A stretch of DNA of 63,071 bases, filler included, from Octopus bimaculoides (lineage: Eukaryota), in assembly GCF_001194135.2 (NCBI RefSeq). It is 4 parts of 4 records of this genome, joined end to end, with 100 filler letters (N's around TTAATTAATTAA, not from the genome) between each part and the next. Parts side by side here need not be neighbours in the genome. Positions count along the whole stretch, not along the records: positions 38,759 to 56,800 come from NC_068981.1; 3 more parts are not named here. One strand, written 5' to 3'. The notes beneath the pieces are model-generated. The model saw only the letters and a list, made by a program, of their open reading frames with translations, had not been told where the DNA came from and did not search any database. The position numbers were made by a program, and so were the translations under genes. Positions within the stretch are counted from its first letter, which is position 1; every line of letters starts with the position of its first letter. Below are positions 1 through 63,071 of the stretch, piece after piece.

Positions 1-12577: not shown

Positions 12578-12745
12578 AATAACAACAATAATAATAATAA
12601 TAACAACAACAACAACAACAACAATAATAATAATAACAATAATGATAATAACAACAACAACAACAACAACAACAATGATAATAATAATAATAATGATAAT
12701 AATAATAATAATAATAATGATAATAATAATAATAATAATAATGAT
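12578..12745. repeat. (AAT/AAC)n compound microsatellite forming the 5' flank of an R4/Dong copy
   Basis: Direct read. Confidence 0.95.
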
Positions 12746-13870
12746 CATACTGAAGGCGGTAGAGGCCTTATAACTACCATAGGATTACAAAAATATCCAA
12801 TTCAGAAGCATGGAAAACTGGTACAAATAGCCACAAAACACGAGTAAAACAAAGAACTGTATTCTATCTTTAAGGAAGCTGAAATATATAAGAAGTCATA
12901 GTACCTGACAACTATGAAGAAAAAGAGGAAACAACAAAAGCTGTAAAACAACTGATATCCAAACAAGAACTGGAACAACAAAATAACCATGTTAAAACGA
13001 TGACAAGAAAAGCACTTACATGGCAAATACTGGTATAAACTAAACAGAAAAGAAATAGACAAAGCAAAATCCCAACAGTGGTTGAGAAGCCCAGGACTCA
13101 AAGCAGAGACTGAAGGATTTTTAATTGCAGCACAAGATCAAAGCCTCCCCTCCAGAAACTATCAGAAACACATAAGGAAGTAAAATACAAGTAACTGCAG
13201 AATTTGTAGTGATGGGGAAGAAATAATAAATCATATTGTCTCTGGCTGCCCAGTCCTGGTTAAGAAGGAGTATGTTCACAGACACGACAGAGTTGGGACC
13301 TAATATACTGGAAGCTATACCAACACTACGAAATGACAATAGAAAAAAGATGGTATGGCACACCTCAGAAAAGGTCTCAAAAAATGACAAAGCAACCATA
13401 CTCTTGAATATGTCAATACATATAGATCGAGAAATCAAGGCTAACAGACCGGATATAGTTGTCAGAAATAAAGAAAAAATGCTTAATAATCGATGTATCA
13501 TTCGAACAGATGGCAATGTATTTCTAAAACAAAGGGAGAAACTCTCAAAATACAATGATCTGGAAATAGAGATAACTCGAATGTGGAGCCTGAAAGCAGA
13601 AACAATCCCTACAATAATAGATGCATTAGGTATAATTAAAAAGCATACAGACAAATACATAATTAAAACACCAGGACTTACGAATATATGTAACTTACAG
13701 AAAATATCACTTCTAGGCACCGCATGCATGCTACGTAAAGCACTTCCAATACAGTGAAAATAAGAGCATCACAACAAACCACAGCACATACCCAAAGTAC
13801 ACAGGACTGTGCTCGACAGTGCAGGGAAAGCACGGGATAGAAACAAGACTACTGAATAGTAATAATAATA
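12745..13870 (+). mobile_element. R4/Dong-clade (RLE) non-LTR retrotransposon, 5'-truncated, degenerate (copy 1)
   Basis: Translated motifs: EGGRGL (thumb), HGKY, LKAETEGFLIAAQDQSLPSRNY, CCHC knuckle NCRICSDGEEIINHIVSGCP, KKEYVHRHDRVG, RLE ANRPDIVV...REKLSKYNDLEIEITRMW; about 110-bp 3'UTR ending in (TAA)3. Stops and frameshifts present. Confidence 0.92.
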
Positions 13871-13874
13871 AAAT

Positions 13875-14990
13875 ATGCACCCAATATCAGAAGAAGCAAA
13901 GAAGTATGTACAAAGATTGAGAACCATTGAGATGGAGGCGTAACTTGAAACAGAAGAACAGATTAAAAAACAAGCAAAACATAAAAACATAAGCCAAATC
14001 AAATGGAATGTCAGTGCTGCGAAATACATGGAAATGTAATGCATTGCATGCAAATACCCTACAAGGGCTAGCGACCCTGATGTAGATACAAATATGACCT
14101 GTCAATGGGCGGCAGTATCTGGACTTAAGTCGGAAACAGAAGACTTCATCATAACAGCAAAGGTTCAGTATCTGCTCACCAGAAACTATCAAACAAATAT
14201 TTTTTAAAACGGTGCTGACCCTGTCTGCTGCTTTTCTGATGTAGCCAAAGAAACAATTGACCACCTCATCTCTGGATGCTCTCAAATGAATATATTTATT
14301 GCTATGATAGACTTTGGCTAGTAGTTATACTGCATCATATGCCATAAGTTTCAGTTGATCCGATCAGTGGAACAGCCTGCTTGTGAAATTAACGTGCAAG
14401 TGGCTGAGCATTCCACAGACACGCGTGACCTTAACGTAAATCTCAGGGAGATTAAGCGTGACACAAAATGTGACAAGGCCGGCCTTTTGAAATACAGGTA
14501 CTACTCGTTTTTGCTAGCTGAGTGGACTGGAGCAACGTGAAGCAAAGTGTCTAGCTCGAGGGCACAACGCGCCGCCGTGAATCGAACTCATGGCTTTACG
14601 ATCGTGATCCGGATACCCTAAACACTAAGCGACTCACCTTTTCATGTCATAAACATGGACTCCCAAATGAGAAGAATTGGCGGGTACATAAGCCTGCAAA
14701 GTAGTAGAAAATAATGATATCATTGTTCTTTGGGACTTTAGTGTACAAATTGATCTTGCAATACAGGCTAACAGACCAGATATTGTGGTAAAATATCTCG
14801 TTGACAAAACATGTCTTCATGCATAATGAGTCATCAAAATCTTCGTCAATTCAGCTGGAGATTACACAAACGCTAGAGATTATAGAAACATATTGACTTC
14901 TAATTTTAAGGCATAAAGCCAGAATAGTTGGGGTAGTAACACAGTCGATTATATGGACATTGTTACGTGTTTGGTACGTTAATTTATCGA
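13875..14990 (+). mobile_element. second, more diverged R4/Dong-clade fragment (copy 2), interrupted by a SINE
   Basis: GLKSETEDFIITAKVQYLLTRNY, KETIDHLISGC, then after the insertion CHKHGLPNEKNWRVHKP / VVENNDIIVLWDFSVQIDLAIQANRPDIVVK. Confidence 0.85.
14348..14643 (-). mobile_element. family C head + tail-1 SINE inserted into R4 copy 2
   Basis: Minus strand: GGTGAGTCGCTTAGTGTTTAGGG...GAGTTCGATTC, central block, then tail-1 (GTCTGTGGAATGCTCAGCCACTTGCACGTTAATTTCAC...GGATCAACTG). Possible degenerate TSD ATGCCATAA/ATGTCATAA. Confidence 0.85.
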
Positions 14991-15164
14991 CATGGAAGGA
15001 TGGAATATTTCTAACAGGTTGAATGATCTCGTTGAGGTTGTCTCGTTGGTTTGTAGTGGTGGCCGTAGTGCTGGTGATCATTATGTGTTTAGTGTCAAAA
15101 GGGATGATGATGATGATGATGATGATGATGGTGACGTCGGTCATGATAGCTATTGTTGTTGCTG

Positions 15165-15345
15165 TTCAGGTCTAGGTCAACCCTGATTGAGTAAAGCAAA
15201 CGATCAAAGACATTCCAGTTGTGACCATATCGACTTTTGTCTTATGTGAAGAGGACATATCATCTATTTTTATCCAATTCTAGAAAGGAGAGTATGAATT
15301 GAGGGTGAATGGGCACTTATTTCGTAGGTGCTGTTTCGTTGGCTC
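15165..15345. repeat. family F repeat copy
   Basis: CAGGTCTAGGTCAACCCTGATTGAG...CATTCCAGTTGTGACCAT...GAATTGAGGGTGAATGGGCACTTATTTCGTAGG is collinear with 18585-18780. Confidence 0.55.
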
Positions 15346-15466
15346 GAAAAGTAAGAAAGAGGTGAGGTGAGAAAGAGCTGACGGTGTAAAGAAAAAAAAA
15401 AATTGCTTAATTAGCAAAGGAAGAGTGAAGGATTAAGAAGGGAGATAAGAAGGGATTAGAATGATA

Positions 15467-15499
<33 letters not shown>

Positions 15500-15896
15500 N
15501 NNNNNNNNNNNNNNNNNNNNNNNNNNNNNNNNNNNNNNNNNNNNNNNNNNNNNNNNNNNNNNNNNNNNNNNNNNNNNNNNNNNNNNNNNNNNNNNNNNNN
15601 NNNNNNNNNNNNNNNNNNNNNNNNNNNNNNNNNNNNNNNNNNNNNNNNNNNNNNNNNNNNNNNNNNNNNNNNNNNNNNNNNNNNNNNNNNNNNNNNNNNN
15701 NNNNNNNNNNNNNNNNNNNNNNNNNNNNNNNNNNNNNNNNNNNNNNNNNNNNNNNNNNNNNNNNNNNNNNNNNNNNNNNNNNNNNNNNNNNNNNNNNNNN
15801 NNNNNNNNNNNNNNNNNNNNNNNNNNNNNNNNNNNNNNNNNNNNNNNNNNNNNNNNNNNNNNNNNNNNNNNNNNNNNNNNNNNNNNNNNNNNNNNN

Positions 15897-15898
15897 AG

Positions 15899-15965
<67 letters not shown>

Positions 15966-16159
15966 AGCGAGTGAGATAGAGAGGGAGAGAGAAATAAAGA
16001 GAGAAAGGAAGACATAGAGGGCAGATAAAGATAGAAAGGCAGATTGATAGCTTGATAGACAAATAAATAGAGACAGAGCGGAAGACAAGAAAGACAGAAA
16101 GGGAGAGAGAAAGAGAGAAAGAGAGAAAAAGAGAAGGAAAGAAGGGAGGGAAAGAAGAT

Positions 16160-16215
<56 letters not shown>

Positions 16216-16255
16216 NNNNNNNNNNGAGAGAGAGAGAGAGAGAGAAAAAGAAAAT
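15897..16255. repeat. (GATA)n/(GA)n polypurine tract
   Basis: Direct read. Confidence 0.95.
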
Positions 16256-17124
16256 GAATATGGGGCGGGAGAGAGTGTGAAGGGAGTAAATGAGAAGAGT
16301 TATATTTTTATGTTTGTCATTCAAAGCTATTGAATCCCATTTTATAAGATGAGCGAAACGTTTACCGGGAAAGATCATCAACAACAGCTGGTCTACTCAC
16401 TGTTTCCGCCATGACAATTTATGCCGCATGAAGCACACGAATCGGCGGCCATACTGGTGAACCTGGCGAAATTAATGTTTGTTTGTGTGTGCAGAAGAAG
16501 TCAAACTATGAATGTTCGCTAGTCTCCCTCTGTCTGTCTGCTTGTCTGTCTGTGTGCATGCTTCTGTGTGTGTATATATATATATGTTTGTGTGTATATA
16601 TATGTATTATGTAAATATATGTGTGCATGTGCGTATGTTTTTGCATGTATATGTGAATGTATGAACGTAGGTATGTACGCATGCATGTGTGTTTGTATGC
16701 ATGTATACACATAAAGNNNNNNNNNNNNNNNNNNNNNNNNNNNNNNNNNNNNNNNNNNNNNNNNNNNNNNNNNNNNNNNNNNNNNNNNNNNNNNNNNNNN
16801 NNNNNNNNNNNNNNNNNNNNNNNNNNNNNNNNNNNNNNNNNNNNNNNNNNNNNNNNNNNNNNNNNNNNNNNNNNNNNNNNNNNNNNNNNNNNNNNNNNNN
16901 NNNNNNNNNNNNNNNNNNNNNNNNNNNNNNNNNNNNNNNNNNNNNNNNNNNNNNNNNNNNNNNNNNNNNNNNNNNNNNNNNNNNNNNNNNNNNNNNNNNN
17001 NNNNNNNNNNNNNNNNNNNNNNNNNNNNNNNNNNNNNNNNNNNNNNNNNNNNNNNNNNNNNNNNNNNNNNNNNNNNNNNNNNNNNNNACACACACATATA
17101 TATATATATATATATGAATGTATA

Positions 17125-17185
<61 letters not shown>

Positions 17186-17915
17186 CCAAGAGCACATACA
17201 TATACACACATACAAACACATATTTATATTCATACACACGTATGTTTATGTATGTCTGTGTGCGCGCGTACATGTGTGTGTGTGCATGTGTGTGTATATA
17301 AACGTGTGGATGTGTGTGTGTGTGTAAATGGAAGGTACTTATTCGTGACTGTGTGACAAAGTTGGTATGAATATCTGAATGTGTAAGATTTGTGTAAGCC
17401 TGTGAACTTGTATGCGTATTAGCGTATGATTGTGCGTGTTAGTACCTTACGAGTAAAGGGTGTTAGTGTGTGTTTTTGACAGGTTGTATGTATATGTATG
17501 CATTTATGTGTCAGTGTATTACTTTATCACTTTGTATGTGTGTGTGTGAAAGAGAGGCAAAAAGAGAGAGAGCGAGAGGGATGGCAGAAAGGGTGGAGGT
17601 AGGGGTATGTCGGTACCGAAATGCTTTAAGAGAAGAGAGGCCTGCGATTCTTCGGAAAGAGCTGCCCCAATAAATGCAGGGGTCTGTATATTACAGAAGA
17701 TCATTGCCGTGTCAGCGCTGTGCCGCCAGCTGGCGTTGAAGTCGCTTCAGTATTGATCCACCGCAGTGGCAGCCATCATGAGGTAATTGAAAACAGTATA
17801 TTGCTAAAAAAACAACAGACAAAAAAAAAATCACTGACACACACATTGTGTATGTATATATATATAATGTACACGTATACATGGGCGTCCGCATGTGTAT
17901 ATACACAAACATGCG

Positions 17916-17987
<72 letters not shown>

Positions 17988-18120
17988 CCACGACACGTGC
18001 ATACATACACACATACACACACACGCGTACATAAGGGAGGTGAGAAGAAAGCAGCAGAAAGTGGTACTGAGGAAGATTAAGAAAGAGTGAGAGGAGGAGA
18101 GAGATAGAGAGTAAGATGAA

Positions 18121-18151
<31 letters not shown>

Positions 18152-18332
18152 NNNNNNNNNNNNNNNNNNNNNNNNNNNNNNNNNNNNNNNNNNNNNNNNN
18201 NNNNNNNNNNNNNNNNNNNNNNNNNNNNNNNNNNNNNNNNNNNNNNNNNNNNNNNNNNNNNNNNNNNNNNNNNNNNNNNNNNNNNNNNNNNNNNNNNNNN
18301 NNNNNNNNNNNNNNNNNNNNNNNNNNNNNNNN

Positions 18333-18388
<56 letters not shown>

Positions 18389-18584
18389 AGAGAGAGAAAT
18401 GGAGAGAAGAGATAGAAAGGGAAGAGACAGAGGAGAGACAGAAAAACCGATGTATTTAAGGAACTGGAAACGATAGAAGAGCTGGGGTGGCAAAAAACAA
18501 CAAAAACTCGTAAATGAGAAGTAAAAGAAATAAAACATAATTAATTGTTAATTGAGTAACAATATGCTGTGGTTGTCATATTAT

Positions 18585-18780
18585 TTTGTTGTTTAGCTCT
18601 AGGTTTGACCAGATCGAGACGTCCTCTGATCGGGGCATTCCAGTTGTATTATAAGGCGATGCGAGACGAGTTTGTCCATCGTGTTCTTTTCTTTTTAAAA
18701 AAGCGATTCGTATGTGATTTGAGGAAGATATATCTGTCATTTGTAGCACGTCAAACGACCACGTAGAGGCTTCCTCGTTA
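18585..18780. repeat. family F repeat copy
   Basis: GTTTAGCTCTAGGTTTGACCAGATCGAG...GGCATTCCAGTTG...GTGATTTGAGGAAGAT...CGACCACGTAGAGGCTTCCTCG. Confidence 0.6.
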
Positions 18781-19368
18781 AGACTGTTCATGTCATTGTT
18801 GTTGTATTTTTAGAAGCAGGTCATTTTCAGTCATGATCAAGGTCTATGATTAATGTCATCCGAATTTACCCTTCAGTTCTGTTAGGCTGGTAGAATGTGA
18901 TTTCAACAGCATTTAGCAGCTCGTTTTAGTATATTGAGCGACTATGTAGAGGTTCACACGTTGGTTCACCATAATTTGTTTCGCTATTTACTTAACCCAG
19001 TATCTGAGCTCGAATCCAAATATACCCCTTCTCGCGTTTCTTCCTTATGAGGATTGATACAATGAAATAAACCAGGACCCTGGTATGTATTTAGTTTCAC
19101 GCAATTATATCGTCCCCTACTACGAATAAAGAACATCTTCTAGATATAGGGATTGGCGGGGAATGTTGAAACAAGCTGTCCTGAACCGAATACAGGTTAC
19201 CTTGTAATAAGGCGTAGTAGCTGACAACCACCTAGCATTGGGTTACAGGTGAAACCCAAGAGAAACAGTATGGCAGATGAACAGTCTTGGCGGTTGTCAT
19301 TCATTGACCAACAGGAACATTTACATCAAATTGAGCAGAAAAAACACCGTAAAGTTAATAGTTTAGAT

Positions 19369-19644
19369 CAGGGGTTTTCAAACATTTATATTTCAGGCTT
19401 TACCTTAGGGACCCCCTTATAAACGCTTATGAAATTTATACATAAATATTTGCTTAAAATAACATATATTTTTACATTTATTTATTTAACAGTATTTAAC
19501 AAATAGGTTTATTGTCAATTAAAAGATTTCGATTAAAAAACATATAAAATCAAATTGCCCATAAAAAGTATTTGCTGTCCACGGACCCCTGTCTTGTCCT
19601 TGTGGACCCCCTGTGATCCGCGGACCACAGTTTGAAAACCCCTG
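19369..19644. mobile_element. hAT-superfamily MITE, 276 bp
   Basis: Perfect 15-bp TIRs CAGGGGTTTTCAAAC / GTTTGAAAACCCCTG and perfect 8-bp TSD GTTTAGAT (19361-19368, 19645-19652). 8-bp TSD with CAGGGG ends is diagnostic of hAT elements. Confidence 0.93.
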
Positions 19645-19792
19645 GTTTAGATAATCAGGTTCCTGGGGTGTGTTACTACTAACATTTATTGACTCAACAA
19701 CTACAAACGTTATCCAGACAGCGAATGATTAGAATGGATCATTTTAAAATCAGTCTTCATCCCTCATTGTTTATAGAACCAATATCCAAGGA

Positions 19793-20190
19793 ACCGTTCT
19801 GCTGTGACACTGTATATTGCATAACTTCTGCAGTGGTCACCGGGTATGGCCCAGCGTTCTTCTCTGTGCACCGGCCATGGTCTGGCGTTCTGCTACGGGC
19901 ACCGACTATAGTCTAGCCTTCTGCTGTAGATATTGGTTCTGGCCCAGCGTCCTGCCGTGGATACCAACTACGACCCAGTCTTTTGCAGTAAGCAGCTGCT
20001 TTGACCTAGCGTTCTGCTGTGGACACTGGCTACGACTCAGCTTTCTGCTATGGACACTAGCTATAATCGAGCGACCGGCTGTGGACAATGGCTATGACTT
20101 AGCTTTCTGCTGGGACATCGGCTATGGCCTAGTTTTCTGCTGTATACATCGATTAAGGTTCAGCGTTCTGCTGTGGACTGGTCATGGCTA
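19793..20190. repeat. diverged 31-bp minisatellite, about 13 units
   Basis: Unit consensus about AGCGTTCTGCTGTGGACACTGGCTATGACCT; unit starts at 19853, 19884, 19915, 19946, 19977, 20008, 20039, 20070, 20101, 20131 and 20162. Confidence 0.9.
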
Positions 20191-20546
20191 GAACACTAGT
20201 CAAGCGTCCAGAATATCGGCTTCAGAACCAAACTAAAAGCCCTTTATTATTAAACTCGAACAAACTCGGCTACATAAATGCCAATGTAAAGTGCGAATAT
20301 TTATATCATTCATAATATTTATGCAATGGAAACGATGGTTATCCTGCCGCACCAGTGTACTTTACTCCTCCGTCTATCTCTTACTCTTTCTTTGATTCTG
20401 AAGCATTTTTTGCTGGTTGTTTTTATCTTACTCATTTTCGTTTGTTGTTATTATGTGAGCATATGTGTTAAATGTAATATGCTTACACTCTTTAATACAA
20501 ATATACAACACAAAACACAAACACACGCACATTAGCTGGCGCGCGT

Positions 20547-20592
<46 letters not shown>

Positions 20593-20659
20593 GCCTATAC
20601 GAAAAATTTATGCAACGTATTGAACATGGTTGGCAGGAGGATAAACAAATAACGACAGT

Positions 20660-20706
20660 GACAATAATAATAATAATAATAATAANNNNNNNNNNACGAC
20701 AGTGAC

Positions 20707-20780
<74 letters not shown>

Positions 20781-20985
20781 TAATAATAATAATGATAATA
20801 ATAAACAGCAAGAAGAGTAACAGTGACAATATAAGGAGTAGAAAAAAAATAAAGCATCAATAACAATGAAGATAATGATGATTATGGTGATGATGGTGGT
20901 GGTGGTAGTCGTAGTAGGGATGATGATGATGATGCTGGTGATGATGATGACGATAACAACGACGACGACGATGATGGTGGTAATG
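20660..20985. repeat. (AAT)n then (GAT/GGT)n trinucleotide mosaic
   Basis: Direct read. Confidence 0.9.
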
Positions 20986-21989
20986 ATGATGACAATATAT
21001 CAGGAAAACGAAAACTGGAGAATAACGGGTGAAAAAAAAAACAAAAAAATGCTCCTATAAAAAAAACCGTCATAAGTAGAAAGAAGAAGAAAAAAAACGC
21101 TATAAAAATCAAATGTGATGAAGAAATCAAGAAAAGAAAACAAACTCATTCTGTCTTACAATTAATCTCCACCTCTTCTGCAAGAGAGTAAGCTGGAAGT
21201 ATTATGAAGTTTTCATTTGTGTATTAGCATGAATTATGTGTTAGCTGTCACACAGACATTGCTGAAAGAGTCAGCGAAAGAAAGGACCAGAGAAAGAAGA
21301 AGAAGAAGAAGAAAAATTACGTCACCTCATTTAACGACATTTTTATTTTCTGCACTTTATTTTTTTTACGGAACAATGCAGTTAGAGAACAAGATGGAAT
21401 AAATAGTGTCCTATTGCAAATGACGCAGCACTAGAGCTCTACTTATAGCACCAACTGTATATTCAGTCAATCCAGCGTTTGTATCGTCTGCCCAGAAATA
21501 ATGTGGACATATGCAAACAGGCTGAGGTCAGGCTGTGGTAGAATGGCGGCTAACTTTACATTGACGTAGATACCGTGAGTCTCCAATTTTCCTAGAATGA
21601 GAGCTATCCTCCATGCTACATGTCTGTCCGTGCTGCACTCTCTAGGGTTGGAGTTGTTGATATGGGACACATCATGAAGCTAGTGGGGCATAAATCAATT
21701 AGATTTCGAGTATAAATTTGATGGGAGAAAAACTGTATTAAATAACAATAACAACAACATCAACGAACTCAAAGTGTATCATCAACGGGCTTTTAACAAA
21801 GGAATCCACAGAACAGACAGAGAAGCCTTCTACGTGATCACTCCACTTGATAAAAAAACGTAATAATTATATTTCTTTGAAATCACAAAACTTAAAAAGG
21901 CTAGGAAATATTTGATAATGTACTACTGAAAATACAATGTTTAAATAAAAGATGGGAAACAAACAGGATCAACGTAAAAAAAAAAGTGT

Positions 21990-22330
21990 TAACATTCTAG
22001 TGCAACACATACACAGTCTCACATAACTTGAATCATAGACCAGGACAATAATCAAGACAGATCTTTATATTTTTTTTGGCTACGTTCACAATGTGCTTAT
22101 TGTATAACAACAACAAAACTTAAATCCAAGTACATTACAGAAAAGATACATAGTAACAACAAAAGAAAAACGCAACAAATGTGAAAGCGTAGAGTCAATA
22201 ATGTCATTTGCATCAAACACTACATGAATACACATGACTAGGTGTAAGTGAACATTTACAACAGTCTTTGCTTTTGAATTATGCCTACTTTCTCTACAGG
22301 TATCATCACAATCTGCAACATACAAAAACA
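21990..22330 (+). mobile_element. possible very degenerate R4-clade remnant
   Basis: Translation KHYMNTHD*V*VNIYNSLC resembles the KEYxxRHDxVxxxIYWxLC segment; preceded by a CESVESI knuckle-like segment. Confidence 0.3.
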
Positions 22331-22613
22331 TGCTATGTAGTAGGGAAAATAGCACATACTCACCTGTCTACACTGCACTCCATGCAATTCATTACTGTAT
22401 ATCGGAGCACAGAGCGTGGTCCTCAACTAGATAAATGCACAGTATGTCTAGAATTGCTATTTAAAATGGAACTAGACACTTGTTACTGCACATAACAATT
22501 ACATAACAGTGATGCAAAAAACAAAGCTACAGCCCCAGAACAGAGTCGCTCAAATATTTGAATATACACTGATAAGAAATCACGCGTAAACGGCTCCTTT
22601 CCCCAGAAAAAGA

Positions 22614-22730
22614 AAGATTTGACTGCTATTTCTTGCACACCCTGCTACCACGTAACAGGTATTTCGGGTCCTTTATCGCAAATAGCAGTTACGTGGTAGC
22701 AAGGCGTGCTAGAAATAGCAGCCAAATCTT
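22614..22730. repeat. imperfect 117-bp fold-back made of two inverted family F segments
   Basis: AAGATTTGACTGCTATTTCTTGCACACCCTGCTACCACGTAAC... versus ...GTTACGTGGTAGCAAGGCGTGCTAGAAATAGCAGCCAAATCTT; about 52-bp arms with 6 mismatches and 1 indel. Confidence 0.85.
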
Positions 22731-23416
22731 AGGCGGTGAGATACGTTGAATGTACCCGAAAAATCCTATAGAAAAATATTTCACACTGAGGTTACGAACG
22801 GGTCTTTTACGAAATATTTACCGTATTTTTAAAGTCATATTCACTTTAAAATATTTTTGAAATATAGCAAAAAAAAATTTTTGTAATGATACTCAGTTGA
22901 AAATAATTTTAAAAAGCTTTAAAATATTGTCTGTTTAAAGAAAGTTAAACTATAAATACTTACTGTACATTTTTGAAATCACATTCACTTAAAAATATTT
23001 CTAAATGATTATAATATTGTGTTCAACAAAAGCGAAAATAGAAACATTTATTGTAAAAAAACAAATCATATTTTTTTGTTGTCAAATCACTGTCTAATCG
23101 AAAGGTTAGAGTTACTTCCCTTTGAGGATGAAGTTATATTCGGAACATTTTCCCATTATGTACCGTTTTGGGTATTTATACCCTCAAACCCTGAATATCT
23201 CAGTAACTACTGCTCCGATTTATGCAAACCTTTTTTTTTCCTCCACTCGTATTAACATTTCAGGGTAAACTTAATTCGTAGTATTTTCCCATTATGCACC
23301 AGTTTGGCTGGGTAACATTGCAAGCAAGTAAGATTCAAACTGACTTTTAATGTATTATCGATATTGCTTGTATGTATATATATATGTATATATATGTATA
23401 TGTATGTATGTATGTA

Positions 23417-23474
<58 letters not shown>

Positions 23475-23487
23475 NNNNNNNNNNNNN

Positions 23488-23541
<54 letters not shown>

Positions 23542-23636
23542 ATAACTCTCCAATCTTATTATTTTTTAATTGTTTAATGATATATATATATATATATATG
23601 GACATGTATACATGTATGCGTGCATGTGTATGGATG

Positions 23637-23678
<42 letters not shown>

Positions 23679-23899
23679 TATGCATGTATGTGTATGCTTG
23701 TATATGTTCGCATATGTATGTGTGTATGCGTATATCTGTGGGTGCGCGCACACACATATATATATGCATATATGTGTACGGTTTTAAGTACATCAGTATG
23801 CGGGCCTATATAATAGTGCATATACATACGTATATCTATGTGTGTGCGCGCGTGCGTATATCAATATACACTTCTTTCTCTCTCTGGTTCCTCATCCCC

Positions 23900-24290
23900 C
23901 ACTAACACATTAGCCCGTACTATAAACACTTCTGTCTATTTTTAAAAACTTGACCGTTATACCCTATTATTTTTCCTTCCTTTTTGAGGTTTACTACACA
24001 CTTTAGAAACTCCCCTGTACCATTTTCTGTACCCATCCCTCCATCTTAGTGTCTTTCGAATATATTACCCCACCTCCAAATTCTTATCTCTTCCTATCCC
24101 TTTCCTACTCCTCTCCCATCCTCCTCATAATATTTTGACCACCAACTAACACTCCTTTCTTCGTTTTCTCTTCCTCTTTCTTTCTTTCTTTCTTTCTTTC
24201 TTCTTCTTCTTTCCTCACCTATTTCTTTTGACCATTCTCCTCATTTTAACGTACACATCTTTTCTCTTCCCTATCTACTTAATACTACCA
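23900..24290. repeat. polypyrimidine low-complexity tract
   Basis: C/T-rich sequence with (CTTT)n and (CTT)n at about 24170-24215. Confidence 0.7.
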
Positions 24291-24965
24291 CTGCATTCTG
24301 AAAATTTAATTCACACTACACGATCTCTTTAAATGAACAGCACATGGAATCTTCGTCTTCACACTTTCCATTTGTAATGACAAAATATGAACTCCTATCG
24401 GAATTTACATATCATGCACAAGAAGCATTTCTGCCACTTCTACACACCACTTACCTTGGATAGTGGAACTACAACTATAACATGCTACATATATTTTTAT
24501 TTCTACTTTTATTCTCTTATTTGCATTTATACTTCTTATTTCTATCCTTTTTCAAAATAACTCCTTATATTGAACTCTACTATTTCTCTCAATGGAATCA
24601 TCTCACATCGTCTCTGATATTCCTGACATCCCAGAAACAGTTGTAACTTTCTCTTTATAAATGTCCTGAAAATTCCACACAACCATGGCTTTGTTGTCTC
24701 ATTTTATTTAACACACACACACACTCACACGCACACAAACACTTACAAAAGATGAAAATTTAGTCAGGTGTTAAATATATGTATATATATGCATGTGTAT
24801 ACGTCTATGTATAACTTAATATGATCTGAATAATGGTCAAGTTTCTAAAAATAGCCAGGGGTGTTTATTGTACTGGCTAATGTGATAGTGGGGGCTGAGG
24901 AATCAGAAAAGTCACTTTTTACTTGATATACTAGTGGAATCCGTAAATACCCGCAGTAGTCATAC

Positions 24966-25200
24966 AAAAAATTATAATACAAGAAAATGGAATGAACAGT
25001 CTTTAATCCAAATCACTACAAGCGTTTCGGCTCATCAGTATCAGCTGGTAATTGCTGAGCGTTTCACATATTATACACACTTTTTGCATTAATATGTGGA
25101 AAAATGTGAACCACACAGCAATTAAAATATTGATGTTAATGCACAGAAACAATTGTGATTTGGATTAAAGCCCGTTCATTCCATCTTATATTGTAATTTT
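24966..25200. repeat. inverted duplication of a short element with hammerhead-like remnants
   Basis: 24987-25016 is the reverse complement of 25155-25184 (28/30 identity). Minus strand at 25021-25038 reads CTGATGAGCCGAAACGCT. Confidence 0.7.
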
Positions 25201-25299
25201 TCTTATATCTATGTATGTGTATGTATGTTTGTGAATGAGTGAGTGTGTGAGGGTGTGTGGTGTGGTGTATGTGCGTGTGTGTGTGTGTGTATGCGTGAA

Positions 25300-25454
25300 T
25301 TTGCGCAACCTAGTGGTTAGGGCTTCGAACTCACGATCGCAAGACCAGGTTTTCGACTGCCAGACCGGCGGTGAGTTGCGTTGTGTTCTTGAGCAAAACA
25401 TTTCACTTCAAGTTGTTCCATTCCACTTAGCTGTAAATGGTCAACCTTGCATCG
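25300..25454 (+). mobile_element. family C SINE head and central block, cut by gap
   Basis: CCTAGTGGTTAGGG A box, TTTCGACTGCC B-box remnant, GTTGTGTTCTTGAGCAAAACATTTCAC...CACTTAGCTGTAAATGG. Confidence 0.8.
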
Positions 25455-25985
25455 NNNNNNNNNNNNNNNNNNNNNNNNNNNNNNNNNNNNNNNNNNNNNN
25501 NNNNNNNNNNNNNNNNNNNNNNNNNNNNNNNNNNNNNNNNNNNNNNNNNNNNNNNNNNNNNNNNNNNNNNNNNNNNNNNNNNNNNNNNNNNNNNNNNNNN
25601 NNNNNNNNNNNNNNNNNNNNNNNNNNNNNNNNNNNNNNNNNNNNNNNNNNNNNNNNNNNNNNNNNNNNNNNNNNNNNNNNNNNNNNNNNNNNNNNNNNNN
25701 NNNNNNNNNNNNNNNNNNNNNNNNNNNNNNNNNNNNNNNNNNNNNNNNNNNNNNNNNNNNNNNNNNNNNNNNNNNNNNNNNNNNNNNNNNNNNNNNNNNN
25801 NNNNNNNNNNNNNNNNNNNNNNNNNNNNNNNNNNNNNNNNNNNNNNNNNNNNNNNNNNNNNNNNNNNNNNNNNNNNNNNNNNNNNNNNNNNNNNNNNNNN
25901 NNNNNNNNNNNNNNNNNNNNNNNNNNNNNNNNNNNNNNNNNNNNNNNNNNNNNNNNNNNNNNNNNNNNNNNNNNNNNNNNNNNNN

Positions 25986-26029
<44 letters not shown>

Positions 26030-26097
26030 GTTGCTGCAAATATTTGTATATTTTTACATAGTAATATTTATTTACATGTATTCCGCCGTATGCATGT

Positions 26098-26215
26098 ATT
26101 CATCCTTTCAGGGTTGATAAAGTACCAGTTAAACACTGAGGTTGATATGATCGACTTTCCTCCTCCTCCACCTCCTCTGAATTGATGGCATTGTACCAAA
26201 ATGGCAAGCCAATAT
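26098..26215 (+). mobile_element. family D SINE 3' half
   Basis: CATCCTTTCAGGGTTGATAAAGTACCAGTTAAACACTGAGGTTGATATGATCGAC...GTACCAAAAT. Confidence 0.7.
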
Positions 26216-26693
26216 TTATTCATATATTCACACCTATCTATCTGTATATAATATATTTATTATTACTATTTCATATGCTCACATGGAATAGCAGATCTCA
26301 TAAAATTAAGCCCAATCATTAGAAATAAACGTACAGGCAACGTGACGCAGACGCACACATACGTCCACAACACACAAGCAATGTAACACACACATATGCG
26401 TTCACTCTCGCTCTGTAAATGACACGGAGCCAATTTTTATTCTCTTTCGATTTTCTCTATATTTTATGTAATATTGAGCCAACTCACAGCACGTGCGTTT
26501 AATAGCTTCACGCTTGATGTAAACATTAAACAAAAAGACAACGGATATTGGAGACTAACGTCGAAATATTAGCCATTTGCTGTATCATAGACTTAATTCC
26601 CTGCATTACATTAGCATTTCTAAAATGAAATGAAAATAATTTATTTTTTAATGTTTATTAATTAATATTTATAGCTTTAATTTATTTCCGTAG

Positions 26694-27034
26694 GCACTTT
26701 TTACCATGCCTGCAGAGACGACTCACTCCAGTTNNNNNNNNNNNNNNNNNNNNNNNNNNNNNNNNNNNNNNNNNNNNNNNNNNNNNNNNNNNNNNNNNNN
26801 NNNNNNNNNNNNNNNNNNNNNNNNNNNNNNNNNNNNNNNNNNNNNNNNNNNNNNNNNNNNNNNNNNNNNNNNNNNNNNNNNNNNNNNNNNNNNNNNNNNN
26901 NNNNNNNNNNNNNNNNNNNNNNNNNNNNNNNNNNNNNNNNNNNNNNNNNNNNNNNNNNNNNNNNNNNNNNNNNNNNNNNNNNNNNNNNNNNNNNNNNNNN
27001 NNNNNNNNNNNNNNNNNNNNNNNNNNNNNNNNAG
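26694..27034 (+). other. candidate spliced exon, mostly hidden in a 299-N gap
   Basis: AT/pyrimidine tract ending TTTATTTCCGTAG at 26693; 40 nt open in all three frames (ATG at 26706 gives MPAETTHSS); AG|GTGAGT donor at 27035 right after the gap. Gap flanks are unique sequence, unlike most gaps here. Confidence 0.35.
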
Positions 27035-27074
27035 GTGAGTCCTTGAAGTAAATAAAACTACAAATAATTATTAC

Positions 27075-28056
27075 AAATTTTGGCATGAAATTAGTAATAT
27101 AAAGAGGAGAGCTTAATCGATACCATCGATACAGTACTTGACTGGTACTTTATTTCATCGATTTCCGAAAGAACGAAAGGTAAAATCGATCTCAGTGTGA
27201 TTTTAAACCAGAGCATAAAGAGTTAGAAGAAATAAATCCCATGACATTTTAACCGTGGCTCTTTCCATTCTAACAAATCGCTCTTTTGGTACAGCTATAC
27301 ATATTTTTTTCTAATTTTGGCACAACGCCTGTAATTCTGAGGGAAGAAGGGAAAGTTAACCTTGGCGGCATTTAAACTAAGGATGTAAAGAACTGGAGGA
27401 AATTTCAATATGCTTTTTGTTTGACGCGCTAACGTTCTGCCTTGGTGCACGTATAAATAATCCTTTCTACTATAATCACAAAACCTGAAATTTTGGTGGG
27501 AGGAACTGTCGATTATATTGACCCCAGCGTTCAACTGGTACTTAATTCATCAACCCCGGAAGGTTAAAAAGCAAAGTCTATCTCGGTTGTATGTGAACTC
27601 AGATCGTAAAGACGGACGAAATCTTGCTTAGCATTTTGTTCCGCGTGATAATGATTCTGACAGCTCGCTGCTTTAGTACAGCTAAAATAAATAGTTTCGA
27701 ATTTTGGCACAACGCCAGCAATTTCGGGGGAGGAGCTTAATTGATGAGATCGACTCCAGTGCTCAACTGGAGCTTATTTAATCGAGCTCCCGAAAGAATA
27801 AAATGCAAAGTCGACCTCGACGGAATTTTATCTCAGAACGTAAAGACGAAATGCCACAAAGCTTTATTGCTCACAAGGGGTTAAACATAGAGGGGAAAAA
27901 CAAGGACAGACAAAAGGGATTCAGTCAATTACATCGACTCCAGTGCGTAACTGGTACTTAATTTATCGACCCCGAAAGGATGAAAGGCAACGTCGACCTC
28001 GGCGGAATTTGAACTCTGAACGTAACGGCAGACGAAATACCGCAAGGTATTTCGCC
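27075..28056 (-). mobile_element. array of five diverged family D SINEs, head-to-tail, with three different tails
   Basis: Copies at about 27075-27285, 27300-27450, 27455-27675, 27690-27862 and 27863-28056. Tails: AATTTTGGCACAA, CCTTTCTACTA, and CACAAGGGGTTAAACATAGAGGGG. Confidence 0.85.
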
Positions 28057-28183
28057 NNNNNNNNNNNNNNNNNNNNNNNNNNNNNNNNNNNNNNNNNNNN
28101 TTAATTAATTAANNNNNNNNNNNNNNNNNNNNNNNNNNNNNNNNNNNNNNNNNNNNTGTACGTATGTATGTATGTATGTATGT

Positions 28184-28562
28184 GGAGGCGCAATGGCCCG
28201 GTGGTTAGGGCAGCGGACTCACGGTCATAAGATCGTGGTTTCGATTCCCAGACCGGGCGTTGTGAGTGTTTATTGAGCGAAAACACCTAAAGCTCCACGA
28301 GGCTCCGGCAGGGAACGGTGGTGAACTGAACCCTGCTGTACTCTTCCACCACAACTTTCTCTTACTTCCTGTTTCTGTTGTGCCTGTGGTTCAAAGGGTC
28401 AGCCTTGTCACACTGTATCACGCTCACTATCCCCGAGAACTATGTTAAGGGTACGGTGCGCATGGAGTGCTCAGCCACTTGCACGTTAATTTCACGAGCA
28501 GGCTGTTCCGTTGATCGGATCAACTGGAACCCTCGACGTCGTAAGCGACGGAGTGCCAACAA
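28184..28562 (+). mobile_element. family B head + tail-1 SINE, full length
   Basis: GGAGGCGCAATGGCCCGGTGGTTAGGG A box, GTTTCGATTCCC B box, body GAGCGAAAACACCTAAAGCTCCACGAGGC, tail ...CGTAAGCGACGGAGTGCCAAC; sits in (ATGT)n. Confidence 0.92.
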
Positions 28563-28673
28563 ATGTATGTATGTATGCATATTCTTTTATGCAATTATAT
28601 GCTTCAGCCCCGAGGCTATGGCCATGCTGGGGCACCACCAGTGAAAAATGTAGGAGGTTCTGATACATACATG

Positions 28674-28727
<54 letters not shown>

Positions 28728-28779
28728 TGCTTTTATAAATAGATATAGATATATATTGTAATGTAATATATGTAAAGAA

Positions 28780-28915
28780 TATTGGTCTGAAATCTAGCAA
28801 GCTCGATAGATGGGGTAAGTGGATTACATCGACGCCAGTGTTCACCTGTACTTATTTTATCAAACCGGAAAGGATGAAAGTTAAATTCCGTTCTCGGCGG
28901 AATTTAAACTCATTG
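28780..28915 (-). mobile_element. family D SINE fragment
   Basis: GGATTACATCGACGCCAGTGTTCACCTGTACTTATTTTATC...GGATGAAAG...CTCGGCGGAATTTAAACTCA. Confidence 0.8.
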
Positions 28916-28979
28916 TGAAGCTGGAGTTGCAAATAATATTAGAATGTATATNNNNNNNNNNNNNNNNNNNNNNNNNNNN

Positions 28980-29017
<38 letters not shown>

Positions 29018-31525
29018 GAGAGAAACATGATTACCTTGCATAAATCACAATACATTCGTTTGCGTTTCTTTTGAGTTTCACGCACTACGATCTTTATTCT
29101 TGATCTGTTTCAGCTTCTGATCCATTCTCATTTCAATGAGATTGGTCTCTGCGTTCATCGTTATCGATTGATTTCTGATTCCTTTTTTCTAATGTCGGTC
29201 AATATCTGTCGCATCCGCTAGTTTATTTCTGACTATGTTCTAGCATAAACTAGAGACAACCAGAAATGTTTTCATCGCATCGTGTGCTAAATCGTTGAAT
29301 CTACTATGCTTCATTTGTTGGAGTGCATCTTATTTTTCATTTAATGTGTTTGTAGTAGTTACATTGATTTCTGTTGCTGAAATATTAACTATCTCACTTA
29401 TTTTTGTTTCGTGTTAATTCGTAATCATAATTACTTATTGTGACTGAAGTCATAAATTTTCCAAGTATTCATTTTACAATTCGTAAGTCAGAAATGGCTA
29501 CTGTGCCACTGAGAGAATTGTTTGAAACCAAGAGGTGGTTTTGGAGAAAGACAAAAATTCTTCTATTTCAGTTTAGTTTTGTCCCTGATAGACTTTCCTC
29601 TAAATAAGCAGAGACATGGCAGAATCTTTAGCACGTAGGACTAAAAGCTCAATGCACCTGGATGTTTACTTGTTGTCCAAGTTATGAGATCAAATCTGAT
29701 TGTTAACTTTGACTATTTTCTTTTCACAATCAGTAAAATAAAATTGCAGACCAGCACCGTGGATCTGCCAGATTATGAGAGTGTCCGACAGGACGTCTTG
29801 CTGAGTGTTCGAAGTTTGTTGATGATAGGCTTATTCGGTCCCTACGTTTACCATCTACACCCGATTTCTGGTTGCCTTTAGCAAATTTGCCATTCTCACA
29901 ATCATTCAAACCAAGTACCCAGTTCACGGATGATTTCTTTCAATCAGTGACGGTGACACTGATAAAAGAAACTATTAGCCGTGCAGCCATTCCTTTACCG
30001 ACTAAGCGTTAAATTATTCGTCGTTTCATAACCTTATATACATGAAAAAAATATTTTAACCTCTGATGTAACGAAAAACTGACTAAATTAATTTTTCAAC
30101 ACGTTTTGAGAAATATAACTACCAAAAGTATTACTAGAATGATTAAAACCGTGATACAGCTGTTATCGTGTTTCATGAACAACAGAAAATTTCACTTCGG
30201 TACTGAAAGATTCAGTAATACTCGCTAAATGTACTTGTCTCTTCCTGGTGCCAGTTGACGGTATGAATGGTAATACACTAAAACGATAAATAAGCCTAAA
30301 TTATCCGAATGCTTTATTTTTTGGTATAGAAAGTATCAGTGACAATATCTACATAATCGATATTTTAACCCGAAGTTCGATCTCTGATCTATTCACATGG
30401 CTTCACCCTTTCGGTTATGTTAATTAGCTGTTCAGTTAACTAAAATCAGATTTCTATATACATGAATAATTTCCATCGCCGCATTATACTTAATCATTTA
30501 AGTATCGTTTCTCTGATATATATTTTTCTTCCTGTATTTTTATTGGAGATGTTTTGTATCTTTTTATTTCTCTAACTGCTACTATGAATACATATTGATC
30601 ACTTTCCCTATATCTTTAATAGCTTCTCTCTCTCTCTCTCTCCCCCCCTCTCTCTCTCTCTCATACACACACACACACGCACGCACCCCCTCTCTCTCTC
30701 TTTCTTTAATATATTATCACTTCACCAGTTAACATTAAAGATTTGAAAATTTACAAATTTCTCAAGACGCAAAGTTCTTACAAATAAATAGAATGAAGTT
30801 TCAACACTCTACCAATTATTTGCAATGATTATTTCCATTAGAATTTTCACATTCTATGCACAGCAGCAGTTTTTTTATGTCCCCTCCACGCGCTATTCAC
30901 GTAAGTTATTGTATGAAGGATATTTTATTGTTGCCAGAAGTCACGAATTGGTAACTTTTCGTGCCAACCACAAGCAACAAGAAATCGTGATCTCTTCGGG
31001 AGATAATATATAGATTTAAAGTAAATCTAATTCCTAAGTCCTATCTCTTGAATAAATCAGTACACATCTGAAGAAAATTTAGAAAAAAAATAAAAATAAA
31101 AGCAGTTATAAAACATGTCTGTATTTCATTTTCTATTCTCATAATCGCTTTAGCATAGTGTAGAGTCACAAACAAATTAAGTCATACAGGACATTCATTC
31201 GCTATTCGGCAACTTTTCTGTCATTCTACAACGTTATTTCAATGCTGTTAACGCAACACATCTATAATTTAAAGATTTAAAAGCCCATTATAATTTAATT
31301 ATGGTTCTAATATATATATATATATATATATCATTATTCTTTTATAATCGTTATAAATATACAAAGAAAAGCCGCAGTGAACGAGCAAGAACATTAGAGC
31401 ATCACACTATATCTATATTTTACTATTTAGTTTCGAACATCAGTGTTCTATATTGAAACCTGCTATTGAATTTAACTTTTCCCTTCTGAGATTTCGTGCA
31501 TATACACGCATACGTACATACATTC

Positions 31526-31558
<33 letters not shown>

Positions 31559-32376
31559 NNNNNNNNNNTATATATATATATATATATATATATATCTTTA
31601 TATATATTCAGTTCCACATTACTTAAAGTGTTAAGGGCATGCAGGGCTTCTCAATCTCATCACATGTTCGGAGGGTGTGAAAAAAAAATTTAAGATTACT
31701 CCTAGGTTTTAGGCATCTAATGGTTAGCTCAGGTTATGTGATATTAATACTATCAAATTGACACCGCTATTATCTTTATATTTAGGTCAACCTGTTCAGA
31801 CAGGATGTTGGCAGGATGGTGATGCGAATATGGCGGCGAACTAGGACATAGTATATTCAACAACATAGTGTATTTAGTTCCTGATATTGGCTATAGCACA
31901 GAGTGAGGTAAAATGTTGGCATGAGTCAGTAGTTCAGTCATCGTTCAGCAGCAGAAATCTTTACGTAGGAATAATCATTTTGATGTCGTTATTTTTAGAA
32001 TTGAGGCTACATAGCAAACATAAGTAGGATGTATTCTACACGAGCGGCTGGGACTTAATATCACCTGCAATTTTCCCAGTTAACGAACATCAGGTTGTCA
32101 TTTACAGTTCGAATATACCACCCTGGGTCTAGCTGACCCACGAGTACAGGATATTTTAATGCCTGCCGACCGACCTCAGAGACAACTAACACCCGCATGT
32201 TAGTCAAGTTATCCTAGTTGTAACACGACACCCATAAAATGATTATTTTCATGTGACGATTGCTGCCGCTAATGTTTTCATAATCAATTGAATAATGACG
32301 AAACGCGTGGCTTGCGAACAGGGTACCACCATACAGACTGAACAGATGGAGCTAAAAATAAATAAAATGATCTTAT

Positions 32377-32496
32377 ATACACGGCCATATCAGGTTGAAA
32401 GCGCCGGTTCTCGTCCGGTCACCTAAGTTAAGCAACATCGAGCCTAGTTAGTACTTCGATGGGTGATCGCTTGGGAAGCCTAGGGGCTGTAAGCAT
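32377..32496 (+). pseudogene. 5S rRNA pseudogene (dispersed single copy)
   Basis: ACGGCCATATCAGGTTGAAAGCGCCGGTTCTCGTCCGGTCACCTAAGTTAAGCAACATCGAGCCTAGTTAGTACTTCGATGGGTGATCGCTTGGGAAGCCTAGGGGCTGTAAGCA is collinear with animal 5S rRNA. The first 4 nt do not pair with the 3' end, box C reads TTCGATG rather than TTGGATG, helix II is mispaired, and there is no oligo-T terminator. Confidence 0.9.
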
Positions 32497-32571
32497 CAAA
32501 TTCTTTACGGCGGTGCATCAGCATCGCCGCAGTTATGAGCTAAACAAAAAAATATATTTATATTTATATCC

Positions 32572-32602
<31 letters not shown>

Positions 32603-32914
32603 TGTGTGTTTGTATAATCTATCTATCTGTCTGGGCGTGTTGTAATGTCCTGGTTGAATTCAATAACTTACTTTTTCACCCACATCGCTGTACTTGTGTA
32701 TAATGCGAATAAGTATTCGTGCATGATACTTACAATGATGAAGACGTAAAGTATGCAGTAATTGTGAAACGTAAATACATGTTGCAGTGAAATTATGGTA
32801 ATCTATGTGACTAGGTGCATGGAGAAACACTATATTTTAAATCTAGCTCACACGAAGTATAAGAAACGCTCAGTTATTTGCTTTAAGGTTTTATTAATTA
32901 CATAAAACGTTTTC

Positions 32915-33192
32915 TATTCACTTCTATAGTTAAGAGATGAGGAATTATGTACATTATTTACATTATTCACAATTGACGGATATTTGTTCTCATCTTGTTT
33001 GTTGTTAACACAGCGTTTTGGCTGATATACCCTCCAGCCTTCCTCAGGTGTCTTGTGGAAATTTCGAACCTGGGTTCTCATTCCCAAGGTATTTTTCGAT
33101 GTTATTATTATTATTATTCAGGTCACTACCTGGAATCGGACTCGGAATCTTGGGGTTAGTAGCCTGCACTCTTAACCACTACGCCATATGTC
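32915..33192 (-). mobile_element. family G: tRNA-headed SINE with Penelope-type hammerhead-like 3' region
   Basis: Minus strand: A box TGGCGTAGTGG, B box GAGTCCGATTCC, (AAT)n linker, then GACAC-CTGAGGA-A-GGCTG-loop-CAGCC-AAAACGCT-GTGTT. Confidence 0.8.
33007..33052 (-). ncRNA. degenerate minimal type-I hammerhead ribozyme motif
   Basis: Stem I GACAC/GUGUU (5 bp), CUGANGA core, stem II GGCUG/CAGCC (5 bp). Two core deviations in this copy (G12A, U16.1C), so probably inactive. Confidence 0.6.
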
Positions 33193-33352
33193 CGTAGTGG
33201 TTAAGAGCGTTAATTTGAGTAGTTATGATTCTCATAACCTAACTTTCCTGAGAAATAGATATTTTCAACCAAAAGTAATTCAGATTAAGTTAGTAGACCA
33301 CAAGTATTGAGAGTTTTTTAATTCATATCTGCAGACTAATTACTGTAAGCCC

Positions 33353-33425
33353 TTTACGTTTTGTGTTCAAATCACACCGAAGTTCATTTTGCCTTCCAGA
33401 GACCGATCAATAAACGACCAGTCGG
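33353..33425 (+). mobile_element. family D SINE fragment
   Basis: TTACGTTTTGTGTTCAAATCACACCGAAGTTCATTTTGCCTTCC. Confidence 0.55.
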
Positions 33426-34267
33426 TATTGTTCTAGAGTTCATTTGACTCTAACCCACTCTTAGCTACTTAAGATCTTTTTGAAAATGTATGTAAACCTT
33501 GTTTCAAGCAGTAAACACGAGTTGGTTAGCAAAAATTCCCGGTAACCCAAGTTAATAATCCGATTTTGGAACCGTGCACCTCGTGTAGTCGCCTCATTTG
33601 AAATATGATTATATAAATACCAGTGTTGAAGTTTCCAAAATAATTTACCCTTGTTTCAAATCAAAATAATGTGAAAATTATCTGCAAGAATAATTCAGTA
33701 GACATTTGAACCAAAATACATTACTAAGAACGCGCATATCCTTCAGAAGGAAATTAAGATTATAATGGAGCGTTGTTTTCGACGTGGAAACATATTTCGA
33801 GTGAAATGCAAATTTCTGAAGCAAAATTACTGCTCGCATAGCTTTTGTGGCTAAGTTCTCCCAAAATATTGAAACCTCAAATCCATTTGATTTGAAACCA
33901 TTTTGCCACTTCAACTAATTTTGAAATATTGGACTTCTATAGAGGCTATCACCACAAAAAAAAAAAAAGAATTTACAAAATAATATCTCAAAACCTCTTC
34001 TCCCTATAACACTCAGGGTGCCTAACTCAGCAAAGACATTTAGGGATTCTTTTTTAATTTCCCAATTAATAATGTCCGATTGTTGAGCCTGACACTATTA
34101 TGAAAAATATTAATGTCATAACATTTCAAAGTTTAATCCCGTNNNNNNNNNNNNNNNNNNNNNNNNNNNNNNNNNNNNNNNNNNNNNNNNNNNNNNNNNN
34201 NNNNNNNNNNNNNNNNNNNNNNNNNNNNNNNNNNNNNNNNNNNNNNNNNNNNNNNNNNNNNNNNNNT

Positions 34268-34615
34268 CTCGAAAGAATAAAAGACAAAGTTGACCTTAGA
34301 GGAAATTGTACTCAGAACTTAAAGAAAGACAAAATGCCGTTAAGCATTTTCCCCGGCGTGTCAATGAGTCTGCCAACTCGCCGCCTTATTCGCGTAAAAT
34401 ATTCGTTTCTACTCTAGACACAACGCCCTGAAAGTTTGGGGGAGGGGCCAGTCAATTAGATCCACCCCAGTACGCAACTGGTACTTAATTTATCGACCCT
34501 GAAAAGATGAAAGGCAAAATCGACCTCGGCAGAATTTGAACTCAAAACGTAAAGACAGTCAAACCACCGCAAAGCATTTAGCTCAGTGTGATAACGTTTC
34601 TGCCAGCTCGCCGCA
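34268..34615 (-). mobile_element. two tandem family D SINEs
   Basis: Copies at about 34268-34390 and 34400-34615 (TTCTACTCTAGACACAACGCC tail, GACCCTGAAAAGATGAAAGGCAAAATCGACCTCGGC, TCTGCCAGCTCGCCGC head). Confidence 0.88.
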
Positions 34616-35389
34616 TTCTCGTAAAAAATTGAAACGCATTCTTGTAAGAAAACGTGAGCGTCCTTTACATATCTTATTATTCGCTGAAATCATTTTACAT
34701 CTTAAATAACGTTAGTACTCCTGGAAATATAAGAACTGATTTTCTCTTATTTTAAACAGAAGTTCCATTAAACCTCATTGGCATAAACCAATGTTACTTC
34801 AAAGTTGCGACTCGAAGGATTATTTCAATATCCATTTAGAACTGAAGTAAAGTGAATTTGGCATTCCAGTTACTGCCTTTCAGATATGGTAAAATGTCTA
34901 GACATGCCTTTGTTTCTCGTTGAAAAAAATTTTTTTTTTATACAAACAAAAATATTGTTTTCTACGAAAAAAATATTTTCGTAACACAAAACAATTCGTT
35001 TTGGGAATATTTTGATAAAAAGACTATTTCTTCCAGTTCTCTGTCTGTATATTGTAGTGCCTCCTACAAAGTAATAAGTCAAGACGAGACTCTGCTCTTC
35101 TGTATTCAACCAGATGTAATTTTTATTTGCGACGTTTTGATTCTTGAAAAAGTCGTCAACCTGACGTTTAAATATTTTTTAACCTTTAAGTATGTCCTCA
35201 ATGTGGTTATGCACAACCACGGTGATGTTCAAATATTCCAACTCTAGAAAAGGGAATTAACACTGGACTCATTTAATCAATCAGATATATATTCGTTGTA
35301 ATACAGACCACGTACTTTCTCTGATAGATAAGTTAGTTTAATAATAAAATTACAAGTTTTGTAATATATATTAAGTGTATATCGAGATA

Positions 35390-35775
35390 GTGGAGGCGCA
35401 ATGGTCCAGTGGTTAGGGCAGCGGACTCGCGGTCACAGGGATCGCAGTTTCGTTTCCCAGACCAGGCGTAGTGAGTGTTTATTGAGCGAAAAGACCTAAA
35501 GCTCCACGAGGCTACGGCAGGGGATGGTGGTGAACCATGATGTACTCTTTCACCACAACTTTCTCTCACTCTTACTTCCTGTTTCTGTTGTGCCTATAAT
35601 TCAAAGGGTCAGCCTTGTCACACAGTGTCACGCTGAATATCCCCGAGAACTACGTTAAGGGTACACGTGTCTGTGGAGTGCTCAGCCACTTGCACGTTAA
35701 TTTCACGAGCAGGCTGTTCCTTTGATCGGATCAACTGGAACCCTCGACGTCGTAAGCGACGGAGTGCCAACTAAC
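35390..35775 (+). mobile_element. family B head + tail-1 SINE with 12-bp TSD
   Basis: Collinear with 28184-28562; perfect TSD TATATCGAGATA at 35378-35389 and 35776-35787. Confidence 0.95.
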
Positions 35776-36188
35776 TATATCGAGATAATGGTCCATCATA
35801 TTTGTGGATAACACTTCTGTTATTCCATGTCTCAACTGATCTAGATTTAAAATTAAGGCTTCGCTTGCAATGATAAAGAATAATAGTAAAAGAATTATAT
35901 GCAATAAGATGTATGCCCTTCTCACTCTTTGAGGAAAACATTCTCTTCAGAAGACAAAATAGGGATATGCTTAGAAACGATTATCTTCCCCTGGGCAGCA
36001 ACTCTCTTTCGTTCTCTGTCTCTACCACAGTATATACAGCTTTAAAAATGATCACCAGGTGTATATATATATGAAGTATTAATGTTTACCTCGGGAAACT
36101 CTTTCCTCAGGTATACTCAAAGGAGTAACATTATACTTGATATCCTCATGACACCATCAATTTTAAAGAAATAGTCATGCACAAACAA

Positions 36189-36506
36189 TTTTTTATTCAC
36201 GCGCCCTTTTAAAGCCAAGCCAGGCTCATGGGCCCGGTTTCCCGGTTTCTATGGCGTATCTGTTTCCCCCACCCCCAGCTGGACGGGACGCCAGTCTATC
36301 ACAGTTTTACTCAAGGAACAGAGGGAGAGAAAGTTGGGGCGAAAGAGTACAACAGGGGTCGCCACCACCCCCTGCCGGTGCCTCGTGGAGCTTTAGGTGT
36401 TTTTTTTCTCAATAAACACACACAACGCCTGGTCTGGAAATCGAAACCGCGATCGTCCGACCGCGAGTCCGCTGCCCTAACCACTGGGACGTTGTTGCGC
36501 CTCCAC
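36189..36506 (-). mobile_element. family B head + tail-2 SINE with 13-bp TSD
   Basis: Same head and body as 35390 but a different 3' part (GACTGGCGTCCCGTCCAGCTGGGG...AGAAACCGGGAAACCGGGCCCATGAGCC); TSD CATGCACAAACAA at 36176-36188 and 36507-36519. Confidence 0.93.
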
Positions 36507-36944
36507 CATGCACAAACAAGCCATGATTAAAATGATTATTTTCTCACTAAATTTATTTATAATACAATGAAAGAAAGAATAGTAAAAAACAATCAGGATA
36601 TAATTATTTCAAGCAAAAAATAACCATTTCCGTTCTGAGGACACCTCTATATCGTGATAGGAGTCGTTATGTCTATACTCTTCTCTTCATCAGTCTCAGA
36701 TGAGACTGATGAGGAGATGCCACAGACTTACACCCATTAATAAAACATGTAGATGTCATAGACTTACTCATATTAATAAACCAAAAACACAATAAACTCA
36801 AAATCTTTGCCGTAATTCTAATGCGTCGATTTTTCCTGTCGACCAAAAATTGTATAGTATGTTGAAATGTTCTCTCAATATCAATATGACATACTATTGG
36901 TTTCAAACTTTGCCAGAAAGCCAGTAAAACAAGTAATGTGGCTA

Positions 36945-37100
36945 GAGGGGATAAGCCGATAACATCGACCCAAGCAATCGGCTGGTACTTATGAAAATGC
37001 AAAATCGATTCCGGCGGTATTTGAACGCAGAACAAAAAGACAAGAAATGCCGCTAACCATTTTTCCCGGCGTGATAACGTCTGTCAGTTCGTCACCCTAA
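36945..37100 (-). mobile_element. family D SINE, degenerate
   Basis: CCGATAACATCGACCC...CTGGTACTTATGAAAATGCAAAATCGATTCCGGCGGTATTTGAAC...CCCGGCGTGATAACG. Confidence 0.75.
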
Positions 37101-37643
37101 TATGACAAATTATTAATATGGCAAAATAGAACCATGTCAGGATTTGAGCTCCGAACATAAAATATCGAAATCAAATAATATAGGCTTATAGTAATTTAGT
37201 ACGGCAGTTTAACACTTCTGTCGACACATCAATTCTTCAAGCATTTGAATATATTAAATATGTATGAAATATGTATAATGTGTTCACATAAGTTAAGATT
37301 GAATGAAATTATTATGAGACGCTTTGTATATGGATTAATGTGTTATTTTCACTTTGCTCTTCTCACTAATGCTTGCACTTCTATAGCAGAAATATGTTCT
37401 CTCAAGAAAGAGGCAAATTATCAGAGGAGGGTTGTTAACAACAGTGTTAATACAATTTCACTGCAAGCGTCTTGAAATTACACGTCGTGTCACATTAATT
37501 ATGGAGTATTACTTGTTAAAGGCTGTCAACTAATAATCAATCAATTATTCTAATCTAACATTGATCTTTCAAAATACGATTCCAGCTGATAATCAATTAG
37601 GTTCGAATCGAAAATAGGTGTGAATGGTATACATTATGTATAT

Positions 37644-37676
<33 letters not shown>

Positions 37677-37814
37677 NNNNNNNNNNNNNNNNNNNNNNNN
37701 NNNNNNNNNNNNNNNNNNNNNNNNNNNNNNNNNNNNNNNNNNNNNNNNNNNNNNNNNNNNNNNNNNNNNNNNNNNNNNNNNNNNNNNNNNNNNNNNNNNN
37801 NNNNNNNNNNNNNN

Positions 37815-38030
37815 NNNTATATTCTATATATATTCTATTTTCTATTTTCAATTTTTTATATTTTGTATTTTCTCTCCCTGTTTATTTCTGTGTTCCTTTC
37901 TGTCGAGAAGCGTAGGCTCGAAACGTAAAAGACTTTCTCACTTCTTGAGCATTAAACTAATACATCTGGTTATTGTTTACACACCAGTCTTCTTCTTTTT
38001 TTGGTTTTTTTTTTTGTAAATTCACGCCAT
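37815..38030 (+). mobile_element. family H repeat carrying a minimal hammerhead-like fold (PLE pLTR-like)
   Basis: CUUU-CUGUCGA-G-A-AGC-GUAG-GCU-C-GAAA-C-GUA-AAAG at 37896-37931; position 6 is U instead of the conserved A. 5' side lost in gap. Confidence 0.5.
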
Positions 38031-38046
38031 ATATATATGTATATAT

Positions 38047-38118
<72 letters not shown>

Positions 38119-38121
<3 letters not shown>

Positions 38122-38400
38122 GGCGCATGGCTGAGTGGTTAGATTGTCGATCTTACGATCGTGAGGTTGCGGGTTCGATTCCCGGACCTGGCTGCGTGTT
38201 GTCTTCTTGAGCAAGACGCTTTATTTCACGTTGCTCCAGTTAACTCGGCTGTAAAAATGAGCAACGACATCACTGGTGCCAAGCTGTATCGGCCTTTGCC
38301 GATAACATCAGTGGTGTGGAGAGGGGAGGCTGGTATGCACGGACGACTGCAACCTTGCCTGGACTTGTGCCACGGGGGGTAACTTTCTAGGTGCAATCTC
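38119..38400 (+). mobile_element. family C head + third tail SINE
   Basis: GAAGGCGCATGGCTGAGTGGTTAG A box, GGTTCGATTCCC B box, TGTCTTCTTGAGCAAGACGCTTTATTTCACGTTGCTCCAG block; downstream sequence differs from tail-1 and tail-2. Confidence 0.85.
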
Positions 38401-38403
38401 ACC

Positions 38404-38658
38404 GTTGTTGTTGTTGTTAGTACTCCGTCGCTTACGACAACGAGGGTTCCAGTTGATCCGATCAACGGAACAGCCTGCTCGTGAAATTAACGTGCAAGTG
38501 GTTGAGCACTCCACAGACACGTGTACCTTTAACGTAGTTCTCGGGTATATTCAGCGTGACACAGTGTGACAAGGCTGACACTTTGAATTACAGGCACAAC
38601 AGAAACAGGAAGTAAGAGTGAGAGAAAGTTGTGGTGAAAGAGTACAGCAGGGTTCGCT
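38404..38658 (-). mobile_element. family B + tail-1 SINE (3' part; head lost in gap)
   Basis: (GTT)n tail then reverse complement of tail-1 and the B body (GAGTACAGCAGGGTTCG). Confidence 0.9.
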
Positions 38659-38758
38659 NNNNNNNNNNNNNNNNNNNNNNNNNNNNNNNNNNNNNNNNNN
38701 NNTTAATTAATTAANNNNNNNNNNNNNNNNNNNNNNNNNNNNNNNNNNNNNNNNNNNN

Positions 38759-38812
<54 letters not shown>

Positions 38813-39741
38813 CCCACTTCACGTATATATATACGTGTGCACATTAAAATACAAGTTCTAGTTGTATTTCATTTCAATTTTATTATCAATTAATAATTAA
38901 TTTGTTTTGATTAATTCGTTTTGTCATAGATTGTGATATTATTGCTGACCTTATACATCACTACTATTATACATTCCTTGTCTTTTGTCCTTTGCAAGAA
39001 ACAAAGAATATCATATTCAACCAACAGTACATTCTTTATGACAATGAAAATGTCTTAAATTGGTAGTTTAATGCGCTAGAAATAGCTAGAAATTTCCAAT
39101 GAACCCATACTTTGTATTTGACAGAAACGAAAGGATGCATTTTTAAAAGCAGCCCTTGATATTTTTTGCATGAATGAAAGACGGAGTTGTCAATTTTGGA
39201 ACCGATTTTGATCAAATCTATGCCACAATATTAATTACTGTGTGATAATGAAAAATTACTAATATTCCTATTGTAGCAATCTTATTTCATTATATTTAGA
39301 TATGAAAATCCACTTTTTGACAAAAATAAATGAAACGATTTAAAGCTCAGAGAAACTTCTTTTGAATGTAACAATGGTGTTTGTTATACTTTTTTGCAGA
39401 TAAACATATTGTCGATTTAACATGTCATAACATTTGCTTGTTTTTTTTTTTTTTACTGCTGTTGTAGTTGTTGTTATCGTAATACCGACATATGTTCTGA
39501 TGCGATACCTAAATTTATTCTCAGCAAGATGAAGATGTCAACATTGATTCTGTTGCTGGCCTTCTTTCTCATCATGATGATGTTATTGCTGCTGACTCTG
39601 ATGATAGGAATTATAATGAAGGTTTTCTACATGGCTTCAGAATAATAACTCATATAGGTAACGAGCACCACCACTGTACACACGAGTTCTTTCAATCATA
39701 TATATTTATATGCATACATATAAACACACACACTGACATCC

Positions 39742-39839
<98 letters not shown>

Positions 39840-41049
39840 TAATCATATTCCTGTACAACAAAGTTGCTCAGTAATGCAAGCACGAGAAACACGTTTATAG
39901 CTAATACGCACATTTCAGATATGCAAACCATAATTCCTTGTCTCACGTATCACTTAAAACCTTTTCCTTCTGCCAAATATCCAAATAAATCAATCTTAGA
40001 AGCTTTACTAAATCCCTCATTCAAAAGACAATCACCGATTCTTCACAAAGAAAACAGAAAGCCGCATTCTAAATTAGTTTGAATTCATTACATTCACAGA
40101 TTTGGTAAATGCAATGCATAATATATTTGTTGCAGAGTCGGTTTCTGTCTAATTCACAAGAAAAATACAGAGAAGAATATGGAAGATTGACATAAAATAA
40201 TGATAATGGAAAGGAATTACATCCACTAAATTTTGATTTTCAGTTATTGTATGATACTTGAGAGAAGTGTGTGCAACAGAGACGTAGATACGAATACATC
40301 TGAATTGGTTACAAAGGACTCTGGAAAGGAATACATACCATCGTATGTAGTGTGATATGTTCCCATGTGAGCTGTATAAAATGGACGGATAAATTTATTT
40401 AGAGAAAGGTAGTTAGGTAGTTATAGGAGTAGTGGAAGATGGAGAAGCACTTATAAAATGTTATACGATCGACAATTGAATGTGGAGTGTTGTTTTTTTG
40501 CTGGTATATGGCACATATAGTGTGTCAGTTTGAGTGAGGAAGTATGTGATTATATGTGCGCAAGAAAGAGAGGAAGAAAAGAGTGGGGAGAGAAAATTGT
40601 TAGTTTATGTCAGTCAGTGACGGTGGTGCCGTGCTTATGACATTTGCTGCCACTCCTGTATCAGTGCAAAAGATGCAGTTGATGTTCAGTTTGACCGTTT
40701 ATGGCGCAATGTTTGCAGTAGTTGCATAAATAGGAGGGAAATTTCGAGAGGATTTCAATCTTGGGGAAAGAGAGAGAACTGGACAAAGTGCTTAAGGGCG
40801 GAGGCTGAAAAGTGAAATATAATTTGAATGAGTGATTCGGTTGTGTCTAAGTGAATACATGAAACTTGCTATTCTGGAAGAACAGAAGTCGCTGTTATTG
40901 AGGAATTAATGAAGGGAATTAATAGAGAATATCTGTTTGATATTACAAAGTATTAGTGTGTAAATTAACGACAATCAGTCGAATGATCCCCTTCTTTTAG
41001 CTGCAGTCTTGTATATAAGTAATTACCGTTTCGAGTTTTAGCACTCATT

Positions 41050-41427
41050 AGGGCCGGTTATCCAGTTTTCATAGCCTATAATAGACCAAAATAACAACGC
41101 TCCCTACCCTAAATGGAAGGACACATCACGTGATCGACTTTGCTATCGGATGTTGTTATACATCGCTGGTTACAATGCGCCTTGCATCGGTTTTTAGCTT
41201 TCGAATGACACCACCCCACTTGACTAGAGGAGCAGGCCAGCGTTACCCCACGATCAGAAGGCGAGTTCATCACAGGGTGTATCCATTTACAGCTGAGTGG
41301 ACTGGAGTAATTTGAAATGAAGTGTTTTGCTCAAGAGCACAACATGTCACCCAGTCTGGGAATCGAAACCACGGTCTTACTATCGTGTGTGCCATACGCT
41401 TAGCCACTAGGCCACGTGCCTTCACAT
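41050..41427 (-). mobile_element. family C head + diverged tail-2-like SINE
   Basis: Head and central block CAGCTGAGTGGACTGGAG...GTTTTGCTCAAGAGCACAAC...GGGAATCGAAACC...AGCCACTAGGCCACGTGCCTTCAC; 3' part GGGCCGGTTATCCAGTTTTCATAGC resembles tail-2 GGGCCCGGTTTCCCGGTTTCTATGGC. Confidence 0.7.
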
Positions 41428-41949
41428 ACATATTATATACGATGCGATATTTAGAGCTATTTCGTGGCCTTTTCCTCTTGATAGAAGATTAACTGCTCAG
41501 TCTCATTTCTGACAGACACTCTCCACTAATGCCCCATATTTATTTAGAGTATATGGCATGAGCGACCTATTGAATAATTTTACTTATTCGCGACCTCAGG
41601 TGACGATATAACGATATATCGCTGTATATTATTTTTGAAGATTATTTTCTTTCTACCGTTATTATGTTAATATATTTCTTTTACTGTTTAGATATAGTTG
41701 AAATCTATTGCTCTAAATCTTATTGTTCTATAATTGAAATGTATTGTTTTAATTCCTGATATCATTATTTGAGGGATAATAGTATCATGCAACATTTAAT
41801 ATTGCCTTTGCATTTGCCCTTGTTATTACATTTATGTTTTGAAAGAAAATAAATCAATTGGTGTATTTCACATTGATCATTTATGTTCTTGCATAAAGCG
41901 TCTGTAGACAAATTCTCGGTGACCAATACTTTCGTTTAATGCCTCGCCA

Positions 41950-43500
41950 CAAAATCTTTCTACTATTACACCGCTAACAAATATTTTATCACTATCTTCT
42001 ATGATACTGTATAATCTATATCTGAAAACCTGGGTATTATATAATTTAAATTCTTGTTCCTTTGTGGCGAACACTATTTATAATTGGTAAATTTATCAAT
42101 ACCTTTCGGCTATTTTGCCTTCTTTCTTAGTGCTTCTCCCTTCTGTGTGCTCATCTTCAGATACCTAATTATGGACATATTTATGCATGCATACTTTCAC
42201 GTTTCATTTGCCATCAATATATCTTCCAACTTATATCTTAAACTTTATTTTATCTTTCATCTGACACCGAATTGCTCTTCGTACCACTTGTCTGTAACTT
42301 TGAATCCACAAACGAAGTTAACTTTCCAATGCACTCTTTTGCCGATACAGTCGAACCTGCATCAATACTCTTTTTGTGTTAGTTTGCTGCATTCATTTAG
42401 GAGATGATTAATACTTTCGTCTCCTTTTCCACAGGTTCTGTGTTTGCTCTCAGTTTAAGTTTCATTAATCGTTCTCTTTATAAAATGTTTATAATGGTTT
42501 GTTCCTGAGCTGATATAATCAGCGGTTCAGTTTCTCGTTTCAGGTTTCTGTCCATCAACTACAACCAATGTTCTTTACTTCCAGCATCCTTGGTTTCTTG
42601 CCAGAATTATCCGTGTAATTTCTGTCTCTTTCCAGGTATTTGTCCCGTCGTACTCCTTTCCGTTCTTGAATTCTCGCACTGTTACGGTGACTTCTTTGAT
42701 ATTTCTAACCGCAGATAATATATTTCACTACGCACAGCATAGTTTTCCAAATTTAAAATCACAGTTCTTATAGAGTTTTCTGCATTTAACTAACCGCTAT
42801 CTCCTTCCTGAGTTTTTTAATGGAAACTCTCGATATCACTTTTAGGTTGTGAGTTTTGTATTATGAGTAATGTCCTACATCTTTTATCCAATTCCTTTAA
42901 CTCTGTTTTTGTTCACTTTAGTCAAGGAACAAACTATCTCAACACCAGAAGGACCCATGTACTGCTAACTTCGATGACATAATCTCTATTTTGTTGTATT
43001 TCGAGCACTGTACCTGCCCAACGCTTCTACTCTACTCTTTGGAGCATTTCTCCTTCCATTAACTTATCATCTTGCTGCTCACTAAGCTACTTATATTCTT
43101 CATCATCAGCAATCTAATATTAACACATTATAATATCTTTATGTTATCAGATTTAATCTTTCTATCTCTCTTCATAATTTAAACAGCGAACCTATTTACT
43201 CCTACACTGCAACAACAATATCCTTACTAAATATTCTTACTGCTTCAATAAGAGAATCCATATTGGTGCATTGTCTGAGAACATATATGTATAGCAGATG
43301 ATTGATTTTCTAGCTAGTCCAGAGGCAAGTCTTATTATATCAGTAAGCTTGTCGGAAGAATTAACACAATTGCGAAAAGCTATGGTAAAGCATCATCTCC
43401 CTATTTTCACACTTCCCAATGATTTTCTTCTGTATTTTAGTCCTATTTCCAGAGATTTCATTTCTTAAGAAAATACCCGTCAAGCTTCTCACCACGAGTG
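41950..43500 (-). mobile_element. old R4/Dong-clade LINE fragment (copy 3), RT through RLE
   Basis: Minus-strand translations: GDDALP*LFAIVLI, INHLLY, MDSLIEAVRIFSKDI, ELKELDKRCRTLL..PKSDIE, LKRETEPLIISAQEQ, RTCGKGDESINHLLNECSKLTQKEY..RFDCIGKRVHW. Many stops and frameshifts. Confidence 0.8.
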
Positions 43501-43850
43501 TCCTTAAGCCCTCAAAATCGAACAGTTGTGGTACATTATGTCACGCTTTCTTGTAACCTACCCCACAACCAGCGAATTTCTTTCTTATTCGTACCTCACT
43601 TCATATCCTACTTTCGATATACAACAGATTGGAAGTTCCTCTCGTTTTACTTCTGCACCCCTTTTGTCCATCTGTTAATGGTTTCTCCTACTCAATAAAA
43701 CTATGCAAGTCAACTGCTATCGAGCAGGTTGGTAATTTCCAGATCAATGGCAAGCAATAATAACTACCGACTTCCACTTACTTTTCTTTGTTCATTTGTA
43801 TTAACATTTTCTCCTTTGCCTTTATTATTATTATCATTATTATTATTATT

Positions 43851-43980
43851 GAGTGAGAGAGCAGTTAATGCCATCAAAGAGACACTGGGGTAAAATATAC
43901 GAAACCCAGTATACCCATCATGACTACCTGTCTGATAAGCGTACACAAGGCATATGCATCACAACCATATGTGCGCGACA
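43851..43980 (-). mobile_element. family E element, 5'-truncated (130 bp), at an (ATT)n tract
   Basis: Matches the end of the 47434-48044 element. Confidence 0.85.
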
Positions 43981-44022
43981 GAGTACAGTGTTATTAGGGA
44001 CAGCTAAGATACTATTATTATG

Positions 44023-44063
<41 letters not shown>

Positions 44064-44466
44064 TATTATTAGACGATACGCTCTTCGTATTGTCTATTTA
44101 CCGTTGTGAAGAGTTACGTTAATCCTTGAAAGTGTTATTATTATTGTTATTATTATTGTTATTGTTATTATTATTACTGCTGTTGTTATCATCCTCCTCC
44201 TCCTCCTTCTCCTCCTCCTCCTNNNNNNNNNNNNNNNNNNNNNNNNNNNNNNNNNNNNNNNNNNNNNNNNNNNNNNNNNNNNNNNNNNNNNNNNNNNNNN
44301 NNNNNNNNNNNNNNNNNNNNNNNNNNNNNNNNNNNNNNNNNNNNNNNNNNNNNNNNNNNNNNNNNNNNNNNNNNNNNNNNNNNNNNNNNNNNNNNNNNNN
44401 NNNNNNTCATTATTATTATTATTATTAATGTTATTATTATTATTATCATCATCATCATCATCATCA

Positions 44467-44525
<59 letters not shown>

Positions 44526-45159
44526 ATTATTATTATTATTTTGTTCCTAACTTTTATTAATTACGTTAATGGAGTAGATTGAATTTCTGTTCAATATCTA
44601 TTATTCTGACGGTAGACGAATTGAAATCTGAAATGTTCTCTGTTGCCAGCTTCAGAAGAAATATTTTCATGATACAGCATTCAGTTCTTTGAAACATCGA
44701 AATTCAGGAGCTCAGAAGCCCCAATATCTTCCAGAGAACATGGTTATGCAATGGTGATTGGCGTCAAACATCTCCTGAAAACTACTAATCACATGGATAA
44801 AAGGTCCTTTCATGTTATCCCTACTATCTTCAATATATACTACGAAGATCTAAAAGAAAGAATCTAAATAAAATACAATTAATTTTCCGAAATAACATTT
44901 AAATCAAATCTCCTATATTTTCATTGACTGCTGAGGGCGTGATCCGTGCACAGAAGGTGCCACAAGAAAACGATAATCGCATAAAGGTTTCGTTGTATGT
45001 ACATATTTTGGCGCTAGTCCACTTGTTTGTCGTCATGTGATTCGGATGATGAAACAGTATGTGATTGTTGGAAGGATAATAACGGAGTTAATAGCAAGGC
45101 AATTGTTTTCTTTTAAATGAAGCAGGTTTGCACACCACACATTATTGACGAAACTCAAT

Positions 45160-45560
45160 GGAGATCTCGACGTAGAAGATTATGAAGACGGGTAAAATAG
45201 TCTGTTGGATATGTTGGAGCTAATTATCCCAATAGTCAGACTAGCTACACTTCACAAAACGCTTCTAGTGTCATTCCGTGTGTTCAATGAGCCAGACTGT
45301 GGTTTCTGTGTACAATCCACCCGAGGTCCCTCTTCACTTGCTGAAGTAATTTTCAACCATAAACCCCACGTTTTGAGATATGTAAGCTCCCTGCACAGTG
45401 TTTAACAGATCTATGAAAGCCCAAAGTGTTGACTGCTGTTTTATGGAAACATTGAAAAGTAGCCACAGATGAAATCTGAGTGTTAGATGATGCACCAAGG
45501 TGGATGATGTCATAGCAACGTTTATTCTTGACAAACTACACAATCCATACAATACATACA
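45160..45560 (-). mobile_element. possible degenerate RTE LINE remnant
   Basis: Minus-strand translation has AFIDL and SNRLFY segments resembling RTE ORF2 motifs, but spaced far too closely. Confidence 0.3.
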
Positions 45561-45744
45561 CAAAATGATATCGTTTTTATATTACATATCTCTTGTTGAG
45601 AGTATGTGATAAATTTGTATCGTGAACTTTACGATGGAAAAATTAATTAAAATGTTCCATAATAAAATAACATGTTGCTATTTTATGTCTTGCTTATTTC
45701 TCGCCTTTTTTGATGTTTTATATGTGAAAAATTAATGATGCTCA

Positions 45745-45882
45745 GCATAATGGTTGGAGTGTTTGACTCATAATCATAAGCTCATTTCCTGTAAGTTCAA
45801 TTCCTGGATCGGGCGTTGCGTTTTGTCCTTAAACAAAGAGAATTTTATTTCTTGTTGCTCCGGTTTACTCAGCTGTAACAAG
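45745..45882 (+). mobile_element. family C SINE head and central block (old)
   Basis: CAGCATAATGGTTGGAG...AAGTTCAATTCCTGG...GTTTTGTCCTTAAACAAAG...GTTGCTCCGGTTTACTCAGCTGTAAC. Confidence 0.7.
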
Positions 45883-46069
45883 TTCCAACCGATAACAAGA
45901 GCAGCCCTCTCCTTTTTGTGGATATTCTGCTAGGCCCAAACTTCTTGACCCAAGAAGGTGTTTACATCTGTTCATGTATATACAGACGACTATACCAATT
46001 ATCGAGCGCAGGTACGTATTCTCGAGTCATACTCGTTCACTGGTGACCACTGGCTGGATGCATTAGATC

Positions 46070-46480
46070 TCTTTCTTTGTTTTTACTTCTTTCCGTCATT
46101 AGACTGCGGCCATGCTGGAGCATTGCGCTGAAGAGTTTTTAATCAAAGGAATCGACTCCAGTATATATTTTTAATCCGGTACTTATTCTATTAGTTATTT
46201 TTTTGCCGAACTGTTAAGTTACGGAAACGTAAACAAACCATCACCGGTAACAAGCGGTGGTGGGGGACAGACAGACAGACACACACACACGCGCGTACAC
46301 ACACACACACACACGCACACACACACGCATACACGCGCACACATATATATATTTAAGGCTTTGGTCTACCCCGAGGGAATAATATAAACACTTACTGAAG
46401 GTACCATGCAGTGGGACTGAACCCACAACCATGTGGTTGGGAAGCATGCTACTTACCACACAGCCACTCCAGCGCCTACA
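46070..46480 (-). mobile_element. family A SINE with internal (CA)n
   Basis: Reverse complement of the 749-1120 element, with head CTTACCACACAGCCAC at the right end. Confidence 0.88.
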
Positions 46481-47067
46481 GAAATATTTTCTTAGAATTT
46501 CTTGTCTCTACATAACAACATAACAGAGGGAACAGAACTGACTTTTAAACCTGCTAGAAATACCAGTCACATCACCTCGAATCACCGTTTTAAAAAGTTG
46601 ATGCATCTCAAGACGCGCGACATCTTAAGGATAGATAGGATAAACACTTTCGGAACATCTATAATCTTCGATCTAATCAATCACAATTGAACCAGACCAA
46701 GACAACCACAACAAGAAGAACAAGATCAACAATAACTAATAGGAGTTTCTAAACTGTTTTTATCAACAAAAAAAACCTACAAAAGAAAACAAAAAAATGT
46801 AGCAACAAAATATCCCCTTTTAGACGCCAGCGAAAGGTATATTTATTGAGATTGATGTCTTATTAGTCTCCTTACAGTTCTATAGAACTCTCGTTCTGTT
46901 TCGTTACATCTACCTCTCTCTCATTGTCTCACTTTCTTTCTTTTTTATCTCCTCCTTTCCTCCTCTCTCTCACTCTCCGCCTCCCTTCTTTGGCTGTGTG
47001 GGAATTCGATAAATCTTTGTCGAAACCTGACACTTTACTAAGAGGGACTGTTGTTGTTGTTTTTGCT

Positions 47068-47069
<2 letters not shown>

Positions 47070-47106
<37 letters not shown>

Positions 47107-47200
47107 CTTCTTCTTCTTCTTCTTCTTCTTCTTCTTCTTCTTCTTCTTCTTCTTCTTCTTCTTCTTCTTCTCCTCATCATCACCATCACCATCATTACTT
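47070..47200. repeat. (GTT)n(CTT)n compound microsatellite
   Basis: Direct read. Confidence 0.95.
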
Positions 47201-47201
47201 A

Positions 47202-47400
47202 CGCGGTAAGATGGCAGAATTGTTAACACGCGAAGGTTTTTCGCCTGTCTTTACGTTATGAGATCAAATTTCGTCGAGATCGACTTTACCTTTCGTCATT
47301 GGGAATCGATAAAATAAAGTACCAACCAAACACTGTGGTTGTTGTAAGCGAGTGACCCCACCCACTCAAAATTTCAGACCCTGGGCTTTTAGTAGAAAGG

Positions 47401-47433
<33 letters not shown>
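47202..47433 (+). mobile_element. family D SINE with (ATT)n tail
   Basis: GCGGTAAGATGGCAGAATTGTTAAC head through GTAGAAAGG(ATT)n. Confidence 0.85.
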
Positions 47434-48044
47434 GAGTGAGAGAGCAGTGCATGCCATCAGAGTGGCACTGGGGTANNNNNNNNNNATTGAGTGAGAGAGC
47501 AGTGCATGCCATCAGAGTGGCACTGGGGTAAAATATACGAAGCCCATTATACCCATCGTGACTACCCGTCTGATAAGAGTACCCTAGGCGCATGCATCAC
47601 AACCATATGTGCACGACATGGTGATCTCATATCAAGATAAACAGCACATGACCTCGCAGGTGGGGCCCACACAGAATTTTCTTCAGGTCGAGTAGCCCAT
47701 CCCGCTCAAAAGGTCCCTGAATAAGGTTTGTTTAAGGATGTTGAGCAAAACACCCATGTTTCTAAAGGTGAATTATTCAAACCCCAAAGAATTCCTCTCA
47801 ATACATGGCTATGATGCTCCCCGCCCACTTCTGCTCATGATCAGAGATGCACATATTGTCAGCCACTAAGGGACATGCTCAACTGGTTAAGGTCAAACAA
47901 CTGACAAGCAAAACAATGGTATTAAACAGAATATTTGCTGTAGCCCATCTTTTATACCAAGACAAAACAATGTACATGATTACACTTCCAATCAATTAAG
48001 ATCAGAAGCCATGAGAGCCATTGCCTGGTACTGCATCCGGGCAT
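47434..48044 (-). mobile_element. family E non-coding element (about 555 bp after removing an assembly duplication), inserted in (TAA)n
   Basis: No ORF, no A/B boxes and no TIRs. Minus-strand 3' end CTCTCTCACTC(AAT)n is shared with truncated copies at 43851 and 60596. Confidence 0.8.
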
Positions 48045-48689
48045 TTATTAGTATTATTTCAATTATTATTTGTAGTAGTAATAGTGGTACTATTGAATAT
48101 AAAATGAGCTAAATTGATTTTGTGTAATAGAGTTCCTTATTGGTGTTTTCTCTACAGTTGTATGTGCTGTTTAACCCCAGGTCAGCCCTGATCGAACAGA
48201 CATGAATAAAAGAATTCCAGTCATGACATAAAGCAACTCCATAAGAAAGTTATTAACACAATAGTGTCTAATAAAGTGATTTCATTGGAAATTGATTCAG
48301 AATAGTTATAACGTCCAGTACTGTATACTAAATTTTACGATACAGTTTATTTCTCCAAATATACTGGGTTCAGTATTCTTTCATCAAATAGCCATCTAGT
48401 ATGGTTTTACGTAAAGTGAAATTATAATCGATAAATGTCATAAGAAATATGGTTGGTTTTTCTCAAATTCTTGAATAACATTCGAAATCAATAATTGTGA
48501 ACTAACGATGACAGTAAAATATAGAGGTAAAATGAAAGCGGACAGCTATTTATAGCAGAGTTACAGGGCTTAACAAAAGGGTATAAATAAACACGAGTAT
48601 ATTTTAAGAGTTGTAAACAAAATATCTCAGGAAAACAATTGTATTTGATATATATAAGAATGAAAGGATATATTTACTCTGTTTTTTAC

Positions 48690-48910
48690 TCTCTTTTGCT
48701 TGTTTCAGTCATTTGACTTTGGCCATGCTGGAGCACCGCCTTTAGTCGAGCAAATCGACCCCAGGACTTATTCTTTGTAAGCCTAGTACTAATTATTCTA
48801 TCGGTCTCTTTTGCCGAACCGCTAAGTTACGGGGACGTAAACACACCACAATCGGTTGTAAAGTGATGTTTGGGGAGAAAAACACAGACACACAAACACA
48901 CACACACACA
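48690..48910 (-). mobile_element. family A SINE 3' module
   Basis: Nearly identical to the reverse complement of 925-1120. Confidence 0.9.
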
Positions 48911-49033
48911 CACCCACATGTATATATTCACATATATATGTGTGTGTGTATGTATGTATGTATTTGTGTATGTGTGTGTATATAAACACATATATATATA
49001 AATATATAAACATATATGTATGTATATACACGC

Positions 49034-49095
<62 letters not shown>

Positions 49096-49390
49096 GAGGT
49101 GCAATGGTTAGGGCAGCGGATTCGCGGTCGGAGGATCGCGGTTTCGATTCCCAGACCGGGCGTTGTGAGTGTTTATTGAGCGAAAACACCTAAAGCTCCA
49201 CGAGGCTCCGGCAGGGGGTGGTGGCGACCCCCGTTGTACCCTTTTGCCCCAACTTTCTCTCACTGTTTCTTCCTGTTTCATGAGTAACGCTGCGATGGAC
49301 TGGCGTCCTGTCAAGCTGGGGGAACACATACACCATAGAAACCGGGAAACCGGGCCTTTTTAAGCTTTAAAAGGGCGCATAATAATAATG
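49096..49390 (+). mobile_element. family B head + tail-2 SINE
   Basis: Collinear with the reverse complement of 36189-36506; ends GGGCGCATAATAATAATG. Confidence 0.9.
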
Positions 49391-49421
<31 letters not shown>

Positions 49422-50349
49422 CACACGCACACGTCTTCCCTTGCAACTTGCAGTCTTCTCTAGTCTGTTAACATCTTATCAGAAGTCAATACGCTGATGT
49501 CGACAATGTAAATCGTATTTAAAAACATCATGTTAAAAACAACAAAAATATAATCCAATTAATAATTAAAAATTGAAGTACAATCGATGGAATTAACTTT
49601 TTGTCTCCATTTTATTCAATGAACAATATTCCAGATTTGGAAGTTTAGATGAAATGCATTCGTTTGAGAAACAAGTAAGTCGAATAGGCTTAGATTCAAT
49701 CGAAAATTTGGCTGAGAAGGAAAACATTGACTAGATATGCAACGTTTGTTTAGTAGTGTATTAGGTACAAGATAAATTCTAAATTGAGTGATGAAGCAGT
49801 CGCTTTCTTTAAAAGCGGATATGAAAATAAGTTTCCTAATTTTTGAATGTTTTAATGTTGATAGTTACAAGAATCTTTGAATTAAGCGTAAAAGAGAGTG
49901 ATATTTTAGAAGAGAATTAAGAATGATTAAATTTCGGTGTAAACATTCCAATGCCCTTTCAAAATACAGTGTCTGTGGAAATGAAATTAAAAAAACGAAA
50001 TGTAACCAATTTTTCGAATATCTGATAATTTCTAAGATCTTGAGTCTTGGCAAAATTCTAGTTCCCGCCTATTGAAAGTATATAAGTACTTTGCTCTATG
50101 CGGTGAGCTTCAGTTCTCTTGTTTGTGAAAAACCAAATACACATACACACAAGTATACACAAAGGAGCAAAATGAATAATCTTTTTCTAGATAAAGTTCA
50201 CAACTATCGTAGAATTGTAGGATATAAGCTGACACATAACGAACCAACAGCTGAAGCTAAGGTGAATCTCTAAATCTGCGGTGAGCGTAATCACTTTTCT
50301 TGCTTGAATATACTGGAAACCCGAGTAAACGATAAATTAATATTTCTTA

Positions 50350-50391
<42 letters not shown>

Positions 50392-50637
50392 CTTTTTATC
50401 CGTAGCACATGAAGAAAAAAAAAGACATATTTGAATCTTCTTTAAGCTGCACGAAGTTTTATGTAGTCTACATCTAAAAGTAAGGTTTCCTAAATTACAT
50501 CAATCTATATGTTTAGCTAATTCTCCACAAAAATATATGTATTGATTAGACTGAATTTATTTGTTTGCGATTATTTTACATCATTGTTAATGCTTCGAAA
50601 ATATCGAAACTATTTTTTATTGATATGAACTTAACAT

Positions 50638-50852
50638 AAGGCGGTGAGCTGACAGAATCGTTACCATGCCGGGTAAAATGCTTAACGGCATTTCGTCCGT
50701 TTTAGCTTTCTTAGTTCAAATTCCACAGAGGTCGACTTTGCTTTTCATCTTTTCGGGGTCGATAAAATAAGTACCAGTTGAGCTCCGTGGTCGACGTAAT
50801 CGAGTTACCCCTCCACTGAAACTGCTGGTCATGTGCCAAAATTGAAGCCAAC
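50638..50852 (+). mobile_element. family D SINE, full length
   Basis: AAGGCGGTGAGCTGACAGAATCGTTACC...GAGGTCGACTTTGCTTTTCATCTTTTCGGGGTCGATAAAATAAGTACCAG...GTGCCAAAATTGAAGCC. Confidence 0.9.
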
Positions 50853-50914
50853 GTGAACTAATTTCTGTTTCTAACAGGCAAAAGAAGTGAAATATCGGTG
50901 GATAAAGTATACAA

Positions 50915-51052
50915 CAGGTACTTTATTTTTAAAGTTTCCTGCGAGAAGAAATGCAAAGTCGACCTCCGCGGGATTTGAAATTAGAACGTAAAGACCGAGA
51001 ACAAAGATATTTTTTTCTAGGCTCAATCGATTCTACTAATCCTCCGCTGCTA
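50915..51052 (-). mobile_element. family D SINE, degenerate
   Basis: GGTACTTTATTTT...AAATGCAAAGTCGACCTCCGCGGGATTTGAAATTAGAACGTAAAGAC. Confidence 0.75.
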
Positions 51053-51254
51053 ATCTATGAACTACTAATACAAACAATGTATAATCATAATTATTTGTTA
51101 GGTAAATTATTAAGGATTACGATGAGTTAAGATCTTGGCTATTGTTTTGAATTTATGCAGGTATATTATGAAAAGAGCTTTTCTTTAAAAGATCGTTTCT
51201 AAAACCATTCATGGGAGCTTCAATATTTTTCATACAATGTGCCGGCAACAAAGT

Positions 51255-51450
51255 AAATGATAAATTGCCGCAAGACAGCAATAACACTGTGTATTCTGAA
51301 TTGACAACAGGAAAATGTCATCATGTAAGACCAAAAGTGAAGTTGTAAGACGTCTTGAAGCGAAACCCCTCGCCCTGAACTAAAGAAGTTCAATAATGAC
51401 ATCATGGATGGAAAATCATTCAAAGGATTTTTCACATTTTGGCTACGAAT
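51255..51450 (+). mobile_element. RTE-clade LINE 3' ORF2 remnant
   Basis: Translation VYSELTTGKCHHVRPKVKL*DVLKRN matches the RTE C-terminal LYxELxxGKRxxGRPKxRxKDxLKR pattern. Confidence 0.6.
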
Positions 51451-51789
51451 TCTTTGAGCAACACGGAAAAGTTAAAGAGCCGCAGAATCGTCCAGCAAAA
51501 CAGATGAGACATGTTACCATCACAAAAGACTCAAGAACTATATCATGCAGGGAATCTTATTGAATATTTCAGTTAATCATGGGTCTCAACAGTCACCTGT
51601 GTGTCTAAGTATGTATAAATATACACACTTAAACATATATAGTCATATATGTATGCATCCACACGCACACATATACATACGCATAGATGTATGTACATAC
51701 ATGCGTGCATATACGTATGTATACATACAAATGCATAGATACACACACATATATACATACATATATATATGTATATATATATATTATAT

Positions 51790-51834
<45 letters not shown>

Positions 51835-52518
51835 GCATTTAGGTAAATGAAACGAGAATGAGTGGCCGCTGGATCGTACTTGAACAACAAATATAAAAAA
51901 AGGAGTATAGTCTATAACATACAAGATCAATTCTTGATTTATTCAAATTNNNNNNNNNNNNNNNNNNNNNNNNNNNNNNNNNNNNNNNNNNNNNNNNNNN
52001 NNNNNNNNNNNNNNNNNNNNNNNNNNNNNNNNNNNNNNNNNNNNNNNNNNNNNNNNNNNNNNNNNNNNNNNNNNNNNNNNNNNNNNNNNNNNNNNNNNNN
52101 NNNNNNNNNNNNNNNNNNNNNNNNNNNNNNNNNNNNNNNNNNNNNNNNNNNNNNNNNNNNNNNNNNNNNNNNNNNNNNNNNNNNNNNNNNNNNNNNNNNN
52201 NNNNNNNNNNNNNNNNNNNNNNNNNNNNNNNNNNNNNNNNNNNNNNNNNNNNNNNNNNNNNNNNNNNNNNNNNNNNNNNNNNNNNNNNNNNNNNNNNNNN
52301 NNNNNNNNNNNNNNNNNNNNNNNNNNNNNNNNNNNNNNNNNNNNNNNNNNNNNNNNNNNNNNNNNNNNNNNNNNNNNNNNNNNNNNNNNNNNNNNNNNNN
52401 NNNNNNNNNNNNNNNNNNNNNNNNNNNNNNNNNNNNNNNNNNNNNNNNNNNNNNNNNNNNNNNNNNNNNNNNNNNNNNNNNNNNNNNNNNNNNNNNNNNN
52501 NNNNNNNNNNNNNNNNNN

Positions 52519-52557
<39 letters not shown>

Positions 52558-53585
52558 TACACAACACACACATATATGCATACATATGCGTTTGTATATA
52601 TTTGTACATATATGTATATTTTTATGTAGGTATATGTATATGCATTTATATATATATATATACACATACATGTACATAAATGCATATGTAAATATACAAA
52701 TATACGCGTGCGTGCGTGTGCGTACATATGTGTGTTTGTGCGTGTATGTAAGTACAACGTGCATTAGAGCAAATTTGCTAATTTATTCTTTATTGATGTA
52801 ACACAGCTCAATGTGTGCAGATTGTTTTCTGTTCTGTTTGTTTGGTCGTGTCTAGTGAGTATCGCTTATATTGAAATCGGAACAAGACGACGAGCATCCC
52901 TGACTGGAATAGATGAAGAAGAGACGATAATGGTGGAATCAATGGTATACGAGGTGAGGATATTAGTGGAGATCTATGACGACATTAGCTGCAATCAATA
53001 CTTACTTCCTCATTCTCCCTTTTACTATTTCACTGACGCAATGCCAAATCTAATGTCAATTTAGATCTCGCCGTGGAGCTTACATTGTCTATTATTATTG
53101 ATTATATTGATCTACAATTATGGGTGACATCACTGTTGTGTAGCAAACGCAGAGAAACAACTCTTCTTCTTTTTATTACACTGTGTATTGATTCCTGAAA
53201 CCGGCCTATCCTGTCTTTATATCAGCATCATGAATGGATTGTGTGAAGACTAAAGACAGTGTTTGTTATATATGACAATATATAATAACTTGAAATAGTT
53301 TTCTTACAGTCGGTCAAGTAAGTACGTGCCTAAGTACATAACATCTTTGATCCTACATAAACCTATAACTTTGATTTGGTAGAAGAAAAAAACAAACAAA
53401 CCAAAAGCCTCTCAACAAATGTCGGATTATACTTTATGGGAGTTATAAAAAAAATGTTTTCGCCTCAACAAACTTTCTGAGTGCTAACAAGTCAACAGGA
53501 TTAAGGATTAAAGTGGCTTCATTTGGTGACTTTTCAAGTTACTTTTGATGATAATAGTACTAAAAAACGTTTATATAAATATTGA

Positions 53586-53662
53586 TTCTTCTTCTTCTTC
53601 TTCTTCTTCTTCTTCTTCTTCTTCTTCTTCTTCTTCTTCTTCTTCTTCTTCTTCTTCTTCTT

Positions 53663-53691
<29 letters not shown>
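53586..53691. repeat. (CTT)n, about 35 units
   Basis: Direct read. Confidence 0.97.
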
Positions 53692-53694
<3 letters not shown>

Positions 53695-53830
53695 GTTCTG
53701 AGTTCAAATTCTGCCGAGGTCAGCTTTGCCTGTCATCCTTTCGGGGGTCGATAAATCAAGTACCAGCGAAATGCTGGGGTCGACTAGTATCCTCCCCAAA
53801 ATTTGAGGCCTTGTACCCTCGGTAGAAAGG

Positions 53831-53883
<53 letters not shown>
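53691..53883 (+). mobile_element. family D SINE 3' two-thirds with (ATT)n tail
   Basis: TTACGTTCTGAGTTCAAATTCTGCCGAGG...CATCCTTTCGGGGGTCGATAAATCAAGTACCAG...GTAGAAAGG(ATT)n. Confidence 0.88.
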
Positions 53884-54249
53884 GAAAACTTTTCCTTGAT
53901 ATCTGCTGTGTTTACGCATTATCCACCGGACGCCACCCAGACACCTGATGGAGAAAAAAAACGCATATGATGTTTTTTTTAATACAATGGATGATTATAG
54001 GATTGAACAAAGTTTTTAAAGTAGCGCGTGTACATATAGGTGACAAATAAAAATGCTATAAAACTATTAAATACAAAATGATAGTGCTTTTCGTTGAATG
54101 TACAGAGTTTCTATAAGGTTTATTTTCCGTATTTCTTTTAAACATGGTTTTCCTAGTCTATGAATAAGGAAAATAAAACACAATAAAGAAAACACAAAAA
54201 TTAAAGTATTTAAAAAAATCAAAAATATCAAGTAGATTATTGCTGAACG

Positions 54250-54870
54250 ATAACAGTTTTGCGCAAAGTAGCCGCCATCAGCTTCCACCATGGCGTCGAA
54301 TCGTCTCTGAAACGCGGTTCATGCGTTTCTCGTTGCCTCCTGGGCTCTGAGAAGATCCTCGAACACCTCTTCGATCTTGGCCATCAGCTCAGCTTAGAAT
54401 TGCAGGTAGAGTGGTTTGGATCTGTCTCAACCGCACTCAATGCAGAGAAATGTATGGTATTGCTATCGGGGGAATTAGGAAACCAGAAAATGGGGCTGGT
54501 GAAATCGTAAGATTTCTCCGACAATCACTTCTGACTGCTTTTGGAGGCATGGCAAGGCGGCGAATTCTGCTGCTGCACATATGGCCTATTTGTAGCGACC
54601 CTCTGCAGCTAGTTTTTGACCACAATCTCCAGCAGCTTCACATAGCTGTCTGAATTGATTGAGTCAGAAGCCCTGTTCAGAGATGCGGTGATGAACTCCG
54701 CCATAGGGAGGCAATCAGAATATCTACGGCGTTTCTTCTTGATCACAGTTTCATAATCTCCGTTGTACCAGTCCGTGCCATATCTACAGTGTTCACAGAA
54801 TATTGAGTAGAAGTCACGATATGAGCATTTTGATACCCCGCGCGAATCATCTCGATGAAGTTATCTCATT
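54250..54870 (-). mobile_element. Tc1/mariner DD37D (maT) transposase pseudogene, internally deleted
   Basis: Minus strand: IEMIRAG (HTH), then NSDSYVKLL..RPYVQQQNSPPCH..SQK*LSE..DFTSP.FWFPNSPDSNTIH..MVEADGGYF. There are 37 residues between the (mutated) second and third catalytic positions; the first-D region is missing. TIRs not confidently found. Confidence 0.85.
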
Positions 54871-55946
54871 TCCAATATTCAGATGACTTTCAGTCCTGCA
54901 TGTTAGCTAATGTTTGCTCAAATGCAACTGTAATCTTTATGCTTTCAAATATCGTTGACTGTTTACCAATATATTAAGTTATCTCTCAAATCAGGTGACA
55001 TTAAAATCGTAAATTTTCATCTCGACTATTCTGTAAAAATGTGTGTGTGAATTTATGTGTGTGTGTGTGTGTGTTTGTGTGTGAGTTTGCGTGTGTGCGT
55101 GTGTGCGTGTGTGTGTGTGAATCATTACTTTTTACATCCGCGTCTTTGTAGATGCATGCAACCAAGTGACTGCATCTGTTCCTTTAAAGAACCTCAGATG
55201 GAGAATCTTTGGGATGTCTTACACATTTTTATTGTGCCGGTAATAAATTGGGTTTGGAGAATGGGTTCCGGTTCGTTTGCAATTTTTTTTTTTTAATCCT
55301 GCAAATATGTGTGTATGCATGTATGCATGTATGCATGTATGCTTGTGTGTGTCTATATTTATGTGTGCATATTTATGTGTGTGCATATATTTATGTAAGT
55401 ATGTATTTATGTGTCTCTATGTATGTATGAAGGCGTTGACATATGAAGAGTACTTAACGATTGATGTATAGAAAACACCATTGTATTTGATACATTGAAT
55501 CGCTAACATGATTTAGGAGTATTGAAATGTAAAACACGAGAATTAATTTGTAGAAATTGAGTGTAAAACCATAAAAATAACGACTGTAATAAAATATTAA
55601 AGACAACTTGCTGTAGAAGATATCAAAATTTATATGTTTTGCAGTTTTCATGTTTAATGGAGATGTTGCCGTTATTGAGTAGAATAAAATCAACATATAC
55701 AACATTCTCTGTAATATTATCCTCAGAGATATTTGCAAAAAATTTATTGAAATATTTGCGATTCGAAAACAGAATAATATTTTCAGTGGCAATCATTAAA
55801 TTCTAATTATCAAACTTAAAATGAAAAATAAATACGTATTCATTTAATCGAACATTATATAAGAAAATTCGATACAAAATGCTTCTTTTCTGACGTATGT
55901 TTTATAGGGAAAATATAATTAGTTTCGTTGCTATCAAAAGCGTATA

Positions 55947-56021
55947 TTTTTTATATTTTCATTTTATATTTCAGGTGAGTTCGCATTTTGTTTGCATATG
56001 AAGAATGTAGAAGTCGTAAGT
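55947..56021 (+). promoter_or_regulatory. candidate recursive splice site with 41-nt RS-exon
   Basis: TTTTTTATATTTTCATTTTATATTTCAG|GTGAGT (AG at 55973-55974), and a second donor GTAAGT at 56016. Confidence 0.45.
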
Positions 56022-56321
56022 AAATCTTAGTATTTCCTGTTGTAAAGCATTAAATGTATGTTCTCACTTGGCAACCAATACTACCAGATTCGATGCAATA
56101 TATTCGCAATCCACAATAATTTCTACTGCAAGCAAAGTAAATGTCAAGATTACGAGAAAAGCTCAAAGCCATAAAGTTACTGATATTCAAAGAGGATTAA
56201 TATTTCTTATATGTCATTTATCAATGTATTCAAAGGTTAAAACTTAAAGTAAGATATCTTATTTCTGTGAAATAATACGATCCAAAATGCTATATCGGAA
56301 GACGTAAATTTATACAGATCT

Positions 56322-56357
<36 letters not shown>

Positions 56358-56712
56358 GAGTGTGCGCACACATATATATTAAGAAGTAGAGCGCAGCTGA
56401 ACGATTTGACAAGCTACATATGCATAGACAAACATATGCACGCATGCGCATATGCGTCTCTCTGCTCACTCTCTCCACAGTCTGTACGCATATGATAGTA
56501 GCAAGTATTTTGTAAATATAACGAGAGTATTTGTTCATATAATGTTTTAGCAAAGGCCTCAATGAAAAGGAAGAACGCTCGTGTAATAAAATATAAAATG
56601 GCTTTAAAAATAACGCATGAAGAACATGCTTATAAATATAAATACATAAATCTATTCATATATATTAGTCTTGCTATGACTAAGAGAAATATTAAAAAAT
56701 ATATGCACACAA

Positions 56713-56800
<88 letters not shown>

Positions 56801-56900
56801 NNNNNNNNNNNNNNNNNNNNNNNNNNNNNNNNNNNNNNNNNNNNTTAATTAATTAANNNNNNNNNNNNNNNNNNNNNNNNNNNNNNNNNNNNNNNNNNNN

Positions 56901-58190
56901 TATTATTATTATTTTATGTTTGACTCTTCCTTTGAATTTGTACAAGTTGGTTCCAAGTCTTGCTCAGAGACCTCAAGAGACAAGTTAGAAGTTCATGTTG
57001 GTGTTATGCCTAGGGCGCCATATATTTGGTTTTGTACGTAGTGTTGTTCTAGCGAATACTTTTCCTCATCACTGAATGTTTGATTCCGCCCCCTTCAATT
57101 ACCCATAGGTATTTGTAGCTTTTCGCTGGTTCTAACTCTTGTATGAAATTCTGCTGGTCAAGGTTAACGTTAGATGGTTCTGTCATTTTTCCTTTCATAA
57201 AAGTAGCCTTTGCACATTTATAGAGGCCAAATTGCATCCTGATGTCATCACTGAATGCTTTAACAATCGTTAGTAAACCCTTGAGTTGTTAGTCATTTTT
57301 TGCAAAGAGCTTTAAATCATCCATGTAAATGTGATGATTTATATTTTTATCAAACGTCTTATAACCGTATTGTGCATCACTGAGTAACTTCGAAAGAGAT
57401 AATAAGGCTTGACGAAAGAAGAGGGGTGACAGTGAGTCACCCTGGAAAATGCCACATGAAATTCTTACGTCTCCAGCATTTAGAGATTCATTGTCACTGT
57501 TCAAAGTCATTGTGGTTCTCCATGATCTCATACTTACAGACAAAAGGTTTCGCAAAGTAGGAGCTATTTTATACATTTCCAGATATTTCTTAATCAAGCT
57601 ATGTAATAGGCTATCAAAAGCTTCTTAATAGTCTATCCAGGCTATTGACAAGTTTTCGTGTCGTTTGTGGCAATCTTCTAAAATCATCTTATTGATGAGT
57701 AGCTGATTTTACAACCATAAGATTCACGTTTATATCCTTTTTGCTCATTAGGAAATATGCTACTTTCTATTAAAAAACTATAGGTATACTCAGTTAGGAC
57801 AGATGTTAACGTTTTATACATTGTTGGTAAGTAGGTTATCGGTGGATAATTTTTTGGTTCATTTGTTCCTTCATTTTGGGGAAGTAGGAATGGTAAACCA
57901 TTAACTAGCCAAGAGGGAATCATGCTACGGTGTTGCAAAACATCGTTGTAAAGTTTTATGAACAGTTCATGGCTCTCTTGGAAGGCATTCAACCAGAAGT
58001 TAGGAATTTTATCATTTCCTGGAGACTTCCATTTGCTTGACTTCTTGAGAGCAGATCTTATATCTTCTACCTTGACACCCTCCCACTTTTGCTACTCTAA
58101 GGAGTCTAAGTCTGTAGATACTCTATCAATCAAAGTAGATACTCTATCAATCAAACAATGTGAATAAATAAGCTCTGAATTTGACAAGAT
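56901..58190 (-). mobile_element. R4/Dong-clade LINE (copy 4): RT domain joined to a short 3' end and (TAA)n tail
   Basis: KWKSPGNDKIPNFWL, KNYPPITYLPTMYK, PNEQKG, GIFQGDSLSPLFF, HHIYMDDLKLFAKND, QFGLYKCA, KSYKYL. Coding signal stops near 57060; (TAA)n tail at 56901-56913; 5' side runs into gap. Confidence 0.92.
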
Positions 58191-59121
58191 NNNNNNNNNN
58201 NNNNNNNNNNNNNNNNNNNNNNNNNNNNNNNNNNNNNNNNNNNNNNNNNNNNNNNNNNNNNNNNNNNNNNNNNNNNNNNNNNNNNNNNNNNNNNNNNNNN
58301 NNNNNNNNNNNNNNNNNNNNNNNNNNNNNNNNNNNNNNNNNNNNNNNNNNNNNNNNNNNNNNNNNNNNNNNNNNNNNNNNNNNNNNNNNNNNNNNNNNNN
58401 NNNNNNNNNNNNNNNNNNNNNNNNNNNNNNNNNNNNNNNNNNNNNNNNNNNNNNNNNNNNNNNNNNNNNNNNNNNNNNNNNNNNNNNNNNNNNNNNNNNN
58501 NNNNNNNNNNNNNNNNNNNNNNNNNNNNNNNNNNNNNNNNNNNNNNNNNNNNNNNNNNNNNNNNNNNNNNNNNNNNNNNNNNNNNNNNNNNNNNNNNNNN
58601 NNNNNNNNNNNNNNNNNNNNNNNNNNNNNNNNNNNNNNNNNNNNNNNNNNNNNNNNNNNNNNNNNNNNNNNNNNNNNNNNNNNNNNNNNNNNNNNNNNNN
58701 NNNNNNNNNNNNNNNNNNNNNNNNNNNNNNNNNNNNNNNNNNNNNNNNNNNNNNNNNNNNNNNNNNNNNNNNNNNNNNNNNNNNNNNNNNNNNNNNNNNN
58801 NNNNNNNNNNNNNNNNNNNNNNNNNNNNNNNNNNNNNNNNNNNNNNNNNNNNNNNNNNNNNNNNNNNNNNNNNNNNNNNNNNNNNNNNNNNNNNNNNNNN
58901 NNNNNNNNNNNNNNNNNNNNNNNNNNNNNNNNNNNNNNNNNNNNNNNNNNNNNNNNNNNNNNNNNNNNNNNNNNNNNNNNNNNNNNNNNNNNNNNNNNNN
59001 NNNNNNNNNNNNNNNNNNNNNNNNNNNNNNNNNNNNNNNNNNNNNNNNNNNNNNNNNNNNNNNNNNNNNNNNNNNNNNNNNNNNNNNNNNNNNNNNNNNN
59101 NNNNNNNNNNNNNNNNNNNNN

Positions 59122-59832
59122 ATAATAATAATAACAACAACAACAACAACAACAACGCCACCTCTACCACCACCTCTACCACCACTACCTCTACCACCAC
59201 AATCATCACCATCACTTACAACAACTGCAACAGGATCAACAATGATTCTACCTTTTCAATTACACATTAGAGATATTAATTTTTTTTCTATTCACTAGTG
59301 TTTATTAAACAGAAATTCACCATTTCTGCTTCTATTCCAGAATAACTAACCATGACAAAAACATCAAACATCTGTAACAACAACAACAACAACAACAACA
59401 ACACCATCAACAACAACAACAACACCAACAACAGCTAAAAGAACAGCTGGGACAATAAGAGCAATAATACCTATGGAAACAATAGTAACGACAGCAACAA
59501 CAACGACAACTACTACTACTACTACTACTATGACCACCACCAAAGCATCAATCACCACTATCACCAACACGATAGCGACCACCACAACCACTACCACCAC
59601 AACCATCACAACCACCATTACCACCACCATCATCACTACTACTACTACTACTACTACTACTATCACAACAACCATCAATACAACCATAACCATAACCATA
59701 ACCATAACCACAATCACCACTGTCACCACCTCTACAACGACCACCACTACCACCACTACTACTACTATTGTCACTACTACCGCTTCTATTACTACCATTA
59801 AAACCGCCGTCACCACCACAACACCACCACCG

Positions 59833-59901
<69 letters not shown>

Positions 59902-60463
59902 GCTGCTGCTGCTACTGGTACTACTATCACCACCGCCACCACTTTCATTGCTCAGATTCAACTGTAAAGACAACATCCAGTGTCTAAGAAGAGATACAAT
60001 AATTACAATAGAAACAATGGCAACATCGATATGAGATGGAAACAACATCAAGAACGATAACTGCAGCAATATGAACAGCAACAGCAGCAACAACAGCAGA
60101 GGCAGCAGAGGCAGCAGAGGCAACAGCAACAACAACAACGGTAAGGACAGTACAACAACAGCAACACCAAAAGCAATAACAAAGCGAGCGTAAAAAAAAA
60201 AGTTAATAAGATCGATAATAATGAAAATGAACAACAATAAGAGCGGAATCACAAAAGCAATAATACAATTAAAGCAACAACAACAACAACAACAAGAACA
60301 TCACAAAGATGAATGGAAACAAAATTAATGACAAAACAATAGCATCCGTAATAATATCAACAATAACAAAAATATAAATAATAACAAACATTAATAACAG
60401 CAAAGGAGTAAAAAACGAGAGAAAACAATAACAATAATACTTTATCTTTATTTTGATATGTAC

Positions 60464-60513
<50 letters not shown>

Positions 60514-60655
60514 CATTATTATTATTATTGTTATTATTATCATCATTGCTGTTGTTATTATTATTTTTATTATTATTATTGTTATTATTATTATTGAGAG
60601 AGCAATGCATGCCATCAGAATGTTATCATTATCATTATTATTATTGTTGTTGTTG

Positions 60656-60717
<62 letters not shown>

Positions 60718-61215
60718 CATATAATAATAATTATTATTATACAAATGATGATGATGATAATGATGATGATGTGGTGACGATGACGATGAATAACAATACT
60801 AGCGATGCGTATGATGATGTTATTGACGGTGATGATGATTGTGATGATGATGATGATGATGGTGATGGTGATAATGATGACGATGATAATGAAGATAATG
60901 ACGATGACGATGATGATGATATTAATGTTTATAATAACAACACACCTACAAATAACAAACAGGAACGAAATCAACATCACCAACAGCATTGAAAAGAAGA
61001 TAAGAATCAACAAAATTAATAACAAAAAAAAAAAAAGGCAACAGCAAAACTCACTAAAATCGACAACAGCAACAACAACATCAACATCAACAAAAGAAAC
61101 AAAGNNNNNNNNNNAAGAAAATAAATTACCGCAACAAAACAACAATAAGAAAGCCAACATCAGCAGTAACAGAACAACAGCAGAAAATGATGCCAACATG
61201 TATCCTTTGAAATAA
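59122..61215. repeat. about 2-kb mosaic of trinucleotide microsatellites (ACC/ACT/AAC/AGC/AAT/GAT)
   Basis: Direct read; generates the low-complexity poly-T/V/L/I/N/D ORFs in the track. Confidence 0.92.
60596..60619 (-). mobile_element. 24-bp 3'-end stub of family E inside (ATT)n
   Basis: GAGAGAGCAATGCATGCCATCAGA versus E end GAGTGAGAGAGCAGTGCATGCCATCAGA. Confidence 0.65.
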
Positions 61216-61397
61216 GTTTTGCTCATATTGTGTTCTGTTGTTCTTATTTCCTACCTAAAACATAATTGATTTATAGGACTTTTAAGTCTATGTCTGTGTA
61301 TTCTATTTTGTATATTCTCTACAGCCATCCCTATTTTTCAGTCTTCATTGAGTTGATTATATTGGGGAATTGTACTTGGGAATAACATATATATATA

Positions 61398-61565
61398 CAT
61401 ATGTGGCTTCGTGGTAAGAAGCTTGCTTTCCAGCCACATGGTTCTGGGTTCAGTCACACTGTGTGGAACCTTGGGTAAGTATATACTACAATAGCCTTGG
61501 GTCAACCAAACCCTTGTGAGTGGATTTGGTCGACGGAAACTGAAAGAAGCCCGTTGTGTATATAG
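61398..61565 (+). mobile_element. family A SINE 5' half
   Basis: GTGGCTTCGTGGTAAGAAGCTTGC...GGTTCAGTCACACTG...ACCTTGGGTAAGT...TTGTGAGTGGATTTGGTCGACGGAAACTGAAAGAAGCCCG. Confidence 0.88.
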
Positions 61566-61568
61566 GTG

Positions 61569-61602
<34 letters not shown>

Positions 61603-62647
61603 ATCAATGTTAATTCTCTAAATGAAGTATAAACAGTAACTGCACGATAAAGTGTAGTATATTGCCACTTAAGTGTGGCTGACCCCTAGGGGTGGATGTT
61701 ACTCCTGGGGCTAAAAGCAACAGTAACATCNNNNNNNNNNNNNNNNNNNNNNNNNNNNNNNNNNNNNNNNNNNNNNNNNNNNNNNNNNNNNNNNNNNNNN
61801 NNNNNNNNNNNNNNNNNNNNNNNNNNNNNNNNNNNNNNNNNNNNNNNNNNNNNNNNNNNNNNNNNNNNNNNNNNNNNNNNNNNNNNNNNNNNNNNNNNNN
61901 NNNNNNNNNNNNNNNNNNNNNNNNNNNNNNNNNNNNNNNNNNNNNNNNNNNNNNNNNNNNNNNNNNNNNNNNNNNNNNNNNNNNNNNNNNNNNNNNNNNN
62001 NNNNNNNNNNNNNNNNNNNNNNNNNNNNNNNNNNNNNNNNNNNNNNNNNNNNNNNNNNNNNNNNNNNNNNNNNNNNNNNNNNNNNNNNNNNNNNNNNNNN
62101 NNNNNNNNNNNNNNNNNNNNNNNNNNNNNNNNNNNNNNNNNNNNNNNNNNNNNNNNNNNNNNNNNNNNNNNNNNNNNNNNNNNNNNNNNNNNNNNNNNNN
62201 NNNNNNNNNNNNNNNNNNNNNNNNNNNNNNNNNNNNNNNNNNNNNNNNNNNNNNNNNNNNNNNNNNNNNNNNNNNNNNNNNNNNNNNNNNNNNNNNNNNN
62301 NNNNNNNNNNNNNNNNNNNNNNNNNNNNNNNNNNNNNNNNNNNNNNNNNNNNNNNNNNNNNNNNNNNNNNNNNNNNNNNNNNNNNNNNNNNNNNNNNNNN
62401 NNNNNNNNNNNNNNNNNNNNNNNNNNNNNNNNNNNNNNNNNNNNNNNNNNNNNNNNNNNNNNNNNNNNNNNNNNNNNNNNNNNNNNNNNNNNNNNNNNNN
62501 NNNNNNNNNNNNNNNNNNNNNNNNNNNNNNNNNNNNNNNNNNNNNNNNNNNNNNNNNNNNNNNNNNNNNNNNNNNNNNNNNNNNNNNNNNNNNNNNNNNN
62601 NNNNNNNNNNNNNNNNNNNNNNNNNNNNNNNNNNNNNNNNNNNNNNC

Positions 62648-63015
62648 AGTCATTATACTGCTGCCATGCAATGATTCAGTGTGACCAACAGATTAAACAT
62701 CGAAAACCTGACATTGTTGTATTGAGAGAAAAGAAAAAAAATGTGTCTCCTAATTGACATAACATGTCCAGGTGACAAACAGGATTGATAAAACAGAAGA
62801 AGAAAAAGTAAAGAACTGTAATGAATTCAAGTGGTAAATACGTTGGTTGTTGGCAATGAAGGGAGGGGTGATGATACCAATAGAGATTGGTCTACTTGGA
62901 AATATCAGTACCTAATTACCAGCATGGCTCATAAACATTGGAACGAACGTAAAGATAGAATACCTACAAAAGTAATCATTTCTATGAACTGCCATGCTGT
63001 TGTAGCACCTCGGAG
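62648..63015 (+). mobile_element. R4/Dong-clade RLE-domain fragment (copy 5)
   Basis: MIQCDQQIKHRKPDIVVLREKKK / CLLIDITCPGD ... IPIEIGLLG ... IEYLQK matches the PD-(D/E)xK restriction-like endonuclease region. Confidence 0.8.
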
Positions 63016-63028
63016 GAGTTTATTCGAA

Positions 63029-63071
<43 letters not shown>

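What the first reader, a model, noticed from the sequence alone, without database searches (positions are those of the whole stretch)
47434..48044. Non-coding ~550-bp retro-element (family E) that targets (TAA)n like the resident R4/Dong LINEs
Seen: three copies (about 555, 130 and 24 bp; at 47434, 43851 and 60596) share the same end and differ only by truncation at the other end. All abut trinucleotide runs reading (TAA)n on the element's sense strand. There is no ORF, pol III box or TIR. A 3' stem-loop (TGCCA-CTCTGA-TGGCA) and a 7-bp hairpin at the far end are present. R4 copies 1 and 4 end in (TAA)n with the same polarity. Known: nested 5' truncation indicates target-primed reverse transcription, and Dong-type RLE elements target TAA repeats. 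Inference: E is a non-autonomous, non-tRNA partner of a microsatellite-specific RLE retrotransposon. Its 3' end does not match the two R4 3'UTRs in this window, so the partner is unidentified. I could not fold an HDV-like ribozyme at its 5' end by eye.
Basis: partly seen in the sequence, partly recalled or inferred. Interest (0 to 1): 0.7.

Follow-up and report, generated by a model that had tools for sequence, protein, structure and literature searches.

The report
Retroposon fragments ending in TAA repeats
This is a small family of copy-and-paste DNA fragments in an octopus-type genome that all end in a TAA repeat; the three copies I could examine make homing into TAA repeats with help from a Dong/R4 element plausible but do not show it.

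Summary
The repeat is real. The piece holds two copies: 47489-48044 and 43851-43980, 88.5% identical over 130 nt. I recovered a third, 144-nt copy from a public sequencing-run assembly. All three share one end, and that end abuts (ATT)n on the + strand, which is ...CTCTCTCACTC(AAT)n on the element's sense (minus) strand. This pattern fits 5'-truncated non-LTR retroposon copies made by target-primed reverse transcription.

The assembly gap at 47476-47485 is an unmerged 45-nt contig overlap. The apparent doubling of the 3' end is therefore an artefact, and the long copy is 556 nt.

Nothing beyond the first 144 nt is supported by a second copy. The "~550-bp element" could equally be a 144-nt unit plus flank, or a piece of a longer LINE.

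No ORF, protein domain, pol III box, tRNA or small-RNA head, ribozyme or terminal inverted repeat was found. The 3' stem-loop is neither conserved nor statistically unusual.

Evidence for (TAA)n targeting is suggestive only. The long copy sits tail-to-tail in the (ATT)n tail of an older SINE-like repeat, and the short copy lies between ATT arrays. The external copy has no array on its 5' side.

No Dong/R4 partner could be tested. Microsatellite tails are normal for the other retroposons in this piece. Verdict: an ordinary new family member of modest interest.

The parts
47489..47632 (-). E, 3'-terminal 144 nt. This is the only part shared by more than one copy. The sense strand ends ...CTCTCTCACTC.
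   Evidence: 88.5% identical to 43851-43980. 76% identical to L001:21-164.
47633..48044 (-). Upstream 412 nt of the 'long copy'. Whether it belongs to E is unverified, because no second copy covers it.
   Evidence: No other match in the piece. L001 diverges at position 144. Stops in all frames and no Pfam hit. No Rfam hit.
47434..47488 (.). Assembly artefact: a duplicate of the first 42 nt of E, then 10 N (47476-47485), then ATT.
   Evidence: The last 45 nt left of the gap equal the first 45 nt right of it.
47401..47433 (.). Perfect (ATT)11. It is at once the 3' tail of the + strand S1 repeat and the (AAT)n at the 3' end of minus-strand E. As a + strand 3'-OH it is the presumed primer for E cDNA synthesis.
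   Evidence: A second S1 copy ends with the same GTAGAAAGG(ATT)17 without E.
47200..47400 (+). S1, an older SINE-like repeat. E abuts its tail, tail to tail.
   Evidence: Alignment of three S1 copies. S1 copies are 63-73% identical to each other, against 88.5% for the E copies.
48045..48094 (.). Degenerate ATT-like stretch on the presumed 5' side of the long copy.
Evidence: 80% identity to (ATT)n over the first 30 nt; only 2% of 30-nt windows in the piece reach 70%.
43851..43980 (-). E short copy, the 3'-terminal 130 nt.
   Evidence: There are 15 differences from the long copy, 5 of them at CpG sites.
43822..43850 (.). (TTA)n abutting the 3' end of the short copy.
43981..44012 (.). 32-nt spacer at the 5' junction of the short copy. 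It is unrelated to E.
   Evidence: Its best local alignment to E scores 15-17, against 16.3 +/- 2.0 for shuffled spacers.
44013..44071 (.). (TAT)n array of about 20 units on the 5' side of the short copy.

Best explanation
E is a dispersed, non-coding non-LTR retroposon family whose sense strand is the minus strand of the window. Its RNA ends ...CUCUCUCACUC(AAU)n.

New copies are made by target-primed reverse transcription. A nicked DNA strand ending in (ATT)n pairs with the (AAU)n end of the RNA and is extended into GAGTGAGAGAG.... Reverse transcription often stops early, which gives copies that share the 3' end and differ in length (556, 144 and 130 nt).

In the copy of this finding, the primer strand was most likely the (ATT)n tail of an older SINE-like repeat (S1). 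E therefore sits tail-to-tail inside that tail. E encodes nothing and must use the enzymes of an autonomous LINE that could not be identified here. A Dong/R4-type element is one candidate among several.

Shown: the repeat family, its shared end, its (TAA)n terminus, the truncation series, the absence of coding or small-RNA features, and the shared array with S1.

Inferred: the priming mechanism, the order of insertion, and a preference for TAA/TTA arrays (about even odds).

Unknown: the true full length and the partner.
For: - Three copies with unrelated flanks share one end and differ at the other.
- In all three that end abuts (ATT)n in one phase.
- No ORF, domain, tRNA, pol III box, ribozyme or terminal inverted repeat.
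- S1 ends GTAGAAAGG(ATT)n in two copies, so the array at 47401-47433 is also S1's own tail.
- S1 copies are more diverged from each other (63-73% identity) than the E copies are (88.5%), which suggests E arrived later.
- The short copy lies between ATT arrays. Only 4% of positions in the piece have an ATT-like array starting within 40 nt.
- Two other retroposon families in the piece also carry microsatellite tails.
- Dong elements target (TAA)n, including in a mollusc (PMC3812793). Dong-R4 is abundant and recently active in Octopus vulgaris (PMC13282606).
Against: - Only three copies could be examined.
- The external copy has no ATT array on its 5' side.
- The long copy's 5' boundary is defined by the ATT-like stretch itself. 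Such a stretch within about 600 nt is not rare in this piece (roughly 0.5 arrays per kb).
- No target-site duplication can be read, because the flanks are repeats.
- The order of insertion of S1 and E rests on divergence between a few copies.
- The opposite order (S1 primed on E's tail) is mechanistically just as possible.
- No partner LINE was seen, so dependence on any particular clade is untested.
Confidence: 0.6

Rival explanations
1. One reading: E is a discrete non-autonomous element of about 550 bp. It is not derived from a tRNA. It is mobilised by a (TAA)n-specific restriction-like-endonuclease LINE of the Dong/R4 type, and it inserts specifically into (TAA)n.
For: - (TAA)n lies on the sense strand at the 3' junction in 3 of 3 copies.
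- ATT-type arrays lie on both sides of the two window copies.
- The 3' array of the long copy existed before, or independently of, E as the S1 tail.
- Variable 5' junctions with extra nucleotides, such as the 32-nt spacer, are typical of R2-type insertions (PMC3414825).
- Dong targets (TAA)n in Bombyx, Anopheles and the snail Biomphalaria.
- Dong-R4 has 1,129 recent insertions in O. vulgaris.
Against: - No copy other than the long one extends past 144 nt.
- L001 has no 5' array.
- No Dong/R4 sequence was found in the piece, so there is nothing to compare the 3' end with.
- There is no 5' ribozyme of the kind that non-autonomous derivatives of R2 carry.
- A (TAA)n tail alone does not imply Dong. 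For example, the Drosophila I factor ends in (TAA)n (my own knowledge, not tested here).
Confidence: 0.2
2. Tail only, with no homing. E copies are ordinary 5'-truncated copies of a LINE 3' region or a SINE-like element. The RNA carries its own (UAA)n tail and inserts more or less at random. The ATT arrays near the 5' sides and the S1 tail are there because this region is rich in ATT arrays.
For: - Other retroposon families in the piece each carry their own microsatellite tail: S1 has (ATT)n and S2 has (AC)n.
- LINE 3' ends that consist of a microsatellite are known for octopus RTE (PMC9115989) and for lepidopteran RTEs, which generate microsatellite-flank families (PMC2887409).
- L001 has no 5' array.
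- The short copy lies in a 0.7-kb zone packed with ATT arrays.
Against: - The 3' junction of the long copy falls exactly where S1's own (ATT)n tail must be. That is unlikely for a random site, because ATT arrays cover about 2% of the piece.
- The short copy has arrays on both sides.
- Unlike RTE-type 3' fragments, E shows no reverse-transcriptase coding remnant upstream of the tail.
Confidence: 0.25
3. A rival about anatomy that can combine with any mechanism above: the true unit is only about 144 nt. Positions 47633-48044 are then unrelated flanking DNA, and the ATT-like stretch at 48045 has nothing to do with E.
For: - The long copy and L001 match up to exactly position 144 and then diverge.
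- The short copy stops at 130.
- Nothing in the piece or in the databases matches positions 145-556.
Against: - No ATT array or other junction signature lies at 47633.
- Random truncation at 130 and 144 nt is equally compatible with a longer element.
Confidence: 0.35
4. E is not a mobile element. It is a microsatellite-flanking sequence spread by segmental duplication, unequal crossing-over or gene conversion between ATT arrays.
For: All copies sit next to ATT arrays. Two lie within 3.6 kb of each other on the same strand.
Against: - Homology starts exactly at the array and ends at different points, with unrelated flanks on both sides.
- A 76-79% identical copy exists at an unrelated locus in another data set.
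Confidence: 0.05

Closest known systems
Dong, an R4-clade non-LTR retrotransposon with a restriction-like endonuclease that is specific for (TAA)n
   Same: TAA repeats lie on the sense strand at the 3' junction. Copies are 5'-truncated. ATT/TAA arrays lie on both sides of the two window copies. Dong-type elements occur in molluscs and are abundant in octopus.
   Different: E has no ORF. No homology to any Dong/R4 3' end could be tested. One of three copies lacks the 5' array. Membership or dependence is therefore not shown.
R2 SIDEs (short internally deleted elements), non-autonomous derivatives of a site-specific RLE LINE (PMC3414825)
   Same: The concept is the same: a short non-coding element that keeps the 3' end recognised by the LINE protein and is copied by target-primed reverse transcription, with variable 5' junctions.
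   Different: SIDEs carry the parent's 5' HDV-like ribozyme and a demonstrable parental 3'UTR, and they sit in rDNA. E has no detectable ribozyme, its parent is unknown, and its setting is microsatellite.
Microsatellite-associated families made by 3' partial RTE copies (Lepidoptera, PMC2887409), and octopus RTE-2_OV with a microsatellite 3'UTR (PMC9115989)
   Same: Frequent retrotransposition of 3' partial copies ending in a simple repeat creates families of shared sequence next to microsatellites.
   Different: RTE 3'UTRs are extremely short, so partial copies carry the C-terminal reverse-transcriptase coding region. E shows no coding remnant over 144-556 nt.
Microsatellite-tailed SINE-like repeats in the same piece: S1 with (ATT)n and S2 with (AC)n. 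(S3, a tRNA-derived SINE also present, is cited only for its pol III boxes.)
   Same: Dispersed repeats with a common 3' end followed by a simple repeat. S1 also shows 5' truncation.
   Different: S3 has clear pol III A and B boxes; E has none. E's tail is the complement of S1's tail on the respective sense strands.
Drosophila I factor and other LINEs whose own 3' end is (TAA)n (from my own knowledge, not tested here)
   Same: A (TAA)n terminus that is part of the element rather than a sign of target choice.
   Different: These are coding elements of another clade. No sequence comparison was possible.

Membership tests
Non-LTR retroposon copies made by target-primed reverse transcription | Common 3' end with variable 5' truncation among dispersed copies | tested here: met
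   Copies of 556, 144 and 130 nt share one end and have unrelated flanks.
Non-LTR retroposon copies made by target-primed reverse transcription | Simple-repeat or poly(A) tail at the 3' end | tested here: met
   (AAT)n on the sense strand in 3 of 3 copies, in the same phase.
Non-LTR retroposon copies made by target-primed reverse transcription | Target-site duplication flanking the insert | tested here: inconclusive
   The flanks are themselves ATT repeats. In L001 the contig ends inside the array.
SINE in the strict sense (pol III-transcribed, with a small-RNA-derived head) | tRNA-, 5S-, 7SL- or snRNA-derived 5' head with an internal promoter | tested here: not met
   ARAGORN finds nothing. 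No A or B box lies within 47489-48044. No Rfam family at E <= 10.
SINE in the strict sense (pol III-transcribed, with a small-RNA-derived head) | 3' region shared with a partner LINE | not testable with these tools
   No octopus LINE library was available. No LINE remnant lies in the parts of the piece scanned against Pfam.
Dong/R4-dependent (TAA)n-specific element | (TAA)n in the same orientation on both sides of the insert | tested here: inconclusive
   Short copy: yes, after a 32-nt spacer. Long copy: yes, but the boundary was defined by the array. L001: no.
Dong/R4-dependent (TAA)n-specific element | 3' end homologous to the 3'UTR of a Dong/R4 LINE of the same genome | not testable with these tools
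   No Dong/R4 sequence was found in the piece. The public collections searched hold no cephalopod genome.
SIDE-type non-autonomous derivative of an RLE LINE | 5' self-cleaving HDV-like ribozyme joined to the parental 3' end | tested here: not met
   No ribozyme family matched in the piece-wide or the E-only Rfam scans.
RTE-type 3' partial copy with a microsatellite tail | C-terminal reverse-transcriptase coding sequence directly upstream of a very short 3'UTR | tested here: not met
   Stops in all three sense frames. No Pfam family at E <= 10.
DNA transposon, MITE or Helitron | Terminal inverted repeats, or a 5'-TC...CTRR-3' terminus with a 3' hairpin | tested here: not met
   No terminal inverted repeat. 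The ends read ATGCCCGG... and ...CTCACTC.

The most novel reading that the evidence does not exclude
E is a ribozyme-less, pol III-independent hitchhiker of the octopus Dong/R4 LINEs. It homes into (TAA)n/(TTA)n arrays, and those arrays are supplied in bulk by the (ATT)n tails of abundant SINE-like repeats such as S1. That would make a three-tier chain in which one retroposon's tail is the landing pad for a site-specific LINE and for that LINE's non-autonomous parasite.
Probability: 0.15. Interest if true: 0.55.

Novelty: new member of a known kind. Interest (0 to 1): 0.28.

Why it matters
If E really depends on a (TAA)n-specific Dong/R4 element, it would be a rare example of a non-autonomous parasite of a microsatellite-targeting RLE retrotransposon. 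The tail-to-tail nesting in a SINE tail would then show how SINE tails create landing sites that let such elements multiply safely in octopus genomes, where Dong-R4 and SINEs are both very abundant.

As the evidence stands, it is one more unclassified microsatellite-tailed retroposon family. Its main practical value is for repeat annotation, and as a warning that sequences flanking ATT microsatellites in this genome are multi-copy.

Tried and rejected
1. Translated E reading frames as bait in the large protein collections, to fish out other E copies.
- Three word-index searches gave nothing, or only P0001.
- The full HMMER scan gave one true hit, P0001, and two chance hits to repetitive proteins.
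- P0001 led to L001. Its cluster mate P0004 led only to the same locus in sister runs, L002 and L003.
- Exact look-ups of window ORFs found nothing.

2. DNA pattern scans.
- Metagenome contigs, two scans: 0 hits.
- Viral contigs: 18 hits; my re-alignment (which read only the loci held in L004.fa) showed no extension beyond 19 nt in L004/L005, the rest taken as chance.
- Prokaryotic genome contigs: 1 chance hit.

3. Internal-deletion idea: that the 32-nt spacer of the short copy is the 5' end of E. Rejected, because its alignment score is no better than that of shuffled spacers.

4. Conserved 3' stem-loop or 5' hairpin. Rejected as evidence: the z-scores are not significant and there is no covariation.

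5. HDV-like ribozyme, hammerhead ribozyme or a small-RNA head. None found.

6. LINE remnant near E. No Pfam domain in stop-free segments of 40 aa or more at 43.4-48.7 kb and 54.2-55.0 kb. The rest of the piece was not scanned this way.

7. Literal search for E sequence strings in the paper library. None found.

8. Helitron or terminal-inverted-repeat transposon. The termini do not fit.

Full report
**The observation**

On the + strand, the finding's region reads as a perfect (ATT)11 at 47401-47433, followed by GAGTGAGAGAGCAGTGCATGCCATCAGAGTGGCACTGGGGTA, then ten N, then ATT and the same sequence again, which continues to about 48044.

The last 45 bases left of the gap are identical to the first 45 bases right of it. 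The simplest reading is that two contigs overlapping by 45 nt were scaffolded without being merged. Positions 47434-47488 are therefore an artefactual duplicate.

A second copy at 43851-43980 is 88.5-89% identical over 130-133 nt. It begins in the same way, directly after (TTA)n at 43822-43850. Sensitive blastn and nhmmer found no further fragment in the piece.

**An external copy**

Public DNA collections that I could scan hold no cephalopod sequence. Two metagenome scans gave no hits. The viral and prokaryotic scans gave only chance matches of 19-24 nt.

I then used a translated antisense reading frame of the E 3' end as bait. This found one real relative among 1.84 billion representative proteins (P0001, 53% identity). 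It is a spurious 79-aa ORF called on a 1-kb Logan contig from run SRR11869391 (L001).

That contig starts inside a (TTA)n run. It then matches E positions 1-144 at 76% identity to the long copy and 79% to the short copy, and then continues into unrelated sequence that is not rich in ATT. It holds no ORF longer than 84 aa and none was tested for LINE similarity. Sister runs carry the same locus.

There are therefore three verifiable copies of 556, 144 and 130 nt. All share the end that abuts (ATT)n, in the same phase (ATT|GARTGAGAG).

**What the element lacks**

- The longest ORF in E is 54 aa, and all sense frames are full of stops.
- No Pfam family matches any sense frame even at E <= 10.
- ARAGORN finds no tRNA.
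- No A-box or B-box match falls inside E, although such boxes are found in a tRNA-derived SINE elsewhere in the piece.
- Rfam finds nothing in E at E <= 10: no HDV-like or hammerhead ribozyme and no small-RNA head.
- There are no terminal inverted repeats.
Fold energies are not unusual (z from -1.86 to +0.57). The three-copy consensus fold has an unfavourable covariation term and a single compensatory pair. I do not count the stem-loop or the 5' hairpin as evidence.

**Orientation and mechanism**

A shared end next to a simple repeat, with a ragged other end, is the signature of target-primed reverse transcription. This makes the minus strand the sense strand, with an RNA ending ...CUCUCUCACUC(AAU)n. 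The first cDNA strand is then the + strand: a DNA 3'-OH ending in (ATT)n is extended into GAGTGAGAG....

This fits one detail of the locus. Directly upstream of the long copy lies a + strand SINE-like repeat, S1 (47200-47400). A second S1 copy at 53693-53830 ends with the same GTAGAAAGG followed by (ATT)17, with no E after it. The array at 47401-47433 is therefore S1's own tail as well as E's terminus, so the two elements are joined tail to tail. At least one of them must have integrated at the other's pre-existing array.

S1 copies are 63-73% identical to one another, whereas the two E copies are 88.5% identical. The more likely order is therefore that E was primed on the older S1 tail. The reverse order is mechanistically possible.

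**Target or tail?**

A (TAA)n at the 3' end cannot show this by itself. Two other retroposon families in this piece end in microsatellites of their own: S1 in (ATT)n and S2 in (AC)n. Microsatellite 3' ends are also known for octopus RTE and for lepidopteran RTE fragments. The test is the 5' side.

- Short copy: homology ends at 43980. A 32-nt spacer follows that is unrelated to E, and then a (TAT)n array of about 20 units. Only 4% of positions in the piece have an ATT-like array starting within 40 nt. However, this copy lies in a 0.7-kb zone packed with ATT arrays.
- Long copy: an ATT-like stretch (80% identity to (ATT)n) starts at 48045. That stretch is how the boundary was chosen, so the argument is circular. 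With roughly 0.5 arrays per kb, finding one within 600 nt is not rare.
- External copy: no 5' array.

Together with the S1 tail, this makes a preference for TAA/TTA arrays plausible, at roughly even odds. Such a preference could arise merely from pairing of the (UAA)n RNA end with nicked (TTA)n DNA, without a sequence-specific endonuclease.

**Length and identity**

No second copy covers positions 145-556. The long copy and L001 agree up to position 144 and then diverge. Three readings remain open:
- a 556-nt non-autonomous unit;
- a unit of about 144 nt followed by unrelated flank;
- a truncated piece of a longer LINE 3'UTR.

No reverse-transcriptase or endonuclease remnant was found in the regions scanned against Pfam (43.4-48.7 kb and 54.2-55.0 kb), and none of the ORFs of 60 aa or more across the whole piece looks like a LINE protein on reading. 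No partner could therefore be examined.

The literature makes Dong/R4 a reasonable candidate. Dong elements target (TAA)n in Bombyx, Anopheles and the snail Biomphalaria (PMC3812793). RLE clades are mostly target-specific (PMC4640811). Dong-R4 accounts for 1,129 recent insertions in O. vulgaris, which also has 893 unclassified SINE families (PMC13282606). Non-autonomous derivatives of RLE LINEs are known (R2 SIDEs, PMC3414825), but those carry a 5' ribozyme that E lacks.

**Verdict**

The repeat family, its polarity, its (TAA)n terminus and its lack of coding or pol III features are real. The doubled 3' end is an assembly artefact. The 550-bp unit length, the conserved stem-loop, strict (TAA)n targeting and the Dong/R4 partnership are not established.

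This is best filed as a new member of a known kind: a microsatellite-tailed, 5'-truncated non-LTR retroposon with an unidentified partner. Interest is modest. It would rise if a genome-wide census showed 5'-flank enrichment for (TAA)n and a shared 3' end with an octopus Dong/R4 element.

Noticed in passing
47105-47433 and 53586-53883: Two copies of the SINE-like repeat S1 are 5'-truncated at different points. Each is directly preceded by a long perfect (TTC)n (22 and 35 units) and followed by (ATT)n. A third S1 copy at about 50640-50850 has neither. The recurrent (TTC)n at the 5' junction is unexplained.
   Followed up: partly
46081-46343 and 48694-48918: A second SINE-like family (S2) lies on the + strand. 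It contains ...GTCATTTGACTGCGGCCATGCTGGAGCA... and ends in a (GACA)n(AC)n tail. The two copies are 80% identical.
   Followed up: partly
41100-41414 (minus strand) and 49100-49370 (plus strand): A tRNA-derived SINE family (S3) has a perfect A box (TGGCCTAGTGG) and a B box (GGTTTCGATTCC). ARAGORN does not call it a tRNA.
   Followed up: partly
38759-56800: All 13 trinucleotide arrays of five or more units are T-rich on the + strand (ATT/TTA/TAT x8, TTC x2, TTG, TCA, TCC). None is in the opposite orientation. This is a marked strand asymmetry over 18 kb.
   Followed up: no
44072-44134: A 63-nt non-repetitive island sits between two ATT-type arrays, in the same setting and polarity as the short E copy. 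It may be another heavily truncated insert with a (TAA)n tail.
   Followed up: no
48880-49100, 51600-51780, 52520-52750, 55310-55390: Many Rfam 'microRNA' matches (mir-297, mir-3149, mir-1277, mir-466) fall here. All are far below their gathering scores and lie in (TA)n/(TG)n/(AC)n low-complexity DNA. They are spurious.
   Followed up: yes
44223-44406 and 51950-52518: Two further assembly gaps (184 and 569 N). Both sit inside or next to simple-repeat arrays, so the array lengths there are unknown.
   Followed up: no
L001:1-164 (also L002, L003): An E-like copy (76-79% identity) occurs in Logan assemblies of runs SRR11869390, SRR11869391 and SRR11869394, whose organism I could not determine. 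All three contigs break inside the (TTA)n array.
   Followed up: partly
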